Assembly (NCBI RefSeq): GCF_026571515.1
Contig: NW_026858498.1
Span: 310,001-374,000, forward strand
DNA: 64,000 nt
From: Ruditapes philippinarum
Lineage: Eukaryota
Reading direction: 5' to 3'
The notes under the pieces: model-generated
The model's input: the letters and a program-made list of their open reading frames with translations, nothing else
What the model was told of the DNA's origin: nothing
The model's database searches: none
Shown: positions 1 to 64,000 of the stretch, piece after piece
Position numbering within the stretch: position 1 is the stretch's first letter
Layout: every line of letters begins with the position of its first letter
Position numbers and translations under genes: made by a program

Positions 1-1009
1 GTTATAATCCCTTAAAAAACAAAAAGAAACACAATGTGTGTTTCTCAAATTACAATTGAAAGTATACCGTCTCAGATATACATGATAATCACTTATGTTC
101 CTTTTAAGGTTTTCTGACAACAGGCTGTATTTTATTTCATTTCATGTATAACTTCATCATGTTGTTTTCTGTGATATCAATTATTTGAAAGACAAAACCT
201 GCTGATTGGACCTCTTTTCTGTTTATTTTATTGAAAATATTATTTATAGACACATCTAAAAGTATAACAATTCAATGATATTTTCTGTGTTTAAAATTAA
301 GCAAAATAAAATATTTTGAAGAAGAATATCTCTGAATTTTACTCTTTTGAGATGAAAAAATTGTTCGTATGACGTGTATTAGAAATTCAAATGCTATTTT
401 AACGCTAGCCAACTATAAATTTATTCTTTGCAAACCACGTCTAAAATACTTTGTAAACAAATGTGTATGTCTGCTTCGAAGTTTCGAAGCGAAAAGGCTT
501 TCCAAAAGTTTCTTTCTATGTATGAATGTTTCCATGGCAGTGATTGAATAGAAACATTAAATTTGTCGGAAGATTTTACTCAGTATATTGTCACGAACAT
601 ATAGTAGAATTACTACTTCCTTTAATGGAAAGAAATATTTCTAAAGCCACGTTTGAGAAACTATAAGAACAAACCGAATGAATTGAACTGATTTGACATT
701 ATGTCGCCTGACAAATTATAAATCATATTGACTTGAAAGACCACGTTATACTTATAAAGTTGAATAACAGAAAACCTTTTTATTAATAAGACAATAGACA
801 CGATACGAAGAAATGGAACAAAATGTCCGATAAATTTTGACATACTTTTCTGTTAAGTCAGCTGTATCTTCTTCCGTTGATTAATCAAAAGATATTGTAC
901 TGTGACTGAATGGATTTTTGTTTGATACTTTAAAACTAAAACGAAGTGAGGGAGTTAAAAATAATCCTAACTACTGAAATAATAAAAAGAATCTTTCAAT
1001 TTATAAGAA

Positions 1010-1072
1010 GCAATGGTCTTATGGTAGGACACGTGATTGAGATCGCCCGGTTCGAATCTCACCAAGGACACT
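1010..1072 (+). mobile_element. degenerate tRNA-derived SINE head
   Basis: Box A-like TGGTCTTATGGTAG followed by box B-like GGTTCGAATCT; no complete cloverleaf. Confidence 0.45.
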
Positions 1073-2353
1073 GCTTATTTCTTCAAATGAGATAACACTT
1101 ATGTTTCTTTGCTTTAACTACAGTGGTATTACCATTAATTGGGTGAAAGATTTTTTAAAAGAGATCGATTTCCTGATTCTGCCATTTCAATAACAGGGGG
1201 CAACAGTGTAAAGTCTATATTTATGTATTCTGCCTAGTCAATAAAATACATTGATTTACTTACACAAATTAAGATATCAATAAGAATCCTCTGTAATTAT
1301 TCATTGTAAATGTACCATTTGTTATCAAATCAATGCCAAACATGACAAAGACTGAATCCTACATGCTCTTGATAAAATGTCGATGTCAATTTGTTTTATT
1401 TCGGTCCACATATATATTATTACACTTATAAATAAATAATTATGAAATAGCTTACTTAACCAATCCCAAAATGAACAGTGTTTCCAATTACTAACTAAAT
1501 AATCAAATTATTCTTGAAATGTGAATGATTGAATAGAGTTTGTAATAAATAAATCATGTAGTAGATGAAATTTCAGCAAATAATCCATTTTAAGTGAATG
1601 TTGGGATAAATGATTTTGATATACGAACATATATTTTTAAAACATTAAAGTAGAAAGAGTATCAATTTAATAATTTATTTCTTATCCGCATGATATTCAA
1701 ATTCATCATAAGATCTAATAAAATTTTGAAGAAAGGAATTAGTGAATTAAGTGTTATCTTATGGTTCTTAACATGTAATACATACCTTTTGTAAAATAGA
1801 TATGACACGCCAGCTTTATTTTTTCTTTAAATTGAGTAACATGCCAAAGCTGTTCAGATATAAACGATACAATACTTCATTATTTTGAATATAAATTGCT
1901 TCACGGTTTTGTTTGGTATAATATAAGTAATGGTAGTAATATGAATTAAAACTCCTGTATGTTGAAATTGAGGTTGTATACCACACTTAAGTGAAATTAT
2001 ATATATATGTTTATAATTATGCTTATAAAACAATTTTTAAACATCGAAGAATATGTAAATTATATACTGCAAATATTTGTACATATTATATGTAGTCATT
2101 AAAATATATGCATTCATTTCTTATTGAAAAATTTGACTTAGACTTCAATTCTTTATAAACTCCCTTTATTTACATGAAATGTTAAATTCGGTAATATTTT
2201 TATAAATAATGCTTTTGGAACTTACAAAATTCATAAATCTTAATTTAAGCATCAAATTGATGATATTAAACCATAAAAATTGTGTTACAGGATTTTTAAC
2301 TGTTCCTTATAAGAAATACTGCACAAAATTTGTAAAAATTTAAAATTTGCTCC

Positions 2354-2530
2354 TCATAGAAGGACTTGGCCTTTAAATATCACCACAGTCATTTCACCCA
2401 ATGTCAGATACGCTCAGGTGTAATTTGGGTTTTGTTAACATGACACGTTGACTTTTCATAGAATGTCTTGGCCTTTTAATATCACTCCAGGCATTTCACA
2501 TAATGCCAAATACCCCAATGTGGGGTTTGC
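2354..2530 (+). repeat. two imperfect direct repeats, period ~103 bp
   Basis: TCATAGAAGGACTTGGCCTTTAAATATCACCACAGTCATTTCAC at 2354 and TCATAGAATGTCTTGGCCTTTTAATATCACTCCAGGCATTTCAC at ~2457. Confidence 0.8.
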
Positions 2531-5500
2531 GTCACATTGGCTAGTAATTTCAGATCCTTGTATAACAATAATAAGTTGCATTATAAGTAATTAATTTGTC
2601 AGACAATCCCGAACTAGTGTTGTATTTGTCTAGGAAACAACAAGTTTCTGAGAAAGAGGATAAAATAGATAATGACGATCGTTTAAGTGTCTGTTAACAC
2701 AGCTGTACAATCAACTGTAAATGTCATGAAGTGAGAACTGATATTCAAACATGTTGGAAAGAATGGTTAAACTTAGATAAGTGAGTTTCGTGTAACTAAA
2801 TACCTCAATAATAACCTTATAACAAAATATGTATCAGCATTTAAACAGAGAAAAGGCAAAGAAACGTAATTTGGTTTTTAAGCACAATCGTATCTGTTAA
2901 AGTAACAAATTGTCTTATATTGTATTATATTCTAAACAAACAATCTCATATTTAAACTGATTATTTCTACTAAAGCCTGTGTAAGGGGGTGTAGGCAGTC
3001 GCTAGCATTTACAACTACGAACAAAAACACTAGAAAGGAGCCACTTAGTCCGAATTATTAAAATAAATAGTAATAACATTTTAGTTGAAATACCGCCATG
3101 CTTTTTTCTTTTTATTATTTTTTGTTGCATGTATCTAAATTGCAGGTATTTAAATGTATTTGTATTTTAACGGGGTTTACATACCATTAAGCTCAAATCA
3201 TGCATATTTTAACCCGTGGCATATACATTTTACTACAACGTACACACTTTCGGCTTGGTTCTCAGGTCAACATTGTTAATTTCTCTTATTGTCGTAGACA
3301 GTTTTAAGGCCCATTTTGTCCTAGAAATGCTTATATTTTTATTTCTCACAATTGTTTTGGTGTACTTTTATTGTTTCTAAAAAACTTACTCATTGGCCAT
3401 TTACAAGAATCCTCTTTTCTTTCTGTTCCTATAAGACAATTAGCACAGTTCAAAACACTTATACCAAAACACTTGATATACTATTTTATTGGTATTTTAC
3501 TGCTTTTATGACAAATTATTCCATACATTTTACTTTCTTCAGGTTACAAGTATCTACCATACTATAAAACATTATTTTATCATTGATTTATATTCCCTTT
3601 CTATAGAACATAAAAGGTAATTTGTATACCGTGCCTTTATGAAATATTTCACTCTATTCACGTTCATTGTGTAATTCCCTTATTTGTTATGTTTATGCTC
3701 AATCAAATAATAATCAGTTTATTTGCAGATAGAGTGAAAAACAGGAAGTTCCTATACAATGCGATTTTTTAAAAATAAATAAATGGCCTACATGTACTAA
3801 GAATACAAAAATACTTTTTATTAACCATCAAGACATATTTGTAGAAATTGCTTCTAAATGGATATAAATACGTCTTTTTCTTTAAACCATCTGTGTCGTG
3901 TTTTAGAGGATTTTGATAAAAACGTTCCTTATTTTAATTTTCAATTTCCTTGTATGTTAAAAAAAACAACACATTTTACAATCTTGAATTTAAAATGCCG
4001 TTTATTTTAAACAGGCAAAGTGGCGTTTTGTTACACGTGAATCATTTAACAATGATTTGTCTCGCGTGTGTTGACATCTTCCTGATTAAAAATGTCTGTT
4101 ATACGGTTTAATTGCTTCACCGTCTGAAGTAAATCTTCTAAATTCACTTTTTCTTGAATTTTATTTACCTTAAGTCGGGTAACAGAGTCCTTTTCATAGT
4201 CTTTAGTTACTAACAATTTTGATAGTTACACCAACCAAACATACATCAATATTGTTCTTTATCTTTTTTTCTGATACAACATTTCAACGGATTCTTCAGA
4301 GAACAATGCAAAATTACATTTGTTCTACATATGTTTATTGAATTGAATTTGCATATTGTTGTAAAGACAGGAATATATTTTCATATCAAGAATTAAATTA
4401 TCATGCTTAAAAAGCAGACTTAGGAAGTTAAATCTCTCATGTGATATTTAAGATTTTATCATATAATCCACTAACTCACTTACACTCAACTTTCCAGGCA
4501 TATATGATTTTACAATATAATTGCACTTAAGATGTCTTATGGCTTTTCATGTGTAGGTGTATCTGAAAATGATGAAGTTATAGATGAAGGCGTAATTTGA
4601 TTAATGTCGTATTGCATAAAATCTCTTCTGTAAATTCTCAGCAGCTTTCATGACAAATTAAATTCTTTAAATAGAAAAAAATAGTTCTACTTACTGGCTT
4701 CCCACTATTAGTCAAATGTCATCATAAACGTAACATAACGTAATGTAAAAAAGAACATTATGAAGGAAGGAAAACTTTAAAGATACCAACAACTGAGAAC
4801 AATACAGACTGGACCATTGCAAATAAATCCCAAAAGCAATAATTTGAAAGACACAATATTATATTTTCAGTGAATTTGTTTAACCGTGACTATTAAAAAT
4901 GAAACATATTTGACATAAAAAAGACAGAAAACATTTAACAATATTTAATCTCAAAATATACTAAACAAATGATATAGTATTATTTTTGTAATTCGAAATC
5001 TTCACACATATGTATCCACAAACCTTTAAACAAAACAATGCAAACATAGAAAACAACGACAACATCAACATAGAAAACAACGAAAAACAACGAAAAGAAC
5101 AACAGGAACAACATTACCCCAACTTCCCCTTTCTTCAAAAAAATACAAATATAGATAAGAAATACATTCTGAAAAATTGTACTTGTTATCATAAAGCATA
5201 TTATTTTTGGTAGAGATAAAAAAAATCACAAACGTAGCAATGTTTCTGAATAAAATCTCTGTCACTATCACATGTTTTAAACTCTCTCATTGATCGAAAA
5301 TATCAAAGGTTTCTTTGTATGTCATTTGTGTTTGACAATTCATCCCAAAACTTATGTTGTTCAACGTTTTCAGTTCGTTTGTCAAAGAGAAATGCAAATT
5401 GTGTATTTTGGCATTGATAACACAAAGTGGATTTTACTAAAGTCGTGCGATGCTAACCATGTCTAATACGTCATTGACAAGTAAGTCGAAATAAATATAT

Positions 5501-5852
5501 CGTGAACATGTGTTTATAATTAATAACACTATGGAACTATTAAAGATAAAACTGCAAATTTAGTATTATATAAGTCAACAGCTTGTTTTTTCATATTTAT
5601 GTTGTTAAAAGGAAACCCCCACAAGCTTGCGTTTTTATATAGAGGATATTGAATGAGTGTAGATTTAATGCTAAATTGATTGAATGAGTTGGATAAAATC
5701 ACACTATACGAGCCTCTGGCGAGCTTAGTATTGTTATAATTCAAAATAAAAACGGTTAACAGTCAAAAAGTCATTTTCAGTGACGCGCCTATGGTGTAAT
5801 TCCAACATTAGCGCAATTTAACGGTATGCTTGTATATAAAGTAAATAAAAAA

Positions 5853-6010
5853 ACTATCCAGCTAGCTTACGGAACGTCGTTGGTTCTACTCAGGTGCCCG
5901 TTCGTGCCTGAAATAATGCACGGAAGGGCACCTGAGGTCTTCCTCCACCAGTTAAACTAAAACGTAAAACCCAAAACAAACAAACAAACAAACAAAAATA
6001 AAAAAAAAAC
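5853..6010 (+). mobile_element. 5'-truncated tRNA-derived SINE (central domain plus (AAAC)n tail)
   Basis: CTATCCAGCTAGCTTACGGAACGTCGTTGGTTCTACTCAGGTGCCCGTTCGTGCCTGAAATAATGCACGGAAGGGCAC matches the bodies of the SINEs at 27958 and 49839; ends in AAAC repeats. Confidence 0.85.
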
Positions 6011-9000
6011 ACCACGTCAAAGTGTTATTACACTAGTGTTATATTGTATTTATTAAATGGGATAAGTATACTCCTGCGTCCTGTTTTATGCGATAAACTA
6101 AATTATATTATGATGCTATTCAGTTGACATAAATATTTATACATGTATAACCATTACACGTGTCTGTAATTATTACGTTCAATTACGGCGCAAACAGCCA
6201 TGTATCTGAACGAAATAATGAAACATACAAATATTTGTAAATCAGAATGATCTAATTGTTGTACACGTCCAGAATTTGGATCTTAGTAATATATTCCAAG
6301 GTTTATACATATACACAAATATAAAGCAATTTCCTCTACGTAAGAAGCTATATTTATCTATTATTGAGACGTTCTCCTTCGGGAGCTCTCAGTCAAATTA
6401 TTCCAAAACAAAATCAATTATTCAGTTAGGCATGACAAATATATGAGTTATCTTGCTTTTGTTAGAATTCCTGAGTGGAAATATGAATTTTATACATTTG
6501 AATAGAAAGATGGCCTTTTGGAGACGCAAAACTCTATATACGGAAAGACTACCAATTTTTGGACTCATCATCTATACGTAAGTATCATTTGTGTGATATT
6601 TTCCCAATTTTCCCAGACACTTTGATTTTCTTTTGCTTTTAAACGGTATTTTTAGTAGACAGGTGAAACATGACCTATCTTTACCCTATTGGACTAGCTT
6701 TTCAAGCAAGTATCAAGACAGGCCGGCCTACACACTGTATAGGTACTGGTACGTCACATATCCTCTGCAATATATTCATCGCTACAATATTAATCATACT
6801 AATATTATAGGGTTTAATGTCACGTATATTTCCTTAAGTGAGACTTTGATGTTCATTATATAAATCATAAAACAGCTACTCCTTTTCATGTTAAAAGTTT
6901 AACTTTAATCTACGCCTACAAATAATTAAAAATGTCAAACATAGAACTCCCTGTTACTTTTTTTCTTAAATGTTATCGTACATTTAATCCAAAATACTGA
7001 GAAGTAACAAAAGTATTTTCAAAAGCGCATAAAATGAATTTTAAATTAAGTAGTATGCTTTTGCTTGAAAAGTAAATGGTTACAATTGATTGACAATGTT
7101 TGTATAATCAGGGATTAATTGTTATGGCTAAATATATAGGATTCAACAATGAACTAGAAAATCCTGTGTATTTATTCATATTTATATTTTCTTGGCAGAT
7201 ATTTTTATCTGATTTATGTATGACAAAATGTAAATTCATAATAAGTTAAAAGAAACCATTTTGTCATATATTTTCACTCAGACATTATTGATTTTGAAAT
7301 GATGGTTGAACATGCGATAACAGGGACGATATATGTTTTTAACAAACTGTAAATTCTAGTGGTAGTTTCTTTATGAAAGTCTGATAATACCTTAGGGAAA
7401 TCAAATGTATTGTGTTATTTTTGGAAAAATTGAAAGGAATAAACACAATAAACTACTCGTTTGTGTAAGTCTTCAAAAATGAATTTAGAAACAGAATTGC
7501 ACTTTTAACAAAATTCAGTAGTCGAATTACTTGTATTTATTGAGATATTTGAAGTTAAATGTCAAAGCGACAATGACATACTGACATACAGTATACATAA
7601 GTACTCTAACATATTTCAAAAGAAATGTACAAAAAACTCTTACTGCAGTCACTTAATGGTAGTCATTTAAGACTGAATAACTTACAAGAATAAAGATAAC
7701 ATGTTGAGACCATTTAAAAAAAACGTTGCAATATGATTACTCTAATAACCTACGCTCATTAGAAAGACCTATGGTACACATTTACTTTTGTTGAGAAACC
7801 ATATAGTAAATCTTCTTGAGGGAAATAAGATTTTATTTATTTGCTCTTATATTTATGATATTTTATTGTGTTTTAGACATATTCATGTGCTATTTAACGT
7901 GTAAATATCTTGATATAACAGAAATACATTTTCTTTCGGGGATAAGATGTACATTTATGAACATGACCTTTTTAAATGTGATTTAAATATTGTTCTATGC
8001 AGCTGGTGGATGCCATGTCACCGCTTTGAATTAGAATGTCACCATAAATCAACGTAACGCACTTTCGTTATAAAAGAGGATAATATTCAAAACGAACTGT
8101 ATCAATTATGGGAGAACTCCTGATTTATAGTCTGACGATTTTATCACGCCCTTGGTGTATAATGTTTCATCGACAAATAAGCTTGTTGTAATTAATTTTT
8201 AGGACCTTCTGGTTTGGCGGAAATATATGTTTAGTGCCTGACTCGTTTTTTTTAAATGTAAGTGATGATAAATTTGCATATGTGTGCTATTTATAAAAGA
8301 AATAATAATGTTGTTGCTGAAAAAATAACGATAACAGATGAATTGTTTGAAAAATAGAGTAGATAATGCAAATACTATATAATAATGGTCTTAAACGAAA
8401 CTAAATATAGCGTTTTTTAAGTTATAGCGGTTTAAAAAGAAAGTGCTACGCCCCCTTAAATTTCGAATGATAATATTTTTAATATTATTACCAATGCAAG
8501 AAATACGTTACAGCGTCAGTATTTTCCTGTCATTTCCTTATAGATTGTAGAAGCTTTCACCACTTCAAGAGATATGTGACCCGAAGGATTCACTTCAATT
8601 ATATAAATGTCAATATCACATATAGTCAAAGGTCAAAATATTCCTTTTACCTATCATTCCTTGGTATATTTAAAATCTCTTTCACAACCGCAAGCTATCT
8701 ACTCATAGGAAAACCTAATGAGTTGTAGATATACTATTTTCGTTTTAAAAATGCAACGGCAAATTGACAGTTTGTTTAACAAATCCATTAATAAACCGCA
8801 AAATAGTGATTTTAACCAATATGTTACTTTAATTCTAAAATAAAGAGCCCAAGTAAAATCATTTAAAGGCTAAATCTTCTCCTATAAGATTTCATAATTC
8901 AACAATATATCATGTTTCCTTTACCCCTTAGATTCTGCCTTAGCCGGCTCTCGAGGGATTTAATTCAAACTGAATATACCACTGTTGTCAAACCAATAGG

Positions 9001-10355
9001 TTTTATCAAATTATATTCAATATTAATAAATTTCTTCCTTTTTTGTTTCGGCATTTATTACAGCTTTGGTAATTAAGTATCTTGTAGGGACGTCAAAATA
9101 CATCTGTATTTACAATTTGCTACCTTTATCATAAACTATTCACAATCAGGGTTATTTTTGTCATTTAATAAGTACATCGCATGTTAAAAAGCCATTATAA
9201 TACTTGTATATCAACTGACATTAACTTAAAGATCTAAGCTTAAAATAGAAAAAAAGGAATCCACAAAGAAAATTTCAAACCAGCAAAATCATAATTGTTA
9301 CAAGATCGGATGAACTTAGCTTGTTCATGGTTGCTGAAAATTTAAGCTACCGTGCACACCAGCTTAAGAGTTTAATATTTAACAAGAAAATGATGAACAT
9401 TTGAATCAAATGTGTGTATTTTCGTAAGTCATATGGAATATTCCTTTTAAATATTTTTTACTATATTTTAAGTACAATGTAACAATAACTTATAGCTTAA
9501 ACATGTTAAAGCTTGAAAATGGTACATGGGTATAAGAACTAAAGAATATTTAATATATTAATATATAAGCATCATATATCACTATAATACGTAAAGGAAA
9601 AAGCACATCAATACGATATCATCATAAAAGTTCGTTGCCTTCTTAAGAAATAATGTTTGGCCACTGGATCATTTCTGATAAAATATTGTAGCATCTGTTT
9701 TTATAACCTATTTACAGATACTAAACAGACAATGATATTGTATCCACTAGAGGTTACTGTTTTGAATTTATTAAGCTACTATGACTGGAAAAACTTTTTA
9801 AGGTACAGTATGATAATATATTCATTCATGCAAAATATCAAGTGACTTTGATAATCACTTTCCATATTTTGAATAATGAAAATGACAATATATGATATTT
9901 ATACACATGCAACGTATTTTTACAATCATAGTGTGTTCATTTCAACAGAAAGTTAAATTCTTTAGTCAGGGTACCCTACCAGTTTATAATTTTCAAAACC
10001 GTCTGTATTAAGACACGTAAGTTTGATGTCAACAACAACTATTCTGTCATTTCAAAAAAAGTTGCTTGTGAAGGTCAAAGCATATGTTATACCTACGAAT
10101 GACTTATTTCGAAGAATAGGGCTCTGTAAAACCTTTAGAAAGAAATTATATTTCTTGCTAAACTTTAATCAAATATTTCATCTTCCTTAGAAAATGTATG
10201 TAAATGCATACTGTTCTTGTAAAACTTGGATATTGGCAAGCGTTCCAGCCTTCATGTTATTATCTGGAACACTTTAAATTTACAAAGTTCTGGTTACTAC
10301 ATGTATATAGTACTCATCGAATTTTCAAAAGTTAGTCTGAACAAAAAAAAAAGAT

Positions 10356-10415
10356 TGGTCCTTGTTACAGGGTCGTATTGAACGCCGCCTATCCTTGTTG
10401 ATCTTGTTTACCATA
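10356..10415 (+). mobile_element. short 3'-end fragment of the Penelope-like element
   Basis: TTGAACGCCGCCTATCCTTGTTGATCTTGTTTACCATATT matches the 3' terminus at 34775-34813. Confidence 0.75.
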
Positions 10416-12579
10416 TTTTATTTATTATTTTGGGCTTACAAAGGATTTTGATAAACTGAACAAAATAAATAGCTTTCATAATATTTTATGAATCCTTGAC
10501 CGCATTATATAAATAATACCAATGGTTTTAATTTCATGAAATTTTACAAACAAAACCTATATTTGAAAAAAAAGATAATGGTAGTATTTGTTATTTGATG
10601 ATTATTAGAAAGATGTAGACAATAGTCATATATGTAAAGCATAAATGAGAATGATAATAGTTCAGAATCATCTTAACGGATATAAGATTCTAAATGTAAG
10701 AAATTTAAAAATCTCCGGATTTGTATTGGTTGCCAATAATTTGACAATGCCCAAAACCATTACAACACAAACTATATGATTTACATTGATTTACATATAT
10801 ATAGTTTTTGAAAATTTTATTGACTTTATTGACTGCTTTAAATGTAGATTTAATTCGTCACGTACAAAACAGGCTTTAGCAATCATGTAACATTTCGTTG
10901 ACAAGAAAGTGTAGTTCTTAGGTATAAGATTGTTACAAAAAAATATGTATGGAATATAAACATCAAATATAACTGTTTAAATATAGAAGAAGGGGTTTAC
11001 TGTTCATTCTTTTGTTGCTTACAAATCATTCATAGACAGTAGTTAGTTCTTAAAGTACACATATTCGAAACAGATGAAAGCACCTACGTCATAATATGAA
11101 ACACATTCATTGACAGTTGCAACGTCAATAATAATTATGAAGATTTAAATATCATAGGAAATAATTTTCTAAAAATATTTTGTTTTTATTTTTCATTTTT
11201 CTAGTTTATTAATTGGATATCTTTGTTTTCTAAATTAATCTTGAGTATATTTCTTTATTATTATTTTTCTATATGTTTCCGATTTAGGTGTCTGAGTTGA
11301 TCTCTGTTAAGTTGATCTCTGTAATATTTTTTACAATGTTTATAATTATTGGCATTTGGACCTCATTGGACCTCCTTTAAGAGCATTTCATTTATCATTA
11401 TGACTTTCGTTTTTTATTTTTCCTTTTAAGAGAACCATTCATAGACTATAATAACATAACAGCCACGTCAAATATAAAAAAAATACAATTTCATATATTT
11501 CATTTCTGTCTTGATCTGATCTATATAAACAGATAAATTGTACATGATCATGTACCAATTAATATGTATCGTTTGATATATAATACATTATGTACACTTA
11601 TTAATATATTATGAAATAGTTAACATGATCATTCCCAAATGAACAGTCCTTCAAATTACTAAAATAACCAAATTATTCATGAGATTTATATGACTGTATA
11701 GAGTTTATGATCAATAAAAAATGTTTCAGATGAAACATCAGTAATAATATCCATTTTAGTTGTATGTTACAATGTTTAGCAAAGTATTTTGACATATAAG
11801 ATAGGATATCAATGCAATCAGTATGGTATTTCTAATTCATCATGATACTTTGCAGAAAGTAATTTGATAAATTGAGGGTTTATCTCTTTCTGATTCCGAG
11901 CATTTAATACATGACTTTCACAGATAAATTTGACATACCAGCTGCAGTTTTTCTTCTTTAAAAGGAAATAAAAGGTCAAAGCAGTTTTAAACCAATATAC
12001 GATTACGTTATTTTCATAAATTTGATTGTAAATTTTCTTTCAGCGTTTTTTAAATTTCATTAGCTAAAACAGTAAATACTTAAATTTCACTTCATTGCAT
12101 TGCAAACTGAAATCAAAAAAATTCCACGTTGTATAGTTTCCGGCATAAAATTATTTAAACCCGACCTTAACCATTAAATTATTTCGACCGAAATAGTATA
12201 AACTTCCGATTCCGTCCGCAATTATTCCAGCATAGTTTAACCTTTGTTATTGTCGAAAATAAATAAAATAAAATCGACACTTAAAGCACTTTTCTTGAAG
12301 GAGATGCTTTATTTACTAATAATATATAAAGATTGTTAAAAGCCTCCATTAAAAGTAAATAGATATAAATCCGTTTCTGTTTACGTCATATGATTACCTG
12401 TGCCAATTTTGAGAAGGATTTTCTGTTTCAAATTTTTATTTTAATAATACATAACTTTAGGTGTATCATTTTAAATACCTTTTATCGTAAAAAGTTGCCT
12501 TTGGTGAATACATTCTCTAATAAATTGCCTAACGCGTCATGTTTCAGTAATTAGCACACACATTTAATAAACACATGAA

Positions 12580-14000
12580 TTCGAGTGCTTTTTAATTCAT
12601 TTTTATAAACCAAAGGGAAAATTTTCCCCCTTAAAATTAGAAAAATAAAAAACAAAAATAAATTAATTTTTTATTCAAACAAAGGTAATTGAAAATAAAA
12701 ACTCATTAAATTTTGTCCCCTATCATATGTTTCCCCCTAAAAACTTGACTTAAAAAAAGAAAGGTTCACTTTCCGTTGTTTATATGTGTATTTACAAAAC
12801 ATTAGAACAAATTAAAGGGGGTTTTTACATTTTCTGTGTTTTTTTTTGTTTTAACGAGGTGTTTCGTTTAAAGTACAAGTTTAAAGTACAAAGAATAGGT
12901 TTTTTTGGAAAAAGCCCAAAGTGTGTTATTTTTTTAAATTTTTTCCAAAAAAAAATTGGAAATTTTTGTTAAAAAGCTGAAAATGGTTAAACCAAAGGGT
13001 GATATTCCCTTTAAGGGGACAAAATAAGGGAAAATTTTTAATTTAGATTTTCAAAATTATTTAAATCTAAAATGAACCCATAACAAAAAAAAAGGTCAAA
13101 AGTTTTAAAAATATTATGGGGAAAATTTGGTTCAAAACCCAAAAAATTTGCTTTTTTATATTTATGTGTTTTTTTTTTTTTAAAAAAACCCCTTTGTTTG
13201 TGTTTAAAAAATTGCACAATGCAACACCCAATTTTATTAAAAGGGAAAAAAACAAAAAAACTAAAAAATACTTATCCAAGTAATAAAATGGGATGTTTTT
13301 TTTTGTTTCCCTGTTTTAAGAAAAAAAATGCGTTTTTTTTTACTAAGTATATTTAAAATTAAAAGATGCTATTAAAGGGGACATCTTTTTAAAAAGTTAT
13401 AACCCCTTTCAATTTTTTGCTGTAAATAAGGTTGGTAAAGCCCTTTTATTGAAGAAAACATAAAAAATCAAAAAATTTAGCTAATTTTTCCCTGCCTTTC
13501 CCCTTGTTGTACGTTGAAATTCGGATATAATTTAAAATTTTTGCGAGGTTTTACATTACATGTTCTTGATAAAATAAATTACTTTTTTACAAAAAAAAAT
13601 TTTTTTATTTTGAGGCGCCCCTCCCTTTGGGAAAACTTCCGGGCCAAAATTAAATCCACTAAACAAGTTTTTTTTCTGGAAAAAAATGTAAATTAGTTTT
13701 TTTGCTTTTTTTTTGAAAAGGAAAAAAGAATTATTAAATAGGGAAAAATTTAATTGGAACTCTATTCAATTTTGAACTTTAAAAAGGAAAGGGCCCTTTT
13801 TTGGAAAGCAAAAAATTTTATAAAAAAGAAAAAAAAAACTTTTGGAAAAATTTTTTCAATGAAATTTTTGTTTTTTAAAAACCCCGTCACACTAGAGTTT
13901 TCGAAATTAATTTTCGAAAACTTGGGGAAATTGTAAAAAATGACCCTAAAATTTAGGTTTGGGTTTGCGGGCCCAAAAAAAATTTTTTCCCCAGATAAAT
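12580..14000. other. homopolymer-inflated segment, probable unpolished long-read sequence
   Basis: Aligns to 41550-42710, but nearly all differences extend adjacent homopolymer runs (e.g. TTTTTTTGTTTTAACGAGGTGTTTCG vs GTTTGTTTGTGTAACGAGGTGTACG). Confidence 0.7.
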
Positions 14001-14556
14001 TTTACGTTTGGCGAGGTATCGTAAGACAAGCTCATCATTGAACAATCGTTCGACAGGTCAATAAAGGGTAAAACGTACGATGGTCTCAAGATTAGCCTGG
14101 GGGATTACTTTTCACGACTACCCATGTCATAACATGCGAATCACCCTACAACTTGGTTCGTACCGCAACCATTCACAACGGATTACTTAAAAAAAGACTA
14201 AAACTTAAGGGAAATTAATCAGGTACTTAGTGGCAAAAAAAATTTAGTTTTTAAAGACTGTCGCTTAAGATTGTCGCAACTTCCGAAACGACCATTCGCT
14301 GCGACAAGCCTTAAAAAGACCTTATAAGATCAACTAAGCGACCTGTTATGATCGCAAGGAGATTTTTTTTGTGCAAGCTTCAAAAACCTCTCTACGACTG
14401 AAATTTGGTCGTTGGAACCCAATATAAGATAACCTGCGACTGCCAAAGATCACCGATGACCGTCGTAAGACGTTTTAAAGATTGTCCGCGACCAGAGGTC
14501 ACTGGTGATCGTGAACTGGTCTTCACTGGTCGTAAGCTCTAGTGTGACTGGGGCTT
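13878..14556. mobile_element. MITE with terminal inverted repeats, PIF/Harbinger-like
   Basis: Left AAAACCCCGTCACACTAGAG (in the distorted stretch), right CTCTAGTGTGACTGGGGCTTT; TAA/TTA context; absent from the paralogous site ~42715 (GATCTGTTAGTTAAAATAATTTG). Confidence 0.75.
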
Positions 14557-16199
14557 TATTTAAAATAATTTGTATGATATGATTTTCGGGTGATTTTTAA
14601 CGGTATTTACCAAACATGTGAAACATGATTTGTCATGACCTACTTACCCTATTGGACTATTTCTCACAAGTATATGGTTTTCCAACAAGTATAGAACATT
14701 CCTACAAGTAAAGAGATAGGCCGGTCTTCACGTTTGACTAGGCTTTTTACTACCTCTTTAAGCTACAAATACTCAGCTTCAATAATTTATCATGCCAACA
14801 CTTTAGAGGCTAAAGTACAGAGTCTTTCAAGTGGAGGACTATGAGGGCCATTATATAAATATAAAACAACGTTAACTTTGCTTTTATCCTGAAAAATTGC
14901 TGAAATAAAGGCAAACATAAAGCTCTTATTAAAAAATTAAAAAAGACTGTTTCTATAATGTTTATCGTACTTTGTATTCAAAATACTTTGGAAAAAAGAT
15001 TGACAAGAAAACTGACAATTTCGTATGAATATTTTTACCAAGTACCAAAAACATAATTTAAATTTTTAAAAGAAGAAATCTGTGTCATTATTTTAAGAAC
15101 TTTGCTTTCTTACCGAATTATATATATTGTTGTCAAAAATAAGTAACTAACCTAAGTTTATTTCCATGCAATAACTCTGTGTTGTAGCCAATCGGCTATA
15201 ATTCAAAACATGCATGAGAATACTCTGAATTTAAAAATAAACTATTTTTTTATCTTTTAGAAAATATACCGCAAATAATGTTTATGTGCTTTTGGAATTA
15301 AATAGTTAATAGAAGTACTGACAGAAATTATTTATAGGATTGCATTTATTGGAGAAAAGACTCACTTAATAAACTGGATAATGCTGTGTATTTGTCTTAT
15401 TAAATTTTCTGGCAGACACATCCATCATATTATTGCATAAGAAGATGTAAATGCATAATAAAGTGAAAGAAACCATTATGGCTTACATTTCACTCAGACA
15501 ATATTGATTTTAAACATGCAATGACATGGCTGATAAATCTCGAACAAATTGTCAATATTTGAAGGTATTTTCTTTATGAATGTCTGATGACCCCTTAGAG
15601 AAAATAACTTGGCTATGTTATTATCAGAAAATACAATGGAATAAACGCAATAACTATTGTTATTGTCTGCCGTCGTCACAATTTTAAATTTGAAACAGAA
15701 TTTCAATCACATGCACATTTTATCCGTACTGTTTTCTTTTTGAGATACCTTCTTCCATTAAATAATTAAGTTTTATTTCAAAAGTAAATTGATCTAATTC
15801 ATTTTCCTACTTTTCTTTATAAAATGTAAAAAAAAAAGAAATTGTATTTGTTTTTGTATGTTTGTATATTGTATGTCTAGATCCAATACATTTTGTAATT
15901 TTATTTACATTTGTGTGTACATTTATTTCGTCTTCTAATGAATAAAAAGGTTTGGGTATTTCTGTACTGTTGATTTAAATGTCTGTTGATTTACAATTGC
16001 TTTGACAACTTATGACTTGATCGTCAGATAACTATTCAGTCTGTTTATTGTTTAGTTTAAATTAAAGTCATGGTTCTAGTTACAACATATTGATTTTAGT
16101 TGCATTAATGTACTCGAAAAAATACCGAATAGTAAACTAATTTTGACTTTTACCTGTTCACTTACTGTAAACTCCTGGATGGACATAATGTCACTTTAA

Positions 16200-17520
16200 G
16201 GGAAATATAAAATGTTGTACAACTATATAAAGTAATAAAAAAAAAAAACTAAAACCCAAATTTAAACCATTTGACAAAAAGTCGTTAATACCCCAATAAA
16301 AGGAAAAAGAAATAAAAATAATTTTAAAGTACAATTTAAAAAAATTTTTGCCAAAAATAATTTATCCCATAAATTTTCCCAAAAATCATTATTTCCCTTT
16401 AAAATTGGAAAAATCGTGGCCCCAATTTTTTTATTTTTAGTAAATACTGATTTCACATACCCGGGAAGTTCGAGAAATTTCTTGAAGTGAAAGGGTTTTT
16501 TGTATACTTAAAAGCACTTGTTTTTGGATACAACTAAGGGACCACATTTGCCTTTTAATCAGGGTTGGTGATATTGACTTAAAACAAATCTTTTTAAAAA
16601 TCTTATAAAAGGGTTCTGGGGGGAAAAAACATTGTGTTTAAACAAAAAAGGGCTTTTAAAAATTTAAAAAAAAAAAAAATGGGGAAACAGTCAAAAAAAT
16701 TTTTTGGAAAAATTTTAAGTCCCAAAGAAAAATACATTCCAGCCCCTTTAAAATAAAGGGTAAAGGGTACATGATGGTTCCCTCATTTTTTTAAGATTCA
16801 CTTCCCTTTGTTATTTTTCCATTTCCCTTAAAAATATGAAAAAATTTAAAATTTTAATTTTTTTTTTAGTTTAAAGGAGAAAAAGAAAAAAATTTTTTTC
16901 CCAAACAGGGCTTAATTTTTTCTTAAAACATGCCGGTGGGGTTTTAAATAATAATAAAAAAGTAAGTTTATTTTTACATCCCAAAAAAAAATTTTATCGT
17001 TTAAGTTAAAAAAAACTAAAACCCTTTTTATATTTCACCTAAGGGGAACTTTTAAAAAGCCCAAAACCCCAAATGGTGGGCAAGGGTTTTTCAATTTTAA
17101 TTTTAAAGTTGGCAAGTGCATAATGCTAGTTTAAAGAAAAAAAAGATAATAATGCATTGTTTTGTTTTACTCCGTGAAAAAGACCTGAAAATTTGAAATC
17201 TGTTGTTTTTTCCATTACTAATCTTGGCGTCCGCCGCCGAAAGCGCGGCGCCCTATTTGGGGAATGAAATGAGGATTTGGAAAAAGGGCGAACAGCAACT
17301 CTCGAGCCTTTTATAGTTGCCAATAATAAAACCGATTTCATTCCGATCGGTTATGAGGGTGGGTTGATTGTTAATTTAGTTGCGATAAATGTACAATGAA
17401 TGGCGAAACTGGGAAGAATTTCGCAATTGCAAAATTTTCAAATGAAATAACCTTTTCCGTCAATAAAATTCGCGCTCTTGGGGTTATGTTGCCCTTATCA
17501 TTTTGTTAGTTACACAGTGG
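16200..17520. other. second homopolymer-inflated segment, probable sequencing/assembly artefact
   Basis: 16260-17220 aligns to 45210-46100 with systematic run expansions. Confidence 0.7.
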
Positions 17521-18823
17521 GTTATTATGGTATGTTATTCCGAAAGGTTAATAGGACATGATGCAGTTTGATGACCTTAATATTCCGAAAATCTATTTAT
17601 AGAGGATGTACTCCTAGGTTAATTTCCCGGTCTCTCCGCCCGGATTTATAATGACCGGCGAATAGTACCACACGTTTATTGTCCCGCCGGTCTCTCCCGG
17701 TTTTGGAGTAGATATCGTTTACAGAACAGAACAAATATTTTACAGATAAATAAGCTTTTTTTCAGAAATGAATGTTTTCAACTTAGTTTTTGGTTACAAT
17801 AATTAATAAACACAGATCAACTCTTCGAATGTTGATTATTGATTATTATACATAAACATACAATTCGAAAAAAAACCAACAAAACACAAATCGCATGTTA
17901 TATTTTATCTATATGAGATAAAACAATAAATATGCTACAATAATTGAGAAAAAATGTACATTTTTATGGCATTAATATGCACTATCAACTTTTAAAACAT
18001 TTATATAATTTATTATTCGTGTTTAGTAAAGATTAATTCCGAGAATTATTCAAAGTTACAAAATCAGATTTTATGAATTATTCAATTGATTGATAATTTA
18101 AAAAATGATAAAGAAAAATACAAATGTACATGTATATGGTTTAAGAATAACAAAAACAATATTATAAATTGAAAGATTAACCATGATTTTACTGACTTTT
18201 TCCAGTTAAGTTTTGACTTTATAATCGTCGATCATTATGACAATTGAATTTCTTAAAATAGTAGTAAACGTAAAAACTCAGTATTAAAATAGCGCATAAA
18301 ACACACACAAAAAAAAAAAAGAAAAAGAAAACAATATTCATAAAATCTGTATTTTTTTTTTTTAAAATAGAAATTACATTTATTGTATAATAAACAATTA
18401 TGCTCAACATGATCAACATGGTAAATAATAAAATGTCATATTGTTACTTAGTGTGAACAGATACCTTAAGAGGGGGTCCTCGTTAATAGCAATAACATAA
18501 TAAGGACAATTACACAAGTATGGTGTTGATCATGCGTTACACATATGGATTATAAATGATTGTATACATGTATATCCGTTGCTATTAATAACCACGATCA
18601 TAAAGAAATAACAAGTAATATTCTAATTTCTAGCATGCCGATCAAAGTTATAAATAATGAACAATGTCTTTCGTCCGTTCATTCAAAAGTGATATACAAT
18701 TCTGGTAAAACCCAATGAACCATTGAAAAGTTTATAAGAATATCTTGTCATCATATATCTACTAGTTCATCTGCACCTGCTGTTTGGACGCCCTTTGATG
18801 CTTTGCATCAATGCTTTTCTTGT
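17220..18823 (+). mobile_element. non-autonomous Helitron/Helentron-like insertion
   Basis: Absent at the paralogous site ~46100. Subterminal inverted motif GGCGTCC (17226) / GGACGCC (18786), then a small hairpin TTGATGC-TTT-GCATCAA and a TTCTTGT end; no TSD evident. Confidence 0.55.
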
Positions 18824-20918
18824 ACATAGTTTAAACAGTAATTTAATACTTTATATGAAAGTACATATACAATAACATCATGCATGACGTTAACACTATA
18901 CCAAGGTTACACAAACTGTCTATATGCACCAAAAGGTGAACAACCGATAAAACAAGGCCGCCGTAATATAGATCGTAAATCAAGCGAACAACAAAACAAA
19001 TAGCGAATAATACTTGCATATCTATTTCGCAATCCTTTGAGAAAACTTTGGTTCATGCACTAATTTGAATTTTTGTATACGATGATTAACCAGTTCGTGA
19101 CACTACTTTGTTAGTATAAGAAACCTATATATATTCATAGAGTTTGACGGAACATACTATTCTCGATATATACATATAGGCTTGTGTAGTAAGGACCTTA
19201 TATACTTAGAAGATGTCAATACTAGAATTATTTCATTTTGTTTATTGCTTGTGCTAAAGGACATGGGTGGTAGAATACATTTACCACTGACGTCCACGAG
19301 AAAGCTTAATCAAACCTGGCCTTAATGGTCAAATTTTGAAGTTACCCGTTTTCAATGTTTTCATTTTCGCAAGTCATTTTGAAAATTGGAATTTCTTTTG
19401 TATAGATTTTTCCCCAATATATTAATAGACAACAGCTTACAGTTCAAACGTTAAAACTAGTTCATGGAATTTAGAACTTAGAATATCATATATACTTGTA
19501 TTTAAGCAATAATAACTACTTTCATACGATAACACTTATAGAAAAATGAAGTAAATCTATACTTTATGACAAAAAATATGAATGTCTTTGGTCAATGAAG
19601 CATTTCTGATGTTATATTGCAGTGTCTGTTTTAAAAACCCATTTACTGAATATTCAGACAATAATTACTTGATCTCCTAGAGGTAAGACTTTTGAGTTTA
19701 TTAAGCTACTATATCTGGAAAAGCTTATGGGTACATTATGATAATACAAAATATCAAGTACAACTGATAAGGCCTTTCTATATATATATTTTAAACAACG
19801 GAAATGACATTTATTTATACATATGCAACGTATAAATATTCTGTCATGTTAAGAAACACTGAGTGTATCATATCGAAAGAAAATTAATTTTACTTAGTCT
19901 AAGTGCCCTACAGACACACAACATTTCAAAAATGGATTTAGAAAGTTAAGACCTTTAGATTATTTATTTCAGATCTTTATGTCATTCATGTATATATTTA
20001 AATTTTCACTAGTATCCACTTTTAGAGAAAATCTTTAATCTTGTACGTATATTCACGTATTTGAGATTTTGAAAATAATGATTATGTTATGTTATTATTT
20101 AATTCCCGTAGCGAGATAATTAAATTTAAGCAGTTTTGCTTTGTGTTTGAGTTTTTCTTATATTTTTCAAGGACTAAAAAAACAACTTTTATTGTCGTCA
20201 TTAAAGACATTCAAAGTTTATAACATTGAAAAGTTCTCGTAGAAATATGTAAAAAGAATGCATCTGACCGGTCAACATGTTTACTGTTTTCTTCTTGTTT
20301 CTTATTCCTTTAATATAGCAACACAATACATAATAATTACAAACGTAAGACACATATTTAAACCTAATAGAGTATGAGCTGGAAATGGAAAAGGTTACCC
20401 CCTCTGGGTATTTTATGGGACCCATGTAGTTTTAAAGATAAACATATAGGAAGACATTTGCAACTTGTTGTCTGACTGAAACGTTTACCATTAAGACACA
20501 AGCAAATGTGAATTATCTGCCCCTGTCACAATTCTTTAATAAACAGCCTTATTGAAATAACCATTATTTTTTAACCAAATGAATTGTAATGTAGTCGGTT
20601 TTTGTTTTAGATCATAGACAAGGGCTCTAAAATGATTTACTTCATAATTAATTGATGTTATTACTTTTCAAAATGGCCGCCAAATTCAAAATGGCCGCCA
20701 TTTTCCTCTTATTTTATTAACATTTTAATATAAACTTTGTGGTTTTGTTTAAAAAAAAAGCAAAACATCACTTAATCATAAAAAAGTTGTTTGTATAGAT
20801 ATTATGAAGTTAAATAGACTTTTTGTTGTTCAATTTGGGTTCATGATAATGCTATTAAAGAATATAATTTTCCCCCCCCCCCCCTTTCAATGTTTTGCAA
20901 TACAGTTTTTTAGTCATA

Positions 20919-21663
20919 CAGTCGACTCCACTTATAACGAACTCGCTTATAACGAATTATCGTTAATAGCGAACTAAATCTGAGATCCCCGGCCGATTCC
21001 TTCCTAAATCACATCGCTTAATACGTATTCGCTTATAGCGAATTTTCGGCTATAACGAATCATTTTTTCAAGCCCCAAATGACGGAATACATTTAAATTT
21101 CCTCGGTTATAACAAACTGTTATTATTGAAATTTCGGGATGCGCTTGATAAGGATCAGTACATAAATAACACTTTCCGATAATTAAACAATCGAATGATT
21201 GCACAGGTTAGTTATGGCTTAAGGGGATAAAGATTTTGAAAAATATTCTCATAACATAATTTCCTACTTGTTACGGAAATTTGTATTTCACACCCTCAGT
21301 TGATTGCTGTAAATACCCGATAAGTGCCAAGTAATCGATTTTTCGTGTTTGCATTATTAACCAAACAATAATAAACAAAAAGCAAAAGAAAACAAATGGT
21401 TAAAACTTCATAGACAATTAATACATGAATAAATATATGTACCATGTACATAATATATTGCTCAATAAAATGCCCCGCATTAAATAACCGCTGCAGTAAA
21501 ATACCGGTTACACCGGTAACCAGTGAAGAGTATGGCTTTTTCACGGCATTTTTGCCCTCCCAAATAAGTCAGCAAGTTGTTGCGACTTCGCTATTAGCGA
21601 ACTTCGGATATAACGAACGATATTTTAATGTCCCATTGAGTTCGTTATAACCGGAGTCGACTG
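20919..21663. mobile_element. Tc1/mariner (pogo/Tigger-like) MITE nested in the Academ element
   Basis: 26-bp TIRs CAGTCGACTCC(AC/GG)TTATAACGAACTC, TA TSD on both sides, subterminal TTATAACGAA/TATAGCGAA repeats. Confidence 0.9.
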
Positions 21664-22431
21664 TATATTTATTATTACTCGAAATCTTCTTCGAAAATTA
21701 CATCAATATAAATTTCCATCTCAATTTCCTCTAGATCACCTTCTTGAACATTTTAATCATCTTCTAACACTTCACTAGCATTTTTATTAGCTATGATTTC
21801 AATTTATCCTGGTGGTAGTATATTTTCCTCTGTCCAGGGACAATATATATGTGAGACCTCCGGTTGTACCAGTATTCCGACCATATCTATCAGGACTTGG
21901 AATTGACAAAAGGCATTTCACCACACAAATACTTGGTAATTTGATCTAAAAATATGCATCTTTAATGTGGAAAGATATGCTGGTATTGAACGCAAGTCAA
22001 TAACATAGGTTATTGTAAGTATGTCTGCATTTAGTCTAAAATTTTGTCTGAAAATGTCAACGCACAACTTATTTATATATCACTTTGACTTTCCTTTATA
22101 AAATGCAAACAAACTGTTATAGAATTTTGAAATCTTCTTCTTAAATATCAACACTCTCGCCCATTCTCTTGAAGACTAGTTATAAGTATATATTCAGGAT
22201 ATATATACAAAAAAATGTTAACGGCTTTAATTTTCCCCCTCATGAAAAGGGCTCGTGTTATCACATCCGGTGAAACTATGTAGCCCAATCAATGCTTTGC
22301 AAAGATCTTCTACTTAATTTGTCTATCAATGATTTTATTTACTTTCAACAGTCTTCTATTATTATTATTAGCCACACCAGTGTCAAATAGTATTAATCTG
22401 TTGATAGACTGTGCTTACGTTATAGAAAATG

Positions 22432-23380
22432 ATATGATAAACAAGATCAACAAGGAAAGGCGGCGTTCAATGAACGCAACCCCCACACGACCCAGCAACA
22501 AGAACCAATGGCAAGGAGCCCAGGGGGACCCCAAACAAAAACAGGACAGGGCAAAGACAGAGCACGGACAGGTTAATCATTAAATGATAATTAATTTGTA
22601 ACTGATTAGGAATTCAAAGAAAATAAAAATAGGCCCACAAAGGGGAAGGGGACAGGAGACCGGGGGAGGGGGTGGGGAGTAATCAAAGAAATAAAAACTA
22701 GAGGCAATGGGGAAGATACTTACCGTAGACGAGAAAACAACAAGGGACACAAGCAAAAGTGTCACCAAAACAGTATGAAACAACAATAAGACATACATCT
22801 GAGGAACACAGTGGGGCGCCGCCTTGGAACGGTCAGCAGCATAATAATGACTGCTGGGGAGTTTAAAACCGGTTAATGGTGCACCAAAACCTCGCTCTTA
22901 GCCCCATCATGTTCCTATAAACGAGACAGTGTAAATAAAATGAATCCCCGCCAAGTGAAATTCTAACAGTTGTCATGGTTACAAAAGGTTAAATAAGTAA
23001 AACACTAAAATGATCATGTAGAAACATATAAAAGTAAACCCAATGACCATAACAAAAGTACTCAATGTCCTAAAGGAAGACAGAGCAACAAGAAAATCAC
23101 CTACAAGGGCCCGACGAAGCAAGGCAGAAGACGAACATTAAGACAATTCAGTCCCAAAGGGCTTTACGAACTATCCATCATAGAGTCTCCCACTTGGTCC
23201 GTCAGATGCAATCAAAAGAGGAAAGCGTAGTGTCCAACTGTAAAAGGGTTGAACACTAAACATGCAGTATGTCTTAAAATAGTAGGGTCATAACCTCTTT
23301 TAATAAAACGTTTAATGATTTTAGTAAAAACAGCAGAAAATTTACCATGACCCAAAATCTTACGAAGTTTGTAAATCACA
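22432..23380 (-). mobile_element. 5'-truncated Penelope-like retroelement (Naiad-type), copy A
   Basis: Reverse complement of ~33885-34813 with few differences; encodes the RT C-terminus VIYKLRKILGHG..KRGYDPTILRHTACLVFNPFTVGHYAFLF*. Confidence 0.9.
23127..23190 (-). promoter_or_regulatory. SECIS-like stem-loop (type II) in Penelope-like copy A
   Basis: Identical to 34073-34136 on the opposite strand. Confidence 0.6.
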
Positions 23381-23390
23381 AACTATGTTT

Positions 23391-23526
23391 ATGTCATTTT
23401 CTTCTGATAACATGATAAGCTGACCAAAGACATTGCCAGTGGCCTTAACTTCAACAAGATTGTTTATGTCACTTTCTTAACGTTCTTTGTATCGGCAAAG
23501 GTTTTTCAGTTTTGCATAAAAACAAA
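23391..23526 (+). repeat. 136-bp duplicate of 23934-24069
   Basis: Two mismatches; lies directly at the 5'-truncation junction of Penelope-like copy A. Confidence 0.9.
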
Positions 23527-26500
23527 GTAATATCATAACATTAGTATCAGGATATCGTACAATTATTGCTTTGTCATCATTTTCAGCCGCATGTAACATA
23601 TGTAGCATAATTCTGGTATCGGCTTCCTCCTGAGACATATGTAGATCTGGAATCGGTATTACTTCTACTTTTACATCTTTACTTTGGAGGCATACACATG
23701 TCTCTTCACAAGCACAAGATTCTCCTTCCGTCCAATTTCCCTGCATATTTATTTTTAGACAATTCTTCTAATATCAATCTTATGTTTTTGTTACCTGGCC
23801 TCTGTTCATTGTATATTCGCCTCCGAGATCATGCATTAGTTTTGCCTTAGCAGTCTTTGTTGGTAAAACATCTGCTGTAGCTAGAGACCAAGGCACTGGT
23901 CCAAGCGGGTACGTTAGGGTCTTTTCAAGGATAATGTCATTTTCTTCTGAAAACATGATAAGCTGACCAAAGACATTGCCAGCGGCCTTAACTTCAACAA
24001 GATTGTTTATGTCACTTTCTTAACGTTCTTTGTATCGGCAAAGGTTTTTCAGTTTTGCATAAAAACAAACAGTTTTATCCACCAGACGTTCTTTGGGGAG
24101 CTTTTTGTGTGCTTCAAGTCCATTTCGGTAGGTATCAAACAGACTCTGGTGCAGGATCCCCTGAACTTAAACAAATAAAAACATCCCAATTATCTGTTGC
24201 AAATGAATTCATAAAGTTAGTTATTGATTATTTGAGTTTCGTGACATTTTTTTTCAAATGCAGCTATATTTGCTGGTTGTGTATCAATGTGTGTAGAAGA
24301 ATCCGCTGATATGCCGGCCATGCGGAATATAGCCTCAACATAGCTTGATCTCGAGTGTTGTGTTTGACTCCATCTGTAGTAGGCAGCAAAGTTTCTGCTG
24401 CCAATCCTATTATGCCTCAACGAGACTTTGCACATCTGTTTATTATTTGCTCAATACATTGTAGTTATATTAACAGCATTACAGAGCCAGGCACATTGGA
24501 TCTGCTTACACTGAAACCGTTATTTTGAAGAAGCTTTCTTGATCCGGTGTGTTGAATCATTTATTTATCAACATAAGAACATATACAGATAGATATTTTG
24601 CATAATTTTGATGATCATATGCAAAGAATAATTGTAGCATATTTTATAATGTTGATATGTATAGGTCAAGATCATTTTCCTTCGTTGCTCTCATAAAACA
24701 AAGAAGCAGCCAAATCTTAACAATAAATCCCTTCAAATCTGTGCTGTCTTCCCGAAGTGACCTTTTCCGACGTCTTCCTTGAACTCTTGATACCTCTTGT
24801 AAAGTACAATGACAGAATCATTAGCTAACACATCTTCAAGGTGTTCACGTCTTTGATTCTCAGCTAGCACATTTAAAGCTTGGTTGATATCTTCCAATGC
24901 ACTAGAGTTGTGGATTTGGATAACTAGTGCTACAAAATCTTCAAAAAGCAATCTTTCAAGAGCTTCAACTGTAAACACATTAACACATTCACTCTTCTCT
25001 ATCAGGATTTCTGAGAAACCACTTCCACGAAGCCGTTTGCCAATCGCCCCTAGGTATGAACCTAGCAAACGAAAAGCCCCTAAATGTATGATAGTATCAC
25101 TGTACTTAGTCGGATTTTCCATACTGTAGAATATGCCTTTTAGCAGCGGCCAAATCAAAGGTCACAAATGTGTATTGTTGGTTTACAGCTCTTGAAACAC
25201 TTGAAATTTCTAGAATTTTCTTAACAGTTGCATTTTTTTGTACTTTGGGCAATTAAAGTACATTGGTAGACATGTACTCTTCTGTAGAAGATGTTTGATC
25301 ATGCAACTCAGAGGTTAGAGAGATCTAGCCAGTCCAACTTGGAACAATCTGCTTGTCATGTACACATGAACCAGAGAAAGTCAGATGAAACAGCAAAACC
25401 TGAAACATTTCCTTTGTCGAAACTTATAGGTATTGATAAATGGTTCTTATTTCCCAGTAATTAAGCATGCAGCTAATTCTTCAGGATTGTATTTAACAGT
25501 GCATGCGTTAGTCGCCTGTATATTTGATATATTAGTGGATGTTTGTTCTCTTTTAGTGTCATCATCATCATCATCTTACGGCTGTTCTCTCAAAACAATT
25601 TTGTGCGCAGTATGGGTTGTTATTTAGATGGATTAGATGGAAATGGTCTCAGCACAAATTTGTTATCAAATTGCTTTTACAGAAATTGTATCAGGGAGAA
25701 CAATGTCCCGATAAAGAGTACCTTTACACAGTTTCAAACTCCAAATCTGAGAGGAGTATGACTGACAATGTCCGAAATGTTTCATCAGTGTCTTATGCTG
25801 TCATATGCTGTGTTGCATTTCAATAAAGATTTATTCAACAAAATTACTCTTAAACAATTGATTTTAAGGGAAAAACATACTATTACTAAAGCATACTATT
25901 ATCTGCTTTTTTTCTAATGGCGCAATGAAAATAGGGGAAGTAACTTTATAATGTTTTTTTAAAGGGCAGTAACAATGATAATGAAATTTAATACATTAAT
26001 CTCAGTTTTTTTTTCTAATAATAATAAAAAACTACCAACAAAAGGCTTAAGTCATTTTAAATAAAATAAGAGTAAGAACAGTTTCCTTTGGTGGAACTCA
26101 ACGAGCAGCCTTTGTCAAATAGTCATTGTGGTGCGGGTAAGCTCTACAATTCATTATAGTCATATGGATATACAGAAACAGAACGGAACGGAGAAGTCAA
26201 CTACCAACTTTTCAAATTGTTTTTCATATAAGTGAGAGTATATTAAGTTTCTAGAGAGGACAAAAAGTCAATATTCGCATGAAATTCAATTAAAAGTATC
26301 TTATGGAACTTTAAAGGCAGCTCAAATCGACCCCAAATATTTATGGTTCATATCTCTATAAAATTGAAATAATATTCAAGAGCACAACATTTAAAATTCT
26401 ACCTAGAATAGAGTTAGTTTCACTAAGCATATCATATATAATTAATAATTACATCAAACCTTGTATAAATGGATTTAAACACATTAAATATTGTTATGAA

Positions 26501-27865
26501 TTGTTTATCTGTTCAATAATTGGCGGCCATTTTAAAATGGCGGACACCATTAATTATGTTATTTTTTATGTTAAAACTTGAAACTTTTTGTATAAAACAT
26601 AAAAAATATATTTACAACTCAAAAAAATGTTTAGATCACAAATTTACTCTGTCATAGAGAAGATATCTGTAGAAATCTTATAAAACTTATATAGAAAAAA
26701 TATGATTCAAGGGGAGATAATCAACTTGTTCTATTAGATTCATGGTAAACGTTTCAGCTAAACAACAAGTGCCAATCGATAGCACATACCCTAAGCTTCA
26801 ATACTATAAAGGTGTACAAAAATACTCAGGGGGGGGGGGGGTATGCTAGCCCAGCGTCTATAATGCGTGTGTATGCATTATATAATTTTCTCATTCAATT
26901 TGTTATAATGTACAATCATATTTATCGCAAGAAATATATTATAGCAAATCCCATCACTCTCACATCTGTTTAAAATTTAAAAGAAATAAGTGCCATTAGG
27001 GATTTTTTTCATTTGGAAGTAATATTAGTTACGGTGTTTTCCAGGTTAGAAAAATAGAGTTCCCAAAAAACATTTATTGTACATTAAAATGCTCCAAGGA
27101 ATTTCAATTTGTACTATACAGGAGGCATATCTTTATGTAAATTAATTCGTCAATAACAGTAATTTTCCTATTGGGAGTTTTGATTAAGATCCCTTTGATT
27201 TGTTTTCAGTTCATCTCTGCTCTGCATTTTTTCAGCTGCCTTTGTAATTGACAATATCATTAGAATCAGGAATATTTTAAGGGTCGAAAAAGCAAACGTG
27301 TATAACCCTAAAATCAGGAAAAGTACATATAAAGTATAAATGAGCGTAAGAATCATAACATATGTTTCAGACGGATTAATAAAGAGGGTGTATACATTAT
27401 ACCAAATTAAGATAAAATTTCTTGCATATTAATATCGATTTTTTAAATAAAAGAAGAAAAATGGAAAGGCTGATGCAAATTGTAAAAGATATTTGCCCTT
27501 GTGTATCAGGCAATGTTTTTTTAGGTCTTATTCTGTCGAACATTTAGAACATTTAGATTGCCTTTATCGTTCTATTACTTCAGTAAGCTCTAGAGCGTTT
27601 TATTAACTTTGGAGAAGATATTGTTTCACTCTCATATTGGTTAAATATTTAAAAAATCAGTCTCGGAATAATTTTATTGCTTTTAGTAGGTAATTGTCAA
27701 TTTACATTTTTAGTGTTTTACATTATTTATACATGTTGGAAATGGGTATGCCAGTTATATAAATATTTATTTTATGAGTGGTGTATCGATTACACACATG
27801 GATACATATCGTTTATTTGCATCGTCATTTTATGTTATATATGACAGTCACATGTTTTTCAATGA

Positions 27866-27900
27866 ACGTCGCCTTTCCTTGTGGATCTTGTTTACCATAT
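27866..27900 (+). mobile_element. short 3'-end fragment of the Penelope-like element
   Basis: TGAACGTCGCCTTTCCTTGTGGATCTTGTTTACCATAT matches 34776-34813. Confidence 0.7.
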
Positions 27901-27957
27901 GTTACGTATGAGCAAGAAAATCATGACTTTTTTACAAATACTATAGCCTTACGTGCA

Positions 27958-28190
27958 ACACCTTTGTCCGATTAGTTACGGTCTTTGACTTCAAACCACT
28001 TGCCCCTCATCGCTGTAGGTTCAAATACCGCCAGTGACTTTTGATTCATTCATTTGAGGAAGCTATCCGTCGATTATTCTAACTAGGTGCCCACTTGTGC
28101 CTGAAATAATGGAGGGAACCTTAGGCTTTCCTCTACAATAAAGCTGGAAAGTCGCAATATAACATCTACTGTATTGGTACGACGTAATAC
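27958..28190 (+). mobile_element. tRNA-derived SINE (bivalve Meta-domain-like), decayed
   Basis: Box A-like GTCCGATTAGTTACGG, box B-like GGTTCAAATACC, body GAGGAAGCTATCC..GGTGCCCACTTGTGCCTGAAATAATG, tail AAAGCTGGAAAGTCGCAATAT. Same position as the SINE at 49839, so it predates the duplication. Confidence 0.85.
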
Positions 28191-31002
28191 ACAGCCAAAA
28201 ATTGTGAAAAACCAGTGAAAAACGTACACTTATTTACATATGCCTTTAATATGGACATGTTTGGATACGATGTTTTTCTGTTGGTCAGTGTCATATGTGT
28301 TGAAGGTGAATAGCACTCCATGTGAAATATATTTGTTTAACTAACACAATAACTGTATGAAAATCGCTGGACAGTACAACATCAAGTAAGCTCAAACTGA
28401 AAGTATGCTTCTCCAAGGGTATATAGTGAGTTGAGTGAACAGGTGAGAGTTTAAAAAAATACATTTTGCATAATTCCTTACAATATTGTAAGAAACTTTG
28501 AATGAACGATAAAAAGCTTACATGGCACAGGGAAATTTCTGGCAATATCCATCTGAATTTGCTTATAGAGTTCAATTTATAAAAAGAGTTGGGCAGCCGT
28601 TTAATATTTTAGGCAGATTTACGTATCAACTGTTGGTCTATTACCATTATAACAGTCACTCGTTTGAAATATGTAATAAATCAAATTCAACTTGGCAATT
28701 AAAATAATAAGCAAAATGTAACTTCAAGAGAGTCCTGAAATAGATGATTTTCATATAGCAAATAGTATATCCATTTTCCGCCATTTTGAGGACCATACCA
28801 AAATATTATATGATTAGAAAATTCCCATAATTCTGTCATCTTCATGAACACTGATAAAAATATTTAACATATGTTCACTTTGATTTTTTTCTTCATATGC
28901 AGAAAATAATTCGACAATTTCACATAAATCAGTTTTTTATATTGATTTTCTTTTCAGATTTTATCAATAAATAATTATAGAATATAGGCCCCCAAAATAG
29001 CTGCAACTTTTGACAAGTTAAATATTGATTGAAAAAATCGGAAACTATCTTATGACTTTTGATATGAACTCAGAAGCATTACCATTACTTACTTAAAGTC
29101 TTTCATTTATTAAATTTGCTACTTCTTCCGCGGGTTTAATTAATTGCAGTAATGAATTGCCATGTATGATGTTTATTTGTAAAACAGCCACTTATCAATA
29201 TAAGAAAATATATTATAGAGCGCCGAAACACTAGAAGAAATTTTCTTTTCTTGTTCATTTGAAGAATGACGCATGATAATTTAATCAATCTTTAACAGGC
29301 ACAAAATATACGTTTTTTAAATCCTGCGTGTGACTTTTAGAGGTGAAATAATGTTGTTGATTATTGCATGCAAAGAATTATAATTACTTTATATAGACGA
29401 ATAGTACTTAACAAGAGATTTTGATCATTGCGACATTCTTCAATTACGAATCTCGTCAGGATATTTAATAAAGGTATGCCCTCAATGGTCAATACATACT
29501 ATAAATTTTCATTCATTGAAGAATAACTTTATATGACTTTATAGAAATATAAATTTGTTTGAATAAATGTAAATTTTCAAGGTATACTTACATTTTTGTT
29601 TTGTTCTGTACTCTGAATTAGAAAATCTTTTGTAGCAACATCTCTTTTAAGTGTTTAGTGTTATAAATTTTGTCTCAGAAACTAAGTCCCTCTCAGAGAT
29701 ATTTTATCAACATATTGTTTATAACTTTAAGCGGGTAAAATTGTAAAAAGAGACAGAAGTTCAAGAATTATAAACTTCACTGAAATCATTTGAGTTAAAC
29801 GTTATATTTGAGGTCATTCTCGTTATTTTATGACGAGTACTTTATAAAAAGCTTGACATAATACAAAATAATAATAATATGTTTAATTTATATCAAGTAT
29901 TTTCATTACAGAATAATGCAACTATTTTGATTTTGAACTTTGATTGCTTACTGTGCTCTGTAATGTTCTGTTCTGCTTTCTGTGTCCCAAATCAAGTACA
30001 GACATCTGCCAATTACGTTTTGGTTAGAAAATCAGTTGTATAATTGACACATGTTCTCCTTCTGGACAACTTGATTCAATTACGTCGGACAGAATTAATC
30101 GTTCTAGTTGTGCCAGTCATGTTTATAGAAACCTCTGGTTTTCATTAAAAAAACAAAAACAACAACATCAATAAACTGCAATTCTATAAAAGGAATATCA
30201 TTTTCATAGCGTTATCCATGTTTCTCTTCATTCATGACAATATTTTGCTATATGTTTCGCCTAAAAGATTACTAAAAAGTCCCAAAAGATAAGTATGAAT
30301 AGCTAGAAAACATAGCTTTAAAAGCGAGCATACATATATTGGCTACTCACAGGTTGACAAATTTAATATGTTAGGTTAAAGTCGTTTCTGTATTTTGTTC
30401 AAATACTTATATGATAAATTGTATGTATTTTTGTTTCTTAACGTTGTTGTCTATAAATATTGGAAATCTGCATGTCCAGTTAATAGTACAATATAATATA
30501 TATATTACCTTACACCAATCATACAATAATATTTCTTACTTCATAGAAACAGTTAAAAGTAATTGATCGTTGACTATTTTCCCTTATTGGTTTTATTGCC
30601 TTTAAGATCTAAAGAAAAGAGAAAGTAAATATCGTTTTTGTAAAATAAATTTTAAATATATAAAATGAATGTTGACAAACTCGTTTCAAAGAAGGAGAAA
30701 ATAAGCCGTTCATTCAAATTGCAGGTACTATTCTAATCGTAAATCTATCTGGTATTTATACATGGTGATAATATATTAATAAAAAAGCAAAACATTTAGC
30801 AGTAAAGGAATAATTATTATATGACAAATTGTCAATTTTCATTAATTTATAAACTTAAGTTTTCATCATTCACCCGATGAATAATTGATAATTTCTCTAA
30901 AAGGTCATTTCAAGGATGCATTGCATACAGCTATTGACGAACTTCTTTAGATGATATAAATCTGTGAAACATGTTGCATAGATTTTATTTATGCTATGTT
31001 AA

Positions 31003-31974
31003 AGGGACTCCACTGAGGTTTAAAAGCCTTAAAACATAACATTTGAATTGCTTACATAAATGAGCTGGGACACTTTAAACAAAAAATTATGCAATGATAG
31101 TTAAGAAATATACTTTGAAATAAATTGAAAATCCTATGTTTATGCTTTTCTTAGTCAGATTTAAGTGAAAAGCGTTTAAACGCTTTTCATTTTGGGACAT
31201 TTTTTTACAATTTGAATAATTATTCTGGAAAAACGAAGTGCGCATATGATCAGAAATTTTGCACAAAGATTACTGGTTGGAGACCACCAAAACCGGACAA
31301 CCAACAAACCCGGACGGCACCGAAAATGCTTAACTTAGTGTTTTTTCTTTTTGTTTAGTGGTTTTCAATCTATCAGTCACTTTTTTTATCAACATGCATG
31401 TTTCTTCTATGATTAATAAAATTTATTTCAATTTCCGTAAACGGTAATATTTTATTGTCTATTTCAAGAATGTTGACGCTGAAAATTGGGGCATTGGAGT
31501 GCAATACCTGACCTCATATACCACCTATAATCATTTGCAGAGTTAAAAAAAGAATATCGAAAACTTCAGCATTTGCTGCTGATATATTGTTTATCATGTT
31601 AAAAATAAAAAATTAAAACACCCAAGCTTTTATCTGAATTAAATCACGTCAAGTACAAATCTGCCCGGACACATGATACTGTAGTGCGGACAATTAAGGT
31701 AATTTTGATACCCTCCTTCATAGGCCTCAGATTTAAGTGTCAATATAATCAGAAATAAACAAACTAGTAGGTTAGTTAGAAGAAGAACCTAGCTGTACTG
31801 TGTCAATTTTTTGGTCTCTAGGTTTGAAAATATGAAATCTGTGAAGAAAAATGTTCAAAAAGTGTCTGGTTGATGGTCCCTGACCAGTAGTGGTCTAAAC
31901 CTACATCAAATGGTACATTTATCTGGAAAAATATTTTCAATCCCATCATGTCAAAAAACCTCAGTGGAGTCCCT
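31003..31974. mobile_element. non-autonomous TTAA-targeting DNA transposon, Kolobok-like
   Basis: TTAA TSD at 30999-31002 and 31975-31978; TIR AGGGACTCCACTGAGGTTT / AAACCTCAGTGGAGTCCCT. The AG terminus fits Kolobok better than piggyBac. Confidence 0.85.
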
Positions 31975-33520
31975 TTAACAAATGTACGTATGAAGCTATA
32001 ATCGGATTATTCAGTGTTAAATTCTGCAATTTTGCTTTTGTAGTTTTTCATTTATTTTATTTTCATTATATCATATAATTAGCTCTTTCATCTTTGTTGA
32101 TAAAATTTTGTAATAGCCACCAGAGGCATGTTTTGTTATACATAATGTTTATATTGTTAGCTCCTAAATTGTTTTCTCAAACATCGTAGCACAACTGTAA
32201 CATTTATTATACTACAAGAGTGGTTTGTTGAGAATTGCTTTTATTTTCAACTTTAAAGATTTACCAAACCACTAGACATACCTTCGTATAAAACACATTT
32301 ATAATTACTTACCAAGTTCTAATCTCTAAATGAATGTAAAATGTAGATGCAAAAGAAAACACTCTTAGTCTCTTTATTTCTCAAACATTAATTATTTTAA
32401 AAAATGTGAATGTTTTTCTTGACCTATTTTAAATATGTTCATGTTTATGTCTTTTATTTTTCTATCAAGCTACATAGAAATGTCAATGAACAACAGTTAT
32501 ATACTGCAGTTCTATATTGCAAAACTTCTTGAGACTGATGTTCAACTATTTATTACAAAATGTCTGGTGTTTTACCCTTCGGGAAGCTATAATGTCCATG
32601 ACAAATGATGGCCAGACCAACAAAAGGTTACAAAACGGGCAAGTATTAAACTATTGTGTCCAGAATAGCCTTTTATGTACAAACTTAAGTAAAAAGGAAC
32701 ATAGGACTTATCATGACATAGACCATTCTCATTTACTGGTGGTATAAACCTGTTATCCTCTATTCACTTTTTAGGCAAAGAAATATCTTGAAGATAAAGT
32801 GCATATACAAAATTTTGCTGTTTTTGTTCTGCAAGTGTGCGACATTGTATCAATTGCAAATGTTTCCTTCTACAAATATGAGTTGTTTATCTTTTTTGAA
32901 ATAAACAATAGAAATGTTAATTAAAACATTTTTAATAATCAGTTTGTGTTGTAGTACGTTCACAGTTGAAAGTAAGTAATTAAAGGTCCATTACGCCCCA
33001 GAAATCCCAAACTTTCTTTTCTATTTCTCAAACACTGTTTATTTTGGTATCTTGTGACAGTTTCCAAAACCGTACTCATTTGCTGTATACAATTTGCATA
33101 TTTAGTTCTATTGCCAATTGATATAATTATAGTGAATGAGTATTTTGTATGGAAGTCAAAATACTACTTTGTTTACATTTTGCTACCTTCACTCAAGAGT
33201 GATGAAGTCAAAACTGGCGACTAGGTTGAAAGAGTCTGTTCATAAGTGATAATTTAAAATGCAAAGTTTCTCACTTCCAATTGAAGCAACCTAAAATATT
33301 ACTCAATCTTAAACAAAATAAAGCATATCGAATCTAAAGAAATATTGATATGATGATCTATACATAAAAGAAAGCAAGTTTTAATTTTAGGAATTTGATA
33401 ATACAAGCAGATAGTTTATGACATTTGATCATATATATACGAGTATGTATTATTAGTTAAACTACAACTTAATAAAACGAACTATAACTTAATAAAACGA
33501 ACTCTTGAAATTTTAGTATA

Positions 33521-34051
33521 TCATTTTTAGATTTTCATATTACTATCAACAACAATTCTATTCACACGAAAATCTTTTATAAAAGAGATGAATTTGACTT
33601 TTGTATAGTTAATTATCCCCATTTAGATGGAGACGTACCCCATGCAACATCTTACGGGGTGTATGTTTTTCAGTTAATTAGATTCGCTAGAGCTTGTAAA
33701 GGATTTCAACCAGCGGATATTTTTTTTACCAGCAAACTTCTAAAACAGGACTACCGCTATCATAAATTACGGAAATATGTTACTAAATTTTACAATCGTA
33801 ACTTTGATTTAATTTCTAAATTCAATAGCGATTTAAAAACTATTCTGCGACAAGGGATTAGCCAGTCTGGTTTTTATGGCAATGTGATTTACAAACTTTG
33901 TAAGATTTTGGGTCATGGTAATTTTCCTGCCGTTTTTACTAAAATCATTAAAGGTTTTATTAAAAGAGGTTATGACCCTACTATTTTAAGACATACCGCA
34001 TGTTTAGTGTTCAACCCTTTTACAGTTGGACACTACGCTTTCCTCTTTTGA
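33521..34051 (+). pseudogene. Penelope-like reverse transcriptase C-terminal/thumb fragment
   Basis: Open frame SFLDFHITINNNSIHTKIFYKRDEFDFCIVNYPHLDGDVPHATSYGVYVFQLIRFARAC..; resembles the PLE YDKRDDF..YGVYISQLIRYARAC motif. It ends with no C-terminal GIY-YIG domain, consistent with the N-terminal-endonuclease Naiad/Chlamys group. Confidence 0.85.
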
Positions 34052-34072
34052 TTACATCTGACGGACAAAGTG

Positions 34073-34136
34073 GGAGACTCTATGATGGATAGTTCGTAAA
34101 GCCCTTTGGGACTGAATTGTCTTAATGTTCGTCTTC
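34073..34136 (+). promoter_or_regulatory. SECIS-like stem-loop (type II) downstream of the RT ORF
   Basis: Helix I GGAGAC/GTCTTC; ATGA core at 34082; helix II GGATAGTTCG/TGAATTGTCT (10 bp including G-U pairs); AAA at 34098-34100; apical mini-stem CCC/GGG; 3' core TAAT instead of TGAT. Confidence 0.6.
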
Positions 34137-35090
34137 TGCCTTGCTACGTCGGGCCCTTGTAGGTGATTTTCTTGTTGCTCTGTCTTCCTTTAGGACATTG
34201 AGTACTTTTGTTATGGTCATTGGGTTTACTTTTATATGTTTCTACATGATCATTTTAGTGTTTTACTTATTTAACCTTTTGTAACCATGACAACTGTTAG
34301 AATTTCACTTGGCGGGGATTCATTTTATTTACACTGTCTCGTTTATAGGAACATGGTGGGGCTAAGAGCGAGGTTTGGTGCACCATTAACCGGTTTAAAC
34401 TCCCCAGCAGTAATTATTATGCTGCTGACCGTTCCAAGGCGGCGCCCCACTGTGTTCCTCAGATGTATGTCTATGTTGTTTCATACTGTTTTTGTGACAC
34501 TTTTGCTTGTGTCCCTTGTTGTTTTCTCGTCTACGGTAAGTATCTTCCCCATTGCCTCTAGTTTTTATTTCTTTGATTAACCCCCCTTCCCCCGGTCTCC
34601 TCTCCCCTTCCCCTTTGTGGGCCTATTTTTATTTTCTTTGAATTCCTAATCAGTTACAAATTATTTATCATTTAATGATTAACGTGTCTTTGCCCTGTCC
34701 TTTTTATGTTTGGGGTCCGCCTGGGCTCCTTGCCATTGGGTTCTTGTTGCTTGGTCATATGGGGGTTGCGTTCATTGAACGCCGCCTTTCCTTGTTGATC
34801 TTGTTTATCATATTTCATAATTCTTGTTATACCAAATCCTGTCTTTTAAACATTCTGGCAGGTGATAAGATTAAGCCTAGTCAATTCTGATGTTTTTAAA
34901 AGCAATTTTCATTAAAGAAATAGGTAATAGTATTGTCAAAAGTACGCGTGGAGACATAAGATTTCAGTGTTATTTCGATCAAATATATATGAAGTGCATA
35001 TTGTTATGTTATGGTTTGGTTTTACGTCGTATCAACATAGTAGAGGTCATACTCGTACTATTTCACTTTAAGTTTCTATTATTATTCAGA

Positions 35091-35262
35091 TTAACAGACA
35101 CGCCACACAAGCACGATCATTTATTTATTATTTATTGCATACGTTTCGACTTTTTGCCTTCATCACTACAAAACATATAAAATACCGGAAGCGACATCAC
35201 AACGGAACACGGTTTAAACGCGCGAGAAACGCTATGGTGTTTAGCGACTTTTTTATTTTTGA
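35091..35262 (-). mobile_element. 172-bp insertion with a degenerate minimal hammerhead ribozyme (Penelope pLTR-like)
   Basis: Flanked by TATTATTC(A/T)GA at 35080-35090 and 35263-35273, with a single copy at 52820-52830. The minus strand reads TTGTA-GTGATGA-AGGCAAAAAGTC-GAAACGTA-TGCAA-TAAA. Confidence 0.6.
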
Positions 35263-35764
35263 TATTATTCTGAGGAAGAAAAACTTCTTTTTGTAAAACA
35301 ATATATTTTGTTGCATCAAATGCCATTTGGTCAATGTCCTTACTCGTCTGCAAACAACATAGACAAAAGGTTTTCAGCCTTTCCAAAACATGAATACAAA
35401 ACACTGTATCATGTTTGTGTGCCTAACGTACACGATTTCTTTTGCATAAGTCAAAACCACCAGTTTTGTATTATATTATCCCAACATGCTAGAATGCGAC
35501 GTAACATTCAAAAAATGTAGAACAAACACATTTGTATATATCATGTGGAAAATAAATATGTTGATAAATAAATTTATATTCCATTTATTCCAATATAAGA
35601 ACAATAATTGTAAATCTTGAATTGAGGCGTGAAATATTAAAAAAATAAAATAAGAAAATCAAAACATTATTAACAACAAAATCAACAACAACAACAACAA
35701 CAACAATATGTTTATACCTTCATGTGAAAAGAAACAAATTTCATTTATGGACATATCATGTATA

Positions 35765-35925
35765 CGAATTAATCAACATCAGAATTGTGAACCTATGAAA
35801 CTAAATATTAGTATTGCTGGCAGTAATAGCTTCCCTGAGAAATAGTTCCGGCGTATCTCTAAGACGTAGCCTTATGGGAAAACTTTGCCTCACACTCAAT
35901 AATTAGAAATGTTGTATACGATTTT
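35765..35925. other. exceptionally conserved non-coding block (paralog 53319-53479; diverged relic ~58780-58928)
   Basis: One mismatch in 161 nt between copies whose flanks carry frequent substitutions and indels. Confidence 0.7.
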
Positions 35926-38309
35926 TGTCCGGTCCATGGCACTGCTTTGCTAATGCAAGATATCTACATAACGTGTGACTTTTGTTTTATAAAAAACACA
36001 GTGAAACGTTAACATACTTACAATATTTTGTGTTTTAATGTTGAATTAAAAAAGCAAACAAACACAAAAAAACACACAAACAAGCAAACAAACCTTATTT
36101 TGATCATAACGTCATTGTTATGACAAACGGGTTTAAAAAAAAATTAATATTATACTATTTTTTATATTTCATACAAATTGATTTTTCCTCAATGAAAATG
36201 CCATTTAAGAAGTAGATATTTAAAACGTAAAAAATCATGTTTGTTTAATTTGCACATTTTTAGATTTCATTGGCTTTTTATACAGGAGACAAAAATGAAA
36301 GGAAAGAATTACCGAAGAAAATAAATGTAAAATTGATAAACAAATCAAGCAAATCAGACAAATAGAAAGTTGCGGCTTTCGTATTCTAGCTATGCCCGCT
36401 TTTATCTTTATTTCTTTAAATCTTTTTTTATATTTGGTGTCCTGTTATAGTTTCGAAAAAAAGTTACTCATTGGCATATTCCTGAACTATATAATCATCA
36501 ATTCAAAATATAGAAAACGGAATTCTGAAAAAATGCCCAAAACGAAAACATTGAAAATGTTACATGCTCGATTGAGGTGTTCACAGACATTACTGTAAAG
36601 TGCAAGTTACCGTCCACGTCCCCTAGCACCGGCTTAAGCAGATTACAACATTTAAACATGAAAAGGTGAAGTTTTAAAATAAGAAACATCCGCAGATGTG
36701 TTCATACTATTTATATAGGTCAATCGCGAACTCTTTGTTACATATCACTACCACTTGCAGAGAGGTCACATGTATTTAAATAGGTACTATGTTTCGTATA
36801 AAACTTATTACAATAATTAATTATAAACAGATTATCAAAGATTTTTTAAGAGTAAAGGTTGTTCCATTTCACATTTTAAACAGACATTATGAAACATTGA
36901 TAAAGTGTGTAACATAACAGTGTTTATGAATGTCTGCATGTTTTTGGTATTGTTATTGAAATAGGATGTTGTAATTTGACCTTTTCATATATAATTTTTT
37001 ACAAAAAACATTGTAAACTTCATTCGTATTAGAAAGTTTAAACAAGTTCTATAGTGTTTTTTTTTTGTGCTTCCGAGAGATCATCCATTTTCCAGAAATT
37101 TATTCCTCACAAAAACCGGTGTCAAGTGCTGTGTGGCAGCTTTGCAAATTTGACCCGTATTTTTCTGGTTCTTCGGGATCATTTAATCCAGCCCGTGAGT
37201 ATTTTCCGGATGTTTACAGCAAGATATCAGATATGTTTTATAACTAATTTCACATCTTACAAATTGTACGTTTTACATGTTTTTGATATTTGAAGTAATA
37301 AAATTTATATCATTTAAGATCTGTAACAAATGCTTTAATAATAATGTTTTTTATAGCTGCCATTAAAAACAACTAACCAAACAGTAACCTTTACATAAAA
37401 CAACACTCTATATAGCCGTTTTTTTTCCTGTTTATATATAAATAGATCCTCATGTTTAATATTTCCTTTACGGCAAATTGAATAAAAATGCAGAAGTAAA
37501 CAAACACATCAGATTATGTAAGTAATATCGTTACTTACCATGCTTTTATCGGAAATTGAGCTTATTTGAAATAGTGGAAATAAGAGCGCCAGTTACATAA
37601 CAGTATTCAATTATCAGAGGTCGTATACTGACAATCAGAAATAAATGGGAAGCACTTTAATTCGCATGCATTGTACACAAAATGATCAAATAAAGTTCGG
37701 AAATGATGTTATCAACAAATATGCAGTCATACACAATCATAAATATACGCATGAACAAGGATGTAAAAACATTAACATTTTATAATTAAACTAAATTGCA
37801 CTGATCCCTCTTGTAAATAATTTGTATAGTACGTAATTTATATGTCTTGAACAACTACGCAAAAAGAAACATGTCAATTAAGAGCTTTATCTCTATCTCC
37901 TTATTTAGACTTGCAACTTCAAATTTTTCAGTCTACACAATTTTGATTTACTTGTTTTTGTCACGATTTGTTTTCCGTGATGCTCATTACGATGCTCTTC
38001 GATAGCAAAATTTATAATGTGATTTTTATAACTACGGTACATTATGCATATCAGAACATTTTGTATGAATTCTATAATTCTTTTATTTGTCCGCCCGCTC
38101 AGTTTAATGGGTAATAATTTGCATTCCAGGGGTCACATTAACACATACATGTTCTTCCGTGTGTTTTTTTGTCTTGTATGCTACTTAATACAATCAACAT
38201 AATTATAATAGTACTGTAGACATTCCATTAAATTAAATCACTTATTCACTTTAAGTTAGAATAATTTTAGAAACCCATGAACATGGAGTAGGAATTGAGA
38301 ATTTAAGAA

Positions 38310-38379
38310 TCAATTTAATATGGCCACAAGATGTCTTTCATTATTTTTAACAAAACATCTTGTGGCCATATTAAATTGA
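38310..38379. repeat. perfect inverted repeat, 25-bp arms and 20-nt spacer
   Basis: TCAATTTAATATGGCCACAAGATGT (38310-38334) / ACATCTTGTGGCCATATTAAATTGA (38355-38379). Confidence 0.95.
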
Positions 38380-41300
38380 ATTGGCTTAGGCATAATCAGT
38401 ATTTTGTTTAATTGTCTTAATTAGACATGTTGAATTCAACGATCCCAGTCAAAACCAACAGATAAAGATTTCTAGATGATTCTAATTATTGCAATTTCAT
38501 TTCAATAGCAACATTTACGAGAAAAACAGCTATAGAGAGTGAAGAGAAAAGCACATCATTTATTAACAGATTTGAAAATCTCCGGATATTTTATCGTTGC
38601 CAAATTTTTCATTATGTGCAAATTATCATTAAAATACATAATTTATAATTTACGTAAATATATATGGTTTTGTGCGTAACAAAATTCTATTCTGCATGAA
38701 AAATAGATTCTATGTGTACAAAACAGGCATGAAGGCAGATTGAAAGGATCTTTATCAATGTAACATTGCATTGTCAAAAACATGTTGCTCTTACGTATAA
38801 GATTGTAACGTATAAGATTGTTGATTCCAAATCATTCACAGACGGTATTACTTAGAAATACAAATATTCAAAACAGATGAAAGCACCTACATCATATACG
38901 AAAACATTCATTGACAGATGCAACATCTATTATTATAATTATAAAAAATCAATAACATAAGACATAAATTTCTATAATATTTTGTTTTCACTTTTCATTT
39001 TTTATAGTTTTTTTCTAATTTTATTGTGAGTATATTTAGTATTATTTATTCCATATGTTTCCGTTTAAAGTGCCTTAATTGATCAATGTCTACTATGATA
39101 TTTTTATGTATATATGCGTTTGAACCTCAGTGGAGTTACATTTATCAATAAGACTTTCTTTGTTATTTAATATTTTTAAAGAACCATCTCTTAGACAAGT
39201 AGACAATTACATGTGTTCACCTAAAAAAACCCAGATATTTCATTTTATATCATGATCTGATCCAAATAAACAGCTCAATTGTACATTATCATGTTTGAAC
39301 TTTGACATCAATTAATTTGTATCGTTTTATGTATACATAAGCACATTTATAAATATATTATGAAATAGTTAACTTAATCAATTCCCAAATGAACAGTCCT
39401 TCAAATTACTAAAATAATTAAATATTCATGAGATTTTTAAAATGTATAGTTTGTGATCAATAAAATATGAATCATATGAAACATCAGTAATAATATGCAT
39501 TTAAGTTGTATGTTACAATTTTTAGCAAAGTATTTTGACATATAAGATAAGGATATCAATGCAATTATTTAAAATGCATCAGTATGGTATTCTAATTCAT
39601 CATGAGATCTTATCAAATTTTGCAGAAAGTAATTGATAAATTGAGGTCTATCTCTTCTGATTCCGAGCATTTAATACATGACTTTCACAAGATAAATTTG
39701 ACATACCAGCTGCAGTTTTCTTCTTTAAATTGAATAACATGTCAAAGGAGTTTAAACAATATACGATACAATATTTTATAATTTTGATTGTAAATTGCTT
39801 CAAGGTTTTAAAATTTAATATATGCTAAAACAGTAAATACCTTAATATCACTTCATGCATTTAACTTAATGTCAAATATCGACGTGTATATTTTGCGTCA
39901 TGAATATTCAACCCGTGATGTAGTATAAATTTCCGATTCCATCCTCAATTCCACATTTTTATTTTCTTATTGCCGAAAATTAATAAAATAAAATGAATAA
40001 TTCGACAAAATATAGATATTTTAAAAGGTTTTCTTAAAGGAGTTGCTTTATTTACTAATAATATATAAAGATTGTTAAAAGCCTCCATTACAAGTAAATG
40101 GATATAAATACGTTTCTGTTTACGCCATATGTGCCGAGTTTCAAAAGCATTTTTTCCTTTCAAAGTTTTTTTAATAAAACATAATTTACGGTGTTTTATC
40201 ATAAAAAGAGAAACTGGCCTTTTGTGTATACTTTTTCTAATAAATTTCCTCACGTGCCATGTTTTTGATTAAAAATGTCTATTGCAAAGAAAAGTTTCCG
40301 ACGGAAATAAATATTCTAAAAAAATCTCTTTTCTTCTATTTTTTCTTTTCCTTTAGCGGATTAAAAGAGTCATTGACAGAGTCCTTAGTTTGTCACATTT
40401 TTACAGCTTAACCAAATAAACAGGTAGATATATTGTTCCATTTTTTTTTTAAGTAGAATCAATTATTTATTATTTTTGATACCAAAATTAAAAAACAAAA
40501 TGTGTTTTTCATTTATTCTATTTTAAGGAAGTTATATTGAATATTTATTGTAATGAAATTATTATAATTTAATTGTATACGTAAAGGTAAAGTAACATAT
40601 GTTCCTATCAAAAATTCAATTATCATGCTTAAAAAGAAGACGTTGACACTTAAAACCCTCATGGGATATTTAAAATAAATATGCTTACATGTCAACATGG
40701 AAACATTTTTAACTTTTTCAGTAATGTTCATTTGTCTAGTAACAATATTATCTGTTGTAAGATTTCGAATGATTTTCTTGTGTAGCTGTATTTTAAGATA
40801 ATTTTAAAAGAATTTTATGACAAAATCGAAATTTTATTAATTTATAAAAGCTTTTATGCAGATATACCCTTGTGGTGATGTATATTTTTAAAAGCTCAGC
40901 TGCTTCTATTCAAACTTTATTTATAGAAATAATATCACAAACCTATACTAAGTAATGATTTTCCTCTTTTTGGACACACGTCACCCTAAACGTGAACACC
41001 AAAACATAAACAATGATGATTTTTATGATTTCATGAGGATGCTTAGTCATGATTTTCCAAGACCTTCCCAAAAATGAAAAGAGACCCCAAAAAAACACGA
41101 AACAGTTTTGAACGTAAATATTTATGAAGGAAGGAGAACTGTAAAAATTGCAGCAATATCGAATATTACAGACTAGTTCATGGTTATTACAACACAAAAA
41201 TTTAAACAATAAAAATCTTTTCTGAACGTTGCCTCACTTTGTATCATCACTGTCCGTTTTAAACAATCATCAACAACAATGTCAAAGTTTCAAAAACTAA

Positions 41301-43196
41301 AGAACACAAAAATTAGTTGATACAATTAAAAAAATGAACTTGGGCACGCTTGATAAGTCAACAAAATACTCAACAATATTTAATCTCAAAAGGTACCTTA
41401 CAATTGCTATTTTTATACTGTCTATTTGTATATTTCAAAACCTTTACACTAAAATTTAAAAGAAAACATAAAAACAGAAAATAAAATAAAAACAACTAAA
41501 ACACTCCCCCCCCCAAAAAAAAAAGGTAGCACATACATTTAATAAACACATGAATCTCGTGCTTATATATTCATATATAAACAATGGATTGCCCCTTAAG
41601 TTACGAAAGATAATACAAAAATACATAATATTATTCACAAACGTAACCTTGTATCTGAATAAAGCTCATCAAATTTCTGTCACTATCATATGTTTCCACC
41701 TAAACACTTGATCTAAAAAATGAAAGGTCTCATTATGTCACAAACTGTTGTCATATGTGTGTGACAAATCATCTAAAACAATTGTGTGGTTCACATTTCT
41801 GTGTTTGTTTGTGTAACGAGGTGTACGTTTAAAGTACAAGTTTAAAGTACAAAGACATAGTTATGGGGAAAACAATCTAAAAGTGTGTATTTTGATATTT
41901 CCAACACAAATTGGATTTATGTGATAACGTGAAATGGTAACCATGACTGATATCTAAGTGACAAGTAAGAACATTTTAATTAGAATTTCAAATTATGAGT
42001 CTAGATGACGATACAAATAAGGTCAAAGTAAATATATCGTATATGGGATCAGCAGCTTGCTTTTTATAGCTTGCTTTTTATATTTATGTGTTGTTTTAAA
42101 AAAAACATTTGTTTGTGTAATTAATTGCACAATGCAACTACAATGTGTTAAAGAGAAAACTACAAAACAACTACAAAAACTACTTAGTCCAAGTACATAT
42201 ATCGTATGTATATTTTGTTTCATATTTTAAGAAAACATGCGTTTTTATACTATATAATATAATGATGCTATTAAGGTGACATACATTTTTATCAAGTCAA
42301 TAACCTCTGCAATTATTTTGCTGTAATAAGGTGGTAACAGCCATGTATCTGAACGAAATCATGAAACATACAAATGTATGCTAATCAGCATGCTCCGCTT
42401 GTTGTACGTGTCGAGAATTCGGATATCAGTAATATATTGCGAGGTATACATGTACATGTACTTGATATAAATAAATTACTTCTTGACAAAAATATATTTT
42501 TCTATTACTGAGGCGCACTCCTTCGGGAAAACTCGGTCAAATTAATCCACTATTCAGTTGTCATGACAAATGTATGAGATTTTTTGCTTTTGTTGAAAGA
42601 GATAGAATTACTTAGTGGAAGTATGAACTCTATACAATTTGAATAGAGGGATGGCCTTTTGGAAACGCAAAAATCTATATAAGAAAAAAACAACTTATTT
42701 CGGACCTCATGATCTGTTAGTTAAAATAATTTGTATGATATGATTTTCGGGTGATTTTAAACGGTATTTACCAAACATGTGAAACATAATTTGTCATGAC
42801 CTACTCTTACCCTATTGGACTATCCTTTCTCACAAGTATATGGTTTTCCATCAAGTATAGAACATTCCTACAAGTAAAGAGATAGGCCGGTCTGCACGTT
42901 TGGTTAGGCTTTATACTACCTCTAAGCTACAAATACTCAGCTTCAATATTTATCATACCAACACTTTAGAGGTTAAAGTAAGAGTCTTTCAAGTGAGACT
43001 ATGAGGGCCATTATATAAATATAAAACAACGTTAACTTTGCTTTTATCCTGAAAATTGCTGAAATAAAGGCAAACATAAAGCTCTATATTAAAAAGACTG
43101 TTCCTATAATGTTTATCGTACTTTGTATTCAAAATACTAAAAGTGACAAGAAAACTGACAATTTATGAATATTTGTACAAGACCAAAAACATAATT

Positions 43197-43981
43197 CTAA
43201 CACTATCGGATTTTTTTCTATATAAACAAAGAAGGTCCGAAGCGTGCATTATTCTACAACAATGCACTCGCCGTTCTTATTATCTCCCTGTGTATTTTCA
43301 CATTGAGGTCGCCATTTTGTTTAAAAATCTGATAAATAAAAACCATTTTTTGTCGAATTTTGTTTTGAAAGCTATCTAGAATGAAAGAAAATGGTCTAAC
43401 TAAGAAAATGAATCCGAACACCAATATCTTTAATTCAGTCGTTAACGCTATACAGAAGTATAAAGTGTTGTTTACGTGACGTCACAATGTAGCGCCAAAC
43501 AGCACGTGCAAAACAATCAAATCAAGTACGCTATTTTAATGTCGCAAACGAGTTAAGTTTCACATTTATCTCACTTTTAATAATTTGTATTTTGCTTGAA
43601 AAATTATAGAGTGTAATAAAATAAAAAAAACAATGTAGATCTCTAATATCGACGTTTTCAAAATTCGTTATTCTCAAAATGTTTCTAAACACGGTTGATT
43701 TAACGACAGTTTTTTTCAACCCACTGGAACAGCCTTTAAAGAATGTTTCTATGGGAAACTCTAAGGCGAAAACAAATTTAACCACCAAACATAAAGTCCA
43801 ACTTTATAATAATAATTTTATTTTTTCTTGAAGTGTTGTTTTCTTGTTTTCTTGTTCGTTCAAATGCTTTGTAATTAATCACTCAGGCCTATCGGCCTTC
43901 GTGATTATATTACTACGCATTTGAACTCAAACCGTGCATTATCCTACAACAATGCACTCAGAATTGATATCTATTTCCTAA
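43197..43981 (-). mobile_element. non-autonomous insertion with subterminal palindromic direct repeats (Crypton-like, tentative)
   Basis: Absent at ~15058; CTAA at both junctions; CGTGCATTAT(T/C)CTACAACAATGCACTC at 43243-43269 and 43933-43959; long hairpin at 43858-43926. Strand and class are inferred. Confidence 0.6.
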
Positions 43982-46900
43982 TTTTAAAAGAAAAAAGAAA
44001 TTTTATTAGAAAGAAGAAATTGTGTCATTTTTAGAACTTTGCTTCTTCCGAATTATAATATTGTTGTCAAAATAAGTAACTAACCTAAGTTTAGTTCCAT
44101 GCAATAACTCTGTGTTGTAGCCAATCGACTATAAACAAACATGCATGAGAATACTCTAAATTTAAAATAACTATTTTTATCTTTTAGAAAATATACCGCA
44201 AATAATGTTATGTGCTTTTGATTAAATAGTTAATAGTAAGTACTGACATAAATTATTTATAGGATTATGCATTTATTGAAAAGACTCAATAATAAACTGG
44301 ATAATGCTGTGTATTTTTCTTATTCATATTTTCTTGGCAGACACATCCATCATATTATTGCATAAGAAGATGTAAATGCATAATAAAGTAAAAGAAACCA
44401 TTATGGCTTACATTTTCACTCAGACAATATTGATTTTAAACATGCAATGACATGGCTGATAAATCTCGAACAAATTGTCAATATTTGAAGGTATTTTCTT
44501 TATGAATGTCTGATGACCCATTAGAGAAAACTATTTGACTATATGTTATTATCGGAAAATGCAATGGAATAAATACAATAACTATTGTTATTGTACGCCG
44601 TCGTCAAAATTTAAATTTGAAACAGAATATCAATCACATGCAAATTTCATCCTTACTGTTTTTTTCCATTAAATAATGAAGTTTTATGTTCAAAGTATAT
44701 TAATCTTAATATTCATTTTCCTACTTTTTTTTATAAAATGTAAAAAAAAAGAAATTGTATTTGTTTTTGTATGTTTGTATATTGTATGTCTAAATTGATA
44801 CATTTTGTAATTTGTTTGTGTGTACACTTATTTCGTCTACTCATGAATAAAAAGAGATGGACATTTCTGTACTGTTGATTTAAGTGTCTGTTGTTTTACA
44901 ATTGCTTTGACAAGTTATGACTTGACTGTCAGATAACTACAACACTGCATTTATTTAAGTCACTTTATTGTTTACTTTAAATTAACACCATGGTTCTAGT
45001 TACAACACATTGATTTTAGTTACATTAGTGTACTCGAAAAAATATCGAAAGCGTTATAGCAAATTGAAACTTATTTTGTCTTTTACCTCTTCACTCACTA
45101 TATACTCCTGGATGGACATAATATCACTATAAGTCAATATACATGTATGTACACATATATAAATGAAATAAAAAAACAAAAAAAACAAAACAAAAAAACA
45201 CACTAATACTTATGTCATTTGACATCAGTCTTTAATAGCTCAATAAGGAACAGAAATATAAATAATTTAAAAGAATGTTGCAAAGTAATCGTCCCATAAT
45301 TTGCACATATAATTAGTTGTTCATTAGTAGAACCTCGTGCCAATTTTTCAGTTAATATCGGAATACTTGAGAATTGCTTGAAGTGAAAGGGTTTTATGTA
45401 TAGTAAGAGCACTTGTTTATGGACACAACTAATGGGACACCATTTGGCTTTGTAGTCATGTTTGCTGAAATTGACTTGAACAAATCTTCTTAAAATCCTA
45501 GAAAAGCTTCTGGAAAAAATCATTGAGTTCAAACATCTTTAAAAGGGGCCTTTCAAAATAATGCAACAATTGGACATCGGTCAATATATTTATACTATAC
45601 ATTCCATCGCACTTTCAAAGCAAAGGTTTAAGATAAATCTATGGCTTTATCATTTTTCATAATAGAATTCACTTCCTTTTGAAATGTTCTTAATTCCTCC
45701 TTATATGATATGATTAATTAATTGAAAATTCAATCTTTTTCTTTAGTTAGAAAGTAGCTAAAAGTAAATGTTTTTTATCAATCAGTCTTAAATTTCTTTC
45801 TAAAATTATGTTGTCTACTGCGTGTTATCACATATATAATAAACAGACAGTTGCATAGTTTTGCTGCATACAATATTTTTATCGTATTATATGTTTTGAA
45901 AAATTCTAACACACCTCGTGATTTTGTCACGAAGTAGGAACACGTTTTTAAAATGCCCATAAACACCGGTTAAAATTCTTCAATTTGGACTTAATGGTTG
46001 ACAAGTGTATAATGCTAGTTTCAAAAAACATAATGGTGCGCTTTTTGTTTACTGTGTGAAAAGATCTGAAAATTTGAACTTTGTGCATTTTGTTTCCATT
46101 ACTTATCATACCTAGATATAGACGGTAATTTTATACTGTATATGAACATACATATACAATAACATCATGCATGAAGTTTACACTATACTTTAATAAATAA
46201 AAGTTTACACAAAATACTGTCTATTTGCACCAAAACTTTTAAGGTGAACAACCGATGAAACCAGGCCAACGTAATGTAGATCATGAACCAAGATAACAAC
46301 AAAAACAAATTGTAAATAATATTTGCATATCTATTTCGCAATCCTTTGAGAAAACTTTGGTTCATTCATTAATTTGAAATGTTGTATACGATGATTAACC
46401 AGTTCGTGCCACTACTTTGTTAGTATAAGAAACCTATATATATTCATAGAGTTTCAATTGTATCCTATCTGTAATGTTCTAGAAGGAACATACTATTCTC
46501 TATATATACATATAGGCTTTCGTTGTGATGATCCTGTATTTAGAAGATGGTAATACTAGAATTAACTCATTTTTTATTAAATGTTAAGGTCAATTCTTGC
46601 TTGTGCTAGAGGACATGGGTGTAGAATGTATGTACCACTGCCGTCCACGAGTATGCTAAATCAAACAGGGCCTAATTATTTATAATTTTTTTGTCGAAAC
46701 TCCCGTTAATTATTTTAAATTGATCCTTTTCAATCTTGTGACTGCGGTGTATTCTATGATAAAAGATGTTTAAAGAGATTCCAAATTATAAAGTATAAAA
46801 CCTATTTACCCCGATGTATAAGAAGATTTGTCAGGGAAAATCGATGCTTATATCCGTTGTTTTTTTGTCCTCGGTCATGTTTGTTCTTATTCAATCATTA

Positions 46901-48369
46901 ACACTCTACTCATAAAAGCATGTAATGAGCACTAGGTAATCACTATGATATTGTTGCTTTGCAATCGACTTATAATATATCGGCACAAATCGAAATGCAA
47001 CGGCAGATTATTAGTTTACACAGTCCATTAAGTATCCAAAGAATCAGATTAACCAACTTCTTATTTCAGTTCAGCGGGAAAATATTATATAAATTTGAAG
47101 GCTGAATATACCCGTATAAAATTACAAAATTTACCATATTTCATTTATACAACATCAATTCTGCCTTTACAAGTTTTGGAGGTCGGACATGAATGATAAG
47201 TGAATTTACCATCTGCTTATTTGACAGACTCAATTCAATTGAGCTTGCAGCTTTTTCATTTCTTCTCAACTATTTTATCTCTGACACCAGGTCACATACT
47301 GTTTCGAAAATTGTCAATTCGATGAGTAACTGAGCGCTTTCGTGAATTATGTGTTACCTGTTGTACATTTCGAGGTTATACAATCTAATTAAAATAAGAA
47401 TCTGGAAAAGAGATGATTCCTTTGGAAGCAGTGAAACAACAATATTATATGAAATCTGCAGACTCAGTTTGAGTTTGTTCATTAAAGGTGATGATAAAGT
47501 GCAACATCTCTCACGTCCCATAGAAACGGGATAAGCGGCATTTAATGTTCAATACTTAAGTCCTGGAATCAATGATCCTGAAAGACCTGAAAAATTTTAC
47601 AACATGGAGATGCTTTTTTTTATAAAAAGAATTTTTATCTCTATTTCAAAAGGTTAATAAACAAAGTTTGCTGAATACTTATCATTTTAGGCAGATATTT
47701 CCTACATTTAATGCATGCTAAATATGTAATTGCATTAAAATAAAAACAACATAATTCCGTATATCTTCCGTAAGACGATATTGACATTTTATGACGTGCA
47801 CATACGCAAATAAAGGGAAAAAACATAAGAATAAAACAGCCGTCTTGAAACAGCCGTAAGATATTTAAAGAAGGCCCTAAACGGCAAATTAAAAATGTTG
47901 CAGGATTAGATTGATCCGGTTCATGGGCAGTAGCGGCAATTGCATGCTACCGTCCACGCTCCCAAAATGATCAAATTTCAAAGTTAGAGACATCCGTTTT
48001 CATGACAAAAAATATTAAAGTGTTTGACTATTTTATAACCTATTTACTGATATTCAGACACACTAGAGATAAGACATATGAATTTATTAAGGCAATATGT
48101 CTGTAAAAAATTGTAAAGGTACAATGTGATAACATATCTCTTCATACAAAATATTAATTGACTTTGATTAGCTCTCTCCATATTGTAAACAATGAAAATG
48201 GCATCATCTTAATTTTTTTTGGTATGCAACGTAAACATGTTTACAAACATAGCGTGTTTTATTTCAAAAGAAGTTAAAATTTCTTTAGTCAAAGAAAAGT
48301 GTATCATACGCATCTCACGCTTAACATTTTCAATTTTACCATTTAAACGTTCATTGCGGTCAGTGTGTA

Positions 48370-48472
48370 CTGTTATGTTTGGTGTCCTGCTGGGCTCCTT
48401 GCCGCTGGTCCTGTGTTGGGGAGGATGAATTCACTGAATAGCCCTTCCTTGTTGATTTTATTTTTCATATTT
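48370..48472 (+). mobile_element. older 3'-end fragment of a related Penelope-like element
   Basis: TGTTTGGTGTCCTGCTGGGCTCCTTGCC..CCTTCCTTGTTGATTTTATTTTTCATATTT resembles 34707-34815. Confidence 0.65.
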
Positions 48473-49838
48473 CTAATTATATCTGTTCAGTACAGTCTGT
48501 ATACAGACACACTTTGGAATATATTTTTGTAGAAAAGAGAGAATAATAAAAATGTTTTAGGATATAATTCACTTTCGTAGCGAGGGAAGTAAATTTAAGA
48601 CAGCATTACTTTGAATTTTATTTTCTTATATTGTTAAAATAAGAGCTCTGATAGCAACACAATAAATTATAATAACAAAAGTAAGCACATTTATAACTCT
48701 ATGATTGTATGCATTATATATATTATTTACTCATTCAGATCGTTATTATTCACAAATTTGTATCGCAAGAAATATATAACAACAAATCCCATTACGCTCA
48801 CATCTTTTTAAAATTTAAAAGATAAGAGTCATTAGGGAAATATTCTATTTGGAAGTAACAATATTTAGGTTGTTTTCCAATTTTGCAGAATCATACTTGA
48901 AAGATGTTACAAACATTTTTTACATTTATTACATTCACATTAGGGAATTTCAAAATATGCATCAGGCATATATTGTGCAAATAAATTGGTCAATAGCTTA
49001 ATAGAATAACAGTAGGTTTCGTATTGGGAGTTTAGGTTAAGAATCCTCCTATGTTTTATTCAAGTTCATCTCTGCTCTGGAATTTTTCAGCTGCCTTTGT
49101 GATTGACAATATCTTCAAAATCAGAAGAAATATTTCAAGGGCAAACGGATATAATCCTATAATCAGGAAAAACGCCTTTGTATTAAAGTCACAACGGATG
49201 AGACAACTGATTGATTCCATTGATGTATAAATAACATCGAATTAAGATAAAACTTCTCGCTTTATTATTTTAGAATTGTAAAATAAAATACTAAGAAGAA
49301 AACTGTAAAAGGTGATGTAAATTGTGATACGAATACAAATTCAATTTAGCTTAAAACAATATACATTGCTTAAAGCCAAACACATAACCGTAAAACATAG
49401 CTAATTAAATATCATCAACTGTTCAATAATGTTTAATTTCTGACAAAACATTCGGTATAATAAAATGTGTCTTTTGCACGTGTCTAATATCACCTACAGT
49501 TCTGTCAACTCTACTTAGCAGAAAATAGTCTGTATTCTCGTATTGTTTTAATATTTTAAAATATCTGTCTCAAAATAACTGTTATTGCTTTTAGTGGGTA
49601 ATTGTTTGTCAATTTACATTTTTTAGTGTTTTGCATTATTTATACAAGATAGAAATGGGTATGTCAGTTACTAGTATATAAATATTTATTTAATAAGTGT
49701 TTTATCGATTAGACATAAATAGCAATTTGCATCGTCAGTTGCGTATATACATGTATATAATAGTCAACAATGTGCTACAGGTGTTTCTACGTATGTGCAA
49801 AAATATCATATAATATTTATAGGTTTGTGAAAAACCAT

Positions 49839-50070
49839 GGGGGCCACAGTGTCCGATTGGTTTAAGTCATTGACTTTACTTTAAACCACTTGTCCTCATC
49901 GCTGTAGGTTCAAATCCCACCAGGACTTTTATTTCTTTCATGTAAAGGAGCTATCCAGCTAGGTGCCCACTTGTGCCTGAAATAATGCACGGAAGGGCAT
50001 TTAAGTTTTTCCTCCACTAGTAAAGTTGGAAAGTCGCAATATGACCTCTACAGTGATGGTGCGCAAACAA
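49839..50070 (+). mobile_element. tRNA-derived SINE, near full length
   Basis: GGGGGCCACAGTGTCCGATTGGTTTAAG (box A), GGTTCAAATCCC (box B), same body as 27958; flanked by the TSD-like TGT(G/C)AAAAACCA. Confidence 0.85.
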
Positions 50071-53000
50071 ATGTCAAAAACCAGTGAAAGGCGCACGCTA
50101 ATTTTACACATGCTTTCAATATGCAACTATTTTGGTTTTGAACTTTGATTGCTTACTGTGCTCTGTTATGTTACGTTCTGCTTCCTGTGTCCCAAATCAC
50201 GTTCAGTCATCTGCAGATACATATTAATCAATAACGATTTGGTTAGAAATTCAGTTTTATAATTGACACATGTTCTCCTTCTGGACAACTTGATACAATT
50301 ACGTCGGACAGAAATTAATTGTTCTAGTTGTGCCAGCCAGTCATGTTTAAAGGAACCTCTGGTTTTCAGAAAAACAAAAACAACAACATCGACAAACTGA
50401 ATTCTATAAAAGGAATATTTTTTTCATAGCGATATTCATTTTTCTCTTCAATTGTAACACTTTTTTGCTATATGTTTCGCCTAAAATATTACAAAGAATG
50501 TCACAAAAGATTAGTATGAATAGCTAGAAAACATAGCTTAAAAAAGGAACATAAATATATTGGCTACTCACAGGTTGACCAATTTAATATATTTAATACT
50601 TAGGTTAAAGTAGTTTCTCTATTTTGTTCAAATACTGATATGATTAATTGTATGTATTTTGTATCTAATTTTTGATGTCTATAAATATTGAAAAACTGCA
50701 TGTCCAGTTAATAGTACAATATTATGTATATTACCCATAATAATAATTCGTACTTCATAGAAACAGTATAATGTAATTGATCGTTGACTATTTCCCCTTA
50801 AAATATCGTCTTTGTAAAATGAATTTCAATTTATAAACCCGAAGAACAATCGATAATTTCTCTAAAAGGTGATTTCAAGGATAGCATTTCAAACGGTACC
50901 GATGTGTCCGGCATTGTTTACAGCTGCATATCAACAAACTTCTTTGAAAGACTTAGTCTTTTTATTGGTGAAAAATTAATGATTTTCCAAAAAAATAATG
51001 AAATTGAATGGGAAAAGATATATTAACAAATATCACATCTGCCTACTGTATATCAAATAATGAGAGGCAATTTGATAATGTAAAGCTGTTTTAGGTTTAT
51101 TTTGTTTTTCTTGAACTGATTAATGTTAAAGTGACATTATGCCCATCCGAGGGTATATAGTGAGTGAACGGATGAAGATAAAAATAAGTTTTTATTTTGC
51201 CATAATTCATTTTAACTTAATAATAAAGTTCGCATAAACAATAAATAATGCACAGATGTAAACGAAATTTCTATATTTATCCATAAGAATATACCTATAA
51301 CGCTTAGTTTGTAAAAAGAGTGGGGCAATCTTTTTAAATTATAGGCAGATTTATTATTTTATCCTAAACTTTTTCTAATATCAACTGTTGGTCAAACACC
51401 AATTTAACAATCAATAATTTGAAATATAAAGTCAATTCAGCTCAACTTGACTATGAAATTATGAGCATAATGTCACTTTAAATTATAAATATCTTTTTAT
51501 TTTTGTATCAAGCTACATAGATATGTCAACAAACAACATTTCTATTTTGCCAAACTTCTTGAGACTGATGTTCAAATATTTATAAAGTAAAAACATTTTA
51601 TTACAAAACGTCTGGTGTTTTACCCTTCGGAAAGCTATAATGTCCATGACAAATGATGGCCAGACCAACAAAGGGTTACAAAACGGGCAATTATTAAACT
51701 ATTGTGTCCAGAATAGCCTTTTTATGTACAGAATACTTGTGGTATAGACTTAATATAATACTGTATTCACTTGTTTAGTCAGAGAAATAGCTAGAATATA
51801 ATTGAAGTGCATATACAATGTTTTGCTTTTATTGTTCTGCAACTGTGCGACAGTGTATTAATTGCAAACGCTTCCTTCTACAAAATGAGTTGTTTTTCGT
51901 TTTGGATGTAGATAATACAAATGTATATTAAAATCGTTTTAATAATCAGTTTGTGTTGTGGTACGTTGAAAATTGTAAGTTAGTTTTTACCAGTAACTTC
52001 TCTTCCATTATTCCTCAGAAATGCTATCGTTTCTTTTTCTCAAAAACTGTTTATTTTGGTATCTTGTGAAGTTTCCAAAACCGTACTCATTTGCTTTAAA
52101 ATTTTGCATCATTAGCTCTGTTGGCAATTGGTATAATTATAATAAATTAGTATTTTGTATGGAAGTCAAAATACTACTTTGTTTACATACGTTCTCTCGA
52201 GAGTGATATGACTGAGTGATGAAGTGAAAATTGGCGACTCGGTTTGATGGAGTCTGTTCATGAGTGAGAATTGAAAATGTAAAAATTTCCCATTCCCCTT
52301 TGATACAGCCTAAAAAGGTATTCAATCTTAAACAAAATAAAGAATAACAAATCGAATAAAAATTTGATATGATGATCTATACATTGAAGAAACCATTATT
52401 CAAAATTTAATAATACAAGTAGATTCTTTATGACAGTTGTTCAAATATAGGTATTATAAGTTAAACTCATTAAACTTAAAGCAAATCCCATTTTTTAAAT
52501 ATTCTTGCAAAAATCTCCAGATGATAAGAATAAGCCTTGTTAGTTTGATGATTTTAAGAAACTGGTTTAAGATCGTTGACTTTATTTTGAAAGAAATAAA
52601 ATTAAAACAGCATAATTACCATCGAATTCAATGAAAATACATAAAATTCTTTTGAGTAATAATCATGATAGTATTGTCTAAAGTACCCTTGGAGACATAA
52701 GATATTGGTATGATTTCGATCATATATGTAGTGCACATTATTATGTTATGGTTAGGTTTTACGTCGTACCATAGGTCATACACGTACTGAGTTATTCTTG
52801 ATACTTCACATTTAGTTTCTATTATTCTGAGGAACAAAGACTTCTTTTTGTCATAAATGTGTTTTGTTACATCAAATGCTATTGGGTCAATGTCCTAACT
52901 GTTCTGCAGACAACATAGATAACAGGTTTTCAGCCTTATTTCCATAACGATTCCAAAATATGAATACAAAACATATGTATCATGTTTGGTTGCCTAACGT

Positions 53001-54291
53001 AAACGATGAGTTTTCTTTTGCATAAATCAAGATCACCAGTATTATATTATCCAAAACATGCTAGAATGTGGCCTATCTTTCCAAAAATGTAGAACAAATA
53101 TGTTGAATGGAAAATAAATGTTGATAAATAAATTTATGTTCCATTTATTCCATTATAAGAACAATTATTGTTAATCTTGAATTGAGGCATGACATATTTA
53201 GAAAAAAAGAAAGAAAAGCTAAACATTATCAACAACAAAAACAACAACAACAACAGCAATATGTTTATACCTTAATGTGAAAACAAAACAAATTTCATTT
53301 ATGGACATATCATGTTACCGAATTAATCAACATCAGAATTGTGAACCTATGAAACTAAATATTAGTATTGCTGGCAGTAATAGCTTCCCTGAGAAATAGT
53401 TCCGGCGTATCTCTAAGACGTAGTCTTATGGGAAAACTTTGCCTCACACTCAATAATTAGAAATGTTGTATACGATTTTTATTCGGTTCATAGCACTACT
53501 TTGCTTATGTAAGGTATCTTCATAACGAGTGACTTTTGTTTTTATCAGTTTCAGTTATAGAAAGAAGACAACTGTGTAACGCTTACATACTTGCAATGTA
53601 TAAGAACATTGTCTATGTTTTTATTTTGTAATAACTTGAAAAACAAATAAACAAAAAAACAAACAAACATACAAACAAACAAACAAATAAAAAAGCAAAC
53701 AGCAACAACAGCATAAAAAGAACAAACAAAACAATAACAAAAAAACACGCTTTTATCGGAAATTGAGTTTATATGAAATCGTGGAAATAAGAGTGCCAGT
53801 TACATTACAGTGTTCAATTATCAGAGGTCGTATAGGGACAACCAGAACGTGTACAAGTAATAAATAGTCAGTAATTTATTTCGCATGCAATGTTTGAATA
53901 ATCAAATAATGTACGGAAATGAAGTATTCAATGTATATGCAATCATACACAATCAAGAAAATGCATATGGACTGGTATGTAAATACATTAACAAATTATA
54001 ATTGAGCAAAATTGCACTGATCGCTTTTGTTTATAATTCATATAAATTTCCATATGTCTTGTACAACTACGCACAGGGAAACATGTCAATTAAGAGCTTC
54101 ATCTCTTCCTCATTTCTCAGACTTGCAACTTTATTTCTTTAGCGTAGACAAGTTTGATTTACTTCTTTTAGTCACGATTTGTTTTCCGTAATGCTCATTT
54201 CGATGCGTTCCGAAAGCAAAATTTATAACAACAGTACATTATGGATAACAGAACATTCAGTATGAATTTTGTATTTCTATTTTTGTACGTC

Positions 54292-54345
54292 CGCTCAGCT
54301 CAATGAGAAGTAATTTGAATTCCAGGGGTCACTGGTTCGATCCTT
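54292..54345 (+). mobile_element. degenerate tRNA-like/SINE head
   Basis: CTCAGCTCAATGAGA..CCAGGGGTCACTGGTTCGATCC (box B); truncated paralog at ~38093-38136. Confidence 0.4.
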
Positions 54346-55091
54346 GAAAAAGATGAAATATCTCCCTGAAAGATAACCTCGGTACTAAATTATTAATATA
54401 TACCTAAGTTTAATTATTACATCGACAATTACATGTAGTTACGGTTTACGTTTATAAATTATTGATTATCTAAAGCTTGAAGTAACTTACAAATAAATAT
54501 TCACTAAGTTCAGTACATGTGAGCGCTCGAGTAATTTTTAAGCCATTCATTAAAGTATAAAAAGACATTTATTTAGTTTCTGCATAATGTATGTCAATAT
54601 ATCGTCTGGGAAAATACTTGTCACTAAAACAGCAGATCTTTATACATGTAACTTTTTATGATGCAACTAATTATAAATGTTTATTCATTTTGCACAATGG
54701 ACTCAGTCTGTCTTCGAATAATCAGGTAGTATACAACACATACTTTTTTACACACAATCATTCTGAATTATAAAATAAACACTGTTTACGTTAACTTAAA
54801 GTAAATGACGTCTTTTAAGATATTTATGCAAGTACTTCCATTTAGATCTTCACTTAATTTAAGCAAATGTGTTCGCAGCAAATGATTCAGTTTCTGTTAT
54901 ATCTTTTACATTAATGCAATGATCTCACCCCTAGCTCGCACCCCAAATAAACAACTCCACAACAACAAAAAGGCCCCCTAAAAGAAAAATCAATTTGTCT
55001 GAATTTTTACTGTAACCAAAATGTTTCAGCGTTAATCTACAATTGACAAAATTTCCATAAGAATTACAACTATTGTAATTTGATAATATCA

Positions 55092-55388
55092 ATAGAAATG
55101 TATCATTTGGATATTTTTATAAAATGTTTTTTGAACAACATGTTGACAGACACCACTGTGATTTAGTATGAAAATTTAAATCGTGACGATTAATATTTTG
55201 TTCTAAAACTGTATTACCTTCATTATGTAGATAAAGTTGTGATATTTATAGAAATGTATCATTTGGATATTTTTATAAAATGTTTTTTGAACAACATGTT
55301 GACAGACACCAATTTGATTTAGTATGAAAATTTAAATTGTGAAATATAATACTTTGTTCCCTTCATTATGTAGATAAAGTTGTGATAT
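55092..55388 (+). repeat. local tandem duplication, first unit 156 bp
   Basis: ATAGAAATGTATCATTTGGATATTTTTATAAAATG..CTTCATTATGTAGATAAAGTTGTGATATT starts at 55092 and again at 55248. Confidence 0.9.
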
Positions 55389-58300
55389 TGGATTATGTAT
55401 CTCAATATTATATATAATAGTTCTTCCGTGTTTTTTTTGTCTTGTATAATACTAAATACAATAATCATAATTGTTTATAGTATAGTTGATAGTTTGTAGA
55501 CATTCCATTAAAATGACTATTTCACTTTAAGTTAAAGCAATGGACATTAAGTAGCAACATTTTTAATGAGCATTGCAGAATTATTTAAAAAATGGCCTGA
55601 AGAAATTTTGTTTAGAATAACGTAGTACATCTTGTACTTTTGGCTTAGGTATAATCAGTATTATTTTTTTTTAAATTTTTCTTAATTAAACATATTGAAA
55701 TCAAATGATCACCGACAAAACCAGGAGCTATTGATTTCTAGATGATTCTAATTATTGTAATTTCATTTCCATAGCAACAGTTTCGCAAATAGACATCTAC
55801 AGAGAGTGAACAGAAAAGAACAGTTATTAGATTAAGCGAGGCTAAAAGTGATTTCACTAAAATCTTAATTGGATTGTAAATCTTTAATTTGTTTCCATAT
55901 ATTAATTAAAATCAAGTAACATGTAGTCAAGCACAATCTTACTATAATTAAGATACCGAAAGTAATGTTATCCGAAAAGACAAAAAGTTGCACTAAAATA
56001 TTTATTGATCATTTGAAATATTCCTATAAAGACAAACTTTGTTTTACAGCGATTTTGTATTGCAATTGCAAATGTTTATTTTTAGGGACTTTCACATAAC
56101 ATAAACTGACATCAGTTAGGGAATAAAATGATATTATATAAAAAAATTTACACACATATTACATACAATTGATATAAATTGTACGAGTATTGTACTTTGT
56201 CATATAACAAAAGCAATCGCAAGCTGATGACCGCTTGTCATCTACTTCTTAAAAGAACGTCTTAAATGTGTTTGTATCAACTTCATTTCAATTATAAAAG
56301 AAAGTGTTTAAAATCAAATTTATCTTTACTTTTAAAATGTAGAACAGATATGGTAAAATTCGTTCTGTTTTGAAACCTGCAAGCAAAGACAAATTTTCCT
56401 ACTGTTTAAAATTGAGAAGTTATTTTTTTCTTTACTTTTTTTTTATTGTTGTTTGTATTTAAACTATTGTGTTTGTCGTTGTTTATACTGATATATTTAG
56501 TTTGATATACCACAAATAAATGTATGTTAAAACTAAAGTTATGTTGAATAAGTCTTTTAGAACAGAACAAGAACAAAGAACAATAAATTTGCTTTGTCGT
56601 CCAGACATATCGTGCCCCTATATGACAACTACCGGCTAATGTCAAGAGCTTGACTGTGTACCATATGACATTAAGTTCCTTTATTGCCCTGCATTCAGAA
56701 ATTCTTGTTCGTGGAATACACCAATAACCAAAGTTAAGTAATATAAACACTATTGCAAACTGCATGTACTATATTTACAAATAGATAAATTCATTGTTGT
56801 GGTGGTGAAAATGCATTCTATAAACTGATTTGAATAACGTATTTTAGTGATTTTTTAAAATGATAAAACATTTTCTTCCACTGATGATTTGCTCCATAAG
56901 ATAAATAACAATCCTAAGCATTGCATCATTTATCGTTCACCTTTGTCGAGAAAGAATGTAAACTAGTTGTTCTTTAAACTAAACATAAATATTCAATGAT
57001 TTTGTGTATGCATTAAAATATTTTAAGAGTCACCTTTCTATTATTTTGTGTTTATTGACTAAATAATTCTAATAATGCATATCATGCTCTTCAGGTTGCA
57101 GCTATGAAATTGTTTCGATATTCAAATTATTTTTATCTTTGATATTTGTTGTTTTTTTACCATTTATCAAGCTTATTTTTGGATGACCATTTTGATACAA
57201 TATTGTGTTCAGGCATTTACTTAAACAAACATAATTTATTACGGAGAAGAAATATTTCTTCGCCTATCATCGGACATTTTACAATAAAATTGTTTAATAG
57301 TATCTCTGTGGCGTAATCCATTGTGCAAGGAAAATTAATTTGTCATTTTATTTTTTAAAATCCTATGATTATTATGTAAATAAGGTCATTATAGATCATT
57401 CACAGTTTGGAAAGATAATGCATTTGGTATCATGCAAAGTTCTGTGGCAATTTAATTGTGTCATTTTCTATCAACTTATCTCCTTTTATAACATTAAATC
57501 TTCTCTACACTACAAAAATGTGTTTCATCGAAGCAACATTAACATTTTATGACTAACATAAAACATTTTTTCCATTCCGTTAACTGTACAAATTGGTATC
57601 CCAGTAAAGTTAATTGATGCTTATACATCAAAATTTTATGTTAAACATTTTGTGATATCCTTATGTTACCTTAAGCATTCACTTGACTTGTTCGCTCGAA
57701 TTGATTTACATTTTATTTAATTTCATATCTAATTTTATGTACAAAATAAATATGAATTATGCTATTTCAAACTTTATAATAATATGTTTTGTTGGTTTTT
57801 TTTGAAAAGTTGAAATTTGCTTCTAGCTTATAGTGAAATAGATGAAAACACGCTTTCCAAAAAAAAATATATGTTTGGTTTGCATATTATGCTAATTATA
57901 GCATGACATTTTATGAAAATAATTCGTTTCAATTAAAGACAGCAAGGATCGAATAGTTATAAGATGATATATCAGGACTTGACATTATTTGCCTTGAATA
58001 CACTAACTAAATAATGCTTAAAAATATTTTACTTTTCATTATATTCATCTTGTTAATTTGCTTAATTATTTATGCAACACAAGGGTTTGCAAAATTAAAC
58101 ATATTTTATAAAAAAACAACAACAAAACAACAATTAATATAATACGAATATTACAGAGTTGGTTTGATAGAATCTCTTAATGAGTGCTATCCTCTCTCAC
58201 GCTCCTTAGCACCGGTGTAAGAGTTTTCCAATGTGCATCAGGAACATGCTGGAAACAATGATCCAGACGAACCATAAAAATTAAAACAATACTTTAAAGA

Positions 58301-61300
58301 AGTACGGTGGTAACTTCTCAAAGCTGCTGCATGACACTAGACACCTGCTGTTGTGAAATAGAAAATCTGTAAAAGGTGTGATCCAACGGAACCAATGGCG
58401 ACAACAAAATAATGTGAAAATTACAGACGGGGTTTGACTGAGTCTGTTCTTAACAGATAATGTAAAATTGAAACATCTCTTATGGCTTTAAACTAGATTC
58501 AGCGTATAGAAAAAGCTGTGACATATGCTTAATTACAAACAAGTTAACATTACATGACAGCCTTTGTTAATATTTTATATGAAGAAAAACCAGAACGAAA
58601 TTGAAAAGCAACAAAAGCAAAATACTCTTAAGTCATCAACAAAATCTTTACACATAATAGTAAATAGACAAAAGTAATATACGAACTTTACATACGAACA
58701 AAAAAATGCGAAAAAAAAACAAGAACAAAAAACAAACACACAAAACAACAACAATAACCAACAACAGGATAACGATTCTATGAACCTATCCATATGTATT
58801 GTTTACAGCCATAGCTTTCCTGAGAAATATATGAGCGTACCTTAAGTAGCAGTCCTTTGGGGGAAATTTTGTTCACCCAATAATTAGAAACTTTGTATAC
58901 GATTCTTATTCAGTTCATGGCACTACTTAACTAGTTTGAGAAACTCATTTACATTCAGATTTCTATAGTTTTACGCTCTTTCATTGTCCTTAAAATGAGT
59001 ATTATGATTGCAAATTATAAATTATATTTTGGTATGCAGGTTATGATGTATATTGAACTTGCAAATGGAAATACTTTTACTTATTTAGACCATTCTTTAT
59101 CATGATTTAGAGTTGAAAGAAAGTAATATCATGGAAAATGTTACACTCGAAAGACATACATGTAAAGTATTTCAAACGCAAAGCCGAGTCCCTGCAACAC
59201 TGTGTTTCCTGGAAATACATACATGTATATTCAATTTTAGAGTAAAAGCTAAATGTAGAAAGCGTAATGTTAAGGTAGAGCAAACCCGTGCATTATTAAA
59301 TTAAATATTATGCAAACAACTGTGTTTCCGTTTCTTTATATGTATATCGCGCTCATTGGTTTGTTTCATTTGTTGATGACGTCAGAACAAAATATAGAAA
59401 ATCAGAAGCTTTATCAAGCATCATCTGGAAAGCTGCTGTTAAATAATTAAATTGAGACCTAAATATATGCATGTTTTAGAAATGAACTCCATACAAATGT
59501 AGCAGTTTCTTCCTTTTTGCACTTTACCACACAACACGTCCGCCTATCGAATAGTTAAGAGATGTATGGAAATATCTAAACTCATTTTTTACATTTATGT
59601 ACGACCCATTTATATGCAGATCGGTTCTGTGAACAAACCTATCAGAATATATAGGTAATGACATTTTTCTTACCGCGTCTTTATTGGAAATTGGGCTGAT
59701 TTAAACTCGTGGAGTTACACTACAGCGTTAAGGTCGTCTGCTGACAAATACGTATTTCAGAAGGAAACCTTTTTACCGTTGATTAGAATTATCTTATGAC
59801 GAAGAGTGTTTTAAATGATTATGACGTAGAATACTAAATTATCAAATGGATACAGAAACAGAATCATGGTTTCTTAGAAATTCTTTAAGAGATAATGAAA
59901 TAAAAGTGACATTTTTTTTCTTACCATAATAGAAACATATACAATGATTCGAGTAAAGCTATTTCTTTTCAAAAGAATAACATACAAAAAACCTTACTGT
60001 GTAAGCACTAACTTATAAGTATTGTGGATTTTTTAGTCATTTGTTATAACGTTGTAGGCACGTTTTACAAGATAAGTAGTTTATTGGTATATTATACGGT
60101 GTATAATACATTTTGTCTTGATATATATTGGTAGGAAACGCTTAAAAGCAAGAACAAATTAATAAAGATTTAATACCGTAATATGGATTTTATTCAAATG
60201 ACATACTTGCAAAGCTAGATTATCGCCATAAACATGTGTCGCTGTTGTGAATTAAAACCCAACAAACAACAGCAACAAAATTATTATTTATTTTCGACCG
60301 ACTGGATTTTTTTTCTGTAATCAGTTAAACTTAAAATGATCCTCTAGGTAAATATTTGGCACTGTTTAATGTCCAGTCCATATAATAAAGACAGAACATA
60401 TCCCTTTTGGATATTGTACAAAACGGGACACTTCTAATGAATGTTTTATAATAATACAAATCTATAGAAATATTAATTCATTTTTCACAATACATTACTG
60501 TCTAGGTTGACTAAGGTGTATTACTAGTAAATGTTAAAATACCAAAATTGTTACACACAATCGACGTTACATACAAGCATCAGCATAACTTAGTATTTAC
60601 GCAATCTGTGTATAAATTTCTGAGCCATTTCAATCAGGTACTTACACCTAATGCTTTCTCTACTGCTGAGATTAAGATTGAGTTTATCAAAATGTTTTGC
60701 CTTTAATTTATACAATAAACCAAATCAAAGAAATTAAATAAAGGGACATAAATAATCAATTTATTCCGTTTATAAATGTTCCGATAAACGACGCAGACAA
60801 GTCCGAAACATAACATAAATTAATTCAATTTACTCGCAGAGTCTTCCGACAGTTCGCTCCTCCCAAAACTTATTTCTTTTGAAAATGTTGGCTATAGTTT
60901 CGACAATATATGGCAAATTTGAGATTTTCAATTTTCAATTTTATTTTAGTATTGAACTTCCAAGACACAAACTCAAGTTGATAGAGTTTATGTTTTTAAA
61001 GTGTATAATGTGGTTTGAAGCAAGATTTGTTTATTATCTTGTCTTTGTCCCACTTTTTCGTCATATCAGAATACCGAAAATTCTTTGTTAAACTGTTGTT
61101 TTTTTTCATCTGTAGATGTGAATACAGGCGACTACATTGTCTTCTGATCAAATTTAAATGTTGCAGTTATATTCGACTGCGAAGCAGACGAGTCATATAA
61201 TTATGATTTTGAATAAGACGCACGATTTACTGCAGAATGACACGACTTTGTTTGCGATTCGTCAATAACATTACAAGTACATGTACATAAAACATTCACA

Positions 61301-63869
61301 TACATCAGCTTTACACTTCATGACCAATAATAATTTCTGCCTTTGTTGCAGAAATTTTTATTTACATTTTCTTCAAATGGAAAACAAGGAGATTTAATCT
61401 CGTGGAATCAGGCTACAATTACATCATACGTAAACACGTTGTATTGTCTCTACCTACAGGTGAACTGTTTCGCATTTGGACAAAACGCTTTTTGTCTAAC
61501 AGCTGTTGCATTGCATTGTCAAAAAGCATATTAATTTCTCAATCTATCTATTTGTTGACTTTAAGAATCAAGGAAACAAGCTCGTTTTGTGAAAATTTAT
61601 TATTTTACGTTCTGTATTTTTCTTTTTAGATGATTTAGATAGTGCTGTACGAACACAGTTCTTTTTTTTAAAACTTAAAAGCCGCCTTCTATATAGTAAA
61701 GCGAGGGTACGCGTGTTAACGGGTATGATGCATTTAATGTCTTATATACTACGTTTATCATTTGCTTACTAAAAGTTTATACATGTATATCGTTTAATTG
61801 GGATATAATTAATTAATGTCCAAGGCATTATGATAAACCATTACGAGCAACACTGTCTATATCTCTATAAGACACAAAGTGTCGGACCTGGCAAATTACG
61901 CTTTTGACTGAAGCGTAGCCTTCCTGTCACATTATAAAACGAGTACTATTAGTACGGACGCAATGTAATGTTTGTGTCGTAACGCTTCCCCTTTAATTTC
62001 AACAACTGCGCAGATCTAAACAGACATTCGTCTTGGTAGCATTTTATTGGGCTCTTTTAAAGATATGTAGTGCATAGCTGACCATTCTTTCGCAGCCACT
62101 TTATGTGTGCGTAAAGTATAGAAGATAAGAATCCTTAAAGAAAGTCCAAAACGGCAAAATTTAAAATGTTGAAGGCTCGGTTTGATTGAGTCTGTTCATG
62201 GTCAAGTGCAAACTACCGTCCGCGCCATCTAGCACCGGCTTAAACAAAATTCAACATTTTAAAATGAAATTGGTTGAATTTCGAGCTCAGAAACCTTGCT
62301 TGTTTACAACTGTCACAAGTATATTTTTTGAAAGGGATGATTTGACGTCAAAGCAAGTTCGTGTAAATGAATGTAAGAAATTTGTTCTTGCTTGCTTAAC
62401 TAATTTTGTATTTCTGTTTTTATTAAATATACTTTAAATACTCTGCACTTTTATTAGCTTATAGGAATATTTTTTTGAAAATTTCAAGGAAAATAATATA
62501 CGTTCATATCCAACAACCTTAGATATGCTTCTGGTTAAGTATATAATTAATCTGATCCCAATCGATTGTTGATTCCAGAAAAGCACTTTCTAGAAGGAGT
62601 GGCGCTCCCTTGGCAAAAGTGAAAGCTATTTTCATCAAGCCGTCTGAATTAATTAAGTTCCTGACAGCATATGTCTCTGAAAGGTTACGTAATTATCGAT
62701 ATCACATTAAAAGGCGAAGAAATGGTGGATAATTTCACACATATAGTGTAAGTTTCATTTTTACTCTTCTATGTTACATCAAATTGAAATTGTAGGCAAT
62801 ACAAGTCTACCAATTTCACAAATGTTTTCCTACACTGGAGTGAACAACTTGAATTCAAGTACTTTAATCTGTATGAATTAATAAGAATGACATATCGAAA
62901 TTGAGACCACTTTACCCAAGGGAATATCGAAGAGGAATTTTTGCAGCAGAGATACCGAAAAAAGCATAAATATCTATTTCAGTTACAACTAAATAAACGT
63001 TTGTGCTAAATAGGAAATGTAAATGGCTATTTATTTGTTGTCAATTTTCAAATTTTTAATTAATAATTGAATAAGCAATACATATCTTTAATATGGTAGT
63101 GTCTTGAAATGTCCAAATACATCAAGACCAAGTCTTAGTATGCTTTTATCATTATCCTCTTACATTTTTTTAATGGTAGTCAAATGTGGACTTTGCTAAA
63201 ATTAACCGTCTTTAAATGGATAAAGGCGAAAAACCACATATCTGTGCTGTGTAAACATAAGACAATGTCTGATTGTTTTATCAAAATATGTTTACTTTTA
63301 AAATATATTAGGTCTTTAACTACATGTATGTTGCACTGATTGGTGAGTATCTTGATACGTTTCAATTTATTGAAATAACAACAAAAATCAACAAGAGAAT
63401 TCCTTTTTATAATTGTTATAAAAAAGGAATCGTTTCGAATAGATTTTAGCGTAAAGCGAAAGCTGTCAATTCGTCATAAGTTGACATGGACACATTTCCA
63501 TTCATCTGATATAAGATAAAAACAAAGTTTTGTGTGAGTGTATGCAATAGCTTTTATCAAGCTATTACATAATTTAAAACTTCAATAAATTATGACTTAA
63601 ATTCAATTGTTTAGGTCTTCAAAATTGTAGTTTCTGGCACTACAAAAGCTAGCAAATTTCCATCTGTTTAAATATTATATCTGCACAAAAGCTGAATAAA
63701 CATAAATATAAGACAACAAAGTTAATATACATGAACATTAATGCATGATAAAAGAAATATAGAGGTTTTTTTTATTTTGGTAGTATTTCATATCTAGTCA
63801 TATCATATAAGTAAATCTTTTTTGTTCATTATCAAGATGAGGTAAATTGAGCTAAATTGACATGTAAAT

Positions 63870-64000
63870 TTCAAATGATTGACTGTTAAAATGACCAACA
63901 GTTTATATTGATAAATGTTTACGAAAAATCTGCCTAAAATACAAAAATACTATCCCACTCTTTTATAATATGTTCATTACAGGTAAATTTCGATGGGTAT
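63870..64000 (-). repeat. inverted relic of the block at ~28540-28670 and ~51280-51425
   Basis: The reverse complement gives AAAAGAGTGGGATAG..TAGGCAGATTT..AACTGTTGGTC..TTAACAGTCAATCATTTGAAA, matching both plus-strand blocks. Confidence 0.7.

What the first reader, a model, noticed from the sequence alone, without database searches (positions are those of the whole stretch)
34073..34136. Retrotransposon-borne SECIS element with a non-canonical core, identical in both copies
Seen: complete type II SECIS architecture (helix I GGAGAC/GUCUUC, internal loop, AUGA, 10-bp helix II, AAA, apical mini-stem) starting 22 nt after the RT stop, identical at 23127-23190 (-). The 3' side of the core reads UAAU rather than UGAU in both copies, so the change is shared rather than private decay. 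Known: Naiad-clade Penelope-like elements have been reported to carry SECIS elements and in-frame UGA codons. Inference: this family is or was a selenoprotein-encoding retroelement, with either a tolerated variant kink-turn or a lineage losing Sec use. The terminal UGA (34049-34051) is only ~30 nt from the core, probably too close to be recoded, although the frame stays open for 15 more codons to TAA at 34097-34099. Truncated copies spread SECIS-like cassettes through the genome.
Basis: partly seen in the sequence, partly recalled or inferred. Interest (0 to 1): 0.7.

Follow-up and report, generated by a model that had tools for sequence, protein, structure and literature searches.

The report
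Jumping-gene selenium signal breaks core rule
This hairpin is the selenocysteine-insertion signal (SECIS) at the tail of a jumping gene of a kind already described in clams, but nearly all copies in this genome carry an A where textbooks call a G invariable, and because the gene stays conserved through four to five UGA 'stop' codons the altered signal likely still works.

Summary
Observation confirmed. The hairpin is a real SECIS: Rfam SECIS_1 scores 33 bits, and 16 of 19 pairs covary across 23 sequences. It lies in the 3' UTR of a Naiad Penelope-like retrotransposon close to the published clam selenoprotein Naiad_Mmer. Both window copies are 5'-truncated. An intact copy elsewhere in the genome encodes 1057 aa with five in-frame UGAs, four at conserved Cys positions; the window copy keeps one (33506-33508). 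The UAAU core is fixed in the family (619 exact copies versus 2 with G) and in all three subfamilies. All 20 aligned outside relatives, both published clam elements and the better host SECIS candidates keep G. Between two UAAU subfamilies dN/dS is 0.10, also beyond the last UGA, so the ORF was likely translated through its UGAs. 'Losing Sec use' is not supported. The change is G2n to A, giving an A.A k-turn pair known to fold when L7Ae binds. Recoding was not measured, and the SECIS block probably moved between lineages by recombination. Sec-Naiads are published (2021); I did not find this core in print. The scan noted it before elsewhere in this genome (e1-9846511).

The parts
33479..34817 (+). 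5'-truncated Naiad copy 1 (young subfamily A), RT C-terminus plus 3' UTR
   Evidence: 96% to near-full-length copy L033 over 1352 nt
33506..33508 (+). In-frame UGA in the RT6 region (codon 874 of intact copy L275); same site as the fourth UGA of Naiad_Scon
   Evidence: Scon consensus read by eye
33509..34048 (+). RT C-terminal 180 codons
34049..34051 (+). Terminal UGA, 30 nt before the SECIS core; likely the true stop
34073..34136 (+). SECIS element: helix I, AUGA 34082-34085, helix II, AAA 34098-34100, apical mini-stem
34123..34126 (+). 3' side of the core, UAAU; A34124 is k-turn position 2n, normally G
34053..34164 (+). Predicted extended basal stem carrying the SECIS
   Evidence: fold; paired flanks also seen in relatives
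34355..34455 (+). Second conserved, covarying 3' UTR structure; no Rfam match
22432..23380 (-). 5'-truncated Naiad copy 2 (subfamily A)
23127..23190 (-). Identical SECIS in copy 2; position 2n at 23139

Best explanation
[quoted passage not shown] The change is at k-turn position 2n: the A2b.G2n pair becomes A2b.A2n while the G1b.A1n pair, the unpaired A, the protruding U and the apical AAA are kept. The host's L7Ae-domain SECIS-binding protein (SBP2 or SBP2L) is inferred to fold and bind this weaker kink-turn, perhaps helped by the long basal stem, possibly at lower efficiency. The terminal UGA lies too near the core to be recoded and ends the 1057-aa protein. The two window copies are truncated products and make no protein. 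Shown: structure, position, fixation of A, UGA at conserved Cys, purifying selection. Inferred: binding, recoding, efficiency.
For: (1) Intact copy L275: ATG, 1057 codons, UGA at 138, 149, 438, 576, 874, UAAU core. Five of five distant Naiads have Cys at the first four sites. (2) UGA fixed: 67 of 67 at site 138 when the third base was left open; 66 of 67, 61 of 62 and 58 of 60 at the next three. (3) A is fixed: 619 versus 2 exact 45-mers; 99 A, 1 T, 0 G in the first 100 of 1357; 30 of 30 copies picked by RT protein; 22 of 26 covering subfamily-C copies picked by RT DNA; all 26 near-full-length A copies. (4) Selection: A versus B, both UAAU, 1046 codons, dN 0.025, dS 0.244, ratio 0.10, and 0.075 beyond the last UGA (p 7e-21 against private changes). 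Within A, shared variants are 46 silent to 25 replacement, private ones 251 to 523 (p 1.7e-7). (5) The RT lies behind four UGAs, so no RT is made without read-through; a descriptor scan found no second SECIS in L275. (6) Host has tRNA-Sec and deiodinase genes with in-frame UGA. (7) A2b.A2n is isosteric with A.G, occurs in a natural k-turn bound by L7Ae, and 2n changes were tolerated where 1n changes were not (PMC3985660; PMC3651934).
Against: No recoding or binding assay. UGA/GA is described as invariable and needed for SBP2 binding (PMC2647825; PMC2761289), core mutations abolish Sec insertion (PMC1802603; which base was changed I did not see), and G2nA blocks ion-induced folding of an isolated k-turn. 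The SECIS block is not more conserved than the ORF between A and B (8 of 131 versus 102 of 1250, p 0.5), and B carries one A.C mismatch in helix II. The near identity of the block between A and C (3 of 131, versus 24 of 130 to outgroup L077, p 1e-5) points to recombination, so it is not evidence of selection and shows that cassettes can move between lineages. The argument assumes that the protein acts mainly on its own RNA, which is untested for Naiads. About a fifth of copies have Ser at codon 874 (21 of the first 100 of 397).
Confidence: 0.72

Rival explanations
1. The SECIS is dead. The UGAs are passed by ordinary leaky read-through with near-cognate tRNAs (Cys, Trp), and the few full-length proteins suffice. 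The hairpin is a relic or serves template recognition.
For: The core breaks a rule held invariable. The block is not more conserved than the ORF between A and B. Elements need little protein (general knowledge).
Against: Four to five UGAs in series, followed by A, A, G, C and A, would each need leaking. Selection would then favour TGA to TGY, yet no such change is fixed, and a further UGA likely arose from Ser on the A/B stem (C has TCA in 29 of 30; relatives mostly Ser). AUGA, AAA and the mini-stem do not differ among the three subfamily majorities.
Confidence: 0.12
2. UAAU copies are passengers mobilised by protein from a master with a canonical core; the UAAU cassette spread late by recombination, after most ORF divergence.
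For: The block was probably exchanged between A/B and C. The assembly is fragmented and searches score only top candidates (150 of 4737).
Against: A and B differ at 8 sites in the block, two of them within 6 nt of the core, so both inherited the A from their ancestor. G-core copies are few (6, 8), are scattered over A, B and C, and the two tested old ones are not basal. A heterologous RT query returned only this family in its top 30.
Confidence: 0.11
3. The A is edited to inosine in the RNA, restoring a G-like core.
For: The A sits at a helix end in a long stem.
Against: Contigs from three runs, one recorded as RNA and two guessed, cover the site with no differing letter, and the site is not among the rows shown (138 rows hidden). 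G copies are at background level, about 0.3-0.6%, although a retroelement would copy edits into DNA. Inosine lacks the 2-amino group (recalled).
Confidence: 0.03

Closest known systems
Naiad_Mmer (Mercenaria mercenaria), selenoprotein-encoding Naiad PLE; Craig et al. 2021, PMC8557442
   Same: N-terminal GIY-YIG, CxC linker, DKA, C-terminal RT; UGA at the first CCHH Cys, the Cys before GIY-YIG and DKA+8; terminal UGA just before a SECIS that overlaps the first non-UGA stop; long identical peptide and flank stretches (compared by eye).
   Different: Mmer core is UGAU, here UAAU. Mmer has three internal UGAs; here five, adding the first Cys of CxC (Cys in Mmer and Scon) and RT6 (Ser in Mmer). Helix II differs with pairing kept.
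Naiad_Scon (Sinonovacula constricta), PMC8557442
   Same: Same three conserved UGAs, and its fourth UGA in RT6 is at the same position as codon 874 here.
   Different: Canonical GGAU core, UAA stop, Cys in CxC; the RT6 UGA here likely arose independently from TCA.
Eukaryotic SECIS (Rfam RF00031; consensus UGAN/KGAW; PMC2647825, PMC3753652)
   Same: Helix I, internal loop, AUGA, helix II length, apical AAA, 3' UTR position.
   Different: 3' GA is AA. The only exception listed in PMC2647825 is GGA/GA on the 5' side. SECISearch3 discards candidates without GA-AG.
Thelohania solenopsae Kt-23 and SAM-I G2nA k-turns (PMC3985660, PMC3651934)
   Same: A.A at 2b.2n with G.A at 1b.1n kept.
   Different: rRNA or riboswitch context and archaeal L7Ae, not SBP2; no recoding role.

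Membership tests
Naiad PLE | Single ORF, GIY-YIG endonuclease N-terminal to RT | tested here: met
   GIQYVG motif near residue 155 and YLDD RT core C-terminal in L033, L032, L275. Pfam gave 0 families, so the call rests on motifs and on comparison with the paper's sequences.
Naiad PLE | CX2-5CxxC finger, KR-rich block, CxC, GxKF/Y and DKA motifs | tested here: met
   CNSKRCGCC, RKRKSR, U-D-C, GPKY, DKA; definitions
Naiad PLE | 5' truncation, partial tandems and inverted pieces, body 3.4-4.4 kb, high copy number | tested here: met
   about 3.9-kb copies, tandems in L031, L032, L035; 2455 candidates
Naiad PLE | Insertion-in-fingers domain; target-site preference | not tested
   not examined
Selenoprotein-encoding Naiad | In-frame UGAs at conserved Cys | tested here: met
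   four sites, Cys in 5 of 5 distant Naiads
Selenoprotein-encoding Naiad | SECIS directly after the stop | tested here: met
Canonical eukaryotic SECIS | Helix I, helix II, AUGA and apical AA at the right spacing | tested here: met
Canonical eukaryotic SECIS | Tandem G.A/A.G core (3' KGAW) | tested here: not met
   UAAU in 619 of 621 exact 45-mers; filed as a variant, not a canonical member
Canonical eukaryotic SECIS | SBP2 binding and Sec insertion | not testable with these tools
   indirect support only

The most novel reading that the evidence does not exclude
A natural, functional animal SECIS without the tandem G.A/A.G core: an A.A k-turn supports processive recoding of five UGAs, was kept through the amplification of three retrotransposon lineages and was swapped between them as a cassette. 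The 3' G is then dispensable, standard SECIS finders miss such elements, and the weaker core may act as a selenium-sensitive throttle on transposition.
Probability: 0.6. Interest if true: 0.7.

Novelty: new variant of a known kind. Interest (0 to 1): 0.55.

Why it matters
UGA/GA is the one SECIS feature described as invariable, and SECISearch3 filters on it. A natural exception with over a thousand copies, dated subfamilies and a selection signal would change the recognition rule for SBP2, link SECIS to the known plasticity of k-turn position 2n, and imply that selenoprotein surveys miss some genes. It gives a one-base pair of natural alleles (A and G both occur in the genome) for a direct reporter test. 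The work also widens the Sec-Naiad clade from two published clam families to about 20 related sequences, with Sec sites not reported for clams in 2021.

Tried and rejected
1. I first read the G-core copies from the Rfam genome search as an older canonical subfamily. Rejected: Rfam favours G, and unbiased samples of the same subfamilies carry A; G copies fall inside A, B and C. 2. Strong conservation of the block between A and C (2 of 66 in the SECIS versus 66 of 307 in the UTR) as proof of selection: withdrawn, since rates against B and an outgroup point to recombination. 3. Host-wide drift to AA cores: a descriptor that allowed G or A gave 9 candidates in 6 host loci, 6 with GA and 3 with AA; all three AA ones are in L377, which also has a GA candidate matching its paralogue; Rfam supported two GA ones weakly. 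Not verified as true SECIS. 4. RNA evidence: only contigs, 3 of 4 runs merely guessed as RNA, so expression and strand are not shown. 5. Pfam: no family. 6. Terminal UGA as Sec: rejected. 7. Literature: searches found no natural UGA/AA SECIS and no later Naiad-SECIS paper; four primary papers asked for by id were not held, so single-base mutagenesis of this G in a SECIS may exist unseen. In one L061 row an inserted base makes the core call unreliable. Figure S3 images of the Naiad paper were not visible.

Full report
Observation. Rfam SECIS_1 matches at 33.0 bits, E 1.7e-4, below the 35-bit cut-off; a copy with G at the variant site scores 41.6. Folding energy alone is weak evidence (z -1.70). 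Comparative evidence is strong. A metagenome scan returned 61 loci. I aligned 20 of them, chosen as distinct sequences with a 3' end, together with the window and two own-genome copies. Helices I and II covary: 87.5% of cells pair, 16 of 19 pairs change on both sides, score 0.613 against 0.274 shuffled. The window is the only row with A at the 3' core position. An automatic check of all 32 loci with a 3' end found no AA core (two rows were miscalled and read GA).

What it belongs to. The DNA is the 3' end of a high-copy element (2455 candidates). [quoted passage not shown] 2021 (PMC8557442; abstract, sections 6 and 7, passages of section 8 and the discussion, supplement metadata and the Scon and Mmer consensi seen). 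By eye it is closest to Naiad_Mmer, so the host is likely a heterodont clam. Pfam returned nothing. L275 is an intact natural copy: 1057 codons with UGA at 138, 149, 438, 576 and 874. The first four align to Cys in five of five distant Naiads. Sites 138, 149 and 576 are those published for clams; 438 (CxC) is not; 874 matches the fourth UGA of Scon. The window's copy 1 is truncated but keeps the UGA of codon 874 at 33506-33508.

The variant core. Exact 45-mers number 619 with A and 2 with G. A 26-mer with the site open has 1357 matches; the first 100 are 99 A, 1 T, 0 G. Three subfamilies exist: A (young, the window), B (ORF about 92% to A) and C (about 80%). All carry UAAU, also when picked by RT sequence alone (30 of 30; 22 of 26). 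G copies are rare and fall inside each subfamily, as expected for back mutation. Mmer has UGAU and Scon GGAU, so A is derived. The host has tRNA-Sec, deiodinase genes with in-frame UGA and, as far as weak predictions go, canonical cores (three poorer AA candidates are listed under Tried and rejected).

Is it used? The RT lies behind four UGAs. Between A and B, 1046 codons give dN 0.025 and dS 0.244 (ratio 0.10), 0.083 in the endonuclease region and 0.075 after the last UGA. Private changes in copies are mostly replacements, as expected for dead inserts (contrast p 7e-21). Within A, shared variants are also mostly silent (46 to 25). A versus C gives 0.086 at dS 1.1 over 465 codons. No UGA was fixed back to Cys, and codon 874 likely went from Ser to UGA on the A/B stem, though about a fifth of copies have Ser (counted from the first 100 listed). 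No second SECIS was found in L275. A and B differ at eight sites in the block, on both sides of the core, so the A is at least as old as their split. Against my reading: the block is not extra conserved between A and B, B has one helix II mismatch, and its near identity with C is best read as recombination, so the A cannot be dated to the deep A/C split.

Mechanism. In k-turn terms 5' UGA gives L3, G1b and A2b, and 3' GA gives G2n and A1n (mapping from my own knowledge of the nomenclature). The change is G2n to A. A2b.A2n is isosteric with the normal pair; a natural rRNA k-turn with it binds L7Ae in the standard way (PMC3985660, passages). G2nA stops an isolated k-turn from folding but is rescued in context, whereas 1n changes are not (PMC3651934, passages). 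SBP2 binds through an L7Ae domain (PMC1874613 and PMC8704476, passages). I therefore infer protein-assisted folding and continued, perhaps weaker, recoding (0.72). The contrary literature is that UGA/GA is invariable (PMC2647825, part 1 of 2 of the whole text), required for SBP2 binding (PMC2761289, passages) and that core mutants are inactive (PMC1802603, passages). SECISearch3 would discard this element (PMC3753652, passages). The terminal UGA is 30 nt from the core and is replaced by TAA or TAG in some lineages, so it is the stop, as proposed for Mmer. RNA-run contigs carry the A but do not show expression.

Novelty and verdict. Selenoprotein Naiads are published. A fixed UGA/AA core was not found in searches, but key primary papers were not held. 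The scan noted the same change on other pieces of this genome (e1-9846511, e1-9931188); those notes are not counted as support. New variant of a known kind; interest 0.55, rising to about 0.7 if a reporter confirms activity.

Noticed in passing
window 34355-34455 (+) and about 22810-22910 (-): A second structured 3' UTR motif is conserved in 18 of the 61 metagenome loci and in the published Scon and Mmer consensi; 18 of 31 predicted pairs show double-sided change in 10 sequences. No Rfam hit. It resembles a permuted twister ribozyme (recalled, untested); the Naiad paper has no occurrence of 'twister'.
   Followed up: partly
L072-L098 (metagenome loci): About 20 further Naiad sequences at 62-79% amino-acid identity carry a canonical SECIS right after the ORF; Sec use is patchy, with UGA in the CxC motif (L073, L075, L084, L087, L089) and in the CX2-5CxxC finger (L075, L089), sites not reported for clams in 2021.
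   Followed up: partly
element positions around the SECIS, subfamilies A, B, C: A block of about 150 nt is nearly identical between lineages whose RT differs by 20%, which suggests SECIS cassette exchange by template switching; L297 is a mosaic copy.
   Followed up: partly
codon 874 (window 33506-33508): Ser (TCA) and Sec (TGA) alternate at one RT6 site: C has TCA, B has TGA, A has both; Naiad_Scon has TGA at the same site.
   Followed up: partly
window 23391-25161 (-): Copy 2 adjoins a broken ORF region with a 136-nt direct repeat (23391-23526 and 23934-24069), perhaps a decayed DNA transposon; not examined.
   Followed up: no
window 10377-10416 and 48373-48412: Short fragments of the element's 3' end.
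   Followed up: no
L288, L289; L336-L341: Two tRNA-Sec loci and at least five deiodinase-like loci, four with a single in-frame TGA.
   Followed up: partly
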